Below are positions 1 to 64,000 of a DNA stretch of 64,000 nucleotides, piece by piece. The position numbers and the translations under genes are program-made. The notes beneath the pieces were generated by a model that saw only the letters and a list, made by a program, of their open reading frames with translations, searched no databases and had not been told where the DNA came from. The stretch's first letter is position 1, and each line of letters begins with the position of its first letter. Origin of the DNA: an uncultured Methylomirabilota bacterium (GTDB taxonomy: Bacteria; Methylomirabilota; Methylomirabilia; Methylomirabilales; 2-02-FULL-66-22); the NCBI GenBank assembly GCA_963845565.1, contig CAWJSJ010000002.1, forward strand, positions 2,656,001-2,720,000, written 5' to 3'.

Positions 1-1
1 C

Positions 2-316
2 GGTTTCGAGCCGCTCACGGCGATCGACGGGCCCACCGGTGTCGAGATGGCTAAGCGGGAGCGCCCAGAGGTCATCCTGGTGGACGTGATGATGCCGAGG
101 GTGAGCGGGTTCGAGGTCTGTCGACGCCTGCGCGCCGAACCGGAGTTGGCCACAACGCCGATCATCATCATGACGGCGATGATGGACCCCGCCTTGAAGG
201 AGAAGGGGCTTGAGGCGGGGGCAGACCTGGCCATCCCGAAGCCATTCGATCCCATGCAGATCGTGACGATTCTGAACAACGCGCTGGTCCTCGCATCCAA
301 GCGGCGCAAGCGGTGA
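2..316 (+). CDS. Response regulator receiver (CheY-like) protein, 5'-truncated by window edge
   Basis: Frame open from base 2 (GFEPLTAIDGPTGVEM...); VILVDVMMP phospho-acceptor Asp, IIIMTA and KPF motifs. Confidence 0.9.
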   Translation, partial: GFEPLTAIDGPTGVEMAKRERPEVILVDVMMPRVSGFEVCRRLRAEPELATTPIIIMTAMMDPALKEKGLEAGADLAIPKPFDPMQIVTILNNALVLASKRRKR

Positions 317-323
317 GACCGGC

Positions 324-860
324 ATGAGGGCCTGGGCCTGCGCGATTGTCATCGCGGTCACCGTGGCGGCATGCGGTCCGACGGTCTATGAGCAGCGTAC
401 CGCTCGCATCCAGGCGCTTCAACTCGATCTCGATGCGGCCCTGGAGCGATGGCGGGCGGAGGTGAGTCTCAGGAAATTTTCCACGAGCGCCGAGGCGACG
501 CGCGACCTGGCGTCGCGCTATGAGGATGTGTATGCGCGCTGGGGGTTGCGCGCCGATCCGCTGACACAGGCGATTCTGGCCTACGCCGCTGCGTTGGCGG
601 TGCGAGTGGATCGACGCGGAATCCTGTCGGAGGAGGCGAACGCGCTCCTCGGAAAGATGCGCGCGGACCTGGACCGGGAACGGCCTACGTTGGCGGCACG
701 GCATCCCAACACTCAAGCGGAACGGGACGCCGCCATGCTGGCGTGGTGGAACGAGTACTGGACCGCGCAACGGCAGGCCTTTCTGGCGGTCGCCGGAGAC
801 CCGGTGATTTGCCGAACCGCCCCCGCAGCAGCGACGGGCGCGGCGGTGGTGTGTTTCTGA
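324..860 (+). CDS. Hypothetical lipoprotein
   Basis: Signal peptide with lipobox VAAC; helical body; starts 7 bp after the upstream stop. Confidence 0.7.
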   Translation: MRAWACAIVIAVTVAACGPTVYEQRTARIQALQLDLDAALERWRAEVSLRKFSTSAEATRDLASRYEDVYARWGLRADPLTQAILAYAAALAVRVDRRGILSEEANALLGKMRADLDRERPTLAARHPNTQAERDAAMLAWWNEYWTAQRQAFLAVAGDPVICRTAPAAATGAAVVCF

Positions 861-983
861 TTCCTCCAGACCTGCAGTTCCTACCGAATTGGTGGTGGAG
901 TCGTCGGCCACTGCGCCCGTTGGGCCTTGGGGCTTTGGGCCAGGCAACACCCATCACAACGTGGTACCGGCCGGTTCTGCTGT

Positions 984-996
984 GACAAAAATTGTC
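984..996. promoter_or_regulatory. Candidate upstream activator site for a sigma54 enhancer-binding protein (PilR-like)
   Basis: Inverted repeat GACAA-AAA-TTGTC about 170 bp upstream of the sigma54 motif, followed by an AT-rich tract. Confidence 0.45.
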
Positions 997-1162
997 GGCT
1001 GATACGATTCTTTGCATTCAGCGTGTTGCGGCTTGCCGTTTTCCTGCGATCGTTTTTCTCTGTATTGTTTGGTTTATATGTGTCACGTAAAATGTTAATT
1101 TCAAATGGAAATATAATACTATTCGTGTTATGTGTTCGACCGAGTTTTTCGGGAATATAGGC

Positions 1163-1178
1163 TGGCACAAATGCTGCT
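1163..1178 (+). promoter_or_regulatory. Sigma54 (-24/-12) promoter of the pilin gene
   Basis: TGGCACAAATGCTGCT, correct GG-N10-GC spacing, about 100 bp upstream of the pilin start. Confidence 0.8.
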
Positions 1179-1280
1179 AATTTCTCCAGTGTTTTTCGAT
1201 GTGCCACATCTGTGAGATAGCTCAAAGGGAAAATGCGGAAAAGACAGTCGTCTTCCCAACAGGTAACCGGGAGAGGAGAC

Positions 1281-1739
1281 ATGGGGATGCGCCCGCCCCG
1301 ACGGCGAGGTTGCGCAGGGTTCACGCTGATCGAGTTACTCATCGTGGTCGTGATTATCGGCCTTCTCGCGAGCATCGCGATCCCCAATCTTTTGAGCGCG
1401 CACCGAAAGGCCCGCTATTCCCGGGCTGCGTCAGATTCGAAAACGCTCGTGACGCAGGCCATCGTGTATGGCAACGATCGGAACAAATACCCGACATCCG
1501 TGGCAGCGTTGCGTGTCGGCGGATACACCAATGTTGCCGACGTGGATACTTGGGGTATTCCGTGGCAGCTTTCCCCCTCGTTGCTGTCCGGTCAAGCGGC
1601 GGGCGCAAACGATGATGTGTACATGTACAGCAAGGGGGCGAACGGCACGGGGGCGTACCCGGTGCCGTTCGTCTCAAACACCGGACTGAGTGGCTCTGTC
1701 GGGTACTCGTCGGTCTACGGCTCCTGGACCGGAAATTGA
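1281..1739 (+). CDS. Type IV pilin / prepilin-type N-methylation protein (probable major pilin)
   Basis: Class III signal G|FTLIELLIVVVIIGLLASIAIP; AGGAG Shine-Dalgarno before ATG 1281. Confidence 0.88.
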   Translation: MGMRPPRRRGCAGFTLIELLIVVVIIGLLASIAIPNLLSAHRKARYSRAASDSKTLVTQAIVYGNDRNKYPTSVAALRVGGYTNVADVDTWGIPWQLSPSLLSGQAAGANDDVYMYSKGANGTGAYPVPFVSNTGLSGSVGYSSVYGSWTGN

Positions 1740-2014
1740 TCCCCGCCCGTCGAACCCCGCGCCCATTCTCTGGTTCCTTTTCGTTTTAGTCACCCTCATT
1801 TCGTAGGTCCCCGCTGTCCGGGTCTTGGGGATGCGTCCCCGTTCTGGCCTGGACGCCCGGGCGTCCGTTCGCGGTACCTTGTCCGTTCAGACGGCACCTG
1901 GGCGTTTCTTGCTGGACTGGGCGGGTGACCCAGAGTAATCTACGCCACCGTGTCAATGGCCGACGTCCGGTTCGGCAGTCAGAATCTTCGGAAAGGGCAC
2001 AGAAGGAGAGAGGG

Positions 2015-2803
2015 ATGAGCCAATTGTTTGAGAATCGCGTGAAGCACCTGATCAAGGCCGGTAAGAAGACCGCCGGCGCCTGGGCGCAACTCTGCAGCCC
2101 GCTGTCCGCCGAGTGTTTGGCTCGAGGTGGTTTCGACTGGATCCTGATCGACATGGAACACGCCGGCGGGGACGTCCTGACGCTGGTGTCGCAGTGCCAG
2201 GCCATCGCGGCCGCAGGCACGGGGGCCGTTCCTCTCGTGCGGGTTCCCTGGAACGACCTGGTCTGGATCAAGCGAATTCTGGATGCCGGTGCCTATGGCC
2301 TGATGATCCCCTATGTGAACACCAAGGACGAGGCGGTACGGGCTCTGCAAGCCTGCAAGTATCCCCCGCAGGGGATTCGCGGAATCGCCGGGAGCATCCG
2401 GGCGGCCGGGTACGGTCGCGACACAAGCAGTTACCTCAAGCGGGCGAACGACGAGCTCTTCATCATGCTCCAGGTGGAAACCCTGCAGGCCATCGAGAAC
2501 ATGGAAGAGATCGCCACCGTCCCCGGGATCGATGCCCTCTTTATCGGGCCGATGGACCTCTCCACCTCCATGGGACACTTCGGCAACCCGGCGCATCCCG
2601 AAGTCCAGGCGGCGATCGCCAAAGCCGAGTCCAAGGCGAAGAAGCTCGGCCTGCCGCTGGGAACCATCTCGGGCGGTTGGGACCAGGCCAAGGCCCTCTA
2701 CGATCGCGGGTACCAGCTCATCACGCTGCTCTCGGATTCGGTCCTGGTCTCCAAGGCGAGTGCAGACACCATGGCGAAATTCCGCGAGGTGTTTCCGGCG
2801 TAA
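2015..2803 (+). CDS. HpcH/HpaI family aldolase
   Basis: GFDWILIDMEH, RILDAGA, QVET and FIGPMDLS motifs; AAGGAG upstream. Confidence 0.92.
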   Translation: MSQLFENRVKHLIKAGKKTAGAWAQLCSPLSAECLARGGFDWILIDMEHAGGDVLTLVSQCQAIAAAGTGAVPLVRVPWNDLVWIKRILDAGAYGLMIPYVNTKDEAVRALQACKYPPQGIRGIAGSIRAAGYGRDTSSYLKRANDELFIMLQVETLQAIENMEEIATVPGIDALFIGPMDLSTSMGHFGNPAHPEVQAAIAKAESKAKKLGLPLGTISGGWDQAKALYDRGYQLITLLSDSVLVSKASADTMAKFREVFPA

Positions 2804-2983
2804 TGTGCCGGTGGTGACGATCCGGGACCTTCTGGCGGCCGGACGCCCTCCCCTGTTCGCGGAGACGGCGTCCGGCCGTTGCGTGACGGCACGCCGACCG
2901 CTTCGACGAAATCGTGTTGACAGCAGCGGGTCCCCCACGACATTCGGTCCCCTTGTTGTTGTGACATCGAGAACTCACGGCGT

Positions 2984-3823
2984 ATGCGTATCGATCTGCA
3001 CGTTCATACAACCGCCTCGGATGGCTTGCTGGAGCCGACAGCCCTCGTCCGGGCGGTCGAGGCGGCCGGCGTTCGGATTTTCAGCGTCGCGGATCATGAT
3101 ACCGTGGACGGCCTGGACGAGGCGAAGCGCGCGGCGGACGCCGCGGGTCTCACCTTGATCCCGGGTGTGGAACTGAGTGCGTACTGGCGCACGGTGGAAT
3201 TCCACATCCTCGGCTACTTCATCGATCCTGCCGGCGCCGCGCTACGGGCGTTCCTCGCGAACACCCGGGAAGCGCGCCAGGTTCGCCTGCACGCCATGAT
3301 CACCCGGTTGCAGGCAATGGGGATGGGTGTCTCGGCGGACGACGTGCTGACGCGGGCCAGGGACGGCAACGTGGGACGCCCGCATCTGGCGCGCACACTC
3401 GTGGAGCGCGGCTTCGTGGGCAGTACCGATGAGGCCTTCGCGCGCTACCTCGGCGCGGACCGGCCGGCCTACGTCCCGCGCCCGGACGTCTCCGTCCAGC
3501 AAGCCATCGACGCGATCCGGGGCGCGGGCGGCATCGCATCCTTGGCCCATCCGGGGCTCCACGACCGGGACGAGGCGATTCCCGATCTGGTGGCGGCGGG
3601 CCTGGCGGCTATCGAGGTCTATCACCCGCACCACGCCTTCGGGCGCGCGGGGCGGTACCGGCGACTGGCGCGGCGATACGGCTTGCTGGTGACCGGCGGG
3701 TCGGATTTTCATGGAGCAGGGGTTGGGGATCATGCCTCCCTGCCGGGCGTTCCCTGTTTACCGGAAGCCGACTACGCGCTGCTGCTGGACGCCTCCCGCA
3801 CGCGACGACCCCTTCCTGTCTGA
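2984..3823 (+). CDS. PHP-domain metal-dependent phosphoesterase (TrpH/YciV-like)
   Basis: DLHVHTTASDG, DHD, HILGY, LAHP and GGSDFHG motifs. Confidence 0.92.
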   Translation: MRIDLHVHTTASDGLLEPTALVRAVEAAGVRIFSVADHDTVDGLDEAKRAADAAGLTLIPGVELSAYWRTVEFHILGYFIDPAGAALRAFLANTREARQVRLHAMITRLQAMGMGVSADDVLTRARDGNVGRPHLARTLVERGFVGSTDEAFARYLGADRPAYVPRPDVSVQQAIDAIRGAGGIASLAHPGLHDRDEAIPDLVAAGLAAIEVYHPHHAFGRAGRYRRLARRYGLLVTGGSDFHGAGVGDHASLPGVPCLPEADYALLLDASRTRRPLPV

Positions 3824-3914
3824 AGCTACCATCCCCCCCATCGGCGTCTGCCGATTACCGCGCACCGCGCGGAAAATCCACGAGTTACGGCTCTGCGAGG
3901 CCGGCGTGCTTGGC

Positions 3915-3943
3915 TTGCCAGCGCCCGACTAATCCAGTATGAT
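3915..3943 (+). promoter_or_regulatory. Sigma70-type promoter of the ahb-ccm-mqn operon
   Basis: TTGCCA-N17-TATGAT. Confidence 0.65.
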
Positions 3944-3989
3944 CGCCCAATCCTTTCGGGGGGAGCATGGTCGAGGATGGGGTGTCTTC

Positions 3990-5036
3990 ATGGATGACCG
4001 CGACAAGCGGTTGCTGAACGCGATCCAGGCGGATTTCCCGCTGCGTGCTCGACCTTTCCATATCCTCGGAACGGCCCTGGGCCTCGCCGAGGCGGAGGTT
4101 ATCGCGCGCCTCGGCGAGTATAAGCGACAGAGGTTGCTGCGGCAGATCGGCGGCATCTTCGACACGCGCAGTCTGGGCTATCAGAGCAGCCTGGTTGCGA
4201 TGCGGGTCCGGCCCGACCGGCTGGAGGCGGCGGCCCAGGTGGTGAACCAGCATCCCGGCGTGAGCCACAATTACGAGCGGAACCACGAGTTCAACCTGTG
4301 GTTCACGGTCGCCGTCCCCTCCGGAAGCGATCTCCCTTGGACGGTTGACCGGCTGCATGAGATGGCGGGAGCGGAATCCACGCGCATGCTGCCGACGCTC
4401 CGCCTCTTCAAGATCGGCGTGCAGTTCGACATGGAAGGCAAGAGCGGCGCCGAGCGTAGCGAGGCGGCATACAGCGACGCCCGGCGGCCCACGGCGGGGC
4501 CGGACGGCCTGCGTCCTGTGGACATCGCCGTCATCCGGGAACTTCAGGAGGATCTGCCCTTGCTGCCGCAGCCCTTTGCGCCGATGGCGGAGCGGGTTGG
4601 GATCGCCGAGGAGGAGTTCTTCGCGGTGGCAGGTCGCCTCAAGGCGCACGGCTACATGCGCCGGATGGCCGCCGTGCTCCGCCACCGCGAGGCCGGTTTC
4701 CGGGCGAACGCTATGGGGGTGTGGGTGGTGCCCGCCGAGCGGGCGGAAGAGGTTGGCCGAATCATGGGCAGCTTCACGGGGGTGAGCCACTGCTACCTCC
4801 GCCCCACCTATCCCGACTGGCCGTACAGCATCTTCACGATGGTGCACGGGCACCATGACCAGGACTGTCAGGAGGTCTTCGACGCCATCGCCCGAGCGAC
4901 AGCCATCGGCGAGTACGCCTTGCTGTACAGCACCAAGGAGTACAAGAAGATCCGGCTGCGGTACTTCACGCCCGAGGTGGCGGCGTGGGAGGCGGATGTC
5001 CGCCGGTCGCTCGCGTCGGCGGCGGCCCGGTCGTAA
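3990..5036 (+). CDS. ahbAB: Fused siroheme decarboxylase AhbA/AhbB (NirDL-like, two Lrp/AsnC-type modules)
   Basis: Two modules with VSHNYER..NLWFT and VSHCYLRP..WPYSIFTMVH motifs. Confidence 0.85.
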   Translation: MDDRDKRLLNAIQADFPLRARPFHILGTALGLAEAEVIARLGEYKRQRLLRQIGGIFDTRSLGYQSSLVAMRVRPDRLEAAAQVVNQHPGVSHNYERNHEFNLWFTVAVPSGSDLPWTVDRLHEMAGAESTRMLPTLRLFKIGVQFDMEGKSGAERSEAAYSDARRPTAGPDGLRPVDIAVIRELQEDLPLLPQPFAPMAERVGIAEEEFFAVAGRLKAHGYMRRMAAVLRHREAGFRANAMGVWVVPAERAEEVGRIMGSFTGVSHCYLRPTYPDWPYSIFTMVHGHHDQDCQEVFDAIARATAIGEYALLYSTKEYKKIRLRYFTPEVAAWEADVRRSLASAAARS

Positions 5037-5039
5037 CCG

Positions 5040-5807
5040 ATGCTCCAGGACATCGCAGGGCGACAAGAGACCAGGGAGAGCCCGCCGGCCGTCGACGTGC
5101 AGGGCCTGACCAAGGTCTTCGGGTCGACGCTGGCCCTGGACGCGGTGGATCTGTTCGCCGGCCGGGGGGAGGTGGTGGCGCTGCTTGGCCCCAACGGCGC
5201 CGGAAAGACGACCTTGCTGAAGCTTTTGTCCACGGCGCTCAAGCCCTCGGCCGGCGGCGGCCGCATCCTGGGCGAAGACCTCCTGACCGGGCGTGATCCG
5301 ATCCGGCGGCGGATCGGCATGATCTCGCACAATCACCACCTGTACGAGGAGCTGACGGCGGAGGAGAACCTGCGCTTCGCGGCCACCATGCGCGGGATTC
5401 GCCCCGACCGGAGCCGGATCCGGAAGGCGCTGGCCGACGTGGGGCTGGAGACGCAAGCGGTCTGGAAGGTTCGGACCTACAGCACGGGTATGAAGCGGCG
5501 GCTGGTGATCGGCAAGATGCTCCTCTTCGACCCCGAGCTTCTGTTCCTGGACGAGCCTCACAACACGCTGGATCAGGCCGCTATCGCGCTGCTCAACGGC
5601 TATGTGGCGTCGGTCCGGGCTCGGGGCGGGTCGGCGATCGTGGCCACGCATAACCTGAGCCGGGCGTACGACATGGCGGATCGGTTCGTCCTCATGCGCG
5701 AGGGCGCCGTGAGCCGCCGGGTCGAGAAGTCCGGTCTGTCAATGGAGCAGTTGCGGGCGCTCTACACGCGGCATGCGGAGAACGGCGAGGAAGAGCCGAG
5801 AGGGTAG
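5040..5807 (+). CDS. ccmA: Heme ABC exporter ATP-binding subunit CcmA
   Basis: Walker A GPNGAGKT, YSTGMKRR signature, LFLDEP; first gene of the ccm cluster. Confidence 0.88.
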   Translation: MLQDIAGRQETRESPPAVDVQGLTKVFGSTLALDAVDLFAGRGEVVALLGPNGAGKTTLLKLLSTALKPSAGGGRILGEDLLTGRDPIRRRIGMISHNHHLYEELTAEENLRFAATMRGIRPDRSRIRKALADVGLETQAVWKVRTYSTGMKRRLVIGKMLLFDPELLFLDEPHNTLDQAAIALLNGYVASVRARGGSAIVATHNLSRAYDMADRFVLMREGAVSRRVEKSGLSMEQLRALYTRHAENGEEEPRG

Positions 5808-5872
5808 AGCCGAGAGCCGAGCGTGTAGAGAGACGAACCGGCGGCCAACGGCCGAGAGCGGGGCGACGCGCG

Positions 5873-6559
5873 ATGGTGGTGGCGGAGGTGATGCGGCGTA
5901 CCTGGGCCATGACGTGGAAGGACGTCCGGGTGGAGCTCCGCGCCCGCGAGCGCATGAACGCCATGCTGTTCTTTGCGGGGCTAGTGCTGTTCATTTTCAA
6001 CTTCGCCCTGGGGCCCGATCTGGAGAGGCTGCGCGACGCGGCGCCGGGGCTGCTGTGGCTGGCCTTCCTGTTCACCGGAATGCTCGGCCTGGGTCGGAGC
6101 TTCCAAGCCGAGCGCGAGAACGAGTGCTTCGAAGAGCTCTTGCTCACCCCCGGGGATCGGGAATCGCTCTACTTCGGCAAGCTGGCGGGGAACATCCTTT
6201 TCATGGTGATGGCCGAACTCCTGATCCTTCCGCTCTTCGCGATCCTCTACAACCTGGACATCTGGAGTCGGTTGCCGGGGCTGGTGCTGGTGGCGGTGCT
6301 GGGGACGATCGGCTTCTCGACCATTGGGACGCTGCTGGCGGCCATGACGGCGCATCTGCGGGCCCGCGAGGTGATGCTGCCGCTGCTCCTGTTCCCGCTC
6401 ACCGTCCCGGTGATCCTGGGGTCCGTGCGGGCCACCGAGGCGCTCCTGAACGGTCCGGGGCTGGTCGAGGTCGGCCACTGGCTGAAGCTGCTGGTGGGCT
6501 TCGACGTAGTCTTTCTGGTGGTCTGCCCGCTCCTGTTCGAGTTTGTGTTGGAGGAATGA
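5873..6559 (+). CDS. ccmB: Heme exporter protein CcmB
   Basis: KDVRVELR, PGLLWLAFLF, REVMLPLLLFPL; multi-TM. Confidence 0.92.
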   Translation: MVVAEVMRRTWAMTWKDVRVELRARERMNAMLFFAGLVLFIFNFALGPDLERLRDAAPGLLWLAFLFTGMLGLGRSFQAERENECFEELLLTPGDRESLYFGKLAGNILFMVMAELLILPLFAILYNLDIWSRLPGLVLVAVLGTIGFSTIGTLLAAMTAHLRAREVMLPLLLFPLTVPVILGSVRATEALLNGPGLVEVGHWLKLLVGFDVVFLVVCPLLFEFVLEE

Positions 6560-7251
6560 TGAGTCGTCCGCTTGTCGTCACCCGCGTGGTGGGGGCGCTG
6601 GCCGGCGCGGTGCTGGCGGTCGGTCTCGGCTTGGCGTTCTTCGTCGTGCCGCCGGACGCGGTGCAGGGGGAGGTGCAGCGAATCATGTACCTCCACCTCG
6701 GGGCGGTCGCGGCGGCGTACTTCGCGTTCTTCGTGACGCTCCTGGCGAGCGTGCGGTACCTGTGGAAGCGGGACCTACGGGCGGACGCCGTGGCGGTCGC
6801 CTCGGCGGAAGTCGGCGTCCTGTTCACCGGCGTCGTCCTGGCCTCGGGGTCGATCTGGGGCAAGTCCACCTGGGGCGTCTGGTGGACGTGGGACGCGCGT
6901 CTCACGCTGACGGCCATCACGTTCACGATCTACGTCGGGTATCTGATGCTGCGAGCCTTTGCGGAGGAGCCGCAGGCGGCGGCCCGGTATGGCGCGGTAC
7001 TCGGCGTCCTGGGTTTCCTGGCGATTCCGCTGAATCACTTCGCCGTGCAATGGTGGCGCACGCTGCACCAGCCGTCCTCGATCATCCGGGCCGGTGGCCC
7101 GTCCATGGACCCCTTCATGCTGACGGTCGTCCTGGTGAACGTGTGCGGCATGCTGCTCTTGTATGGATACCTGCTCTTGGAGCGGTTTCGGCTGGAGCGC
7201 ATCCGACACCAGACGCTTCAGCTCCGCTTGACGCGAGGGCGCCGTGGGTAG
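6556..7251 (+). CDS. ccmC: Heme exporter / cytochrome c biogenesis protein CcmC
   Basis: RIMYLH, WWD motif WGKSTWGVWWTWDARLT, WRTLHQ; ATGA overlap with ccmB. Confidence 0.93.
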   Translation: MMSRPLVVTRVVGALAGAVLAVGLGLAFFVVPPDAVQGEVQRIMYLHLGAVAAAYFAFFVTLLASVRYLWKRDLRADAVAVASAEVGVLFTGVVLASGSIWGKSTWGVWWTWDARLTLTAITFTIYVGYLMLRAFAEEPQAAARYGAVLGVLGFLAIPLNHFAVQWWRTLHQPSSIIRAGGPSMDPFMLTVVLVNVCGMLLLYGYLLLERFRLERIRHQTLQLRLTRGRRG

Positions 7252-7390
7252 CTGGGGATTCATCGGGTTGGCGTATGGGATCGCTGCGATTGTGCTGACG
7301 GTGTATGTGGTTGGCCTGTTTGGCCGGCTGCGGGACGCTGGCCAAACCCTGACCGCGCTGGAGCGGGATGGGGGACGGAGCGCGCGATGA
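7244..7390 (+). CDS. ccmD: Heme exporter protein CcmD (not in ORF track)
   Basis: GTG-start 48-aa ORF MGSWGFIGLAYGIAAIVLTVYVVGLFGRLR..., one TM plus charged tail, overlapping ccmC stop and ccmE start. Confidence 0.75.
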   Translation: MGSWGFIGLAYGIAAIVLTVYVVGLFGRLRDAGQTLTALERDGGRSAR

Positions 7391-7838
7391 CAGGGCGACG
7401 AACCAAGTATCTGATCGCCGGAGGAATCGTGCTGGCGGCGCTGGCGGGGCTGGTCTATTCCGGCGTGAAGGAATCCATGGTGTACTTCTACACCCCCACC
7501 GAGGTGCGCGAAAAGACGGACGCGGTGCGCGGGAAGGCGCTGCGGGTGGGCGGCATGGTGGTGGAAGGGTCGGTCCGCTGGGACCCGCAGCAGGTGCTGC
7601 TGACGTTCGCGCTGACGGACGGACAGAGCAACGTGCCGGTGCGGCACCGGGGGACGGCCCCCGATCTGTTCAAGGAGGGGGCCGGCGCCGTGGTGGAAGG
7701 CACCTGGGCACCCGAAGGGTACCTCCGGTCCAGCAACATCATGGCGAAGCACTCGGAGGAGTACAAGGCGCCGACGCAGGCCGAGACGCTGGAGGGGAAG
7801 AAGGCCCTCTTCAAGTCGCTCCTGCCCGGGGAGAAGCG

Positions 7839-7842
<4 letters not shown>
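7387..7842 (+). CDS. ccmE: Heme chaperone CcmE
   Basis: YFYTPTE, LRVGGMV, PDLFKEG, heme-binding AKHSEEY. Confidence 0.95.
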
Positions 7843-9818
<1,976 letters not shown>

Positions 9819-9838
9819 AATCGGCGGTGGAGCAGTCC

Positions 9839-10363
9839 ATGACGTGGAAGAGGTTGCTGATTCCGCTGGCCAGCGTGCCGGTGATCCTGTTGCTGGCCTA
9901 CGGATTTCGGACGGACCCCAAGGCGATCCCATCGCCCCTGGTCAAGAAGCCGGCGCCGGAGTTCCGACTGACCGTGTTCGGAGGTGGAGAGATCTCCCTC
10001 GCCGGCCTGAAGGGGAAGCCGGCGGTGCTGAACTTTTGGGCTTCCTGGTGCTACCCCGCCTGCTACGAAGAGGCGCCGCTATTGGAGGCCACCTGGCGGA
10101 AGTTCAAAGACCAGGGGCTGATGGTGGTCGGCGTGGACATCCAGGATAAGGAGGCGAACGCGCTGGAATTCATCCAGCGGTTCGGATTCACCTTCCCGAA
10201 TGCACCCGATCCGGGGAGCAAGGTCTCGATCGACTACGGGGTGTACGGCGTGCCGGAGACGTTCTTCGTGGACCGCCATGGGCACATTGTCTACAAGCAT
10301 GTCGGCGCCCTGACGCCGGGGATTCTTGAGGCGCAGGTCCAGGCGCTGCTGAAGGGGAGCTGA
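9839..10363 (+). CDS. ccmG: Thiol:disulfide oxidoreductase CcmG/TlpA family (CxxxC active site)
   Basis: N-terminal TM, LNFWASWCYPAC, YGVYGVPETF. Confidence 0.88.
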   Translation: MTWKRLLIPLASVPVILLLAYGFRTDPKAIPSPLVKKPAPEFRLTVFGGGEISLAGLKGKPAVLNFWASWCYPACYEEAPLLEATWRKFKDQGLMVVGVDIQDKEANALEFIQRFGFTFPNAPDPGSKVSIDYGVYGVPETFFVDRHGHIVYKHVGALTPGILEAQVQALLKGS

Positions 10364-10364
10364 G

Positions 10365-10856
10365 ATGGCCTGGTGGGGTGCCCGCAGAATGAGACGAGGA
10401 GGTGGCTGGCCGGTGCGGCTGCTGCTGGCCACCGCGCTGCTGCTCGGACCGGCCGACGGTGCACACGCCGCTGGGTCCGACGTGGAAGATCGGGTGCGCG
10501 AGATCGCCTCGGAGCTCCGGTGTGTGGTGTGCCAGAACCTTTCCGTGGCGGATTCCCCGTCCGATCTGGCCAAGGAAATGCGGAACGTGGTCCGGGATCA
10601 GGTCCAGCAAGGCAAGAGCCGCGAAGAGGTGCAGGCCTACTTCGTCAGCCGGTACGGGGAGTATGTCCTGCTGGCGCCGCCGAAACGGGGGTTCAATCTG
10701 CTGGTCTGGGGACTGCCGTTCCTCGCCGTCTTGGCCGGCGGCGGGGTGGTGTACCTGGTGGCCCGTCGCTGGGCCGAGCAGAAGCCGGGCGTCCGGCCGA
10801 CGGTGGATCCCGTCTATGCCGAACGAGTGCGGCGCGAACTGAAGGATCGCGAATAG
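10365..10856 (+). CDS. ccmH: Cytochrome c biogenesis protein CcmH
   Basis: LRCVVCQN, RYGEYVLLAP, C-terminal TM; exact start uncertain. Confidence 0.92.
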   Translation: MAWWGARRMRRGGGWPVRLLLATALLLGPADGAHAAGSDVEDRVREIASELRCVVCQNLSVADSPSDLAKEMRNVVRDQVQQGKSREEVQAYFVSRYGEYVLLAPPKRGFNLLVWGLPFLAVLAGGGVVYLVARRWAEQKPGVRPTVDPVYAERVRRELKDRE

Positions 10857-10970
10857 GGATAGGCGGTTGGGCAACTGGGCAACTCGGAAGGGCGATATCG
10901 TAGCGACGGTGCGCCCAATGAACCAATTGCCTCACGGTCCAGTTTCCTTGACGGGGATACCGGAGAACGC

Positions 10971-11321
10971 ATGGCCATACTGATCGCACTCGGGATCGCG
11001 ATGGCGGCTGTCGGTTTCGTAGCGGCGCCCTTCTTCTTCGGCGCACGGCAGGGCGCCCGAGTGGCGACGGCGACGGCCGACGAGCAAGCGTCGCTGGACC
11101 TCCAGGAACTCATGGCCGAGAAAGAAACCGTCTACGCCGCCATCCAAGAGCTGGATTTCGACCTCCAGGCCGGCAAACTGTCCGTCGAGGACCATGGGAG
11201 CTTGCGGGAACGCAACGAGGAGCGAGCGGCAGCCGTGCTCAAGGCGATCGACGACCACACGGCGGCCACCGCTGCACCGCAGGCGTCACGGAAGGCCCGC
11301 CGGGAGAAGCGCCGGGGATGA
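10971..11321 (+). CDS. CcmI N-terminal-like small membrane protein
   Basis: N-terminal TM then IQELDFDLQAGKLSVEDH; position at the end of the ccm cluster. Confidence 0.6.
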   Translation: MAILIALGIAMAAVGFVAAPFFFGARQGARVATATADEQASLDLQELMAEKETVYAAIQELDFDLQAGKLSVEDHGSLRERNEERAAAVLKAIDDHTAATAAPQASRKARREKRRG

Positions 11322-12490
11322 AGGCGATCGGGGAGCTGCTCCGCCGGTCTGGGCTCGAGGCGTTGCACGCCAAGGTCCGGGAGGGGAGACGGCTCGACTT
11401 CGACGACGGGATGCGCCTCTACCGGACGCCCGATCTCACCGCGGTCGGCTACCTGGCGAACCTGGCCCGCGAGCGTCGGAGCGGCGACCGAACCTATTTC
11501 GTCCGCAACCTGCACATCAACTACACCAACATCTGCAACAAGCTCTGCAAGTTCTGTTCGTTCTACACCGCTCCCAATAGTCAGGACGGACGAGGGTACG
11601 CGCTCACGCCCGAGGAGGCGGCGGCCCGTGTGGACCGGTATCGCGACGAGTCGATCCGGGAGATCCATATGGTGGCCGGCATCAATCCGAAGCTGTCCTA
11701 CGGCTACTATCTGGATCTGGTCCGCGCCGTGAAAGCGGCGCGGCCCGAGGCGCAGGTCAAGGCCTTCACCATGATCGAGCTGGCGCAGATCGCGCGCGTG
11801 GCCAAGCGACCGCTGGCGGACATCCTGCCGGAGCTCCAGGCGGCCGGGCTCGCGGCGTGCCCCGGGGGCGGCGCGGAGGTCTTCAGCGAGCGCGTCCACG
11901 AGGAGCTGTTCCGGGCCAAGCTGGACAACGAGGGCTGGTTCGAGGTGGCGCGCACGGTGCACCGCGCCGGCATCCGGTCGAACGTCACGATGCTGTACGG
12001 CCACATCGAGACGCCGGAGGAGAAGGTCCGCCACCTGCTGCACGTCCGCGAGCTGCAGGACGAGACCGGCGGGTTCATGTGCTTCGTGCCGCTGGCGTTC
12101 GACCCCGCCAACACCGAGCTCAGCCATCTTCCGGCGACGACCGGATACGCCAACCTCCGCGAGATCGCGGTGGGACGGCTCCTGCTCGATAATGTGGAAC
12201 ACGTCAAGGCCTTCTGGATCATGATCACGCCCGGTGTGGCGCAGATGGCGCTCTGGTACGGCGCGGACGATCTCGACGGCACCGTGTCGCACTACGAGAT
12301 CACGCACGCGCTGGGGACGCGCTCCCACCGCCAGGTTCTCACGGTGGATCAACTCCTGGAACTCAGCGTCGAGGTGGGGAGAATTCCCGTGGAACGGGAC
12401 GCACTCTACAACGTGATCGGCGAGTCGCGTGCGGCGACGGGTCCGTCGAGCGTCCTGGGACCAACCGCAGGCCCACGACGGGATTCCTGA
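11318..12490 (+). CDS. mqnE: Aminofutalosine synthase MqnE (radical SAM, CofH/MqnE family)
   Basis: NYTNICNKLCKFC, PGGGAEVF, TMLYGHIE, HVKAFWIM, GADDLDGT. Confidence 0.88.
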   Translation: MKAIGELLRRSGLEALHAKVREGRRLDFDDGMRLYRTPDLTAVGYLANLARERRSGDRTYFVRNLHINYTNICNKLCKFCSFYTAPNSQDGRGYALTPEEAAARVDRYRDESIREIHMVAGINPKLSYGYYLDLVRAVKAARPEAQVKAFTMIELAQIARVAKRPLADILPELQAAGLAACPGGGAEVFSERVHEELFRAKLDNEGWFEVARTVHRAGIRSNVTMLYGHIETPEEKVRHLLHVRELQDETGGFMCFVPLAFDPANTELSHLPATTGYANLREIAVGRLLLDNVEHVKAFWIMITPGVAQMALWYGADDLDGTVSHYEITHALGTRSHRQVLTVDQLLELSVEVGRIPVERDALYNVIGESRAATGPSSVLGPTAGPRRDS

Positions 12491-12494
12491 ACCG

Positions 12495-13592
12495 ATGGTG
12501 CACCCCTTCGACGACATCGAAGACAAGGTCCTCACCGGGGAACGGCTATCCTTCGAGGACGGCGTCCGATTGTTCCGACAGGCGAATCCGCTCCAGCTCT
12601 CGACGTGGGCGAGCCTGGTCCGATTTCGATTGCACCCCGAACGGCGCGTTACGTACGTGGTGGGGCGAGTCATCAACTACACCAATGTGTGCTGGGTGCA
12701 GTGCAAGTTCTGCAATTTCTACCGCCTCCCCGGCCAGGAGGGTGGGTACGTCCTGTCCCGGGAGGCGGTGTTCGAGAAGATCCGCGAACTGGTGAACCTG
12801 GGCGGCACCGAGGTTCTGATCCAGGGTGGGCTGAATCCGGCGCTCAAGCTGGAGTACTACGAGAACCTGTTCCGCGCCATCAAGGCCAACTTTGCGGTCC
12901 AGATCCACGGGCTCTCTCCGGTCGAGATCATCTATCTGGCGAAGATCTCTCAACTCAGCGAGCGAGATTGTCTTGCGCGCCTGCAGGCGGCGGGTCTGGA
13001 CTCCATTCCGGGGGCCGGGGCCGAGATTTTGGTCGAGGCGGTGCGGGAGCAGATTGCCCCCTACAAGAATTCTGCGGCCGCGTGGCTGGATCTCATGCGG
13101 ACGGCGCATCGCCTCGGGATCGGGTCCAGCGTCACCATGATGTACGGGTCGGTGGAGTCCATCGAACAGCGCGTGGAGCACCTGGTCCGCGTCCGGGCGC
13201 TGCAGGACGAGACCGGCGGTTTCCGCGCGTTCATCCCCTGGAGCTTCCAGCCGGAGGGGACGCACCTTGGCGACGTGAAGCGAGCCAGCGGCTTCGATTA
13301 CCTCCGGACCGTGGCGGTCTCGCGGCTCATGCTGGACAACGTGCCCAACATTCAGTCCTCGTGGCTCACCCAGGGGCCCAAGCTGGGTCAGATCGCTCTG
13401 CAGTACGGGGTCAACGACATGGGCAGCACCATTCTCGAGGAGAACGTCGTCTCCAAGGAATCGGTCTTCATGGTGCCCCTCTCCGAGATCGAGCGCCTCA
13501 TCACCGACGCCGGCTTCGTCCCCGCCCGCCGGAATACCACCTACGAGATCCTTCCGCTCCCTTCGGGGCCCGCAACCCACGCGGCAGCCTGA
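12495..13592 (+). CDS. mqnC: Cyclic dehypoxanthine futalosine synthase MqnC (radical SAM)
   Basis: NYTNVCWVQCKFC, SIPGAGAEIL, AFIPWSFQP, NIQSSWLTQG, NDMGSTILEENVV. Confidence 0.9.
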   Translation: MVHPFDDIEDKVLTGERLSFEDGVRLFRQANPLQLSTWASLVRFRLHPERRVTYVVGRVINYTNVCWVQCKFCNFYRLPGQEGGYVLSREAVFEKIRELVNLGGTEVLIQGGLNPALKLEYYENLFRAIKANFAVQIHGLSPVEIIYLAKISQLSERDCLARLQAAGLDSIPGAGAEILVEAVREQIAPYKNSAAAWLDLMRTAHRLGIGSSVTMMYGSVESIEQRVEHLVRVRALQDETGGFRAFIPWSFQPEGTHLGDVKRASGFDYLRTVAVSRLMLDNVPNIQSSWLTQGPKLGQIALQYGVNDMGSTILEENVVSKESVFMVPLSEIERLITDAGFVPARRNTTYEILPLPSGPATHAAA

Positions 13593-13612
13593 CCTTTCGG
13601 GGGGGCGTGGCG

Positions 13613-14554
13613 ATGAACCGATCCGGCGTCCGAGAACGCAGCACGCTCCTGGGCATCGCCGCGATCCTGCTCTGGAGCGGGACGGTGGCGCTGGCGCGGA
13701 GCATCGCCGAGCGCCTGGGCCCGCTCACGGCTGGTGCGGCGGTGTACCTGGCTGCCGCCGGGTTCCTGGGACTGCATGTCTGGTGGACCGAGCGCTCCTT
13801 CGGGCGCCTGGCGCGCCTGTCCCGCCGATACGTGATCGGCTGCGGTGCCCTCTTCGTGCTCTACACCGTGGCGCTGTTTCTTGCCTTGGGTCTCGCCGCC
13901 GACCGGCGCCAGACGGTGGAGGTCGGCCTGCTGAATTACTTGTGGCCCACGCTGACCATCCTCTTGGCGTTGCTCCTCCTCGGCCGGCGAGCCGGCGTGG
14001 CGCTGATCCCCGGCACGCTGCTGGCGCTGTGCGGCGTCTTCCTCGTGCTGACGCAGGGCGAGTCCGTGACGTGGAGCTCCGTTGCCGGGAATCTGCGGGG
14101 GAACCCCGTGGCGTACGCGCTGGGGGCATTCGCCGCGCTCACCTGGGCGCTGTATTCAAACCTGACCCGGCGGTGGGGTGGGCCGGAGGGCGGGGGAGGG
14201 GTGCTGCTCTTCATGCTGGCCACCGGCCTGGTGTTCTGGTTCGCGCGGCTGCTTCATCCGGAGGCCGGGGCCTGGAGCGTCGGGGTTGTGGCCGAGGTCG
14301 CCCTCCTCGCCCTGGCCACAGGACTGGCGTACGTCTTCTGGGACGTCGCCATGCGGACCGGAGATGCGATGCTGGTGGCCGCGTGCTCGTATCTCACGCC
14401 CTTCTTCTCCACCGTGGTGACCTGCCTGTATCTTCGCGTTCAGCCGGGTCCCACCCTGTGGATGGGGTGCGGACTCATCATCGCGGGCTCGTTCCTGAGC
14501 TGGCGCTCGATCCGTACGGACACCGACGATACGCCTCGGCCTGCCGCGCGCTGA
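13613..14554 (+). CDS. DMT/EamA family transporter (YddG-like)
   Basis: About 10 TM helices; EVGLLNYLWP, WALYSNLTR, SYLTP. Confidence 0.82.
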   Translation: MNRSGVRERSTLLGIAAILLWSGTVALARSIAERLGPLTAGAAVYLAAAGFLGLHVWWTERSFGRLARLSRRYVIGCGALFVLYTVALFLALGLAADRRQTVEVGLLNYLWPTLTILLALLLLGRRAGVALIPGTLLALCGVFLVLTQGESVTWSSVAGNLRGNPVAYALGAFAALTWALYSNLTRRWGGPEGGGGVLLFMLATGLVFWFARLLHPEAGAWSVGVVAEVALLALATGLAYVFWDVAMRTGDAMLVAACSYLTPFFSTVVTCLYLRVQPGPTLWMGCGLIIAGSFLSWRSIRTDTDDTPRPAAR

Positions 14555-14595
14555 CGATCCGTCCCGGCTGCCCGCCCACCCCGAGACGGCCCGCG

Positions 14596-15078
14596 TCAAC
14601 GCATCAAACTCTGCGCAAAGAGGTCCAGCGCCGCAGCGGCGAACGCACGCATGTTGGCGAGGCGATCGGCCCGGCCCGTCTCCAGCGTGAGTGCGGATTC
14701 CGCCGGGCCGGCGACCCCCAGGCAGACATGCCCCGGCGGATCCCCATACCGGTTACCCGCCGGCCCCGTCGCGCCGGTCTCGCCCAAGCCCCAGGTTGCG
14801 GAGAGCTGCTGCCGGACCGTGCGCGCGAGAAGCAGCGCATACGGTTCGGTTGCCGGTCGGAGCCCGGTCAGCGCCGCGCTCGGGAGGTCCAAGAACACGC
14901 CACGCGCGGCGTATGTGTACACGACCGCGCCGCCGAGGAAATAGGCAGACGCCCCCGGCACGGCGAGCAGGGCGGCCGACAGCAGCCCGCCGGCAGACGA
15001 TTCGGCGACCGCCACGGTCTCGCCCCGCTTCTTGAGCAGGGCGGCCACCTTCTCGGCACAGGGTACCAGATCCTGCAT
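14596..15078 (-). CDS. CinA C-terminal / PncC-like NMN deamidase family protein
   Basis: VAVAESSAGG, PGASAYFLGG, ETGATGP. Confidence 0.88.
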   Translation of the reverse strand: MQDLVPCAEKVAALLKKRGETVAVAESSAGGLLSAALLAVPGASAYFLGGAVVYTYAARGVFLDLPSAALTGLRPATEPYALLLARTVRQQLSATWGLGETGATGPAGNRYGDPPGHVCLGVAGPAESALTLETGRADRLANMRAFAAAALDLFAQSLMR

Positions 15079-15320
15079 GGGGGCTCCTTTTCATGGACGA
15101 AAGACCGCGAGCGGCGCTCGATCGATACAACAGGGATCGCAGGCTCGATCTGTCGCGGGACGAGCCCGAGCCGCCCGACCTCCGTCGTTCTGGACGGTTG
15201 TGTATCGGAGATCCGCGCGGGAGCCTACCCAATCGCTTCCCTGATGTCAATTGACGGACGATCCGAGAACGAACCGAGAGTGCGGCGGCTCGCTCCGGCC
15301 GCCCGAACCCTCCCCTCCTG

Positions 15321-15348
15321 TTGACAGACAGAGCGGATTCGCTATAGT
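15321..15348 (+). promoter_or_regulatory. Sigma70-type promoter upstream of the PilZ gene
   Basis: TTGACA-N16-TATAGT. Confidence 0.6.
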
Positions 15349-15495
15349 GCGTCCTTAAGGGGTCATGGCGGCCAGAACCCGAGCGCATCGAGATCCGGAA
15401 GTCCGCCGTTGTGCGGGTCGGATGACCGGCATTCGGTGCACCGGGGCGGCCGTCGGGCGTTTGGCGCACCGGAGAGAATCGTCGGAGGCGTGGGC

Positions 15496-16203
15496 ATGCC
15501 AACAGGAACGGGCGGGCGGACGTTGCCGCGGTATCAAATCATTCTTCCGGTGTCGTATGACGCCACACCCGATGGGGCTCCCGCGCCCAGGGAAGGCTCC
15601 GGCTGGACCCGCAACCTGAGCGACACGGGTGCGTGTCTGGAGCTGAACGAAGCGGTTCCAGTCGGTACCACGCTCCGTCTGACGCTCCGGGATGAAGGGG
15701 GTGCGGTGGCGCTGGAGGCCCGGGTGATCTGGGTTGGCCATCCCCGCGTCCCCGCGGGGGGTATCCTCCACGGAGTAAACTTTGGGGACCTCACGCTGCA
15801 CCAGCGACTCGTCCTGCCGACCCTCTGCCGGCGCCACACCGGGTTACGGGTGCAGGCGACGCGCATCCCCGCGGCGCTCCCCGCCATGTGCCGGCCACTC
15901 GGGGCGGCCGGGCCGCCTCTCCGGGGCTGGACCGGCGACCTCGGCCGTGAAGGCTGCCTGTTGCTGTTACCGGAGCAGCTCGTCGTGGGGACGCTGATCG
16001 CGGTCACCCTCACCACGCCGCGGGGCGACGTTACCGCCGAGGCGACGGTGGTGTGGGGCGAGCCGGCCGTCCAGGCCGTGTTGCGTCAGCTCACGCGGCA
16101 CGGCGTGCGGTTCATCGAGGCCCGCGCGCTCCAGGACACGCTCGTCGCCATGCTTCGGGAGGGGTCTCCGGCAGGCGGGGCGGCCACGCTGCCGGTTGCG
16201 TGA
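15496..16203 (+). CDS. Tandem PilZ-domain protein
   Basis: Domain 1 RTLPR + NLSDTG, ARVIW..HGVNF; domain 2 DLGREG, ATVVW..HGVRF; GGAGG upstream. Confidence 0.82.
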   Translation: MPTGTGGRTLPRYQIILPVSYDATPDGAPAPREGSGWTRNLSDTGACLELNEAVPVGTTLRLTLRDEGGAVALEARVIWVGHPRVPAGGILHGVNFGDLTLHQRLVLPTLCRRHTGLRVQATRIPAALPAMCRPLGAAGPPLRGWTGDLGREGCLLLLPEQLVVGTLIAVTLTTPRGDVTAEATVVWGEPAVQAVLRQLTRHGVRFIEARALQDTLVAMLREGSPAGGAATLPVA

Positions 16204-16448
16204 CACGGCCGGCCCTGGCAGGAGCGCCGACGGTCTCCCCGACGTCTCTCCCGCCTTGCGAAAGCTCCCGCACCACTCCCACCCGTCAATGGTGAGGCTC
16301 TCAGCTCGACAGGCAACCGCGCGTGGCTCCCCGGGTTGTTCCTCACCACGAACTCGACCGCAGATCGCGGGGCGATCCTGCGGCATGGCGGAAGCGTGCG
16401 GCGTCCGTCGGCCGTGAGGCGCCACCGGCCCTTCCGCCACGGCCGACC

Positions 16449-16477
16449 TTGACAAGCCCGACCCCCTGGCCTACGTT
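16449..16477 (+). promoter_or_regulatory. Sigma70-type promoter of rtcB
   Basis: TTGACA-N17-TACGTT, followed by AAGGAGGTG SD region. Confidence 0.6.
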
Positions 16478-16504
16478 GGCGGTATGCGAAGGAGGTGAAG
16501 GAGG

Positions 16505-17953
16505 ATGACCCTTCCTGTCGAGCGCATCGATGACTACCGCTGGCAGATTCCGGCGGGCAGCAAGCCGGGGATGAAGGTGCCTGCGATTATCTTTGCCGAC
16601 GAGAAGCTGATGGAACAGGTCAAGGGCGACCTGTCCCTGGAGCAGGCGGCTAACGGCGCCACGCTGCCGGGTGTGGTCCGGGCAGCGTACACGATGCCGG
16701 ACATCCATCAGGGGTACGGTCTGCCGATCGGCGCGGTGGTGGCGATGCGGACGGATGGCGGTGTCGTCACGCCGGGCGGCGTCGGTTATGACATCAACTG
16801 CGGCGTGCGGCTCCTGCGTACGGACCTCACCAAGACCGAGGTCGTGCCGCGGATCAAAGAGCTCGTGAACACGCTCTTCGCCGAGATCCCGAGCGGGGTG
16901 GGGTCGCATGGCAAGGTCCGTCTGACGAAGGAGAACCAGATGCGGCCCCTCGTGGAGGGTGCGCGCTGGGCGGTACAGGAGGGGATGGGCGAGCCGGAAG
17001 ACCTGGTGTTTACCGAGGCGGGCGGCTGCATTCCGGGGGCGAACCCCGATGCGGTGAGCCACAAGGCGTACGAGCGCGGACGCGACCAAGAGGGCACCCT
17101 GGGGTCCGGGAACCACTTCGCAGAGGTGCAATTCGTCGACCGGATTTACGACGAGGACGCGGCACAGGCGTTGGGCTTCTTCCCCGGTCAGATCACGGTG
17201 CTCATCCACACAGGCTCCAGGGGGTTCGGCCATCAGGTGTGCACGGATTATCTGGCCGGCATGGAGCGGGCCGTCAAGAAATACGGAATCCAGGTGCCGG
17301 ACAGGCAGCTCGCATGCGCTCCGTTCGATTCCGAGGAGGCTCAGGCCTATCTCGGGGCCATGCGCGCGGCGGCGAATTACGCCTGGGCCAACCGGCAATG
17401 TCTGACGCACTGGACGCGCCAGGTCTTCGAGCGGCTCTTCCGGAAGTCCCCGCGGGATCTCGGCATGTGCGTGGTCTACGACGTTGCCCACAACATCGCC
17501 AAGGTCGAGGAGCACCAGGTCGGAGGCCGGTCCATGCGGCTCGTCGTCCACCGGAAGGGGGCGACACGAGCCTTCCCGCCGGGGCACCCGGAACTCCCGG
17601 AGCGGTACCGAGCCGTCGGGCAGCCCGTCCTGGTTCCCGGAGACATGGGGCGAGCGTCGTTCGTCCTGGTGGGGACGAAGGGCGCCATGGACGAGACGTT
17701 CGGGAGCACGTGCCACGGGGCCGGTCGCTTGTTGAGCCGGGCGGCCGCCATCAAGGCGGCCCGCGGTCGGGCCATCGAGCGGGAGCTCGAGGACACGCAC
17801 GGAGTCTATGTCCGGGCGACCGGTCGTGACTCTGTGAAAGAAGAGATGCCCGAGGCCTACAAGAACGTCCAGGACGTCGTCAGTGTCTGCCATAACGCCG
17901 GCATCTCCAAGATGGTTGCCAGACTCCGACCGCTCGGCTGCATCAAGGGGTAG
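16505..17953 (+). CDS. rtcB: RNA-splicing/repair ligase RtcB
   Basis: MPDIHQGYG, VGYDINCG, GSGNHFAE, HTGSRG, HRKGAT, HGAGR, EMPEAYK. Confidence 0.96.
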   Translation: MTLPVERIDDYRWQIPAGSKPGMKVPAIIFADEKLMEQVKGDLSLEQAANGATLPGVVRAAYTMPDIHQGYGLPIGAVVAMRTDGGVVTPGGVGYDINCGVRLLRTDLTKTEVVPRIKELVNTLFAEIPSGVGSHGKVRLTKENQMRPLVEGARWAVQEGMGEPEDLVFTEAGGCIPGANPDAVSHKAYERGRDQEGTLGSGNHFAEVQFVDRIYDEDAAQALGFFPGQITVLIHTGSRGFGHQVCTDYLAGMERAVKKYGIQVPDRQLACAPFDSEEAQAYLGAMRAAANYAWANRQCLTHWTRQVFERLFRKSPRDLGMCVVYDVAHNIAKVEEHQVGGRSMRLVVHRKGATRAFPPGHPELPERYRAVGQPVLVPGDMGRASFVLVGTKGAMDETFGSTCHGAGRLLSRAAAIKAARGRAIERELEDTHGVYVRATGRDSVKEEMPEAYKNVQDVVSVCHNAGISKMVARLRPLGCIKG

Positions 17954-18212
17954 GGCGCACAGCGCAACCGTAGAGCGTGCGGGGCGTGAGGCGTGACGGG
18001 TGAGGGGAGCGGGCCACAGACGGCAGAGAGGGTAACGGCGGGCGTGGGCCGTGACTGAGATACTCAAATTCATTGCCGATCTGGCGGCCACGATTGCCGG
18101 CTGGGTCAGGATCCTGCGGTAGCGGTCGGCGCGCAGAACGCGAGAACGTGGTCGCCGTGCCGCGTTGTGCCGCCATCATGCGTCGTGCGCGGCTGGGGAA
18201 GAGGTGGACCGG

Positions 18213-18521
18213 ATGGGAGCCCTGGTGAAGGTCGCCCTGGTCTCGGATCTCGCGCCGGGGCAGGGGAAGACCGTGGAGCGGCGGGGCGTGGCCATCGCGC
18301 TCTTCAACGTCGATGGCACGTTTCGCGCGATCGGGAACGCTTGTTGCCACCACGGGGGGCCGCTGGCCGAGGGGGAGCTGACGGGGACGATCGTCGCCTG
18401 CCCCTGGCACGGGTGGCGGTTTGATGTCGTTACCGGGTCGACGCTCCGGAATGCGGAGATCGGCGTGCCCACCTACCGCGTCGAGGTGCGAGGCGACGAG
18501 GTGTTCGTCGAATTGCCCTAG
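18213..18521 (+). CDS. Rieske [2Fe-2S] ferredoxin
   Basis: CxH (CCH) ... CPWHG Rieske ligands. Confidence 0.92.
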   Translation: MGALVKVALVSDLAPGQGKTVERRGVAIALFNVDGTFRAIGNACCHHGGPLAEGELTGTIVACPWHGWRFDVVTGSTLRNAEIGVPTYRVEVRGDEVFVELP

Positions 18522-18616
18522 GGATGCAAGAGGGCACACTCCCCAACCATCACGCCGGTGGACGTCTCACCGGGCGGCGCATACGGGTCGTGGATGCGGA
18601 AAGAGCGCGCGCGGAA

Positions 18617-18820
18617 TTAGGCGCTCGGGTTGGCCTCCACCTCGGCCGGGGATGCCGGAGCCGGGGCGGCAGGGGCAGGCGCGGGGGTTGGGGCCTCGGC
18701 CTTGCGCCGGGTCTTTGCACTGCCGCTGGCGCTGGCCGCGATGGCGGCCTGGCGGCGGATCTTCAGGCGGTCCTGACGGCGCTGGCGCCGGCGTCGAATC
18801 TCGGTTTCCTTTTCTCGCAC
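18617..18820 (-). CDS. Small basic protein (DUF6800-like)
   Basis: AAGGAGG SD before GTG; EIRRRRQRRQDRLK basic helix plus Ala/Pro tail. Confidence 0.65.
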   Translation of the reverse strand: MREKETEIRRRRQRRQDRLKIRRQAAIAASASGSAKTRRKAEAPTPAPAPAAPAPASPAEVEANPSA

Positions 18821-18873
18821 GAAATGCCTCCTTGTCGAATCTGTTTCGAGTGTGCCGGGGCAACGAGGGGCTA

Positions 18874-18902
18874 AGGGTAATCAGATACGGCCGCGCTGTC
18901 AA
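18874..18902 (-). promoter_or_regulatory. Sigma70-type promoter of the small basic protein gene
   Basis: TTGACA-N17-TACCCT on the minus strand. Confidence 0.5.
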
Positions 18903-19085
18903 TCAATTAGCCCCCCAGTCCCGAGTCGTCGACGGCCATTCAAAATACGCGAAACCGTTCGCCGGTGTCAATCCCGCTCAGTCAAAGGTTCGGCTTTACC
19001 GGCATTGGCCCGAAGGGGTCTTTGGGTCCGTTGCAGGCGGACCGGGGACGACGGCTCGTGCGCCTACCCGTCAGCGGCACCCCCC

Positions 19086-19586
19086 TCACCAATCCTTATA
19101 GCTTTCCGCCTTGATCCCAGGCAGTGTCTTGAGGGGCTTGTCCTTGCTCTTGCTGTGCACATCCTCGATCCCGGACACGGTTCCGGTCCGATCCGCGAGC
19201 AGTTTCAGATCCCAGTCCGCCTTGCCGGTCATGGGGTCGGTGTACAGGCGGCGCAGGTACCGGCGGGTCTGCAGCTGAGTCCGGTCCTCGAGCAGCTCCT
19301 TGAGCTCCTTGGGAAGGCGGTTCTTGTCGGCGCGATAACGGATGATGCCGCGCCGGATCTCGGACAAGCGGAACAGCAGCTCCTCCTCCTTCTCCCGCTT
19401 GATCTGGGTCGTCCAGAGCTCGGCCACGCCGGCCGTCGCCACGCCGATGACCAGGATGCCGGCGAGTAACATGGGAAACACGATGCCGCGGGGGGGTCGG
19501 CGGGCCGCGGGCCGCGGGCCGCGAGCCGCGAGCCGCGGTGTGGCGCGGGAGCCGAGGAGGGAGAACCCCGGATGACTGCTGCACAT
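19086..19586 (-). CDS. Minor pseudopilin-like type II secretion protein (no Glu5)
   Basis: RG|IVFPMLLAGILVIGV, REKEEELLF, RYLRRLYTDPMTG; start uncertain. Confidence 0.8.
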   Translation of the reverse strand: MCSSHPGFSLLGSRATPRLAARGPRPAARRPPRGIVFPMLLAGILVIGVATAGVAELWTTQIKREKEEELLFRLSEIRRGIIRYRADKNRLPKELKELLEDRTQLQTRRYLRRLYTDPMTGKADWDLKLLADRTGTVSGIEDVHSKSKDKPLKTLPGIKAESYKDW

Positions 19587-19599
19587 CAAGCGTGTGACC

Positions 19600-19995
19600 T
19601 CACCAGTCCGCGTATCGCGAACCGTCCCGCGCCGTCCTGTCGGAGCCGCTTCGCACGTCGTACACGCCCGCCGATTGTCCCTGCTCGTCCGTCGCCGGGA
19701 CGAGGACCCAGGTGTCCGCCGAGCCGGTGACCGGGTCCTTCGGAACCTGACGGATGTACCCCTTCTCGACCAGTTCGCTGAGCGAGGCGGGATACTTGGT
19801 ATTGTCGGCATAGAACTGATCGATGACGTCGCGGAAGATGAACAGGTTCTCCTTGAGCGTGGCCTCTTTGGCGGCCGTGACGGCCCGGTTGAAGTTGGGC
19901 TGTGCCAGTGTGACCAGGATGCCGATGATGGTGATGACGATCAGGATTTCGATGAGGGTGAAACCGCGTGAGGAGATCCGCGGACGACGAGCCAC
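19600..19995 (-). CDS. Pseudopilin, GspG/OxpG-like
   Basis: RG|FTLIEILIV, IDQFYAD..YP..L.ELV..GYIRQVPKDPVT. Confidence 0.88.
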   Translation of the reverse strand: MARRPRISSRGFTLIEILIVITIIGILVTLAQPNFNRAVTAAKEATLKENLFIFRDVIDQFYADNTKYPASLSELVEKGYIRQVPKDPVTGSADTWVLVPATDEQGQSAGVYDVRSGSDRTARDGSRYADW

Positions 19996-20078
19996 GAGCC
20001 AGCGAGCCGCGGGCCGCGGATGAGGAGCCGCGACACGAGTGATTACGACCGGCCGGCGACCGACGGGGCGTGGCGGAC

Positions 20079-20567
20079 CTACCAGGTGTCATATGTCGTT
20101 CCATCGAGGGCGACCGCCTTGCTCGCGCTGCGGATGTCGTAGACATCCTTGGCGTCCGAAAGACTGGATTCGGGGTTGTCGGAGAAGGACCGGACGACCC
20201 ATTTTCCGTCGGCGGTCATCGGATCGCGGGGGACGCGCCGGAGGATCTTGGTCTCCGCCAACTCGTCCAGCGTGAGCGGATACCCCGTCCGATCCACCGA
20301 CACCTTCCGCTTGAACACGTCGCGAGCGTCCCGCACGTTGGTGCGGGCCTTGTCGTACTCCGCCTTGAACTGGTCGATGCCCTGGCGAACGCTCCGCAGG
20401 CTTCGGCGAAGTTCAAGCTCCCGCGTTCGGATCGCGGTGACCTGCGCAAGCGGCAAGGCCACCCCGGCCAGGATCCCCAGCACCGCCACGGCGACCAGCA
20501 ACTCGATGAGGGTGACCCCGCTCCGCCTCCGCCGCCGGACGGGCCTCATCTGTGTGCACGCTTCCAT
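20079..20567 (-). CDS. Pseudopilin, GspG-like
   Basis: SG|VTLIELLVAV, LRRVPRDPMT, DVYDIRS. Confidence 0.88.
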   Translation of the reverse strand: MEACTQMRPVRRRRRSGVTLIELLVAVAVLGILAGVALPLAQVTAIRTRELELRRSLRSVRQGIDQFKAEYDKARTNVRDARDVFKRKVSVDRTGYPLTLDELAETKILRRVPRDPMTADGKWVVRSFSDNPESSLSDAKDVYDIRSASKAVALDGTTYDTW

Positions 20568-22528
20568 CAGGGTCGCGGGCCGGGTCCGGATGCCCCCGGC
20601 GCGCCCGGGCCGCCGGGTTGTCCCGACGGCTGCGGCGTGGGCAGTGCCGGACGAGGCGGCGCCACCACCCCACCGGGGGAGGCGGGCGCCGCCGGCCCGA
20701 AGCTATCCGCCGTTCCCGACGTGAAGCCCTGGATGTCCGCGTCGGGGCGGCTCATAGTCTTCACGATCCGGGGGGTCAGGGAAATCATGACGTCGGTCCG
20801 GCTCCGCTGCTCGTTCGGGCTCATGAAGAGTCGTCCGAGGAGGGGGAGTTCGCTCAGGAGGGGCATCTTGCTGTTCGCGACGGACGCATCCTCCTGGTAG
20901 AGACCACCCAGGAGGCGGGTCTCGCCGTTTCGCACCTTGATGAACGTGTCCAGGTTCCGCGTGTTCACGGGCGGCAAGAGATTCGCGCCCGGGACGTCGG
21001 CAATGGCGGGGCCGATGGCACTGATCTCGAAGTTGATCTCCACCGTGACCTCGCCGTCCAGGTGCACGGTGGGAGTCAAGGTCATCTTGAGGCCCAGGTC
21101 CCGGTACTCCACGTTGGTCTGTGTGGTGGTCACGGCACCGGTCGCGGTGCCCGGCGTCGTCCCCGTACCCGTCCCAGTGGAAACCGAGGGCACGCTACTG
21201 ATCGAGGATATCAGGAACGGGCGTCGCTGGCCGATGAGCAGGCGCGCCTTCTGCCGGTCGAGGATCCGGACGGTCGGGTTCGCCAGCACCTTGGTGGTCG
21301 AATCGTTCTTGATCAGATTCATGATCAGTGTGGGGCTGGTGATGCTGACGGTGCTTCCCCGTTGGATGAAACTCACGAAACTTGATACGGGAATGTTTTG
21401 CGGGAAGTTGAGGGTCACCGACAGCGTGCGGGGCGAGAAGTCGAGCCCGAGGTTCTGCGCCGCGGTGCGGTCGACCTCGAGGACTTCCATGTCGATCTCC
21501 ACCTCTCCCACGCTCCGGTCGTTGGCCTCCAGGACCTTCCGCGCCAGCTCGATCTTCTCCGGAGTCTCCCGGACCACCAGGGCGTTGAGTTTCTCGTTCA
21601 CGAACACCTGACGGGTGTTCAGGATGGTCCGCAGGAGATTCACCGCCACCTTGGCGTCGGCGTCGGTGAGATAGAAGGTGTGCACCGCCAGATCGTCGTA
21701 CTGTTGTCGCTTGCCCGGGTTGTCGGGGACCACGATCACCGTGTTCTCCGCCGCGCGTCTGGCGAAGAGGCGGTTGGAGGACAGGATCAGGATGAACGCC
21801 TCGCGCAGCGGTACGTCCTTGAGAAAGGCCGTGATCCGCTTCGGTTGGAGCGACTCGTCGGTGACGATGTTCACACCGGCGGTCCGGGAGATCACCTCCA
21901 GGACCTCCTTGATATCCGTGTCCTTGAACCGCAGGGTCACCGGTTTGGCGGAGAAGAGCTGCTGCGCCGCCTTCTCGGCGTCGATTTGGATCGTGGATGG
22001 GGGCGCCTCGGCGGCCACCATGGCCGCCAGCTCCTTCTTGAGGGCCTTGGCCTCGGCGTTCTCGGAATCCAGCCGCAGGACCGCCTGGACTTCATTCCGG
22101 GCGGGACCCCACTCCTTATTCGCCATCCGTTCGCGCGCCCGCTTCAGGCGGTCCCGGATTTCGGTCGCGCGGCCGATCCGCTCCAACCCCACCAGAGCCA
22201 ACTGGTTCTCCCCGTTGTAGGTCAGGGCGCGGCGGTAGGCGGCGGCGGCGTCTTCCAAGCGGTGGATCTGCTCGAACTCGTTGCCCTGGCGGACATATTC
22301 CTGGGAGGCCACCCAGAGTGTTCGGGCAAGACCGATGCGGGCCTCCAGATTCCGAGGATCGTTCTTGGTCGCCTCCTGGTAGAACTGGATGGCTTCGTCC
22401 CAGCGTCCCTGCTGGGCCAGTTCCTCACCGGGCAGCGTGGGCAACTGCAGGGCGCAGCCGGCCAGGAGACCTCCCAGGAGGAGCGGAAGCGCCAGCCGTC
22501 GGATCTCACGGAGATGTTGAGTCGTCAT
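20567..22528 (-). CDS. gspD: Secretin (GspD/PilQ family) with N-terminal lipoprotein signal and TPR repeats
   Basis: LAGC lipobox, TPR region, KVLANPTVRILD, EYRDLGLKMTLTPTV, GETRLLGGL, PLLSELPLLGRLF. Confidence 0.9.
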   Translation of the reverse strand: MTTQHLREIRRLALPLLLGGLLAGCALQLPTLPGEELAQQGRWDEAIQFYQEATKNDPRNLEARIGLARTLWVASQEYVRQGNEFEQIHRLEDAAAAYRRALTYNGENQLALVGLERIGRATEIRDRLKRARERMANKEWGPARNEVQAVLRLDSENAEAKALKKELAAMVAAEAPPSTIQIDAEKAAQQLFSAKPVTLRFKDTDIKEVLEVISRTAGVNIVTDESLQPKRITAFLKDVPLREAFILILSSNRLFARRAAENTVIVVPDNPGKRQQYDDLAVHTFYLTDADAKVAVNLLRTILNTRQVFVNEKLNALVVRETPEKIELARKVLEANDRSVGEVEIDMEVLEVDRTAAQNLGLDFSPRTLSVTLNFPQNIPVSSFVSFIQRGSTVSITSPTLIMNLIKNDSTTKVLANPTVRILDRQKARLLIGQRRPFLISSISSVPSVSTGTGTGTTPGTATGAVTTTQTNVEYRDLGLKMTLTPTVHLDGEVTVEINFEISAIGPAIADVPGANLLPPVNTRNLDTFIKVRNGETRLLGGLYQEDASVANSKMPLLSELPLLGRLFMSPNEQRSRTDVMISLTPRIVKTMSRPDADIQGFTSGTADSFGPAAPASPGGVVAPPRPALPTPQPSGQPGGPGAPGASGPGPRP

Positions 22529-22583
22529 GCCTGTGCCTCGCCGAGATGAAACCGTGTGAGTCGTTGACCAACATCGGCCGCCC

Positions 22584-23186
22584 TCATTGCGGCGCCCGTC
22601 CGGGTGCGCTGGGAGGACGTGGCGCCGCCGCCCCTGCGGCGGGCGTCGAGAGATCGAGACGGGCCTGCTTGTCCCCGGAGGGGGAGGTAAGGAGCACGCT
22701 CTCATCCTGCACCTCCGCGACGCGAAAGCGTCCGGACAGCATGCCGCCTACCGGCACGGTATGCACCTCCTGCCCCTGGACGATGAACGCCGTGAGCACG
22801 TCTCCCGAACGCAGAAACCCGACGTACCGGAGCTGCTTGACCTCTTCCTGGAACGGGTCCGGCGGCGGGGGCACGGCTAGCGCAGCTCCAGGAGCCGCCA
22901 CGGCCTGAGGCGGCGGTGGGGGAGGCGGCGGTGGGACGCTGAAGATGTTCTGCACCTCCGACGGATACGGGGCGCGCGGAAGGTTCGCGAGCTCCGCCTT
23001 GAGCCGCGGGATGTTCGCCGACGGGCCCGCGGTGGCACGGACGGGCCGCGCACCGGTCTGGGGTGGCGGCGATGTCCCCACGGGCTCGTCGGGTCGGTGC
23101 AGGCCGAAGATCAACGCCCAGATCCCCACCAGCGCCGCCAGGATCAGGACCTTCATCCGCGCAGATCGCATTGTCGCCGCCATCAT
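22584..23186 (-). CDS. Pro-rich bitopic assembly protein (PilP/GspC-position gene)
   Basis: N-terminal TM, NIF + poly-Pro linker, LRYVGFL beta domain; sits between pilO-like gene and secretin. Confidence 0.6.
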   Translation of the reverse strand: MMAATMRSARMKVLILAALVGIWALIFGLHRPDEPVGTSPPPQTGARPVRATAGPSANIPRLKAELANLPRAPYPSEVQNIFSVPPPPPPPPPQAVAAPGAALAVPPPPDPFQEEVKQLRYVGFLRSGDVLTAFIVQGQEVHTVPVGGMLSGRFRVAEVQDESVLLTSPSGDKQARLDLSTPAAGAAAPRPPSAPGRAPQ

Positions 23187-23187
23187 C

Positions 23188-23712
23188 CTACTGCAAGTAC
23201 ATCCCCAGCTGCAGCTGTACCTGCAAGTTGGCCGTGCCCTTGAGCTCTCTTAGTGCCAATCGCTCGATCACCAGAAATCGGCGCATGCCTTCCAGTTCGT
23301 AGAGATACCGCCGGATCGTCTCGTAGGGCCCCTCGACGCCCAACTGCACCGTGACCTTGGTGAGGCCTGCCTCCTTGGCCTGGGTGGGCCGGTAGTCCAC
23401 GTCCGGGACTTGCAGGGCGTGCGACCGGGCCAGTTTGGTGAGCCGGCCCATGAGTGCCACCAGCTCCGCCCGGCGGGGGAACCCTTGCGAGAATTCCTCG
23501 ACCTCGCGCATGGCGGTCAGGAGGGTCTCGCTGGACTGTCCCTCGCGCTGGGCGCTGCGAACGTTGCGCTCCAGTCCCGCGATCCGCGTCTCGATGTCAA
23601 GGCGCGCCTGGCGGGTGGGCTGGAGCAGAAAGACCAGGACCCACAGGTTGGCCGCCAGGAGCACGAGCAACCCACCCCACGCCCATGCGGTGCGGGAAGT
23701 CAGGGGCATCAT
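23188..23712 (-). CDS. PilO/GspM-like protein
   Basis: TM, coiled coil, VEGPYETIRRYLYELE ferredoxin-like domain. Confidence 0.8.
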   Translation of the reverse strand: MMPLTSRTAWAWGGLLVLLAANLWVLVFLLQPTRQARLDIETRIAGLERNVRSAQREGQSSETLLTAMREVEEFSQGFPRRAELVALMGRLTKLARSHALQVPDVDYRPTQAKEAGLTKVTVQLGVEGPYETIRRYLYELEGMRRFLVIERLALRELKGTANLQVQLQLGMYLQ

Positions 23713-24281
23713 CGCGGGCGTTCCTGGTAGATCAGGTTCACCGTGAACTCCAACACCTCGGGCCCACCCGCAGCGGATTTCCGCGCCGTCTGGCGGAGGA
23801 GGAACACGTCACGGAAGCCGGCACGCTGTTCCAAGCCGTTCAGCAGCTTGGTGAGGTCCTCGAAGGTGCGCGCTTCGCCGCGCAAGGCGACTTTCCCCGA
23901 CGGCAGGTCGGGGCGGATCTCGCTCAGCGTGACGCCAGGCGGCACGGATCGCTCCAGCTCGACCAGCAGGCCAATCCACGAGAAGGTGGAGGCCTCGAGG
24001 ATCTGATTGTAGGCGGCCACCTTGGCCTCGTACTGCTTGACCGCCTCGGCGGGGACGCGCGCCCGGACGGCGCGCGCCTCTTCCTGGTGTCGCCGAAGCG
24101 CACCTTCCATTTCCCCCAGCCGTGCCTCCACGACTTGAACCTCGCGCCGCTGGGCGGACCACACCACAAGCTGGATGGCCAGCGCGACGATCAGAATCGC
24201 GCCTGCCGCAACCGCGAAGACGACGCGCCGCCGGCTGCGGGCGAAATCGGCGGACGCCAGATTGAAACCCGCGATCACCAT
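23709..24281 (-). CDS. PilN-domain protein
   Basis: FNLA motif, TM, coiled coil, WIGLLVELERSVPPGVTL. Confidence 0.82.
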   Translation of the reverse strand: MVIAGFNLASADFARSRRRVVFAVAAGAILIVALAIQLVVWSAQRREVQVVEARLGEMEGALRRHQEEARAVRARVPAEAVKQYEAKVAAYNQILEASTFSWIGLLVELERSVPPGVTLSEIRPDLPSGKVALRGEARTFEDLTKLLNGLEQRAGFRDVFLLRQTARKSAAGGPEVLEFTVNLIYQERPR

Positions 24282-25171
24282 GGTCGGATGGCCGCTCCGA
24301 TGGCCGCGCCCCACCGGGTCAGCTCTTCCGTAGAGCCGCCCGGGCGGGTTCCGGGTACGAACGCCTCGGCCAGGTCCAGGATGCTGACGGGAAGCTCCAG
24401 CCAGCGAGCGAGTCCCGCGGCGATCTCGTCCGTCCTGGGGCCCATGCCGTGCACGAGCACGCGCTGCAGCGGACCCAGGCCCTCCGATTCCTGAAAGAAG
24501 GCCAGAGAGTCGGCGACATCACGAATCAGGCGGACCGGATCGCCGTCCGCCGCCAGGATACGCCAGAGTTGGGGACGCCCCTCTTGGATCAGCAGGAGCG
24601 TGGCGCGGTCCCCATCGGCGGTCAACAAGCCCGCGGTCCGCGCGGTCAGGACGACGGAGGTCGCCTGCGCCAGGGACACGCTCCGCGCGTCCAGGACGCC
24701 GGCCCGGAACCCGGCCCCCTGCAGGGCCCGTTCGTAATCCGCCAGGAGGCTCTTCCGCGCGACCAGGCAGGCCAGCCGCACACGGCCGTCGGGGCCCGCG
24801 CCGACATTCAGATAGTCAAGACGGGCCTGCTCCACCGGGAAGGGGAGCAAATCCCGCGCCTGCCAGCACAGGAACCGCCGCGCCGCTTCCCGTTCGTCCG
24901 GGAGCTGGTCCGTGGCGATCGTCCGGAGGATGAACAACGGATCCGGCAGCGCCACGCGGACCCACCCGCGACAACCGCCGCGGCGTCTGAGGCTGCGGAG
25001 AGCCGCGGTCAGGGCCGAAACGTCCGCCAGTTTGGTCTCCTTGATCGAGGGCTGGACCACACCCGGCGCGATCGCCGCATCGACCACCCGGCGGATGCGG
25101 ATCTGGCCCCGGCGCACCTCCGCGCGGCACAGCCGAAGCCGATCTGGTGCAATCTCCAATCCCCAGGCCAT
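24275..25171 (-). CDS. PilM/GspL-like cytoplasmic actin-fold protein
   Basis: WGLEIAPD N-terminus, LLPFPVEQARLDY, C-terminal AAIGAA. Confidence 0.75.
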   Translation of the reverse strand: MAWGLEIAPDRLRLCRAEVRRGQIRIRRVVDAAIAPGVVQPSIKETKLADVSALTAALRSLRRRGGCRGWVRVALPDPLFILRTIATDQLPDEREAARRFLCWQARDLLPFPVEQARLDYLNVGAGPDGRVRLACLVARKSLLADYERALQGAGFRAGVLDARSVSLAQATSVVLTARTAGLLTADGDRATLLLIQEGRPQLWRILAADGDPVRLIRDVADSLAFFQESEGLGPLQRVLVHGMGPRTDEIAAGLARWLELPVSILDLAEAFVPGTRPGGSTEELTRWGAAIGAAIRPW

Positions 25172-25197
25172 GGGCGTTCCGTTGCGCTCCTGTCGCG

Positions 25198-26901
25198 TTA
25201 TTCGGCGAACGTCACGCGGTTGACCTCGGCCACCGACGTGACCCCGCCGCGAGCCTTCGCCAGGGCGGCATCCCGCAGCAGGAGCGTGCCGCCGGTCTGT
25301 GCGGCAGCGTAGATCTCGGTGGCCGGTCGTCGCTCAAGAATCAAACCGCGGATGGTATCGGTGACCTCGACCAGTTCGGAAATGGCGCTGCGCCCGCGGA
25401 ATCCTGAGCCCTGGCATTCGTCGCAACCGCCGTTCTCGAAGAAGGTGTGCGCCGCGTCCTTATCCGGATCGAGGCCGAGATCCTTCAGGCCGTCAGGCAG
25501 ATACTGCACGGGCCGCCGACAGGACCGGCAGAGGACGCGCACGAGCCGCTGCGTCATGATGCAGTTCAGGGACGACAGGAAATGGTACGGCTCCAGCCCC
25601 ATGTTCAGGAAGCGCCCCAGGACGTCCATCACGTTGTTCGCGTGTACGGTGGTGAAGACCAGGTGGCCTGTCAAGGCGGACTGGACGGCGATCTGCGCCG
25701 TCTCGGGGTCGCGGATTTCCCCGACCAGGATCTTGTCGGGGTCGTGGCGCAGGATGCTGCGCAAGCCGCGGGCGAAGGTCAGCCCCTTCTTCTCGTTCAC
25801 CGGAATCTGGACCACGTCCCTGAGCTGGTACTCGATGGGGTCCTCGATGGTGATGATCTTCTCGGTGCCGGAGTGCACCTCGGTAATGGCGGCGTAGAGG
25901 GTGGTGGTCTTCCCCGACCCCGTCGGGCCGGTGACCAGGACCATCCCGTGCGGTCGGTGGATGTGCCGTCGCAGGCGGCGCAGATCGGTGTCGCTGATCC
26001 CCAGGAGTTCCAGCTTGAGATCGGCCAGTTCCTTGGTGATGGCTTCTTTGTCCAGGATGCGGATGACCACCGCTTCGCCGAAATTGCTGGGGAGGATGGA
26101 GACGCGGAAGTCGATAGAGCGGCCGCGGATCCGGATCTTGAACCGGCCATCCTGGGGGATGCGGTGTTCCGCGATGTCCAGCTCCGCCATGATCTTGATC
26201 CGCGAGACGATGGTATCCTGGTGGCGACGGTCCAGGGGTTCCATGGCGGGGTGGAGCATCCCGTCCACGCGGAACTTGAGGTGGACCTGCTTCTCGCTCG
26301 CCTCAATGTGGACGTCGCTGGCCCGATGCTCCAGGGCGTTCAGGAGGATGGTGTCGACCAGGCGAATGGTAGGGCTGGCGTCGGTTGGCTGAGGGTCGAC
26401 GACGGCGACCCCGTCCTCCTCGTCCGCCTCCGTGAGCTTGAAATCCTCGCTGATGGCGTTCAGCACCCGCTGCGAAGCATCCACGCGGCCCAACCGATCC
26501 AGGAGCGCACCACGGACGACCACCACCAGATCCACTGGGCCGCCATGCGTCTGCACGAGGTCGTCTTTGAGAAGGACGTTGCCGGGGTCGGCGACTGCGA
26601 CGATCAGGCGGGCGCGGTCGCGACGGAGAGGCAGGAACAGATCACGGCGCATTCGCTCCAGCGGAAAGGCGTCCAGAATACCCGCCTCCAGCGGAGTGGT
26701 CGCCAGGTCCACGATCGGCAGGTCGTGAAGTCGGCTGAAGGCCTTGGCCAACGCGTCCTCGGTGAGGAGGCCGGTTTCCACCAGATGCCAACCCAGACCG
26801 CCGCGCAACCCGTTTCGCTCGCGCAAGGCCTGATCCATCTGCGGGCGGGTGACGTGGCCTTCGCCGACAAGCGCTTCTTCCAGCGTCCGGTACTGTGTCA
26901 T
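25198..26901 (-). CDS. gspE: GspE/PulE/PilB assembly ATPase
   Basis: ASDVHIE, PQDGRF, GPTGSGKT, TIEDPIE, LRHDPD..VGEIRD, CxxC...CxxC zinc motif. Confidence 0.95.
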   Translation of the reverse strand: MTQYRTLEEALVGEGHVTRPQMDQALRERNGLRGGLGWHLVETGLLTEDALAKAFSRLHDLPIVDLATTPLEAGILDAFPLERMRRDLFLPLRRDRARLIVAVADPGNVLLKDDLVQTHGGPVDLVVVVRGALLDRLGRVDASQRVLNAISEDFKLTEADEEDGVAVVDPQPTDASPTIRLVDTILLNALEHRASDVHIEASEKQVHLKFRVDGMLHPAMEPLDRRHQDTIVSRIKIMAELDIAEHRIPQDGRFKIRIRGRSIDFRVSILPSNFGEAVVIRILDKEAITKELADLKLELLGISDTDLRRLRRHIHRPHGMVLVTGPTGSGKTTTLYAAITEVHSGTEKIITIEDPIEYQLRDVVQIPVNEKKGLTFARGLRSILRHDPDKILVGEIRDPETAQIAVQSALTGHLVFTTVHANNVMDVLGRFLNMGLEPYHFLSSLNCIMTQRLVRVLCRSCRRPVQYLPDGLKDLGLDPDKDAAHTFFENGGCDECQGSGFRGRSAISELVEVTDTIRGLILERRPATEIYAAAQTGGTLLLRDAALAKARGGVTSVAEVNRVTFAE

Positions 26902-26992
26902 TTTTTCCCTATGAGAATCGGCCAGTGTGCGATTATGCAATATTTGGACCGATAGCGCACACGCCAGACAGACGACACACCGACCGCGCGTT

Positions 26993-28208
26993 CTACCGTA
27001 TCGCCGACGACAGGTTAAAGATCGGCAGGTACATGATGACGACGATGGCAGCCACGACGAGGCCCATCCCGATCATGATGGCGGGTTCGATGGCGGCCGC
27101 CAGGGCCGTGAGTCGCATGTCCATCTCGGCATCGTACATATCAGCGACATGCCCCAGCATTTCCCCAAGGGCTCCGCTGTTCTCTCCGACGGCCACCAAC
27201 TCCTGCATCAGACTGGGGACAACGCCGGTCCGACCCAAAGAATCTGCCAGGCTTCCACCCGCGGCCACGCGCGGAATGGCCGTGCGGATCTTGTCGGTCA
27301 GGTAGGCATTTCCCACCGTTCCCAGTGTCGTCTCGAGCGACGGAATCATGGGAATGCCGCCCACCTGCATCATGGCCAGTGTCCGGGCGAAGCGGGAAAA
27401 GAGGTAGCCGCTCACGAGGGTCCCGAACCACGGGAGGGCCACGACCCAGCGGTCCATCAGCCGTTTCCCTCGCGGGGTCCGACGCCAACGCCACAGGCCC
27501 AGTCCCGCCGCGACGAGCGCGATGGAGGCCAGCGGAATGGCATTCTGGAGGTGCCCCGTGATCGTGATGAGAATACGAGTTGCCACGGGAAGTTGCGCAT
27601 CCATGTCGCCGTAGATCCGGCTGAAGGTCGGGACCACGAAAACCAAGAGAAACAGGATGACCGCCAGGGAGGCCCCAACCAGGATCATCGGATAGGTGAG
27701 GGCCGCCCGCAGGCGTTGGCGCAGGGCCAGGATGCGCTTCTGGTAATCCACATACCGGGTGAGGGCGTCGACGAAATTCCCGCTCTGCTCACCGGCATGG
27801 AGTGCAGCCGCGTACAGCGGGCTGAAAACATCCGGGTGTTTGGCCATGGCCGCAGACAGGGCCGCGCCGCCCTTTACATCCTCCCGTACTGCCTCCAGCA
27901 GACTCCGCAGGCGCGGCTGCTGGGTTCGCTCGCGGAGCAGGTCCAGGGAGATGATGATCGGAAGCCCCGCTCGCACGAGGGCCAGGAGTTCCTGGTTGAA
28001 GACCAGCAGGGCCCGTGGGCTGATGCGTGCGGCGAAAAAGGCCGGCACGCGCACCGTGAGCCGGGGCCGTGTTCGCGTTTCGGCGTCGAACACGAAGAAG
28101 CCCTTGGACTCCAGGCCGTGCCGCGCGGCCTCCGGGCTGTCCGCCCTCGGCCTCCAGCGTCTGGATGGAGCCCGTGGGCGTTCCGACTTTGAAAGAATAT
28201 TGCGCCAT
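26993..28208 (-). CDS. gspF: GspF/PilC platform protein with a +1 frameshift near 28145 (probable sequencing error)
   Basis: MAQYSFKVG...LEAE in one frame continues ADSPEAA... in another; span 1216 = 3n+1; AGEQSG, ALTYP, IEP..YLPIF motifs. Confidence 0.88.
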
Positions 28209-28314
28209 CGATCCTCTGCCGGGTTGGCTACAAGATGATAATTGTATAGAGCTTTTGTCAGGAAACGCAAGCATATTGTCGGGTCGCGCCTAGCGGACTA
28301 CGTCGTCGTTTTTC

Positions 28315-28342
28315 TTGACTCCTTTTGCTAACGGCTTATCAT
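28315..28342 (+). promoter_or_regulatory. Possible sigma70 promoter of the ctaA-ctaB unit
   Basis: TTGACT-N16-TATCAT in an AT-rich divergent intergenic region. Confidence 0.4.
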
Positions 28343-28463
28343 ACCCCTGCTTTCGGTCATGGTTGACACGGCCTTTGCCCTGGATCCTCGGCGCACGGCG
28401 GCGGGGGAACATGTTGCCCACCCGGCCGCGGCGGAACCTCCGACCCCGATGGGGCGCTCCGGT

Positions 28464-28730
28464 ATGACGTCGCTCGCGCATCTCGCCTATGGCATCGTTG
28501 GTTCCCTCTTTCTCCTTGTGACCGCAGCCTGCCTGGGATTTCTGGCGATTGGGTGGCTTCATCGGAGTCCGCCGGGTCGCACACTCACCGGGCAGGAACT
28601 GGTGTGGAGCCTGGTCCCGGCCCTGGTGCTGGTGTGGCTGACCGTGGCGAGCGATCTTCCGAGAGGGTGGGGCAGGGTGCCGGCGGGTTCAGTTGGCGCG
28701 ATCGCGCTCGAAAGCGCGCCGGGAAGGTGA
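28464..28730 (+). CDS. Small two-TM membrane protein resembling the Cox2 transmembrane hairpin
   Basis: Two hydrophobic helices, second ELVWSLVPALVLVWL; start could be 28449. Confidence 0.55.
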   Translation: MTSLAHLAYGIVGSLFLLVTAACLGFLAIGWLHRSPPGRTLTGQELVWSLVPALVLVWLTVASDLPRGWGRVPAGSVGAIALESAPGR

Positions 28731-28774
28731 CGCGAACCGTGCCAGGGAGCAACTCGGTGCAGAGCGGAGCGGGG

Positions 28775-29737
28775 ATGGTGGTGACGGATTCCGCCCGGGA
28801 AGTTGTCCGGGGCGCCTGGAGTCCGTGGCCCCACCGGATCGCCCTGGTGACCACGACGGCGACGTTCTTCCTGATCTTGGCCGGCGGGGTCGTGACCAAC
28901 ACCGGGACGGGGATGGCGGTTCCGGACTGGCCGACCACGTTCGGTCACAACATGTTTCTGTTCCCCTGGTCGAAGATGGTCGGCGGGATCCTGTACGAAC
29001 ATGCGCACCGCCTCATCGCCTCCCTGGTCGGCGCATTGACGTTGACGGTCGCGATCTTTTTGTGGGCCCTGGAGGCTCGACCGTGGGTGCGGGGGTTGGG
29101 GATTGCGGCCGTCGGTGCGGTGGTCGTCCAGGGGGTCCTTGGCGGTCTGCGCGTGGTCCTGGCGCAGCAGGGGCTGGCGATCGTGCATGGGGGATTCGCC
29201 CATGCATTCTTCGCCCTCCTCGCCGGCCTGACGCTGGTCACCTCGCCGGGCTGGTGCGCGCCGGTTGCCGAACGCGTCGCGTCGCCGGCGCTCCTCCGCC
29301 TGCGGCGGCTGGCGGTCTGCATCACGGCGGGTCTGTACCTGCAGGTCCTCCTCGGCACGCTGGTGACCCATTTGAGCGCGCGGCTGGATGCGCACCTGCT
29401 CGTCGGAGGACTGATCTCGGTGGCGGTGATCCTGCTGGGTTTTTGGATCCTGCCCGGGCGTGCCGCGTGGCCCGAACTGGTGCGGCCTGCCGAGATCCTG
29501 CGCGTGCTCTGGATCGTCCAGCTGCTCTTGGGGCTCGGCGCCTATCTGGCGAAGTTCCAGCCGGTGGATATCGGGCTGGGGGCGGGGCTCTCGCTGGTGC
29601 TATCGGTGAGCCATCGGTTGGCGGGTGGGTTGATGTTGATCACCAGCCTGGTGATCGTGTTGCGGATTTACCGACGCACGGGTGGGTCGGATTCCGAGGC
29701 AGGGCGTCGGCCCGGCTCCCGGGGGGTGACGGCATGA
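28775..29737 (+). CDS. ctaA: Heme A synthase (COX15/CtaA family)
   Basis: GGVVT..GMAVPDWP, EHAHR, QGVLGGLRV, VHG, and later His residues. Confidence 0.85.
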   Translation: MVVTDSAREVVRGAWSPWPHRIALVTTTATFFLILAGGVVTNTGTGMAVPDWPTTFGHNMFLFPWSKMVGGILYEHAHRLIASLVGALTLTVAIFLWALEARPWVRGLGIAAVGAVVVQGVLGGLRVVLAQQGLAIVHGGFAHAFFALLAGLTLVTSPGWCAPVAERVASPALLRLRRLAVCITAGLYLQVLLGTLVTHLSARLDAHLLVGGLISVAVILLGFWILPGRAAWPELVRPAEILRVLWIVQLLLGLGAYLAKFQPVDIGLGAGLSLVLSVSHRLAGGLMLITSLVIVLRIYRRTGGSDSEAGRRPGSRGVTA

Positions 29738-30639
29738 CGCTCCGTGCGCTGGCCGTCGCCGGGGCGCGCGTCTGCGCCCACCCGCGCGCGATGGACTTCC
29801 TGGTGCTGACCAAACCCCGCGTCGTCCTGATGGTCCTGGTGACGACCTTCGTGGGGTTCCATGTCGGGTCGCTCGGCCCCTCGGACCCGCTGCGCCTGCT
29901 GCACGCCCTCGTCGGAACCTGGCTGGCCGCCGCGGGCGCCTCGGCGCTGAATCAGTACCTGGAGCGGGATGTGGACGGCCGGATGGAGCGCACGCGGCGT
30001 CGGCCCCTGCCCGACAAGCGCCTGCAGCCGCGGGAAGCGGGGTGGTTCGGCCTGGGGCTGACGCTGGCCGGCCTGCTCTACCTCGGACTGGCGGTGAACT
30101 GGCTGAGTGCCGCCGTCGTGGCGGTCACGGCCGCCAGTTACCTCCTGGCCTATACGCCGCTGAAGCGTCGCTCCTCGCTGTGCACCGTCCTGGGGGCGAT
30201 CCCCGGCGCGCTGCCGCCGGTCGCCGGGTGGGTGGCCGCCCGCGGGGAATTCGGCGTCGGCGCCTGGATCCTCTTCGGAATCCTCTTCCTCTGGCAGCTC
30301 CCGCACACCCTGGCGATCGCGTGGGTCTATCGCACGGACTACGCCCGGGCCGACCTCCGGATGTTGCCGGTCGTGGATCCGGACGGGGGGAGCACCGGGC
30401 GGCAAGTGGTGGTCAACTGCCTGGCGCTGCTCGCCGTGGGGATGCTGCCCACGCTCGTCGGCATGGCCGGGCCGGTCTACTTCCTGGGCGCCCTGCTCCT
30501 GGGCGTCGGCATGCTGGCGTGCGGACTGGGACTCGCCGTGACGCGGTCCTCGGTTAGCGCCCGCCGCCTGGTCTACGCCTCGCTCATCTATCTCCCCGCC
30601 GTGCTCGTCCTGATGGCCATCGACAAGATTCGCCTGTAG
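29734..30639 (+). CDS. ctaB: Protoheme IX farnesyltransferase (heme O synthase)
   Basis: LTKPRV, NQYLERDVDGRMERTRRRPLP, YTPLKR, GALPP, WQLPH. Confidence 0.95.
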   Translation: MTLRALAVAGARVCAHPRAMDFLVLTKPRVVLMVLVTTFVGFHVGSLGPSDPLRLLHALVGTWLAAAGASALNQYLERDVDGRMERTRRRPLPDKRLQPREAGWFGLGLTLAGLLYLGLAVNWLSAAVVAVTAASYLLAYTPLKRRSSLCTVLGAIPGALPPVAGWVAARGEFGVGAWILFGILFLWQLPHTLAIAWVYRTDYARADLRMLPVVDPDGGSTGRQVVVNCLALLAVGMLPTLVGMAGPVYFLGALLLGVGMLACGLGLAVTRSSVSARRLVYASLIYLPAVLVLMAIDKIRL

Positions 30640-30866
30640 GCCGCCGCGACCAACGCCACCTCGCCGTTCTCGCACCCCGCACGCCCCGCCGGGCGCTCAC
30701 GCGCCTGCCCTCTCGTGTCTCCTTGGCAATCCGTGGGCGAAACCACCGGGTTTTTCGGATGCGCGATGACCGGCGGGAGCATGCCGCACCGCCCGGGCTG
30801 GTGCCACGCGGGTCGGCGCAAGATACGCGCCTCCCCGACACGCCGGCCGTTGCGGTGGAGCGGTGG

Positions 30867-31190
30867 CTACGGATTCCAGGGGAGCGAGAGCGGGAACAAG
30901 CCGCGGCCCAGGTAGTCGGCCAGGGTGAGGACGAAGAGGATGAGCAGCCAGAAGCCTCCGGCGCCGACGAAGATCCAGATCAGCCGGCTGCTGTACCGGA
31001 CGTGCATGAAGTAGAGGATCACCAGGAGGGCCTTGACCAGGGCGATGGTGATGGCCGCCGCCGCGTTCACGGCGTGCAGGCGGCCGCCGCCGAGATCGAA
31101 GAACGCCACGCCCACGGTGAGCCCGGTGAGCAGGATCAAGGCGGCGAAGATCCCCAGATAGAGTCGGAGGGAAACGGTTGGGTGCGTCAT
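30867..31190 (-). CDS. Cytochrome c oxidase subunit IV
   Basis: Three TM; KALLVILYFMHVRY motif. Confidence 0.88.
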   Translation of the reverse strand: MTHPTVSLRLYLGIFAALILLTGLTVGVAFFDLGGGRLHAVNAAAAITIALVKALLVILYFMHVRYSSRLIWIFVGAGGFWLLILFVLTLADYLGRGLFPLSLPWNP

Positions 31191-31834
31191 CCGTGTCGCG
31201 CCACCAGATAGAGGGTTGGGAACAGGAAGATCCAGACCACGTCCACGAAATGCCAGTAGAGCCCCGAGACTTCCACGGGCGTGAAGTAGGCTTCCGTGTA
31301 CTTCCCGCGCCAGGCGTTGACGAAGAGCCAGGCCAGCAGGCCGATGCCGACTACCATGTGGAGCGCGTGGACGCCGGTCATGGCGAAGTAGAACGAGAAG
31401 AACAGCTGGGCGGACTGGGCGTGCGGTCCGGCCAGGCCGAAGCCTGGACCCGGGACGAGGTGCTGCTCGAATTTGTGGGCGTACTCGAGCCCCTTGATCC
31501 CCAGAAACAGCGAGCCGAGGATCACCGTGAGGCCGAGGAAGAGCAGCTGCCCGTTCCGGTTCCCCTGCTGCGCGCTCCGCACGGCGAGCGCCATGGTCAG
31601 GCTGCTGCCCAGGAGCACCACGGTGTTGACCGTGCCCAGGGTGAGATCCAGGTGGCGGCTGCCCTCGGCAAACGCCTGGGCGTGGCCCAGGATGTACACG
31701 AAGAATCCGGCAAAGAGGCCGCCAAAGAACATGATCTCGGTGAGGAGGAAGGCCCACATGCCGAGGGTCGAGGCCTCGTACTGCTGCGTGGCGTCCTCGA
31801 ACTGGTGGGCAACCTGCGAGGCGTGCTCAGCCAC
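31187..31834 (-). CDS. coxC: Cytochrome c oxidase subunit III
   Basis: [40 protein letters not shown]. Confidence 0.93.
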
Positions 31835-33447
31835 GGTGCCCCTCCGGCAAGGAGTCGTAGGCGTACGCCTCCTCGGTGACGACCGGGGTCCGGTCGAAGT
31901 TGAACGTCGGAGGCGGCGACGGCGTCTGCCACTCCAGCCCGGTGGCCCCCCACGGATTGTCGCCGGCCGGTTGTCCCTTGAACAGGGACCAGACGAGGTA
32001 AAGAACCGGAATCAGGTAGCCGAGGCCAAGGATGGTGCCGCCCGCGGTCGAGAGCACGTTCAGCATCTGGAACTCCGGCGGGTAGACATGGTAGCGACGC
32101 GGCATGCCCAGGAACCCGAGGACGAATTGCGGGAGGAAGGTCAGGTTGAACCCGACGAACAGGATCACCGCGGCGATCCGTCCCCAGGCATCCGAGTACA
32201 ACCGCCCGGTCATCTTCGGCCACCAGAAGTGCAGGCCGCCCATGTAGCCCCATGATGGCGCCGCCCACCATGATGTAGTGGAAATGGGCCACCACGAAAT
32301 AGGTGTCGTGGACGTGTACGTCAATGGCCAGGGTGGCCAGGAAGAGGCCGGTCAGGCCGCCGACGGTGAACAGCCCGACGAATCCGAACGCGTAGAGCAT
32401 CGGCGTCTGGAGGGCGATGGAGCCCTTGTACATGGTGGCGGTCCAGTTGAACACCTTGACGGCCGAGGGCACGGCGACCAGGAAGCTCAGCAGCGAGAAG
32501 ATGATCCCCGCATACATCGACTGGCTGCTGACGAACATGTGGTGGCCCCAGACCAGGAACCCCAGGATGGCGATGGCCATGCTGGAGCCGGCCACGAAGT
32601 TGTAGCCGAAGACTCGCTTGCGCGAGAAGCAGGCGACCAGCTCGCTCATGACCCCCATGGAGGGCAGGATCATGATGTAGACGGCGGGATGGGAGTAGAA
32701 CCAGAACAGGTGCTGGAACAGCACGGGGTCGCCGCCCAGATTCGGGTCGAAGATCCCGATCCCCAATCCCCGCTCCAGCGCCACCAGCAGGATGGTGATG
32801 GCGATGACCGGAGTCCCCAGGATCATGATCAGGCTGGTAGCGTAGTGCGCCCAGATGAAGAGGGGCAACCGGAACCAGGTGAGCCCCGGCGCGCGCATCT
32901 TGTGGATGGTGACCACGAAGTTCAGCCCGGTGAGGATGGACGAGAAGCCGGTGATGAAGACCCCCAGGGCAGTCAGGATGACGTTGGTGTTGGCGTAGGT
33001 GCTGCTGTACGGGGTGTAGAAAGTCCAGCCGGTGTCCACGCCGCCCGTCACCATGGCGACCACGGTGAATCCGGCGCCGAGGGTGTACACGTACCAGGAC
33101 AGCAGGTTGATCTTGGGGAACGCCAGATCGCGGGCCCCGATCATCATGGGGACCAGGAAGTTCCCCAGCACGGCGGGGATGGAGGGGATCAGGAAAAAGA
33201 AGATCATGGTGATGCCGTGCATCGTGAACAACTTGTTGTACGTCTCGGCCTGGACCAGATCCCCGTGCGGCGTGAGCAGTTCCAGCCGGAGGAGGCCCGC
33301 CAGCACCCCTCCCAGCCCGAAGAAGAGGGTGATGGAGATCAGGTACAGGATGGCGATCCGCTTGTGGTCCGTGGTCAAGAGCCACGACCGCACGCTGTAG
33401 TCGCTGTTGAGGTAATGCGTCCGGGGCTCGGGTGCCGCGTCAGTCAT
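31827..33447 (-). CDS. coxA: Cytochrome c oxidase subunit I, type A2, with a +1 frameshift near 32250 (probable sequencing error)
   Basis: [28 protein letters not shown] then frame switch to [18 protein letters not shown]; span 1621 = 3n+1. Confidence 0.93.
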
Positions 33448-34403
33448 GGCTTGGCCTGTCCGTCCGTCTTCAAGGATTTGAGGTAGGCGAGGAGCTGCAC
33501 GAGCTGATCTTCGGTGACGAGCCCCTTGAACGTCGGCATGATCGGCGGATACCCCACCGTGATCTTGGCCTGAGGATTCAGGATCGACTCGCGCAGGTAG
33601 CTCTCATCCACGGCGATCGTCTCGCCGCTGGTGAGCTTTTCCGTCCTGCCGAATTTGCCGACCAGGGATGGGCCGCGGCCGCTCCCGTCGGACCGGTGGC
33701 AGGTGTGGCAGCCCAGCCGCCCGAAGAGTTTTTCCCCGGCGGCGGGCAGCGACTCTTCGCCGACCCCGCCGGCCAGCCACCGCTCGTACTCCGCCGGCTC
33801 CATGACCACGATCCGTCCGCCCATCACGGCGTGGCTGGTACCGCAGTATTCGGCACAGAACAGGTGATACTCGCCGGTCTTGGTGGCCTCGAACCAGACG
33901 CTGGTGTACTTGCCCGGCACCACGTCCGCTTTGACCCGGAACGCCGGGACGTAGAAACTGTGGATGACATCTTCGGAGGTCATGGTGAGCTTGACCGGCC
34001 GGTGGACCGGGACGTGCAATTCGTTGATCTCGCGCTGCCCGGTGGGATGCTGGAGCTTCCACATCCACTGCTTGCCCACCACGTAAACCTCCATGGCCGC
34101 GGCGGGTGGCCGGGAGATCACGAAGTACAGGTAGGTGCCCCAGACAAAGATGGCCAGCGCGATGCCGAGAGGAATGACGGTCCAGAGGGCCTCGAGCAGC
34201 AACGAGCCGTGGATCGCCCGCGGTCGGTCCGCGTCGCTGCGGCGCCGGTATTTCAAGGCGAAGACCACGACGAGAAGGAAGATCAGCCCGCTGAAGAACA
34301 CGGTGACCGCCACCAGGAACAGGAAGAGCGCATCCACCTGGCCGGCGACGGTGGAGGCTTGTTCGGGGAGGAGGCGCAGCGCTTGAGGCACCTGTGGCCA
34401 CAT
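33444..34403 (-). CDS. coxB: Cytochrome c oxidase subunit II with fused cytochrome c (caa3 type)
   Basis: DVIHSF, CuA motif [13 protein letters not shown]-terminal CHTCH heme c site. Confidence 0.95.
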
Positions 34404-34407
34404 GATC

Positions 34408-35259
34408 TCAGCGGTCCTCCCCGGGCACGGCGGCGTTGCGGCGGTCGCGGCGGAACATGGCGACCATGAAGGCGCCCAGGCCCAGGACCGTGGCCGACCC
34501 CGCGAGGCGTATCACATTCATGATGAGGACCCCGTATTTTCCGGTGAGCGGGTCGTAGTGGTAGCAGTACAGCAGGATCTGGTCGATCGGGTTGCCGATG
34601 GTGTTGTTGCCCGCCTCGATGAGTGCCAGGCGCATGTCGCGGGGCGAGAACTCGATTCCGTAGAGGTACCGCGCCGCCTTGCCCTCGGGGGTGAAGATGA
34701 CGACGCCGGAGGCGTGGGCATATTCGTCCTTCTGCTTGTCATACACGTACCGGAAACCCACCGCCTGGGTGAGCGCGGCGATTGCCTCCGGCTTGCCCGT
34801 GAGGAAGTGCCACCCCTTCTCCGCACCAGGACGACCGTAGCGCTGGATGTACAGGTCTTTCCGGGAGGCGGCGATGGAGAAGGTCTCCCGGGGATTGACA
34901 CTCAGCGTGAGGACCGTGAACTGCTTGCCGATGTCGAAACTCACCGGACGGAGAGTTCGCACCAGACCGTCCAGGAGGAGAGGGCACAGCATGGTGCAGT
35001 TGTAATAGGTGATCAGCATGATGACCGGCTTCTGGCCGAAGTAGTCGCCCAGGCGGACGGCCTTGCCGGTCTCGTCGGTGAAGGTGAGATCCAAGGGCAG
35101 TTGCGCGCCCAGTTTCTGGTCGAAGCCGATCTCTTTCAGGAAGGCCTCGTCCTTCGTGTAGGGCTCCTTCCCCGTGTGGGCGAGGGAGATCGAGGGAGTG
35201 ACGAGTCGGAGGCCGACCGCGACGGCGACCACGACAAGAAGGGCGAGTCGGAGGGTCAT
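34408..35259 (-). CDS. SCO1/SenC family copper chaperone
   Basis: YYNCTMLC, WHFLTG, EYAHAS, C-terminal CYHYDP..GKY + TM. Confidence 0.9.
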   Translation of the reverse strand: MTLRLALLVVVAVAVGLRLVTPSISLAHTGKEPYTKDEAFLKEIGFDQKLGAQLPLDLTFTDETGKAVRLGDYFGQKPVIMLITYYNCTMLCPLLLDGLVRTLRPVSFDIGKQFTVLTLSVNPRETFSIAASRKDLYIQRYGRPGAEKGWHFLTGKPEAIAALTQAVGFRYVYDKQKDEYAHASGVVIFTPEGKAARYLYGIEFSPRDMRLALIEAGNNTIGNPIDQILLYCYHYDPLTGKYGVLIMNVIRLAGSATVLGLGAFMVAMFRRDRRNAAVPGEDR

Positions 35260-35675
35260 CGGGCGCCCCCCTTCACCGGCGGAGCGGCCGGGGCGGCCGG
35301 CCTCAGGGCCGGGAGGCCACGCTCCAGGACCAACCGCATGGCGCGATCGACCGGGACCCGGGCGATCCCCGCCTCCTTGTTGACCCAGGCGTAGCTGGTG
35401 AGGATCTCCTGCTCGGCCGTCTGGAGGGCCTTGAGTTCCTTCGGCGCCTGGACCTGGAGGCGAGGCTCGATCGGCACGGTCCGGGTCGCCAGGGGTGAGG
35501 CCGGGGTTTCCAGCCGCGGCCGTTCCCACCAGCCGAGGAGCCGCATCATGCCGTAGGCCGCCACGAAAACCAGGACCGTGACCACGGCCAGAATCACGCC
35601 GGAGATCAGGATGGGCTTCGGCCTGACGTCGGACTTTTCGTAGCCGCCGGGGGCGGAGCCATGGGGCGTCGTCAT
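35256..35675 (-). CDS. ActG-like accessory subunit of alternative complex III
   Basis: GYEKSDV + TM, EPRLQ, LTSYAWVN...ARVPVDRAM; between actF and SCO. Confidence 0.65.
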   Translation of the reverse strand: MTTPHGSAPGGYEKSDVRPKPILISGVILAVVTVLVFVAAYGMMRLLGWWERPRLETPASPLATRTVPIEPRLQVQAPKELKALQTAEQEILTSYAWVNKEAGIARVPVDRAMRLVLERGLPALRPAAPAAPPVKGGAR

Positions 35676-35677
35676 CC

Positions 35678-36859
35678 TCACGCTCCGTGCGGCGCGTCCG
35701 CCAGGTCGGCGAAGCGCGGATCCCGCTCCGCGAGGAGCGGCCGGCGCTTCAGGAGACCCAGGAACGTCGCCAGCCAGAGCCCGCCCAGCCCGATGGGCAG
35801 GACGAGATCGAGCCAGTGCAGGTGGAAGCCCTCCGCGTGGAGGGCCGGGGCGATCAACCAGAAGAGATCGACGAAGCGCACCACCAGGATGCCGGCCGCG
35901 ACCGCGCCGAGCATCTTGGCGCGCCGCTTGGTGGTGCGCGACAGCAAGAGCAGGAAGGGAACCACGAAATGGAACACGATCAGGAGCAGGGCGACCGCCC
36001 CCCACCCGCCCGCCATCCGATGGAGGTACCAATGGTTTTCCTCGGGCAAATTGCCCGACCAGATGATCAGGTACTGCGAGAAGGCGATGTAGGCCCACAG
36101 CATCACGAACGCCAGCAGGAGATTCCCGAGGTCGTGGAACTGGGTCGGCCCCATCGCGCCCTGGATGGGAGGCCGATTGGCCAGGCAGACCACCACGCGG
36201 GTCACGAAGGCCAGCGCCAGCAGCGCTTGGCCGACGAGGAAGACCACGCCGTAGATCGAGGAGAACCAGTGCGGCTCGAGCGACATGACCCAGTCCACGG
36301 CCGCGAACGTGACCGCCATCCCGTAGAGGACCAGGCCCGGGCCGCTCACGACCTGCAGTCGGCGGGTGAGCGGGTCCGTGCCGATGCCCTGATCCTGTCG
36401 CGCCGAGAGCATGGTGAGGATCGTGCCGGTCCCGATCCAGATCAGGAAATAGAACGCGGCGCGGCCGAAGAAGGCCGGGCCGTTCAGATACCGTTGCTTG
36501 TGCTGCAAGAGCGCGTCGGTCGCCACCAGGTCGGGGCGCGCCCAGGGATAGAGATCCTGCAGGCCGAAGAGGAGCGGCACGAACAGGAGCGCCAGCAGCG
36601 GCAGCGTGCGCACCCCGGCTTCCAGAAACCGCTGGATCACATACCCCCAGCGGCCGGCGACCAGATGGTGGAGCATCAGGAGGCCGAGGCACCCCACGGC
36701 GATCCCGGCCCAGAAGACGTATCCCAGGAGGTAGGCCTGGAAGAACGCGGCCCGGTTCATGAGGCCCCCGAGGACGGCCAGCGCCAGGGCACCCAGGCCG
36801 ACCATGAGGGCCTTTCGCTGCATCCCATCGAATTCCCAGGCGCTGCCTTCACCCGTCAT
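35678..36859 (-). CDS. actF: Alternative complex III membrane subunit ActF
   Basis: About 10 TM; DWVMSLEPHWFSSIYG, HDLGNLL, FSQYLIIWSGNLPEE. Confidence 0.9.
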   Translation of the reverse strand: MTGEGSAWEFDGMQRKALMVGLGALALAVLGGLMNRAAFFQAYLLGYVFWAGIAVGCLGLLMLHHLVAGRWGYVIQRFLEAGVRTLPLLALLFVPLLFGLQDLYPWARPDLVATDALLQHKQRYLNGPAFFGRAAFYFLIWIGTGTILTMLSARQDQGIGTDPLTRRLQVVSGPGLVLYGMAVTFAAVDWVMSLEPHWFSSIYGVVFLVGQALLALAFVTRVVVCLANRPPIQGAMGPTQFHDLGNLLLAFVMLWAYIAFSQYLIIWSGNLPEENHWYLHRMAGGWGAVALLLIVFHFVVPFLLLLSRTTKRRAKMLGAVAAGILVVRFVDLFWLIAPALHAEGFHLHWLDLVLPIGLGGLWLATFLGLLKRRPLLAERDPRFADLADAPHGA

Positions 36860-36908
36860 CCGTTCGTCCTCGGGCGGCCGGTGCTCTCCGCCGCCGTGTC
36901 CGCGGTTG

Positions 36909-37556
36909 CTACTTCTTCTGATCGAGCGCGGCGCGCTCTTCCGCCGTCAGATCGGCCACCGGAATTCCCTGGCTGACCTGCAGGGTGCGGATGTAGGCCG
37001 CGATGGCCCAGCGATCGGCCGGGGGGACCTGCGCGGCGTAATCCGGCATGACGCCGAAGCCATTGGTCATGACGTCGAAGAAATACCCGAGCGGGACCTC
37101 GCGCAGCCGCGGGATGTGGTACGACGGCGGCGGCCGCAGCCCCCGCTTGGTCACGGCGCCTTCCCCCGTGCCCACGCGGCCGTGGCACGGGGTGCAAAAG
37201 ATCTCGTACCGCTCCCGTCCCCGCTCCAACAGGGCCCTGGTGAGGGGCACCGGCAGCGGTTCCACCAGGGCATCACCCACCTTGCCCGTGTAGAACGCGG
37301 CATCGGCCTTGAGCTCCCCCCGCGCCACGGTCCCCGGGACCAGCGGTCGGGCCAGGCGCCGGTCCTCGAAGAAGGCGCTCTGATCCAGCGGCTTCTCCCG
37401 GCCGGTCTCGGCCATCTGCTGCCGGCAGCCGACCAAGAGAAGCAGGCAGCAGGCAGCGAGCAGCAGGCAGGCGAGGAGATTGCGCGGTACCGGGGCGATC
37501 CGACGACCCACTGCCCACTGCCACCTGCATGCTGCCAGCTGAACGCTACGGCTCAA
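36909..37556 (-). CDS. actE: Alternative complex III monoheme cytochrome c lipoprotein ActE
   Basis: LVGC lipobox, PGTVARG, CTPCH, distal Met in GVMPDY; start uncertain. Confidence 0.88.
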   Translation of the reverse strand: MSRSVQLAACRWQWAVGRRIAPVPRNLLACLLLAACCLLLLVGCRQQMAETGREKPLDQSAFFEDRRLARPLVPGTVARGELKADAAFYTGKVGDALVEPLPVPLTRALLERGRERYEIFCTPCHGRVGTGEGAVTKRGLRPPPSYHIPRLREVPLGYFFDVMTNGFGVMPDYAAQVPPADRWAIAAYIRTLQVSQGIPVADLTAEERAALDQKK

Positions 37557-38082
37557 CGTCCGTCACCTCTTTCGCCCCCAGCCCTTCCAGAAATTTCCGC
37601 GTGGCCTCGGAATCGAACCGGGGGTCGGTGGCCTCGATGCACAGGAAAAAGCGGTCCCGCGTCGCCAGGGCAAAGCGGGGCGCGTTGAAGACGGGGTGGT
37701 AGGGTTGGGGCAAGCCGTTCAGCGCCAGCATCCCGAGGACCGCGGTGGCGGCCGCCGCCAGGATGGTGACCTCGAAGGTGATGGGGATGAATGCCGGCCA
37801 GCTGTTCAAGGGGCGGCCGCCCACATTGAGCGGATAGTCGATGACGGCCGCGTAGTACTGGGAGAAAAACCCCGCCCCCGCCCCGACGATGCCCGCGATG
37901 AGCACCAGGAGCGGAAGCCGGTTGGTGCGGAACCCGATGGCCTCTGCCAGCCCGTGGACGGGAAAGGGGGTGTAGGCATCCAGCCGACGGTACCCGTCGG
38001 CGTAGGCCCGCTCTCCCGCGGCCACCAGCTCTTCCGGGGCGTCAAACTCGGCCAGCAAACCGTAGACGGGCGCCGTGCTCAT
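37546..38082 (-). CDS. actD: Alternative complex III subunit ActD (DUF3341)
   Basis: DAYTPFPVHGL, YPLNVGGRP..SWPAFIPITFE. Confidence 0.92.
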   Translation of the reverse strand: MSTAPVYGLLAEFDAPEELVAAGERAYADGYRRLDAYTPFPVHGLAEAIGFRTNRLPLLVLIAGIVGAGAGFFSQYYAAVIDYPLNVGGRPLNSWPAFIPITFEVTILAAAATAVLGMLALNGLPQPYHPVFNAPRFALATRDRFFLCIEATDPRFDSEATRKFLEGLGAKEVTDVEP

Positions 38083-38085
38083 GGC

Positions 38086-39492
38086 TCAATCCCCCGCCGG
38101 GCCGGCGCCCGGCGCGGCCGCCGGCCGCGGCTTGGGCGACGGCAGGATGGTCCGCATCTCGAAGATCGAGATCATCGGAAGCACCCGGATGAAGAGGAAC
38201 AACATCGTCAGGAACAGGCCGATGGATCCGACGAAGATCGCCCAGTCCACCCAGGTGGGATAGTACATGCCCCAGGCCGAGGGCAAGAAGTCGCGATGGA
38301 GGCTGGTGATCACGATCACGAAGCGCTCCAGCCACATCCCCACGTTCACCACCAGCGCGATCAGGAAGAGCAGGGGCACGTTGGCCTTGACCCGCTCCGA
38401 CCACAGGAGCTGGGGGACCAGGATGTTGCAGCAGATGAGCGCCCAGTAGAACGGGCCGTAGGGGCCGGTCATCCGGTTCAGCATCATGAACATTTCGAAG
38501 GGGTTCCCGCTGTACCAGGCGAAGAAGATCTCCATCAGATAGCCATAGGCCACCATCAGGCCGGTCGCCAGCATGACATTGGCCATGTTGCGCAGGTGGC
38601 GCATGGTGATGAAATCGTCCAACCGGTAGAGCCACCGGATGGGGATGGTGAGCGTCAGCACCATGGCGAAGCCCGAGTAGATGGCCCCGGCGACGAAGTA
38701 GGGCGGGAAGATCGTCGTGTGCCAGCCGGGGACCAGGCTGGTCGCGAAGTCGAAGCTCACCACGGTGTGCACGGACAGGACCAGGGGGGTAGCCAGGCCC
38801 GCCAAGAGCAGATAGGCCGTCTCGTAGCGGTGCCAGTGCTGCGCCGAGCCGCGCCACCCGAGGGCCAACATGCCGTATCCGATCTTGAGGGCCCTCGCCT
38901 TGGCGCGATCGCGCAGCGTGGCCAGGTCGGGGATCAGCCCGACGTACCAGAAGAGCAGCGAGACTGTGGCGTAGGTCGAGACGGCGAAGACGTCCCAGAC
39001 CAGCGGGCTGCGCGTCTGCGGCCAGATGGCCATGGTGCTGGGATACGGGAACATCCAGTACCCGAACCACGGCCGCCCCATGTGGAGCAAGGGGAAGAGG
39101 CCGGCGCAGGAGACCGCGAACAGCGTCATGGCCTCGGCGAACCGGTTGATGGAGGTGCGCCACTGCTGACGGAGCAGGAGCAGGATCGCGGAGATCAGGG
39201 TCCCGGCGTGGCCGATCCCGATCCACCAGACGAAGTTGACGATGGCGAAGCCCCAGCCGACCGGGATATTGATCCCCCAGGTTCCCAGGCCGAAGACCAC
39301 CGTCCAGCCGATGCCGAGGAGCAACGCTTGCAGCAGACCGAAGGCGATCAGGAAGCCGGCGAACCAGGAGAGCGGGGTCGTCCCGCTCAGCACGATGACG
39401 CTGATCTTGTCCGTCACCGAGGCGTAGGTGTAGCCCGGCGTCACGATCGGGGTGCTTGGCATGCCGGGTCCGGTCTCGGGGTGCGTCGCCAT
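38086..39492 (-). CDS. actC: Alternative complex III quinol-oxidising subunit ActC (NrfD/PsrC family)
   Basis: [48 protein letters not shown]. Confidence 0.95.
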
Positions 39493-39496
39493 GCGC

Positions 39497-42484
39497 TCAG
39501 CCCTGTTCCAGCGCCGGATTGGGATTCCGGAGCCGTGCGAGATAGGTCGTCCGCGGCCGGGTGTTCAGCTCTGTGAGGAGGCCGTAGTTCAGCGGGTGGG
39601 CCTTGAGCTGGGACACGCGGCTCTTGGGGTCGTTGATGTCGCCGAAGACAATCGCCTGGCTGGGGCAGGCCGCCTGGCAGGCGGTGATCACCTCCCCGTC
39701 CTGGATGTCGCGGTCGTGGGTCTTGGCCTGGATGCGGGCTTCATTGATCCGCTGCACGCAATAGGTGCACTTCTCCATGACGCCCCGGCTGCGCACCGTC
39801 ACGTTCGGGTTCCGGACGAGCGCCAGGCTGGGGGTCCGGTCGTCGGCGTACTGGAGGAAGTTGAAGTGCCGGACCTTGTAGGGGCAGTTGTTGGAGCAGT
39901 ACCGGGTGCCCACGCAGCGGTTGTAGACCATGTCGTTCAGCCCTTCGCTGCTGTGCACGGTGGCCCCGACCGGACAGACCGGCTCGCAGGGCGCGTTCTC
40001 GCACTGCATGCACAGGACCGGCTGATGGACCGTCTCGGGGGCCTCCAGGCCGCCCTTGTAGTAGCGGTCGACGCGGATCCAGTGCATCTCGCGGCCGACC
40101 AGGACCTCCGCCTTGCCGACCACGGGACTGTTGTTCTCGCTCTGGCAGGCCATGACGCACGCGTTGCAGCCGGTGCAGGCGTTGAGGTCGATGGCCATCC
40201 CCCAGGCGTACCCTTCGTACTTGTGCGCGGGGTAGAAGCTGGGCTGATGGCCGGCCTCATGGTCGCCCGGATCGCGCGCGAAGTCCGGATGCTTCCGGAA
40301 CTCCTCGGCGGTGGCCATCCGGACCAGGTTCCGGCCCTGCATGGTCTGGTGGCCCTGCGTGCTCGCCAGGCGGGAGCGCGCGCCGGTCGTCTTCAGCGTC
40401 AGCCCGCTCCCCCCCCAGGGGGCCGCCGCCGTCCGCAGGAGATAGGCGTTGACCCCGATCCCGGAGCCGGCCCGGCCCGCCTGCGTCCGGCCATAGCCCA
40501 GGTGGAGGGTCACCGTCCCGTCGGCCTGGCCGGGCAGGATCCAGGCCGGCGCGTTCAACCGCCGCCCCGCGAACGTGAGCTCGACCACGTCGCCGCTCTG
40601 CACGCCCAGCCGCTCCGCGGCGGCGGGGCTCATCAGTGCCGCATTGTCCCAGGTGAGCTTGGTGAGCGGCTTGGGCAGCTCCTGCAGCCAGCCGTTGTTG
40701 GCAAAGCGGCCGTCCCAGACGGCGGGGTCGGGCCGGAAGACGAGGTCCAACCCCTGGGGGGCAACCGACGGGGCCGCGGGAATGACGCCCTTCCACGTCG
40801 GGACCTTGGCGGGAAGCGCGGAGTCCGCGATCAGACCGTCATGCAGGGCCTTGCGCCAGACGGTCTCGAAGTCGCCGCTGCGGCGCTGGCTCTTCCAGTA
40901 GTCCCGCACGATGTCGTATCCGGACCGCGGGTCGCCCAGCAGCGCCGACGCCACTTCGTGCGCCGTCCGTCCCCCGTAGAGCGGTGCGATCAGGGGTTGC
41001 TGGATACTCACCGTGCCGTCGTACGCCCGCCCGTCGCTCCACCCCTCCAGGGTGTGCGCCTCGGGCAGATGCCAGTGGCAGAGCGCCGAGGTTTCGTCCT
41101 CGTAGAGGGCGAGGTGTGCGCGGAAGGCGACCTTGTTGAGTGCCTCGGCAAAGGGAACGTCGGCCGGCGCGGTGTACACGGGATTGCCGCCCAAGATGAG
41201 CAGCGTCTCCACCTTTCCGGCCTGCATGTCCGCCACGAGCTGTCCGAGCGACTCCCCCTGGTCCACGGGGACGGCCTCGATGGGGTCGGTGAAGACCACG
41301 GTCCGGCCGTGGTTCTCCAGGGCGCGGTTCATGGCGTGGGCGAGCAGGTGAACTGCGGGCGATTGCTCGTCCCCCGCCACCACCAGGCTGGCGCCCCGAT
41401 GGGCCGCCAGGTCGCGGGCCAGCGCGTCGACCCACTTCGCCTGCTCCGGGGTGGGGCGCCATGAGTGGCCGCCGACCTCGATCCCCAGCCGCACCGCGAG
41501 ACCCCGGGCAAAGGACTCCAGGTCATCCGGGCGCACCACCAGCCGGTGGTCGGCCATCCCGCCCGTCAGCGTGGGCGTGGCCTCGATGGCGTACAGACGG
41601 TTCAGCGCTGTCGCCGGCGTCTCGGCGCGGCGGCGCGACGCGAACTCGCGCGCGTAGCGGACCGCGCCCGGCCCGGTCGTCAGGAAATCGCTTCCCAGCG
41701 AGACGATCACATCGGCCGCCTCCACCCGATGGATTGTGTTCACCGTCTCGCCGAACGCCAGTCGGGCGCCGGCCCGGACCGTGTCGCGCGAGACCGGCTC
41801 GAACTGATGCCAGCGGGCCGCCGGGAACTTCGCGAGCACGGCCTGGAGCTGGGCGGCCAGCGTGGGCGAAACTACGGTCTCGGTCAGGATGCGCAGGCCG
41901 CCGCCTTGCGGCTGCGTCCCCGAGTCCAGTTGCGTGGCCAACCCGGACACGAACGCGTTCCAGGTGCTCGGCGTTCCCGTGCGCAGGACGACCTGCGACC
42001 GGTCCGGATCGTACAGCCCGAGGATGGAGGCCTGCGTCAGGGCGTCGGTGGCCCCGAGGCTTCCCGGATGAAGCGGGTTCCCCTCGATCTTGGTGGGTCG
42101 GCCCTGATGGCTCTCCACCAGGACGCCCACGGAACATCCGCCGAGCGTGACGGCGGTGGCGAAGAAGAGCGGCTTGCCCGGGATCACCTCTTCGGGCGCG
42201 CGCACATACGGGACGATCTTGTCGCTGGGCTGGCTGCTGCAGGCGGTCAGCCCCGCCAGGGCCAGCGACGCCCCCATCAGCTGCAGGAACTGGCGCCGGC
42301 CGACGGGATCCGTCCACTCGGTGGCCCCCTCGGGGAACTCCCGGTGCAGAAGTTCCTGAAACTCCGGCGTGTCCGCGACCTCGTCCAGGCTGCGCCAGTA
42401 CTCCGGGCCCTGCCGCTCGGCCAGCCGGCGTCGGATCTCGCCCCAGTCGATCCCGTCGTGTCCAGGCATCGCGTCGTGACTCAT
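39497..42484 (-). CDS. actB: Alternative complex III subunit ActB (molybdopterin-oxidoreductase-like + Fe-S domain)
   Basis: YWRSLDE, Tat [16 protein letters not shown]-terminal [32 protein letters not shown]. Confidence 0.95.
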
Positions 42485-43131
42485 CGGTGACAGACCGAGC
42501 AGCTTTCGAGCCGCTGGATCTTGTATTCGGCGACCAGCTTCTTGCCGAGGGCGGCCTGATCGGCAGGCGGCGTCCACGTCATGCTGAAGACCTGCTCGCG
42601 CGGCCGGACGAACCGCTCCGGATTGCGGTGGCACTCCAGGCACCATTCCATGTACAGCGTGTTGACGCGCCAGGTGAGGGGCATCTGATCCACGCGCCCG
42701 TGGCACGTGACGCAGGCCATCCCCTTTTTCACGTGGATGCTGTGATCGAAATAGACGAAGTCCGCCACCTTGTGGACGCGCACCCACTCGATCGGCTTGC
42801 CGGTCCGGTAACTCTCCCGCACTGGCTCCAGCATGGGGGCGTCGGCCCAGAGCTGGGCGTGGCAGTTCATGCACGTCTTGGTGGGCGGGATACCCGCGAA
42901 GGAGGATTGTTCGACCGAGGTATGGCAGTACCGGCAGTCGATCCCGGCGTCGGCCACGTGGTGCTTGTGGCTGAACGGCACCGGTTGCTGCACGGCGACG
43001 CCGACGCCCGACACGTAGGGGGACCGTACGAACGCGCCCACGGCCCAGCCGATGCCGGCCAGGATGAAGACCGCGCCGAAGATGCTGACCTTGGCGAGAA
43101 CGTTAGTGCTGCGATGGAAGATTTGAGCCAT
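42481..43131 (-). CDS. actA: Alternative complex III pentaheme cytochrome c ActA
   Basis: N-terminal TM; five CxxCH (CRYCH, CMNCH, CVTCH, CLECH, CSVCH). Confidence 0.95.
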   Translation of the reverse strand: MAQIFHRSTNVLAKVSIFGAVFILAGIGWAVGAFVRSPYVSGVGVAVQQPVPFSHKHHVADAGIDCRYCHTSVEQSSFAGIPPTKTCMNCHAQLWADAPMLEPVRESYRTGKPIEWVRVHKVADFVYFDHSIHVKKGMACVTCHGRVDQMPLTWRVNTLYMEWCLECHRNPERFVRPREQVFSMTWTPPADQAALGKKLVAEYKIQRLESCSVCHR

Positions 43132-43194
43132 CAGGGCGTCGCGTTGTGCCGGTTGAGATGACCCAGAACAGGATACACGCGCCGAACGAGCGGG

Positions 43195-43223
43195 ATAGTA
43201 TGCTACTAACTTCACAAAGACAA
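43195..43223 (-). promoter_or_regulatory. Sigma70-type promoter of the act-cox operon
   Basis: TTGTCT-N17-TACTAT on the minus strand, about 65 bp before actA. Confidence 0.55.
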
Positions 43224-43510
43224 CTCCAAAAAAGAGCGAGTCAGTGTCGAATTTCCACGAGGGAGCGCGCGGCGCACGGACGGTCACCGAAGGGCCATCG
43301 GCCGCGGATCAGCGATGCGGACCGCGGAGCGGGCACGTCCTCCGGGCGCCCGCGCCACCCGCTCGCGATCTGCAGCGTGTTGTCGAACCCGCCGCGGCTT
43401 TGGCTATCGCCGCGCGCGCTGGCGTGGTAAAGTCAACCCCGGCTGCCGGGGGTAGAGGCGATGCGGCGCGCTCGCGCCGCGGATCGGCGGGGAGCGAGGG
43501 ACGGATACGC

Positions 43511-44488
43511 ATGGAGCAGGTTGTGGAGCAACCGCGTCTCGAACAGGGTGAGGTCGACGGCCCGGCCGTGCTGGTCGACGGCCTCAGTCATCGGTACGGC
43601 GATCGCGTCGCGCTCTCGGACGTCACGCTCTCCGTCGCGCGCGGGGAGATCTTCGGGCTGCTTGGGCCGAACGGGGGCGGGAAGACGACGCTCTTCAAGA
43701 TCCTCTCGACGCTGCTCGGCACGACCGCGGGGCGGGTGACCGTGTTCGGCCACGATCTGGCGCAGGAGGCTGCCCACGTGCGACGCCACCTGGGGGTGGT
43801 CTTCCAGCGGCCGAGTCTGGACCCCAAGCTCACGGTTATGGAAAACCTGCGTCACCACGGGCACCTCTACGGGATGCAGGGACGACCGCTGCGGGAGCGG
43901 GCGGACGCCCTCCTGGCCCGGTTGGGTTTGCCGGAACGGGCCGGCGAGCGAGTGGAGACGCTCTCCGGCGGTCTGCAGCGTCGCGTCGAGTTGGCCAAGG
44001 CCCTCATGCACCACCCGGATCTCCTGCTGTTGGACGAGCCGTCCGCGGGGCTCGATCCCGGCGCCCGCCGCGACTTCACCCATTACCTGGAGCACCTGCG
44101 GGCCGAGGAGGGGGTCACCATCCTGCTCACGACGCACATCCTCGATGAAGCGGAGCGTTGCGATCGCCTGGGGATTCTGCACCAGGGAAAACTGGTGGCC
44201 CAGGGAACGCCGGGCGCGTTGAAGGCGGCGGTCGGCGGAGACGTGGTGGTCATCCATTCCCATGCGGCGGCGGCGCTCGGTGTCAAGATCCGGGAGCGGT
44301 TCGGCTGCGATCCCGTCGTGGTGGATGGAAACCTCCGGGTGGAGATGCCGGAGGGGCACGAGTTCGCGCGGGAGATCGTGAACGACTTCGGCAGCGAAGT
44401 CGAGACGGTGTCGTTCGGGCGGCCCACACTGGAGGACGTGTTCATTCACCTCACAGGGTCGCATCTGTGGGGCGAGGGTGGCATATGA
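43511..44488 (+). CDS. ABC-2 type transporter ATP-binding protein
   Basis: GPNGGGKT, LSGG, LLLDEP, C-terminal PTLEDVF. Confidence 0.92.
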   Translation: MEQVVEQPRLEQGEVDGPAVLVDGLSHRYGDRVALSDVTLSVARGEIFGLLGPNGGGKTTLFKILSTLLGTTAGRVTVFGHDLAQEAAHVRRHLGVVFQRPSLDPKLTVMENLRHHGHLYGMQGRPLRERADALLARLGLPERAGERVETLSGGLQRRVELAKALMHHPDLLLLDEPSAGLDPGARRDFTHYLEHLRAEEGVTILLTTHILDEAERCDRLGILHQGKLVAQGTPGALKAAVGGDVVVIHSHAAAALGVKIRERFGCDPVVVDGNLRVEMPEGHEFAREIVNDFGSEVETVSFGRPTLEDVFIHLTGSHLWGEGGI

Positions 44489-45282
44489 GGGAGACGGGAC
44501 TGGCAGAGACCGCGCTTGCGGTGTGGACGCTCTGTCGGCGGGAATTGATCCGCTTCTTCCGGCAGCGGAGTCGTGTAATAGGCGCGGTCGTCCAGCCCTT
44601 GGTTTTCTGGCTGCTGGTGGGTTCGGGATTTCGGGCCTCCTTCCGCCCGCCCGGCGTCCCGCAGGGGACCACGTATGCGGAATACGCCTACCCGGGCATC
44701 CTCGCCATGGTCTTGCTGTTCACCGCGATCTTCGCCACCATCTCGGTGGTGGAGGATCGGCGCGCTGGATTCCTGCAGGGAGTCCTGGTCGCCCCGGTGA
44801 GCCGCGGGACCATCGTCCTCGGTCAGGCGCTCGGATGCACCGCGCTGGCCCTGTTGCAGGGGGTGGGCTTTCTGCTCCTGGCACCGGTGGCCGGCGTGCC
44901 GCTCTCGTTCCTGGCGGTGTTCGCCACCACCGCCGTCATGGCGCTGCTGGGCTTCGGCCTGTCGAGCCTCGGTCTGGCGATCGCCTGGCGACTCGATTCC
45001 ACCCAGGGATTCCACGCCATCATGAATCTGGTGCTGCTGCCCATGTGGGTTCTCTCCGGGGCCTTCTTCCCGAGTGCCGGCGTGCCCGGCTGGATGCGCT
45101 GGGCCATGGGAGTGAATCCCATGACGTACGGCTTGGCCGCCATCCGCCGGTGCCTTTACCTTGGTTCCCCGGAGGCGGCGGGGGCGGTGCCGGCACTGGC
45201 CGGCGCCTTGACGGTGACGATGCTCTTCGGAGGCGTGGCGTTCGCCGCGGCGGTGTGGGTTGCCACGCGGAAACCGGCCTGA
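44485..45282 (+). CDS. ABC-2 type transporter permease
   Basis: Six TM; EDRRAGFLQGVLVAPVSR, LSGAFFP, NPMTYG. Confidence 0.9.
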   Translation: MRETGLAETALAVWTLCRRELIRFFRQRSRVIGAVVQPLVFWLLVGSGFRASFRPPGVPQGTTYAEYAYPGILAMVLLFTAIFATISVVEDRRAGFLQGVLVAPVSRGTIVLGQALGCTALALLQGVGFLLLAPVAGVPLSFLAVFATTAVMALLGFGLSSLGLAIAWRLDSTQGFHAIMNLVLLPMWVLSGAFFPSAGVPGWMRWAMGVNPMTYGLAAIRRCLYLGSPEAAGAVPALAGALTVTMLFGGVAFAAAVWVATRKPA

Positions 45283-45294
45283 GAGGAGGGCGGC

Positions 45295-45723
45295 GTGATC
45301 AGTCTCGCGACGTGGATTCTCTGGGTGCACATCCTGGCGGCGGCGCTCTGGCTGGGCGGTGCGGCGACAGTGCGCACGGTGGTGTTGCCATTCGAGGGCG
45401 CGGCACGGGCAGCCGCGGCCCGGCGGGCGCAGTTTCTGACCTCGCGCGCCATGGAAGTCCTGCTCCTCACCGGCGTCATCAACGTCCTGCTGAAAGGCCT
45501 CCAGGGCGGCTTCACGCTCGGTCGGGGGTTCTTCGCGATGCTCTCCCTCAAGATGGCGCTCCTGGTCGTGATGGCGGGTCTCCAGATCTGGATGGGTGTG
45601 ATCTGGCGGCGCACAGGCGCCGGCGAGACCGACGCCGTGCGCCGGGCACGGGTGGGCCTGAGCCTCCAGTGCGCGTTGGGTGCCGTGGCCGCCTTGCTGG
45701 GCCTGGGTCTCCGCGCCGCCTGA
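45295..45723 (+). CDS. CopD/DUF4149-like four-TM membrane protein
   Basis: WVHILAAALWLGG, LLLTG, LKMAL; GAGGAGG SD. Confidence 0.65.
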   Translation: MISLATWILWVHILAAALWLGGAATVRTVVLPFEGAARAAAARRAQFLTSRAMEVLLLTGVINVLLKGLQGGFTLGRGFFAMLSLKMALLVVMAGLQIWMGVIWRRTGAGETDAVRRARVGLSLQCALGAVAALLGLGLRAA

Positions 45724-45913
45724 TGCGCCGGGCGGCCTCCAGCGCCTGCCTGGTGATCCCCCCATCCTCTATCCTGGAATAGACCTGCCTCAGCGTTGGG
45801 GACCGTTTCCACGCGCCCGTCCCATCGGTGTTTTTGTGTGCCTTCCTCGCCGGGACCGCGTCCACGCTTGTGCAAATTTGCTCAGACTTTCCGCGAGTTT
45901 TCGCTTGACAAGA

Positions 45914-45960
45914 ACACAAGATATAGGGCATAAAGTGTCGGCCTGCCCAAGATGTTGCGC
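45914..45960. promoter_or_regulatory. Tandem NrdR boxes in the nrdJ promoter region
   Basis: ACACAAGATATAGGGC (45914-45929) and GCCCAAGATGTTGCGC (45945-45960), 31 bp apart, just after TTGACA at 45905. Confidence 0.78.
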
Positions 45961-46101
45961 CAAATGGCCTGGGAAGGATCCAGACGAAGGTCGCGGAAGG
46001 ATACCGGGTTCCGGGGGTTCCGACGGGTTCCGGATCCGGTTTTCGGGTGGGTCCGACGCGGGTCGGTCACGAGGTGCTCGATAGGTATGGAGGAAGTTGC
46101 T

Positions 46102-48427
46102 ATGGCAGAGCTCGCGCGTCCGTTGAAGCAAGGCCAGTGGTCGGAATCCGCGCTGCGGGTCTTGCGGGAACGATATCTGGACCGATCACGCAAGGGCGGT
46201 GGCGACGCGCTGGCGCCAGGCGCCGGAACACGCGAGACTGCCGAGGACATGTGCTGGCGGGTGGCGACGGCCATTGCGAGCGCCGAGGCGACGTGGGGTC
46301 GGACGCCGCAACAGATCCACGAGGCGGCCAGCCAGTTCTACGAGTTGATGGTGGACGGCGCGTTTCTGCCAAATTCCCCCACGCTGATGAACGCCGGCAA
46401 AGACAACGGCCTGCAGTACTCGGCCTGCTTCGTCCTTCCGGTGGGCGACTCCATGGACCAGATCTTCGAGGCCGTCAAGCGCGCCGCCATCATCCACAAG
46501 AGCGGCGGGGGAACCGGATTCGCCTTTTCGCGGCTTCGACCCAAGGATACCGAGGTCCGGTCCACCGGCGGGAAGGCCAGCGGGCCGGTGAGCTTCCTGC
46601 GGGTCTTCAACGGCGCCACCGAGGCGGTCAAGCAGGGCGGCACCCGGCGCGGTGCCAACATGGGCATCCTGAAAGTGGATCACCCGGACATCCTGGAGTT
46701 CATCCACTGCAAGATGGACGGCGGCATCAGCAACTTCAATATCTCCGTGTCGATCACCGAGCCCTTCATGGAGGCCCTGGCAAAGAACGGCGAGTACGAG
46801 TTGCGGGACCCGCACACCCACGAGGTGGCGGGTCGCCTCAAGGCCCGCGAGGTCTTCGACCGCATCGTGAAGGCGGCCTGGCAGACGGGCGATCCCGGTC
46901 TGGTCTTCATCGACCGCGTGAACGGCGGCCCGGCCAATCCGGTCCCGGACCTGGAGACGATCGAGGCCACCAATCCCTGCGGTGAGCAGCCCCTGGCTCC
47001 CAACGACGCTTGTAACCTCGGGTCCATCAATCTGGACAAGTTCGGCCGTCCGGGCGATCCGACGGGGCCGATCGCCTGGGATGCGCTGGAGCGGGCGGTT
47101 CGCCTGGGGGTGCGTTTCCTGGATGACGTGATCCAGGTGAACCCGTACCCCTTGCCGGAGATCATGGACCAGGTCCACCGGAACCGCCGGATCGGTCTCG
47201 GCGTGATGGGCTGGTCGGACCTCCTGATCCAGCTCGGGATTCCCTATGACAGTCAGGCCGCGCTGGATCTGGGCGGCAAGGCCATGGAGTTCATCACCAC
47301 GATCGGCCGGGACGAATCGGCGCGGCTGGCCGAGGAACGGGGTCCGTTCCCGAATTGGTCCAAGAGCATTTACCGGAACGCCCGCCCGCTCCGGAACTCC
47401 ACGGTGACGACCATCGCCCCCACCGGGACGATCAGCATCATCGCCGGCTGCTCGTCGGGGATCGAACCCCTCTTCGCGGTGGCGTACAGCCACATCGTGG
47501 GGGACCGACACCTGACGTTCGTGAATCCCCACTTCGAGGCGGTGGCGCGGAAGCGCGGCTTCTACAGCGAGGCGCTGATGGAGGCGGTGGCGGAGCACGG
47601 GACCGTGCACGACATCGCCGAGGTGCCGGAGGACGTCCGCCGGGTCTTCGTCACCGCGCACGAGATCGCGCCCGAGTGGCACGTCCGCATGCAGGCCGCT
47701 TTCCAAAAGGCCACGGACAATGGCGTCTCCAAGACGATCAACCTGGCCAACTCGGCCACGGTCGAGGACGTCGCCCGGGCCTACCAGATGGCGTATGACC
47801 TGGGATGCCTCGGGATCACGGTCTTCCGGGATGGTTGTAAGTCGGCCCACGGCGGCCAGGTGCTCCACGTCGGGACCGGCGGCGCGGGGGAAGGACGTGC
47901 TGGAAGAGCACGAGGGGGTGGCCCACGTTCCGACGACGGTCAGCCCGCGTCCGCGGACGCTGCGCGGGGTGACGTTCCGGGTGGACACCCCGCTTGGCAC
48001 CGGGTACGTCCACGTGAATCAGAACACCTCGGGGGAGCCGTTCGAGGTCTTTCTGAACGTGGGCAAGGCGGGGAGCGACGTCCAGGCGGACGCCGAGGCG
48101 CTGGGCCGGCTCATCTCGCTGATCCTGCGCATGCCCTCGCCGTTGACGCCGCGCGAACGGGTGGAGGAGATCGTCAAGCAGCTCGACCGGATCGGCGGGC
48201 GCCGCGATGCCGGCATGGGGCCGGGGCGCGTCCGATCCATCCCCGATGCCATCGCGCAGGTCCTGGCGGAGCATACCGGATTGCGCGAGCCGGGCGAGGA
48301 GCACGTCCGGGAGGTTCGGGAGGGGCGGCCCAAGGCCAGCGACATGTGTCCGGACTGCCAGAACTTCACGCTCGTCTTCGAAGAAGGCTGCCAAAAATGC
48401 CACGTCTGCGGCTTCAGCGAGTGCTAG
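46102..48427 (+). CDS. nrdJ: Class II (adenosylcobalamin-dependent) ribonucleotide reductase with a +1 frameshift at the G5 run 47886-47890
   Basis: FLPNSPTLMNAG, SACFV, RRGANM, TNPCGEQ, TIAPTGT, SKTIN; TSCPD-like domain and CPDC..CHVCGFSEC in second frame; span 2326 = 3n+1. Confidence 0.92.
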
Positions 48428-48436
48428 GGAAGTGAG

Positions 48437-48631
48437 ATGCGCGAACGGCGGGATCGCCTGGATTCCAGCGCCCAGTACCTGGTCCTCTGCCGAGCCTGTG
48501 CCGAGTTGTATGCGGAGATCGCCGCGTTCTTCTCCGAGCGGCCCGACGTCGTCGTTGTGGTGGACCGCCGGCGGGTGGAGACGGCTCCGCGAGGGTACCT
48601 CGACCCCGTGCTCCCGGAAATTGTGGCGTGA
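48437..48631 (+). CDS. Small hypothetical protein with VVVDRR motif
   Basis: 64-aa ORF 9 bp after the nrdJ stop; GC3-biased codons. Confidence 0.6.
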   Translation: MRERRDRLDSSAQYLVLCRACAELYAEIAAFFSERPDVVVVVDRRRVETAPRGYLDPVLPEIVA

Positions 48632-48763
48632 GCCGGGAGAGATGACGGGAGGAGAGACAGGCAAGCCGGCGACTGGGCAATCGGGCAAGTAGAGAGGCCC
48701 CCTATAACGTTCTTCGTCGCCGGTTCTCGAACCTCGAACCGAGAACCCCGAACCGGAGCCTTC

Positions 48764-49315
48764 ATGTCCATCAAGTCGGATCGGTGGATCACCCGCATGG
48801 CGCGCGAGCATCGGATGATCGAACCGTTCTCGGACAGCCAGGTGCGGAACGGCATCTCCTACGGGGTGTCCTCGTACGGGTACGACATCCGGGTTGCCGA
48901 CGAGTTCAAGATCTTCACCAACGTGAACTCCACGATCGTGGATCCGAAACGGTTCGATGAGCAGTCGTTCGTGGACTTCAGGGGCGAGGTGTGTCTGGTG
49001 CCGCCCAACTCCTTTGCGCTGGCCCGGACCGTGGAGTACTTCCGGATTCCCCGGAGTGTCCTGACCCTGTGCCTCGGGAAATCCACCTATGCCCGGTGCG
49101 GGATCATCGTGAACGTGACCCCCTTCGAACCCGAGTGGGAGGGGACGGCGACCCTGGAGATCAGCAACACCACGCCGCTCCCGGCCAAGATCTACGCCAA
49201 CGAGGGGATCGCCCAGGTGATCTTTTTCGAATCCGATGAAGTCTGTCAGACGTCGTACGCGGACAAGAAGGGAAAGTACCAGGCCCAGCGCGCCATCACG
49301 CTCCCGAAGATTTGA
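48764..49315 (+). CDS. dcd: dCTP deaminase
   Basis: [40 protein letters not shown]. Confidence 0.96.
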
Positions 49316-49369
49316 TGATGCGCCGCGTGGGATCTGGTGCTGATTGCTGACGGCGCCGATTCGCTGCTG

Positions 49370-49470
49370 AGGAGCCGTTACGAAAAAACTGGTCCATTGT
49401 TTGGAATTTCGTTACGGCTCCTTATGCCGTTTCCAAGATTTCTCCGGTCAAGTTATTCTTTGACAACGGC
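49370..49470. repeat. Palindromic MITE/REP-like element, copy A
   Basis: Arms AGGAGCCGTTACGAAA (49370-49385) / TTTCGTTACGGCTCCT (49407-49422), 15/16 complementary; 49443-49470 matches the reverse complement of 52226-52253 at 27/28. Confidence 0.75.
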
Positions 49471-49488
49471 CTTCCTCCGAGGGACGCC

Positions 49489-49701
49489 ATGAAGATCGAG
49501 ATCGACGCTGCGCATGATCTGGTCAAGGTCAATCTCCTTGCGGACGTGCCCGTCGCAGAGTCGAAGGAGACCGAGGGCATGGTCTTCGGCTATGCGGCCG
49601 ACCGCCGCATCGTCCAGATCGAGATCCGCGGCGCCAAGAGCCGGATCAACGGCGAGCTCCTGAAACTGATCGACCCCGCCTTCGCCCGATCCGCGGCCTG
49701 A
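49489..49701 (+). CDS. DUF2283-like small protein
   Basis: MKIEID..D...ESKE..GMVFGY...IVQIEI pattern, 70 aa. Confidence 0.7.
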   Translation: MKIEIDAAHDLVKVNLLADVPVAESKETEGMVFGYAADRRIVQIEIRGAKSRINGELLKLIDPAFARSAA

Positions 49702-50021
49702 CCCCGACGACCCCGCCCTCCATGCGGTAATCGCGCGGCGCCGCGTGAGCCGTCCAGCAGGACCAATCCTGAATTCCCCTTGACACTCCGAGTGGGGGTG
49801 GGGCATGCTGCGCTACCCAGGGGGGCACGGCTCCGCGATTCACGGCCGGTCGGGTCGAGGTTGCCTGAGTCGTCCGCCGCGGCAAACATAAACCATGCAC
49901 CGTTTCGCTCTGTGCGGGATCCCCGGGACGACGCGTTCGACGGCGCCGCACCGGGGAGACCTGTATTCACGGCCGAGACTTGCGAGCGTTGACCGAACAG
50001 GGGAGACAAGGAGGGGACACG

Positions 50022-50306
50022 ATGGCGGGACTGGACTTCAAGGCGCCGGTGGCGAGGGAGCAGGAGGATGCGGCGATTGTCGCCCACAACACGCGCATGG
50101 GCGTGATCCTGTTCGTCGTCTATGTCGCGTTCTACGGAGGGTTCATGGCCCTGAGCGCGTTTTGGACCGAGCTGATGAGCGTGCCCGTTCTGGGCGGGGT
50201 AAATCTGGCCGTGGTCTATGGGTTCGCGCTGATCGCCGCCGCGCTGCTCCTGGCGCTGGTCTACATGCGGGTGTGCCGCAAGTCGAAGGAGGGGGGCTCG
50301 AAATGA
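50022..50306 (+). CDS. DUF485 (YjcH-like) small membrane protein
   Basis: Two TM, GGVNLAVVYG; AAGGAGG SD; ATGA overlap with actP. Confidence 0.85.
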   Translation: MAGLDFKAPVAREQEDAAIVAHNTRMGVILFVVYVAFYGGFMALSAFWTELMSVPVLGGVNLAVVYGFALIAAALLLALVYMRVCRKSKEGGSK

Positions 50307-52225
50307 TCCACGAGACCTCCTGGATTGCCGTCCTGATCTTCCTATTCTTCGCCGGATCCGTCCTGGGCATCAGCTTCTACCTGGGTTCGCGCGCCAAATC
50401 GGCCAGCGGGTACTTCGCCGCCGGCGGCGGCATCCACTGGGCCGTCAACGGGGTGGCGTTTGCCGGGGACTACCTGTCGGCGGCCTCGTTTCTCGGCATC
50501 TGCGGGATGATTGCCTTCTTCGGCTACGACGGGTTCCTGTACTCCATCGGGTACCTCGCCGGGTGGATCGTGGCGTTGTTCATCATCGCCGAGCCGCTGA
50601 AGCGGCTGGGGCGATACACCTTTGCCGACGCGCTGGACAATCAATTCAACTCCCGCGGCATCAAGCTGGCGGCGGCCATCAGCACGCTGGTGGTCAGTTG
50701 CTTCTATCTGATCCCGCAGATGGTGGGAGCCGGGGCCCTGGTGCAGCCGCTCCTGGGATTCCCGCACTATGTGGGCGTGATCGTGGTGGGCTGCGTGGTG
50801 ACGCTGATCGTCACGACGGCGGGCATGGTCTCGACCACCTGGGTGCAGTTCATCAAGGGAACGATGTTGGTCCTCCTGTGCGCGTTCATCACGGTGCTGA
50901 TCCTGCTCCGGGGCGTCACGACCCGGCCGACGGATGCCGACGGCCGCGAGGTGCGGATCGCGAAACGCGGCGTGCCGGCCGCCGAGGTCACAGGTGCGGC
51001 CGGGGTGCAGGTCTTGGCCGAGGAGGGCGCCTGGCGCGGCAAGCCCTATGTGCGCATCAAGAGCGCCGCCGGCCCGGTGGCGGTCTGGCGCAAGGACGGT
51101 GATCTGCTGTCCGAGACCCAGACGATCACGGCGCAGCAGGACGGGCGGAAGCTGGTCAATGGGCGGCCGCGGGGCAAGGGGCCGGGCGAGGCGGATCTCT
51201 CGCCGGTGGGCTATGCGTCGAAGCTGCCCAACGGCGTGGAGCGAACCGGCGCCATCGGCCCGCTGGCGTTCTTGCAGACCATGCAGGAGAGTGACGTCAT
51301 CCAGTGGGCGCCCGAGAAAATTGTCGAGTCGGATGGCAGCGTGACGACGGTGTTTTCCCAGCGGGTGGCCTCGGGCAAGGATTTCATGACGCCCGGCTCC
51401 AGCCCCACCTTCAAGAAGGTCCGCAGCGCGAAGCTGTTCGACAAGCTCGATTTTCTGTCCCTGATGCTGGCGCTGTTCTGCGGCACGGCGTCCCTGCCGC
51501 ACATCCTGATTCGGTATTACACGGTCAAGGACCAGATCAGCGCCCGGAAGAGCACGGTGGTGGGGATCGCGGCCATCGGCTTCTTCTACGTGCTGACGCT
51601 CTACCTCGGGCTGGGAGCGATGACCAGCGGAGCGTTGGACATCACCGATTCCAACATGTCGGCCCCCCTCCTGGCCCGCAGCTTCAGCGAGCTGCTGTTC
51701 GCGGTGCTGTCGGCCGTGGCCTTCACCACGGTGCTGGGGACGGTGAGCGGCCTGATCATGGCCGCCAGCGGCGCCGTGGCGCACGATCTGATGACCAACT
51801 TCCTTCAGATGAAACTGGACGAGTTCCAGAAGGTGCGCGCCGCCAAGATCGCCGCGATGTGCGTGGGGGTGGTGGCCATCGTGCTGGGGATCCTGTTCGC
51901 CAGGATGAACGTCAACTTCCTGGTCGGGTGGGCGTTTAACATCGCCGCCTCGGCCAATCTTCCCGCGCTGGTGATGCTCCTGTTCTGGAAGCGGACGACC
52001 AAGGAAGGCATCACCGCCGCCATCATCGTCGGGATGCTGTCGTCCCTGGGATGGATCCTGCTGAGCGCGCAGGCCTTCAGCGACGTCTACGGTTTGAATC
52101 CGGCGAACGCCATCGTGCCCTTCAGTCAGCCGGCGATCGTGACGATCCCGTTGGGTTTCTTGGTGCTGATCGTGGTCTCGCTCTTCACGAAGCCCGCTCG
52201 GGTTTCGGCGGTGGTCGCTCGGTAA
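50303..52225 (+). CDS. actP: Cation/acetate symporter, ActP-like (SSS family), with a large soluble insertion
   Basis: NGVAFAGDYLSAASFLG, YLIPQMVGAG, TTWVQFIK, GTASLPHILIRYYTV, AASANLP. Confidence 0.88.
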   Translation: MIHETSWIAVLIFLFFAGSVLGISFYLGSRAKSASGYFAAGGGIHWAVNGVAFAGDYLSAASFLGICGMIAFFGYDGFLYSIGYLAGWIVALFIIAEPLKRLGRYTFADALDNQFNSRGIKLAAAISTLVVSCFYLIPQMVGAGALVQPLLGFPHYVGVIVVGCVVTLIVTTAGMVSTTWVQFIKGTMLVLLCAFITVLILLRGVTTRPTDADGREVRIAKRGVPAAEVTGAAGVQVLAEEGAWRGKPYVRIKSAAGPVAVWRKDGDLLSETQTITAQQDGRKLVNGRPRGKGPGEADLSPVGYASKLPNGVERTGAIGPLAFLQTMQESDVIQWAPEKIVESDGSVTTVFSQRVASGKDFMTPGSSPTFKKVRSAKLFDKLDFLSLMLALFCGTASLPHILIRYYTVKDQISARKSTVVGIAAIGFFYVLTLYLGLGAMTSGALDITDSNMSAPLLARSFSELLFAVLSAVAFTTVLGTVSGLIMAASGAVAHDLMTNFLQMKLDEFQKVRAAKIAAMCVGVVAIVLGILFARMNVNFLVGWAFNIAASANLPALVMLLFWKRTTKEGITAAIIVGMLSSLGWILLSAQAFSDVYGLNPANAIVPFSQPAIVTIPLGFLVLIVVSLFTKPARVSAVVAR

Positions 52226-52282
52226 GCCGTTGTCAAGGAATAACTTGACCGGAAATGGACCAAGGATTTCGTAACTGCGCCT
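52226..52282. repeat. MITE/REP-like element, copy B (inverted relative to copy A)
   Basis: Begins immediately after the actP TAA stop; reverse complement aligns to 49370-49398 (23/29) and 49443-49470 (27/28). Confidence 0.75.
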
Positions 52283-52373
52283 GATCGCGGGGCCGCCCCG
52301 CGATCCCACACGTTACCACGGCCGGCTTGGAGCACTCGCTCCGGGCCGGCCGTTTCTTTCGGGCGGGGCGGGG

Positions 52374-53168
52374 TCAGGGCGGTGGGGCGCTCGGATCGGC
52401 AGGGCACATCAGGAGCCGCTGCTCTTCGGTATCCCAGATCACCATGGTGCGGCACGGCGAGTCCAGATCGTCGCCGAGACAGACGAAGCGGGTGCCTTCG
52501 ATGACGACGTCGTGCGGGCGATGAAAGTGGCCGAACACCCACACCCGCGGCGTGTAGGCGAGGTCGCACCAGAGCCGGCTCAGCTCCACTTCGCCGCGGT
52601 CGTGCTCCGGCCCGGGATCGAACCCCGCCCCCCGGATGTGCTCCGCGACGCCGGGTTCCAGCGCGGGCGCGCCGTGCAGCCCGATCCCGATCCGCGACGG
52701 GCAGGAATGGGTCACGATGAGTTGCGGCCGATGCCGGTTGAACAGCGCGGTGGCGTGCTCCCGGTTGCGCCGCAAGATGTAGTTGGGGAAACCGCTCAGC
52801 CAGTTATGCTTCTGCGGACGGTCCACATGCAAGGCGCCGCCCAGGAAGCCCACCATCGAGGCGCCGAGGGGTGTAACCGACGGACGGGGTTGATAGACCA
52901 GATTCTGCTCGCGCTTCCAGACGCGGCCGGCGCCGGTGAGCAGGGCCCGGCGCAGCCAGCGGTGGTCCTCGTGGTTGCCGTCGATCACGTGCAGGGGGAC
53001 CGGATACCGAACGGTGTCCTCGCGAGCGCGGCCCAGGCGGTCCCGGTAGAATCCGAAATCCCCGACCTGGATGGCGGCCTCGACCCGAAAATCCACCTGG
53101 GCCTGCCGCAGGATCTCGGCCAGCCGCCGATGCCGACCATGCACGTCGCCGACCACGAGCACGCGCAT
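52374..53168 (-). CDS. Calcineurin-like metallophosphoesterase
   Basis: GDVHG, GDFG, GNHE, THS and GHFH motifs; 4 bp downstream of the nucleotidyltransferase gene. Confidence 0.9.
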   Translation of the reverse strand: MRVLVVGDVHGRHRRLAEILRQAQVDFRVEAAIQVGDFGFYRDRLGRAREDTVRYPVPLHVIDGNHEDHRWLRRALLTGAGRVWKREQNLVYQPRPSVTPLGASMVGFLGGALHVDRPQKHNWLSGFPNYILRRNREHATALFNRHRPQLIVTHSCPSRIGIGLHGAPALEPGVAEHIRGAGFDPGPEHDRGEVELSRLWCDLAYTPRVWVFGHFHRPHDVVIEGTRFVCLGDDLDSPCRTMVIWDTEEQRLLMCPADPSAPPP

Positions 53169-53172
53169 GGGC

Positions 53173-55695
53173 TCAGACCGTCCGCGCGAAATCGGTCTCC
53201 AGGCGGGCCTGGAACACGGTGATGTCCGCGAAGACCTTCTTCAGCACCGACCGTTCAAGCTGGGTCAACGTCTGCAAGTCGATGGCGTTGTCCGGGACGA
53301 GGCCGTGGTTGATCTGGGCCGCCTGGTGCGTCAGCCGCATCTGCATCAGGGTGGTGTAGGCCTGGACCAGCTCGTCGTGGCTGGATGGCAGCAGCACGCC
53401 CTGATCCCGCAGGTGCCGCAGCCGCTCGAGGGTGTTCGTCTCCGCCAGGCGGTGCTGCAGGGCATACATCCGTGCAAAGTTCACCAGCGGGATGATGGCC
53501 GTCTTGATGTTGAAAGCGGCGGAGCGTTCGCCGGACGATTCCAGCTGGATGGTTCCGAAGAAGCCGCGGGGCGGCTTGAATTGCAGGGTGCTCTGGGCCA
53601 GGTGGAAGAAAAAGACGTGTCTGCCGTCGTCGTCCAGGGCGCCGTGCAGGTGGCGACGCAGCTCCCGCACGTAATCGGCCTGGCCGTAGGCGCAGCGGAA
53701 ATCGAAGAACACGTTGACGTCCAGCAGGTCCTGGGGCCGCGCCGCCGCCACGCACTCGGTGAAGTACCGCCGCCACGCGGACAGGGGTTGACACCACTTG
53801 GGGTTGGAGGCCATCACGTCCCCCTTGCAGCGTCGGTAGCCCACCAGATCCAGCCAGCCGCAGACCGTGTCACCGAGCCGCAAGAAATACGCCTGGGCCG
53901 CCGCGGTCCGCTCCGGGTCGCCGTCGGAAAAAATGATGGCGTTGTCCTGGTCGGTGGCCAGGGTTTGCTCCTCCCGCGCCTCGCTGCCCAGCACGACGAA
54001 GGCGAAGGCGACCGGGGGTGGGCCGAGGTCGGCTTCGGCCAACTCGATGAGCCGCACCAGGATGGCATCGGACACGGTGGTCATGATCCGGGTGACGCTC
54101 TCGACCCGGGCGCCGCTCTCCAGGAGTGCCTTGACGAACACCGGAAGCTTGGCGCGGCTGTCCTTCAATTCCTCGGGGGACCGCGCCTCCTGGATCTCGC
54201 CGAGCAATGCCGCGATCGCGTGTCGTTGCGCATGGAGGATCTCCGTGCCGATCAGGACCCCCAGCGTGGCGCCGCGCTCGTCGGTGACCACCAGATGCTG
54301 TATCCCGTGTTCCTGCATCAGGAGCGCGGCTTCGAACAGCAGCGCGTGATCGGCGATGCGCACCAGAGGGGCGCTCATGATGGTGGAGACGGGCTGGACG
54401 GCGTCGCGCGCCAAGGCCAGCACGCGGTTGCGCAGGTCCTGGTCGGTGACCATGCCGATCGGCTCGCCGCCCGGGCCGGTGACCAGGATGGCGCTGCTCT
54501 TCGCGCGCGCCATGGTTGCCACCGCTTTGTGGATCGGCGTGTCCAGCCCGCAGGTCACCAACGTCAGCGGCATGGACTTGATGGAGCGCGTGGCCAGCGG
54601 CAGCATGCTCTGCAGGTCGGCGACCAGACGAGCGAGCGTCTCCTCGGTCTGTTTGCGGGTCGCCACATCCCGGATGGAGAGGATCTGGCCGGGCCGATCC
54701 CCGATCCGGACGGGGCCGACCGTGAGGAGGACATCGGTCACCTCGCCGTTCTTGTGGAGGAGCTGGGCGCGCCGCTCCGTGGCCGGCTCGGTCGGGCTTC
54801 CGTTGGGGAGCGAGGCGATGATCTTCTCCAGCGGCAGTTGGGCCAGTTCCTGTTCCGTGTACCCCAGGCGGTTCCGCAGGGTTGTGTTCGCATAGACGGG
54901 GCGCTCCTGCATCACCAGCAGGATGCTCTCGGTGGTGCCCTCCACCAGCAGCCGATACTTTTCTTCCGAGCCGCGCAACGCCGTTTCCGCGCGCCACCGA
55001 CGGCGCTCGAGGTTCAGCCCCTGCTTGGCGATGTACGCCAGGAGCCCGGCGATGACGACGGAGATCCCGACGGACACCTGCAGGGCGCGGCGGATGATCG
55101 CGTTGATCTCCGCGCGCACGTCTTCCATGTAGATGCCGGTCCCCACCACCCAGCCCCAGGGCGCGAAGCCTTTGACGTAGGACAGCTTGGGCACCACGCG
55201 CGTCTCATCGTCCTTCCACTGCCAGAGATACTCGACGTAGCCGTCGCCGCGCTCCCGGACGGTCTGGGCAAATTCGACGAACAGCTTCTTGCCCGCCGGG
55301 TCGGCATAATCCGAGAGACTCTGTCCGTCCAAATCCGGGCGGTAGGGGTGCATCACCATCCGGGGGCTGAGGTCCTGGATCCAGAAGTAGTCCTTGCCGT
55401 CGTCCCCGAAACGCAGATGTCGGACCCGCGCCGCCGCCGCCTGCTGGGCGGCCGCCCGGCTGAGCGTCCCGCGCTGCTCCTCTGCGTGGAGGGCGGCGAG
55501 ATCGCTCCAGGCGGCCTGGGTGAGCTCGCGGAGCATCTCCTTCTTCCGCTCGACGATGTTCTTCTTCATCGTCGGGATGATGACCGCAAAGATCAGGACC
55601 AGAAACAGCGTGAAGGTGAGGATGGCGGGGGAGATGATGTTGACGGCGAAGTGCCGCCAATGCGGTCGCGGGTACGGCGCCCGGTTACCGTCCAT
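53173..55695 (-). CDS. Membrane sensor nucleotidyltransferase: TM-sCache-TM-PAS-like-CBS pair-DUF294/DUF294_C
   Basis: YFWIQD..MVMHPY..PKLSYV..WGWVVGTGIY (single Cache), SEEKYRLLVE (PAS entry), IGMVTDQDLR..IMSAPL (CBS), LGSEAREEQTLATDQDNA and CKGDVMASNPKWC, FFDFR (DUF294). Confidence 0.88.
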   Translation of the reverse strand: MDGNRAPYPRPHWRHFAVNIISPAILTFTLFLVLIFAVIIPTMKKNIVERKKEMLRELTQAAWSDLAALHAEEQRGTLSRAAAQQAAAARVRHLRFGDDGKDYFWIQDLSPRMVMHPYRPDLDGQSLSDYADPAGKKLFVEFAQTVRERGDGYVEYLWQWKDDETRVVPKLSYVKGFAPWGWVVGTGIYMEDVRAEINAIIRRALQVSVGISVVIAGLLAYIAKQGLNLERRRWRAETALRGSEEKYRLLVEGTTESILLVMQERPVYANTTLRNRLGYTEQELAQLPLEKIIASLPNGSPTEPATERRAQLLHKNGEVTDVLLTVGPVRIGDRPGQILSIRDVATRKQTEETLARLVADLQSMLPLATRSIKSMPLTLVTCGLDTPIHKAVATMARAKSSAILVTGPGGEPIGMVTDQDLRNRVLALARDAVQPVSTIMSAPLVRIADHALLFEAALLMQEHGIQHLVVTDERGATLGVLIGTEILHAQRHAIAALLGEIQEARSPEELKDSRAKLPVFVKALLESGARVESVTRIMTTVSDAILVRLIELAEADLGPPPVAFAFVVLGSEAREEQTLATDQDNAIIFSDGDPERTAAAQAYFLRLGDTVCGWLDLVGYRRCKGDVMASNPKWCQPLSAWRRYFTECVAAARPQDLLDVNVFFDFRCAYGQADYVRELRRHLHGALDDDGRHVFFFHLAQSTLQFKPPRGFFGTIQLESSGERSAAFNIKTAIIPLVNFARMYALQHRLAETNTLERLRHLRDQGVLLPSSHDELVQAYTTLMQMRLTHQAAQINHGLVPDNAIDLQTLTQLERSVLKKVFADITVFQARLETDFARTV

Positions 55696-55769
55696 GGGCT
55701 ACCGGCGGGACGAAGGGTTCCCGTCGGTGCGCCGCGACGCAGGTGCGCGACGATCTCATGAAGTCCTCC

Positions 55770-57404
55770 TTATTTGGAGAAGACCGGATCTTCCCTGGTG
55801 ATGATCTCCAGGAGCGCGGGGCGGCCACCGTCGGCGGCCTGCAGGGCGCGCTTCGTCGCGGGAATGATCTCGGCCGGCTTCTCCACCCTTTCGGCGTAGG
55901 CCCCCAGCCCCGCTGCCACCGTGGCGTAGTCGCCGGACAGGAAGCGGGTCCCGTACCGCTCCGTGGCGATGGGGATGTGCTTGTCGTAACCACCCATGCA
56001 GGAGTTGTTCAGGAGCACGGTCACGGTGCCGATCTTGTTTCGGACGGCCGTCTCCAGATCCATGCCGCACTGCCCAAAGGCGGCGTCGCCCAGCACGTGG
56101 AGGACGGTTGCGTCCGGCCTGGCCACCTTGGCCCCCAGGGCGAGGGGGAGGCTGTAGCCAAGATGGGTGGAGCGGCCCCACCCGATGTAGCTGTTGGGCG
56201 TCCGCGCCGTCCAGAAGGGGGTCATCTGATCGCGGGGGTTGCCGGCGTCGTGCGTCACGATCACGTCGCGCTGCGCCACCGCCTGCTGCAGATCCCAGAC
56301 CACCCGATAGGGGTTGATGGGCACCTCGGCGGACGTGAGCCGCGGCATCCATTCGGCCAGCCACTCGGTCTTGATGGTGCGAATCTGCCGGGCGGTCCGG
56401 TCGTCGCCCTTCCGGCCGTCGGGGCCCAGGAGCCGCTTGGCTTCCTCGATCATCTGTCGGAGCGTCAGCTTGGCGTCGCCCACCAGGAGGTGCTGGGCGA
56501 CGTAGTCCTTGTTCAGGTCTTTGTCGTCCACGGTGAGCTGGATACCCACCTTGCCCTTCGGGATCGGGGCCGCGAAGCTGGAGATCGAGAGGCTCGCGCC
56601 GGCGCCGAAGACGAGATCGGCGTCGGCCAGGAACCGGGACACAGCCCGCGGCCAGGCCATCCCGCCGCTACCGATGGACAGCGGGTGATCCTCGGGGAAG
56701 GCGCTCTTTCCGGACAAGGTGGTCATGACGGGCGCCTGGAGCAGTTCGGCCAGCTCCACGAGTTCGGCGGACGCCTCGGCGTACAGGGTCCCGAGGCCCG
56801 CGTGGATGAGGGGGCACCGGGCGGCGACCATGGCGGTGACAGCGGCCGCGACATCAGCTGGCGCTGCCATGGAACGCGTCCCCCGGACAGGCTGGTAGTG
56901 GGTCGCCGCCTCGTCCGCATCGGACAGCATCACGTCCCAGGGCAACTCCAGGGCCACCGGTCCGGGTCGTCCGGTCCGCAAGTAGGTGAAGGCCCGCCGC
57001 AGGAACTCCGGGACCCGCTCGGTGCGATTGACCCGGGCGACCCATTTGGTGATGTGCTGGAAATTGAGGACCGCGTCGAAGTTCGGCCGGACGCCCGTCC
57101 GCGTCTCCGGCGCGCCGCCCGGCAGGCAGAGGATCGGCGTGGAATCGGAGAAGGCCTGCGCGATCCCCCCGAAGGCGTTCTCGGTCCCGGGGCCGTACTG
57201 CATGGTGCAGACGCCGATCTTCCGTCCGTTGGTCACTCGGGTATACCCGTCCGCCATGCCCACCACGGTGCGCTCGGTCCGCGCCATGATGGGACGGATG
57301 CCCAGTTCGGCGCAGGCGTCGATCACCTGGTGGATGGGAAAGCAGAAGAGGTGCTCGACCCCTTCTCGCTGCAAGATCCTCGCAACCGCCGCCGCTGCTT
57401 TCAT
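55770..57404 (-). CDS. Thiamine pyrophosphate-dependent enzyme (acetolactate synthase-like superfamily)
   Basis: RTERTVVGMADGY, GPG, GRPGPVALELP, GDAAF...LNN TPP-binding motif. Confidence 0.9.
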   Translation of the reverse strand: MKAAAAVARILQREGVEHLFCFPIHQVIDACAELGIRPIMARTERTVVGMADGYTRVTNGRKIGVCTMQYGPGTENAFGGIAQAFSDSTPILCLPGGAPETRTGVRPNFDAVLNFQHITKWVARVNRTERVPEFLRRAFTYLRTGRPGPVALELPWDVMLSDADEAATHYQPVRGTRSMAAPADVAAAVTAMVAARCPLIHAGLGTLYAEASAELVELAELLQAPVMTTLSGKSAFPEDHPLSIGSGGMAWPRAVSRFLADADLVFGAGASLSISSFAAPIPKGKVGIQLTVDDKDLNKDYVAQHLLVGDAKLTLRQMIEEAKRLLGPDGRKGDDRTARQIRTIKTEWLAEWMPRLTSAEVPINPYRVVWDLQQAVAQRDVIVTHDAGNPRDQMTPFWTARTPNSYIGWGRSTHLGYSLPLALGAKVARPDATVLHVLGDAAFGQCGMDLETAVRNKIGTVTVLLNNSCMGGYDKHIPIATERYGTRFLSGDYATVAAGLGAYAERVEKPAEIIPATKRALQAADGGRPALLEIITREDPVFSK

Positions 57405-57427
57405 CCGACGCCTCCCAAGATTTCCCT

Positions 57428-57464
57428 ACTCAATAACTCAACAACTCAATAACTCAACAACTCA
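57428..57464. repeat. Octamer tandem repeat (ACTCAAYA), about 4.6 copies
   Basis: ACTCAATA ACTCAACA ACTCAATA ACTCAACA ACTCA in the FTCD-TPP intergenic gap. Confidence 0.9.
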
Positions 57465-57480
57465 CCCACTCGGTCCGCCG

Positions 57481-59334
57481 TCATCGCGCCGCGTCGATCA
57501 TTTCGACCAGGCGGCGGTCCACGTGCTGCGTGACCTGAGCCAAGAGCGCGTGCGCGTCCTCCAGGAGCGACCCGCACGAGTTCCGCATGTCTCGCACGAA
57601 GGCGGTATCCGTGATGTCCTTCAAGTTAATGAGAACGTTCCAAATTGCCCCCCGGACCCCCGCGTAGCCTATCTGCGCGCCGACAGCTCCGTCGGTGAGA
57701 GAATTGACGTTACCGTGCTCGACGACGGCCCAGGCGGACTGCATCGCTACGAAGCTGGCCAGCGCCGTCTGGTACGGAACGTTGACCGCCCGCTTCAACC
57801 CGAGCTGCATGCTGGCCTCGCGATGCGCCTGCTCCTCGGGGGTGTTGGCGGCGAGCCGCCGCGCTTCCATATAGGCGGTGAAGGCGTTGGTGTCTTCGTC
57901 CACTGCGAGGATGAGCTGCTCCTTCACCCGCTGTGCGGCCTCCGCGGCTTCGAGCAGCGCCGCGGCGGTGGCGGGAGACTCGACCTTGTCCTGCCACAGG
58001 TTGGCCACCATGGACGCCAGCGCCGCGGCCAGGGCGCCTGCCAGCGCCGCCACCGATCCGCCGCCCGGCGCTGGCGTATCCCGGGAGACTTCGTCGGTGA
58101 AGTTCCGGACCGACATCGCGGCGAGGCCGTTGGCGAACTCCCGCGGCAAGCCGATCACCTTCTTCGCGAGGTCGAAGGGCGCGATGTCCGACAGGCCCAT
58201 GGAGAACGCCGCGGCCTGCAGGATGTCGGGTATCGGAACGAAGGGGGACTTGCCCTGGGCCTTGAGGTAATACCGGCCGGCCTCCAGGAGGGCAGGGTAG
58301 GGGATCAGACCCACGACCTCGCTCCCCGTCACGACGAGCCCGCGCTGGACAGCGAGCCGTCGAGCTTCTTCCAGGACCAGGTGCGGCGGCGTGGTCTTGT
58401 AGTTGGTGAGGTTGATGGAGATCTGCGCCCGCTTGTACTCGTCCACGTACCAGCCGATCGCCTTGCAGTGGGTGAACTTCCCCGCCCGGTAGACCTTGCG
58501 CCCCTCCAACAGATGCGACGGATCGATGTCGTTCAGGCGCAGGAGGTTCTCCAGGTCGTAGCCGTGCGCCTCGCGGCAGTGGCCGACCGTCTCGGCGAAT
58601 GTCCCGCCGACGAATTCGCAGTTCCCGCACGGGTAGGCGTTCTCGCGGTAGATGAGGATCCTTCCCCGGGAATAATTGGACGATGGCGTCGCGGCACGCG
58701 CCACGCGGCCCTTCTCGCGCAGCTCGAACGCGATGTCGGTCGCCAGCGCCTTGTCGCGGGTGTTGAGCGTCACGTTGTAGGCGATCAGGAACTCGCGGGC
58801 GCCGATGACGGTGGCCCCGGCCTTCGGGTTGAACCGGGCCGGGCCGAAATCCGGCGCCCAGTCGGGGTCGCGGAGCTTTTCGGCCAGCCCTTCGTACTCG
58901 CCGCGCCGAATGCCTGCCAGATTCTTTCGCGCGGGCCGAGTCGCCGCCGCTTCGTAGAGGTACACGGGGATCTCGAGTTCGCGGCCGACCCGCTCGCCGA
59001 CCGTCCGCGCGAGCGCGGCGCAGTCGTCCATCGTGAGGCCGGCGATCGGGATGAACGGGCACACGTCGGTGGCGCCCATCCGCGGGTGGGCGCCGTGGTG
59101 CTGGCCCATGTCGAGGACCTGCGCTGCCTTGGCGATCGCCTGGAATGCTCCCTCGGCCACGGCGTCTGGGTCCCCCACGAAGGTGACCACCGTGCGGTTG
59201 GTGTCCGCCCCCGGGTCCACGTCGAGCAAGCGCACACCCGGGACGGCCTCGATGGCGTCCGTGATCTGCTTGATCTTGGCTCGGTCCCGCCCTTCGGAGA
59301 AATTCGGAACGCACTCGACGACGCGCTGATCCAT
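57481..59334 (-). CDS. ftcD: Bifunctional glutamate formimidoyltransferase / formiminotetrahydrofolate cyclodeaminase
   Basis: VECVPNFSEG, NRTVVT, HPRMGATDVCPF, IRRGEYEG, LIAYN; cyclodeaminase PAPGGGSVAAL, NVLINL. Confidence 0.93.
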   Translation of the reverse strand: MDQRVVECVPNFSEGRDRAKIKQITDAIEAVPGVRLLDVDPGADTNRTVVTFVGDPDAVAEGAFQAIAKAAQVLDMGQHHGAHPRMGATDVCPFIPIAGLTMDDCAALARTVGERVGRELEIPVYLYEAAATRPARKNLAGIRRGEYEGLAEKLRDPDWAPDFGPARFNPKAGATVIGAREFLIAYNVTLNTRDKALATDIAFELREKGRVARAATPSSNYSRGRILIYRENAYPCGNCEFVGGTFAETVGHCREAHGYDLENLLRLNDIDPSHLLEGRKVYRAGKFTHCKAIGWYVDEYKRAQISINLTNYKTTPPHLVLEEARRLAVQRGLVVTGSEVVGLIPYPALLEAGRYYLKAQGKSPFVPIPDILQAAAFSMGLSDIAPFDLAKKVIGLPREFANGLAAMSVRNFTDEVSRDTPAPGGGSVAALAGALAAALASMVANLWQDKVESPATAAALLEAAEAAQRVKEQLILAVDEDTNAFTAYMEARRLAANTPEEQAHREASMQLGLKRAVNVPYQTALASFVAMQSAWAVVEHGNVNSLTDGAVGAQIGYAGVRGAIWNVLINLKDITDTAFVRDMRNSCGSLLEDAHALLAQVTQHVDRRLVEMIDAAR

Positions 59335-59488
59335 CCTCGGACTCCCTCCGTGTCGGCAAAAGGTTTCCGCCGTGCGTGCGCGCATCCGGCGGCGTCCGGG
59401 AGCATGACGCAGAGGGTCGGAGGCTGTCAAGGGAAAGGGAAACGCCCAGCCGGATGGCATGCCTTGATAGGCAACCAACACCTATTGC

Positions 59489-59917
59489 CTAGCCGCCAAC
59501 GAGCAGCATCCTGCGGAAGGCGGCGGGCGAAACGATGGGGATGTCGCGGAATTGCCCGAGGTCGAGGAGATCGCGGTCTCCGGTGACGATGCAATCGGCC
59601 TGGCCCTCGACGGCGCAGGAGAGAATGGGATTGTCCTTGGGATCGCGGAGTACGGCCGACACCGTGTGCCTTTCCGTGACGACGACGGCGCGGACGGACA
59701 GAAGATCGAGGAGGCCCTGCACGTCGTGGGGATCGAGAGAGTACCTGCGGGCAATCTTTGGAAGGTGGAGCACGCGGTCGAGCTCGGAAAGAATGGTGGG
59801 ACCGATGACCAGATCGAACCGCCGCTCGCGCCACGCGGTCAGGATTTCGGCGGGTGCCCCCGCACTGAGGATGGCGCCGCTGACGAGAACGTTGGTGTCG
59901 AGGACCGCCCTACGCAC
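59489..59917 (-). CDS. PIN-domain toxin (PIN_3 type)
   Basis: AVLDTNVLVS, ELDRVL, RDPKDN, IVTGDRDLL; overlaps antitoxin stop. Confidence 0.9.
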   Translation of the reverse strand: MRRAVLDTNVLVSGAILSAGAPAEILTAWRERRFDLVIGPTILSELDRVLHLPKIARRYSLDPHDVQGLLDLLSVRAVVVTERHTVSAVLRDPKDNPILSCAVEGQADCIVTGDRDLLDLGQFRDIPIVSPAAFRRMLLVGG

Positions 59918-60206
59918 GCTTCCGGCTCTTGGTGCGGGGAGCGGCACGGACCTCCTCGACCGCCGCCGCAACATCGCTCTCGACCTGCTCGGGGTCCTTC
60001 TCCCGGTTCCGATTCCGGATCCGGTCCAGGACGGCGAACGGCTCATCCCATGCCCGGGCCAATCGCTCGTACCGCTCCATGTCGATCACGGCGGCCACCG
60101 GTTTGCCCGCCTTTTCGACGATGACGGTGTCTTTCCCGAAATGAACCTGGCCGAGGATCTCCGCGAACCGGTCGCGGGCCTCCTTGGCCGACAGACGCTT
60201 GACCAC
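59910..60206 (-). CDS. Phd/YefM family antitoxin
   Basis: SAKEARDRFAEIL...VIVEKAGKPVAAVI; GGAGG SD. Confidence 0.9.
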   Translation of the reverse strand: MVKRLSAKEARDRFAEILGQVHFGKDTVIVEKAGKPVAAVIDMERYERLARAWDEPFAVLDRIRNRNREKDPEQVESDVAAAVEEVRAAPRTKSRKRA

Positions 60207-60232
60207 GGCGCACCTCCCTCACGAACGATCCG

Positions 60233-60273
60233 AGGTTATGCCACGGGAGCCGGAATGTCAAGAATGTACATTC
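60233..60273 (-). promoter_or_regulatory. Toxin-antitoxin promoter with adjacent palindromic operator
   Basis: TTGACA-N17-TAACCT on the minus strand; perfect palindrome GAATGTACATTC (60262-60273) abutting the -35. Confidence 0.72.
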
Positions 60274-60339
60274 GCGCTTACCTGGAAAGCAGAATCGGTT
60301 CCCGATTGCGCACGGCCATAGTTCGGTGCCCGAGCGCGC

Positions 60340-61204
60340 TCACGAGTCACGGTCACGGCCCGTCTCCACGATCCAGAGCGCCGCACCGATCAGTCCCAGG
60401 GCGAGCAGCGTGCGGGCCAGGTGCCCGCCCGATGGCAGCGATTCGAAGACGACCCACGAGACCAGGATGGCGAGTGGGACCTTGGCGTTGTTGAGGACGG
60501 CCACCGTGCCGTCGCTGGTGCGCCGCGCCCCGGCGTTCCAGAGGAAGAAGGCGACTCCGGATGGAATGAGTCCGAGGTAGAGGATGGTCGCCACCTGGCC
60601 GCCGCTGAGCCCTGCGAGGGCGCCGAGCATCCCGGTGCCCATGCCGACCGGGATGGCGGCGAGCAGGGTTCCTCCCAGGTAGAGTGCGGCGAAGATCTCG
60701 CGATCCCGGAGGTCGGAGGTCATGGGCACGAGGCGCCGATACCAGACCTGTCCGACGGCGAAACAGAGGTTGGACACCTGCACCAGGCCGACGCCGACCA
60801 GCGCTACCCCGGTGACGCTGGGAGAGACCAGCCACGCCGCCAGGACACTCAGACCGGCGGCGGTGAGGTTGCGGCGGCGAAACGTGCCGGCGATCGCATC
60901 GGCGAGCACCGCCACGTAGACGGGGGTGAAGATTGTCCAGAGCGCCACCTCGGATGCCTTCAGGTGGGCGAAGGATGCCAGGTAGGCCAGGTACATCAGC
61001 GCCGTACTGCACCGCGCCGATGGTTACCAGGAGGGCGAGGGTGCGCCGTTCGAGGCGCCTCGGCCGAAACCAGGGGACGAAGAGGAGGGCTGACAGCACC
61101 AAGCGGAGGAGTGCCACCAGGTGCGGCGGCACCCCGGCCAGCTGGGTCTTGATGAGGCCGAAGGAGAAGGCCCAGATGAGCGAAGCGGCGAGCAGGGCCG
61201 ACAT
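60340..61204 (-). CDS. EamA/DMT transporter with a +1 frameshift near 61000
   Basis: MSALLAASLIWAFSFGLIK..GAVQYG in one frame continues LMYLAY..FTPVYV..FFLWNAGA in another; span 865 = 3n+1. Confidence 0.82.
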
Positions 61205-61300
61205 GATTGATCCCAGGCGACCCCACGGTCGGGGTCAGGGCGCGGTGCCGAGAGTTGCGCGAAGCAAGCCTGGCCGGATGTGAACAGGCGCGCGATTCCC

Positions 61301-61466
61301 CAGGCGGCTCAAAAAGGTCCAGATGCCAGGCGGCGCGACCCATCCTGTGGATGGGTGCCCGGGGCCGAGTGAGGCGTACTCCATGTACGCCGCAACGAGT
61401 GCCCGCGCACGCGGGGTACCCGTCCGGAGGATGGGTCACCGCAGATGGGCGTTTTTCAGCCGCGTG
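61301..61466. mobile_element. MITE-like structured non-coding element
   Basis: Imperfect 26-bp terminal inverted repeats (20/26), nested internal hairpins, right end abuts the AOR-family gene TAA stop. Confidence 0.65.
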
Positions 61467-63341
61467 TTAGAACTCCCGCAGGGATTCGTGAATCCCCTTG
61501 TGAACCTCGTACCAGAAGCCGAGCGCGGCTTCTTGCTTGTCCGTCTCGAAGCGGCCGATCCACTCGGCGAGCTCCGCGTCCGTGCTGCCGTCCACATCGC
61601 GGTGCCGCTTCAGGAAGGTGTGGACGTAGTCCGCGCTCCGCCCGGATTCCCAGAAGATGGAGGAGTTCCGGCTGTTGATCCGGCTGGCCGTTCGGGCGAG
61701 GCCCTTCAGGAACGGCTCTTTTTGGCCATACAGGGAGCCGATCACCTCGGGCAGCATCTCCTCGGCCCAGAGGCGGTGGAACCGGCACATCCCCAGGTTG
61801 TCCATGATCAGTTCGTCCCGGAAGCGCTGGGCGTTGATGCGCCCCAGCTTCCGGGGCGGCATGAACTCGGCGCCGTAGTACATGTAGTACTTTCCCATGA
61901 TGGCCATGGGAGAGAGGGCGCCCGGCGTCCAGTATTGATTCGGCACCATCCAGCCCTTGCGGGCGTACGCCAGGTACACGAAGGGGTCCAGGATCGCCTT
62001 GCCCTTCTCCCGTGCCAAGCGCCGCGCCAGCCGCCGGGCGCCGTCCTCCAAGTTGAGGACGCCGCGCTTGGCGACGATGGCGTCGAGGAGCTCGACGCCG
62101 AGCTCGGCATTTCCCAGCGAATCGGTCTCGAGGCTGAAACCTCGGGGGGAGAAGGCGGGCTGGCGCGTCACCCCCAGCTCGTTCGGGGTGAGTAGCCCCT
62201 TGGCGAGACACTCCATCAGCCAGGACAGGACGCCGCCCACCGAGATGGCGTCGAAGCCGTACGTGTCGGCGTGATGGTTCAAGCGCTCGGCGCCGCGCTG
62301 GTCGAAGATGCCGCAGAGCGGTCCCATGGTCTGGTAGGGCTCGTAGTCCTTCTTGAATTCGTCCCGCATCTTCTTGCACACGGCGGAGCAGGGCTCGCCG
62401 CAGGTATGCTGCTGCTTGGTCTGGATGGTCTCCTCGTTGAACTGGCGGAGGTAGTGATTGAGGATGAATTTCTCGTGGATCTCTTTCCGCTCGCCCTCCT
62501 CGAGGTAGATGGTGGAGTAGTTGAACGCCAGCAAGCGTCCGCCGATGGTGGCGTAGTTGACGCCGAAGGTGCCGCCGGTGTCGAACTTCGGGTCATACCG
62601 GTACTTGACGGTGGACTCGAGGTCCTTGGCGCTCAGTTTCTTCTGGTATTTGTCCTGGAACCACTGGTCGGCGACGCTGCGGTCACGGAAGTCCTCGTCG
62701 GCGAAGGTTCCGCCGTAGATCACGGCGGCGATCCCGTGCTGCTGCAGCATCTTGCTGCCCAGGCCGCCGCGGCCGGCCCAGGTGTCCACGTGGGAGAGCG
62801 TGCCGCGGGACATCGGGACCGAGCCGATGGCCCCGAAGTCGGTGGCCGCCGCAGCGGGCCCCACCGCCAGCACACGCGGGTCGGTCGTGTAGGCGCCGCC
62901 GCACTGCTCGACGGCGTGATCCATCAGGGCGTAGACGCCGCCCCGGCCGCCTCCCCAGATGCGCGGGAGATCCAGCGGGACGAGCTTCACGTCGATCTCC
63001 TCGCCGTGCGTCCGGTTGAGGTAGAGCAGCGACGGTGTCGGCGCCCGGCCAACGAGAGACACCATGTTGATGCCGAGATTGTCGAAGATCAGGCCGGCGC
63101 CCCCCATGGAGGAGACGAAGAACCCGCCCCAGCACGGGGAGAAGCCCGTGAAGATCAGCCGGTTCGAGCCCGGAAAGATGGAGCCGGCCAGGAGCCCGAC
63201 GCCGATGTTCAGGCTGTTGTGCCGCCCGGCCAGGTACAGTCCCAGATCCACTGGGCCGAAGAAATCCCCCACCGGGAAGCGGGTGACCCGGTAATACCCG
63301 GTCGCCGCATCCACGAATAGCACCTTCTGATGTGCGTCCAC
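61467..63341 (-). CDS. Aldehyde:ferredoxin oxidoreductase family W/Mo enzyme, GAPOR-like
   Basis: SSMGGAG, WAGRGGLGS, GGTFG, CGEPCSAVCKK, KDYEPY, DTYGFDAIS, DNLGMCRFHR. Confidence 0.85.
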   Translation of the reverse strand: MDAHQKVLFVDAATGYYRVTRFPVGDFFGPVDLGLYLAGRHNSLNIGVGLLAGSIFPGSNRLIFTGFSPCWGGFFVSSMGGAGLIFDNLGINMVSLVGRAPTPSLLYLNRTHGEEIDVKLVPLDLPRIWGGGRGGVYALMDHAVEQCGGAYTTDPRVLAVGPAAAATDFGAIGSVPMSRGTLSHVDTWAGRGGLGSKMLQQHGIAAVIYGGTFADEDFRDRSVADQWFQDKYQKKLSAKDLESTVKYRYDPKFDTGGTFGVNYATIGGRLLAFNYSTIYLEEGERKEIHEKFILNHYLRQFNEETIQTKQQHTCGEPCSAVCKKMRDEFKKDYEPYQTMGPLCGIFDQRGAERLNHHADTYGFDAISVGGVLSWLMECLAKGLLTPNELGVTRQPAFSPRGFSLETDSLGNAELGVELLDAIVAKRGVLNLEDGARRLARRLAREKGKAILDPFVYLAYARKGWMVPNQYWTPGALSPMAIMGKYYMYYGAEFMPPRKLGRINAQRFRDELIMDNLGMCRFHRLWAEEMLPEVIGSLYGQKEPFLKGLARTASRINSRNSSIFWESGRSADYVHTFLKRHRDVDGSTDAELAEWIGRFETDKQEAALGFWYEVHKGIHESLREF

Positions 63342-63485
63342 GACGTTCCCCTTTCTGTGTTGCGGGCGTTTTCTCCTGCACAGCATACCACGGTAACCCG
63401 CCGCCCGCGGTGGGCGAAAGCGCGCCGGGGGTCTCTGGGGGGAATGCACGCGCGGCGTCCGGGCGCGATGCCGTGCCGGTTCGAC

Positions 63486-64000
63486 CTACTCCCCGTCTTT
63501 GTACTGGGTGGCCTTGATGGCCTCTTCGCGGATCAGGTCGAGGGCACGCTTCTTGAGGTGCAGGAACGTCTCCGAGGATTTCATCTCGTACCGGCGGGGC
63601 CGTTCCAGCGGGACATCGATCTCGGCCTTGATCCGCCCGGGCCGGGCGGTCATGACGAAGACGCGGTCGGAGAGGAAGATCGCCTCCTCGACGTCGTGGG
63701 TGACGAAGAGGATCGTCTGGTGGAACTCTTCCCAGATCTGGGTGAGCAGTTCCTGCATCAGCGCGCGGGTCTGCGCGTCGAGCGCCCCGAAGGGTTCGTC
63801 GAGGAGGAGGACGTCGGGGTTGTTGGCGAGGGCCCGCGCGATGGCCACCCGCTGCTTCATCCCGCCCGAGAGCGCCTTGGGGTAGGCGTGCTCGAAGCCC
63901 CGGAGCCCAACCTTGGCCACGAACTGCTGAGCGATGGTCTCCTGTTCGTCCTTGGCCAAGCCGGTAACTTGCAGGCCGAATTGGATGTTCTGGCGGACCG
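63486..64000 (-). CDS. NitT/TauT family ABC transporter ATP-binding protein, 5'-truncated by window edge
   Basis: [50 protein letters not shown]. Confidence 0.92.

Follow-up and report, generated by a model that had tools for sequence, protein, structure and literature searches.

A receptor transferase, a phosphoesterase and a transporter form one cassette

The window, a stretch of 64,000 nucleotides from an uncultured Methylomirabilota bacterium, contains a gene for an 840-aa receptor nucleotidyltransferase (53173..55695, minus strand), identified as an open reading frame and characterized by Pfam, hydropathy and a structural model. Starting 4 bp past its stop codon is the gene for a 264-aa calcineurin-like metallophosphoesterase (52374..53168, minus strand; Pfam and motif alignment), named MPE-A here and the candidate eraser of the system. 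Converging on this pair are genes for a small DUF485 (YjcH-like) transporter subunit (50022..50306, plus strand; assigned by Pfam, with the subunit role taken from bioRxiv 10.1101/072470) and, as the candidate target, a 640-aa ActP/MctC-like sodium:solute symporter (SSF; 50303..52225, plus strand; profile matches). A pattern match between the converging genes revealed a hairpin with a 16-bp stem and a T tail (52318..52353, plus strand), a probable terminator that is notable by its stem length alone, 4 terminator-like sites having been found against 3.0 expected. No Rfam match was found in 49300-56000, nor any sigma-70 promoter match at the locus by pattern search. GC and GC3 of the cassette equal those of its flanks, and composition thus gives no sign of recent transfer.

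The sequence-only reading of this DNA had raised the concern that the transferase fusion might be an assembly chimaera. This was ruled out: an identical Pfam set is found in each of the 120 top-ranking homologues out of 2672; the same four genes occur in the same order on the contig with locus L103, where the phosphoesterase is 95% identical, and in genome G009, at 96-97% identity in a frameshifted copy; and contigs from run X7 reach all 30 bins, one of them bridging the phosphoesterase–transferase junction and none of those listed spanning the whole stretch. These data confirm that the fusion is widespread. Of 31 related genomes, 2 carry the transferase and the same 2 carry the transporter, and the four genes here are one cassette of patchy distribution. 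Contigs from RNA libraries X15 and X16 (related strains, ~92-99% alike) overlap parts of all four genes, which is not proof of transcription.

The transferase is fused to a carboxylate-type Cache sensor

The 840-aa protein begins with a transmembrane segment (TM1, residues about 25-43, hydropathy 2.63), an sCache_2 domain (residues 49-202; 55090..55551, minus strand; Pfam 135 bits, cut-off 25) and a weak second segment (TM2, residues about 200-225; hydropathy 1.64, located near 200-218). These are followed by a PAS segment (residues about 243-354), which lies over the TIGR00229 cut-off (41.8 vs 22.9) and under that of Pfam (23.1 vs 27), and by a CBS pair (residues about 376-490) matched by Pfam in two stretches (56.6, cut-off 24). 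The C-terminal part comprises the DUF294 catalytic domain (residues 517-654; 53734..54147, minus strand; 161.5 bits, cut-off 21) and DUF294_C (residues 694-836; 146.2 bits, cut-off 22.5); as both exceed their curated Pfam cut-offs, the protein belongs to the DUF294 nucleotidyltransferase family. Profile scans gave no match to kinase, cyclase, MCP, HD or ACT domains, and Pfam none to a cNMP-binding domain, in whose place stands TM-sCache_2-TM-PAS. The order of domains first proposed from the letters, TM-Cache-TM, PAS-like, CBS pair and DUF294 with no kinase, cyclase or MCP output, was thus upheld. In the first CBS motif, G414, V416, T417 and D420 are conserved at 97% or more; this GxVTxxD motif is retained by CBS1 only, not CBS2, and a scan of a single short PHP-type relative (L022) gave no CBS match.

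Sequence matches of the Cache domain to solved structures were headed by 4K08 and 5G4Y, and the N-terminal part of the receptor matches the sensor kinase MctS. Ligand residues for C2/C3 carboxylates have been described, in PscD numbering, as Y90, W92, H103, F126, Y143, W145 and K156 (PMC5062169). The corresponding Y103, W105, H116, F139, Y156, W158 and K170 are all identical to the pockets of PscD, McpP and Adeh_3718, and all seven are present in our protein, in 120/120 homologues and in 55/55 locus proteins (175/175 homologues, in partly overlapping sets). The suggestion of a carboxylate-type Cache domain is therefore borne out at sequence level, and the outer domain should bind C2/C3 (acetate-like) carboxylates.

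The catalytic part is predicted to adopt a GlnE/DrrA-like fold

An AlphaFold2 model of residues 495-840 (pLDDT 90.8) was compared with solved structures. The closest matches (VIA) were the GlnE N-terminal domain (1v4a; Z 28.0, rmsd 2.7, 307 aligned), the GlnE adenylylating domain (3k7d; Z 26.6, rmsd 2.9, 302 aligned) and DrrA (6yx5; Z 25.3, rmsd 3.7, 300 aligned), the top match from any other protein reaching Z 9.6. Foldseek returned only the proteins of these three structures at E<=0.001, and the superposition takes in the helical substrate domain, ~300 residues in all. CD-NTases, the enzymes of cGAS/DncV-like nucleotide-signal systems, and CCA-adding enzymes were not among the listed fold matches, which stops short of exclusion, and GlnE/DrrA score far above. 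By sequence, no solved structure was found for DUF294 at useful E-values. The resemblance to GlnD/GlnE nucleotidyltransferases noted in the sequence-only reading resolves, for the modelled part, to GlnE and DrrA. A role as a stand-in for GlnD or GlnE was ruled out, both being separately present in the genome.

The GS..DxD motif noted earlier as intact is indeed present, as G570-S571-x2-R574-x-E576...D582-Q-D584; G570, S571, R574, D582 and D584 are invariant in 356/356 aligned, partly overlapping homologues, and the motif aligns with that of the genome's own GlnE (hhalign probability 95.9). Opposite the third catalytic carboxylate of GlnE the alignment places, at low confidence, C623, a residue invariant in 357/357; D665 is nearly invariant as well. 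With Cys seemingly in place of the third carboxylate, the chemistry may differ from that of GlnE.

Unrelated hydrolases occupy one slot beside the transferase

MPE-A has the fold and the five metal-binding motifs of calcineurin-like enzymes (D8, H10, D37, N65, H66, H154, H214 and H216), and the five motifs read from the sequence beforehand are invariant in 15/15 aligned proteins. Dbr1 and aq_1956 tie as the nearest structures to its model (Z 15.6-15.8); no solved structure was found by sequence, and ESM Atlas returned generic metallophosphoesterase clusters only.

We surveyed 57 Cache-type loci and found a PHP domain fused to the transferase in 36, MPE-A in 13, MPE-B (a second calcineurin-like family) in 5 and no hydrolase in 3. 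Exactly one metal-site-intact phosphoesterase thus lies beside or within the transferase in 54/57 loci; there are never two, and never a DEDDh exonuclease, which adjoins the transferase in 19/23 cNMP-type loci. No RNase_T (PF00929) match was found in our genome. Starting instead from the phosphoesterase, the transferase is directly upstream in 34/37 of the closest loci and 0/43 of the more distant ones. Dispersed cases have their partner genes elsewhere in the same genome, and at one locus (L019) no recognised hydrolase was found nearby and no MPE-A in the genome. On the tree, the hydrolase swaps amount to only 3 independent changes. Since unrelated hydrolase folds fill one slot, writer/eraser logic gains weight, and the proposed linkage of Cache-DUF294, phosphoesterase and actP proved to be conserved, with a hydrolase at 54/57 loci and a sodium:solute symporter (SSS) at 49/57.

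The same pattern could be read as that of a diffusible nucleotide or oligonucleotide signal, made by the transferase, degraded by the phosphoesterase, PHP or DEDDh partner and read by the CBS pair or the transporter. A swappable degrader suits a second messenger as well as it suits an eraser, each of the four partner types belongs to the nucleotide phosphoesterases, and the tie with Dbr1/aq_1956 points the same way. Because the match to GlnE/DrrA covers ~300 residues, the helical substrate domain among them, and the cassette comes without an effector (the loci share no recurring effector or transcription factor), protein nucleotidylation is favoured and we consider a nucleotide signal improbable. 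Of the two outputs offered by the sequence-only reading of a writer/eraser receptor system, protein nucleotidylation is thus preferred; its architecture, pocket, linkage and writer/eraser logic stand.

A role in RNA metabolism, in which the transferase extends RNA ends and its partner trims or degrades transcripts to tune transporter expression, comes near to published proposals for the P. putida exonuclease gene pp_0353, for which roles in mRNA decay (PMC9927547) and symporter expression (bioRxiv 10.1101/072470) have been speculated; the soluble form is also paired with an RNase T-like domain. Against this, RNA nucleotidyltransferases rank far lower in the fold comparison (TUTase 3hiy, TM 0.19), and the exonuclease is replaced elsewhere by PHP and calcineurin-like folds. 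In addition, DUF294_C shows no His conserved at 90% in a 60-row alignment and lacks the HEPN Rx4-6H RNase motif that marks MNT-HEPN toxin-antitoxin systems, in keeping with a HEPN survey that lists DUF294_C without it (PMC3710099). We therefore regard an action on RNA as very unlikely.

The symporter is the candidate target

DUF485-actP had been described as converging on the pair. Order and direction are as described, and the DUF485 gene upstream of the SSF gene follows the two-subunit ActP/MctC pattern; 'acetate permease' holds only as a family-level label, because the symporter scores below the ActP/MctC model cut-offs (390 against 750 for ActP, 408 against 670 for MctC, and 326 against 1099 bits). 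It carries an insert of ~140 aa, falls in a separate insert-bearing clade and has no solved structure by sequence. The symporters at the 49 Cache-type loci span four SSS subfamilies. An alignment of 26 sequences, read by eye, yielded no Tyr, Ser or Thr separating DUF294-linked from unlinked symporters, the latter being ActP-like proteins of E. coli, Sphingobium, Burkholderia, Bacillus and Nonomuraea with no DUF294 within the fetched flanks.

Complex prediction for ActP with the catalytic module, using author-made alignments and leaving out DUF485, gave a score of 0.35 (best of 3 controls 0.01), with at least 66% of contacts shared between runs and a partner pLDDT of at least 80. Of solved pairs, 116/157 reached the mark, as did 2/215 mismatched ones; only 18 of the former, and both of the latter, did so at 0.60 or below, so that the prediction lends weak support to binding. 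Such binding could in principle be all there is, the transferase domain acting as a nucleotide-gated plug and the phosphoesterase having a separate role, as an apparent Cys at the third carboxylate would allow. The invariance of the metal-binding DxD (356/356) and the near-constant company of a metal-site-intact hydrolase speak against a plug, to which we give very little credence.

Published genetics, which concern the soluble cNMP/DEDDh form and not the receptor form, bear on the target. On pyruvate, growth of P. putida is impaired by deletion of pp_0353 (exonuclease), actP-I or yjcH and not of pp_0354 (transferase), phenotypes that would fit a transporter switched off by the writer and on by the eraser. 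On propionate, transferase and exonuclease mutants of P. alloputida both grow worse, whereas loss of actP has no such effect; a model with a single target leaves this unaccounted for.

The same chemistry might instead serve another acceptor, with only an indirect effect on the transporter. Candidates are the receptor itself and a conserved soluble protein, either an enzyme or a regulator, that takes part in carboxylate metabolism, Acs being one for some lineages. The fold and the hydrolase swaps fit this equally well, the propionate phenotypes do not depend on ActP, no acceptor residue emerged on ActP from the 26-sequence alignment, and Acs neighbours the transferase at cNMP-type loci more often than SSS does (17/23 vs 9/23). 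At Cache-type loci, however, Acs occurs at 1/57; none over the AcsA cut-off was found in our 98.7% complete genome (161 vs 725 bits), and Acs is accordingly disfavoured as the target here. PII and glutamine synthetase are served by the genome's own GlnD and GlnE, the cassette crosses phyla accompanied by transporter genes only, and the complex prediction lends ActP weak support. Overall, a different acceptor appears unlikely, if worth keeping in view.

Discussion

That genes for a phosphoesterase and an acetate-type importer accompany the receptor points to a putative on/off switch that would work on the transporter directly. We propose, with a probability of roughly 0.55, that the receptor reversibly nucleotidylates the ActP/DUF485 transporter and that the phosphoesterase is the eraser. 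The sCache_2 domain, given its identical pocket, would bind external acetate, propionate, pyruvate or glycolate, and the signal would reach the GlnE/DrrA-like domain via TM2, PAS and the CBS pair, the last of which may contribute a further input from adenine nucleotides. Judging from fold, linkage, homologue genetics and the weak complex prediction, this domain would place an NMP, most likely AMP, on the cytoplasmic face of ActP/DUF485 and so turn the transporter off. The adjacent metallophosphoesterase would then hydrolyse the protein-NMP phosphodiester and turn transport on again, a task that may fall in relatives to the fused PHP domain, the second calcineurin-like family or the DEDDh 'exonuclease'. 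We lean slightly towards the ligand lowering rather than raising transferase activity, as the importer would then open when its substrate is present. More generally, and tentatively, at a little under even odds, such receptors may form a class of one-component transmembrane proteins that directly AMPylate an SLC5/SSS transporter in response to its own external substrate, with the same cycle operating in the soluble, widespread COG2905 systems and the 'RNase T-like exonuclease' being a protein de-NMPylase.

If correct, this would extend the known outputs of transmembrane receptors in bacteria by nucleotidyl transfer and provide an example of reversible NMPylation switching a solute symporter. 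Table 1 of a Cache census gives histidine kinases, MCPs, cyclases/diesterases, phosphatases, kinases, channels and transcription factors as outputs, and 'nucleotidyl' and 'DUF294' are absent from its main text (PMC4822843). The proposal also makes testable an old question, the role of COG2905/DUF294 and its 'exonuclease' within the acetate regulons of bacteria including Pseudomonas: the receptor form offers a ligand, predicted from the pocket, that could be used in vitro to switch the enzyme, and from the swaps one would expect enzymes of the DEDDh, PHP and calcineurin-like types alike to be able to strip nucleotide from protein.

The parent family, COG2905, was known beforehand and had already been predicted to regulate proteins by nucleotidylation (PMC5715377; bioRxiv 10.64898/2026.09.07.749794). 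COG2905/DUF294 proteins are numerous (2726 clusters at 50% identity, E<=1e-30), and in a quick tree of the transferases the Cache forms make up a single branch (SH-aLRT 97). The receptor form is a variant for which a literature search, with subscription journals mostly outside its reach, found no paper; it likewise found none on ActP NMPylation and no biochemical data for any DUF294 protein. Canonical members (cNMP-CBS-CBS-DUF294-DUF294_C; P. putida PP_0354, P. fluorescens Pflu5625) share the CBS-DUF294-DUF294_C core, with the CBS pair before the transferase; they also have a hydrolase partner and are linked to, or co-regulated with, yjcH-actP. Here, the cNMP domain gives way to TM-sCache_2-TM-PAS, and the partner is a calcineurin-like or PHP phosphoesterase rather than an adjacent RNase T-like DEDDh protein (PP_0353).

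GlnE and the DrrA AMPylase domain share with the receptor their fold over ~300 residues (Z 25-28), G-S...D-x-D and a C-terminal helical domain, at 12-15% identity; the present protein differs in its single transferase domain, its place in a membrane receptor and the Cys at the apparent third-carboxylate position. In GlnD, the HD domain is the eraser, a uridylyl-removing hydrolase. GlnD thus likewise combines a writer, a metal-dependent hydrolase eraser and sensor domains, as PHP-fused relatives of our receptor do in one chain, whereas here HD and ACT are lacking, the sensor is extracytoplasmic and GlnD is separately encoded. Finally, the sCache_2 chemoreceptors PscD, McpP and Adeh_3718 share the pocket and the kinase MctS matches the N-terminal part, and what sets the present receptor apart from them is its output, a nucleotidyltransferase.

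A candidate receptor nucleotidyltransferase in a four-gene cassette

P0001 (53173-55695(-)), an 840-residue candidate receptor nucleotidyltransferase, belongs to the DUF294 family. Pfam and NCBIfam gave the order TM-sCache_2-TM-PAS-CBS-CBS-DUF294-DUF294_C, of which the sequence-only reading had described all but the last domain, with the PAS domain above the TIGRFAM cut-off only. The other three genes it had named are also present: the calcineurin-like phosphoesterase P0002 (52374-53168(-)) lies 4 bp downstream, and a DUF485 gene (50022-50306(+)) and an SSF symporter gene (50303-52225(+)) converge on the pair. The predicted 'acetate permease' is indeed an ActP/MctC-like symporter (here ActP), but it scores under the ActP and MctC model cut-offs. 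We rule out that the fusion is an artefact, since the Pfam set of P0001 is shared by all of the top 120 among 2672 homologues (62-96% identity), and the four genes stand in the same order at the relative locus L103 and in the compared genome G009. A second Cache-DUF294-like copy in that genome (G009:C52:203328-205403; about 45-54% identity) is frameshifted.

A longer MITE-like repeat has a 27-bp core that occurs at 52226-52252(+) and 49444-49470(-), one copy beginning at the actP stop codon. The host genome, G000, holds 183 copies of this core at ≤4 mismatches (0 in the shuffled contig), preceded by TAA in 116, TGA in 20 and TAG in 8. No Rfam match was found in 49300-56000. Also in the window are a class II ribonucleotide reductase-like gene (45952-48435(+)), apparently split over two frames near 47720-48000 by what appears to be a frameshift or sequencing error, and a fused formiminotransferase-cyclodeaminase (57481-59331(-)) with a Cys/His-containing insert in its middle domain.

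Hydrolase partners

Using local HMMs verified against Pfam, we charted the neighbouring genes at 80 loci from species genomes, the best of at least 596 related stretches, comprising 57 Cache-type and 23 soluble cNMP-type loci. Among the 57 in this best 80, a PHP domain was fused at the cytoplasmic N-terminus in 36 (Chloroflexota, Armatimonadota and others), 13 carried the P0002 family downstream (PVC-group bacteria for the most part, plus one Myxococcota), and 5 carried another calcineurin-like family upstream (Bacteroidota, Ignavibacteriota). Three had no hydrolase (L008, L019 and L045, a 1.1-kb contig), and none had two, or a DEDDh gene; the latter adjoins the transferase at 19 of the 23 cNMP-type loci. 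The L008 genome keeps both phosphoesterase and transporter on other contigs. The PHP type and the two calcineurin-like types all retain their metal ligands. A quick tree built from 60 transferase domains groups the Cache forms in a single branch and explains the hydrolase labels with just 3 changes; independent hydrolase swaps are therefore few.

The expected linkage of transferase and phosphoesterase also held in reverse. Among the top 80 of at least 371 phosphoesterase relatives, 34 of the 37 closest have a transferase directly upstream (of the other three, one is cut by a contig end and two lack a transferase), against none of the 43 more distant loci, many of them on short contigs. A dedicated, exchangeable and sometimes fused phosphoesterase is a prediction of either a writer/eraser or a synthase/degrader pair. 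That the transferase makes a diffusible nucleotide is decidedly unlikely; neighbour mapping of the best 80 of at least 596 found no recurring regulator or effector. Sensory input appears on the eraser side at two loci. At L016:79-2187, a PAS-DEDDh protein whose N-terminus is hydrophobic is encoded upstream of a cNMP-type transferase; L183:6041-7549 (Paracoccus) has a response regulator with a long exonuclease.

The transporter as candidate target

As anticipated, the transporter linkage extends to other genomes, with an SSS gene at 49 of the 57 Cache-type loci (best 80 of at least 596). Four of the remaining eight are short contigs, and the other four genomes carry an ActP-like gene elsewhere. 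Since the neighbouring symporters fall in four subfamilies, the transferase-symporter link outlasts transporter swaps. Among 31 genomes (G000, 18 from the same genus and 12 from the same order, several incomplete), transferase and transporter were found in the same 2 (2 of 30 without G026, an unpublished negative). 

The symporter has an insert of ~140 aa between its SSF halves (about 50920-51360(+)), common to a 31-row clade; every member of this clade in the set neighbours a Cache-type transferase. At 8 of the best 80 of at least 596 loci (L002, L009, L013, L019, L020, L021, L031, L055) the cassette also includes a DcaP-like outer-membrane gene, with a weak DcaP match in one of two members scanned. 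DUF294-exonuclease pairs at L185 (Hymenobacter glycoside hydrolases) and L192 (Vibrio alginate/KdgR) sit in sugar-degradation clusters, with no SSS within the fetched flanks.

A predicted complex of ActP 1-634 with the P0001 catalytic module scored 0.35 (best control 0.01), with contact agreement ≥66% and partner pLDDT ≥80. Of 157 solved pairs 116 reached the complex-score mark, as did 2 of 215 mismatched pairs, but only 18 of the solved pairs and both of the mismatched ones did so at scores ≤0.60; these counts are only rough for the alignments used. The model weakly supports the idea that the module may bind ActP. A sequence search found no solved relative of either partner.

The same chemistry on another protein is unlikely but a serious contender. 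Two results speak against ActP being the target throughout: cNMP-type genes have Acs as their more frequent neighbour (17 of 23 loci; best 80 of at least 596), and a 26-sequence alignment of linked versus unlinked symporters, inspected by eye, showed no distinctive acceptor residue. Against Acs itself, it adjoins only 1 of the 57 Cache-type loci in that best 80, and no AcsA over cut-off was found in G000 (98.7% complete). All five cNMP-type genomes tested have an ActP-like SSS elsewhere.

Sensor and catalytic module

The solved sequences nearest to the P0001 sensor, 4K08 and 5G4Y, are carboxylate-binding Cache domains. Seven contact residues, described in PMC5062169 as common to PscD, McpP and Adeh_3718, are all identical in P0001, in 120/120 homologues and in 55/55 locus Cache proteins (overlapping sets). 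This identity points to a C2/C3 monocarboxylate, also the class to which ActP substrates belong, as the most probable ligand.

No solved DUF294 structure was found by sequence search. An AF2 model of P0001 residues 495-840 (60-row alignment; pLDDT 90.8) matches both GlnE domains and DrrA at Z 25-28 over ~300 residues; the top match outside these reached Z 9.6. Both GlnE domains and DrrA act on protein tyrosines. G570, S571, R574, D582 and D584 are invariant in 356/356 aligned homologues, all picked by similarity, and non-catalytic binding is highly improbable. RNA as substrate is equally improbable. The authors of PMC9927547 guess at mRNA decay for the phenotype of pp_0353, the P. putida exonuclease, while DUF294_C is listed in PMC3710099 as lacking the HEPN RNase motif. 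No RNase_T domain was found in G000 (98.7% complete).

Proposed mechanism

We propose that the transferase would write NMP onto the ActP/DUF485 transporter and the phosphoesterase would erase it, and put reversible NMPylation of this transporter at about 55%. In bioRxiv 10.1101/072470, DUF485 is described as a transporter subunit, and a gene with an 'RNase T domain', labelled COG2905 and possibly either gene of the pair, is cofit with DUF4212-type symporters. Pflu5625, co-regulated with actP and without phenotype, was predicted to nucleotidylate protein (PMC5715377). Deleting pp_0353 or actP-I impaired growth on pyruvate, and deleting pp_0354, the transferase gene, did not (PMC9927547). A later study confirmed the pyruvate phenotypes, added yjcH to the impaired mutants, found transferase and exonuclease mutants but not the actP mutant impaired on propionate, and suggested protein modification (bioRxiv 10.64898/2026.09.07.749794).

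These genetics may be read as eraser loss locking the transporter off and writer loss leaving it on; the propionate result then calls for a further target or a different effect. MctS is a sensor that raises permease expression, and because the P0001 N-terminal region matches it, ligand-on control is slightly favoured by analogy.

Relation to known systems

Literature searches, with most subscription journals outside their coverage, turned up no publication that describes the receptor form or makes the eraser assignment, and the Cache outputs listed in Table 1 of PMC4822843 include no nucleotidyltransferase. Canonical COG2905 systems combine a cNMP domain with a DEDDh partner, whereas the P0001 system has neither. 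Where GlnE has a third carboxylate, P0001 apparently has C623 (53827-53829(-)), part of a GYxxCxG motif and invariant in 357/357, although the profile alignment that sets it against that carboxylate of the genome's own GlnE is of low confidence in this stretch. We tentatively raise the possibility, at a little under even odds, of a new signalling category; the system probably works like a membrane-receptor GlnD/GlnE.
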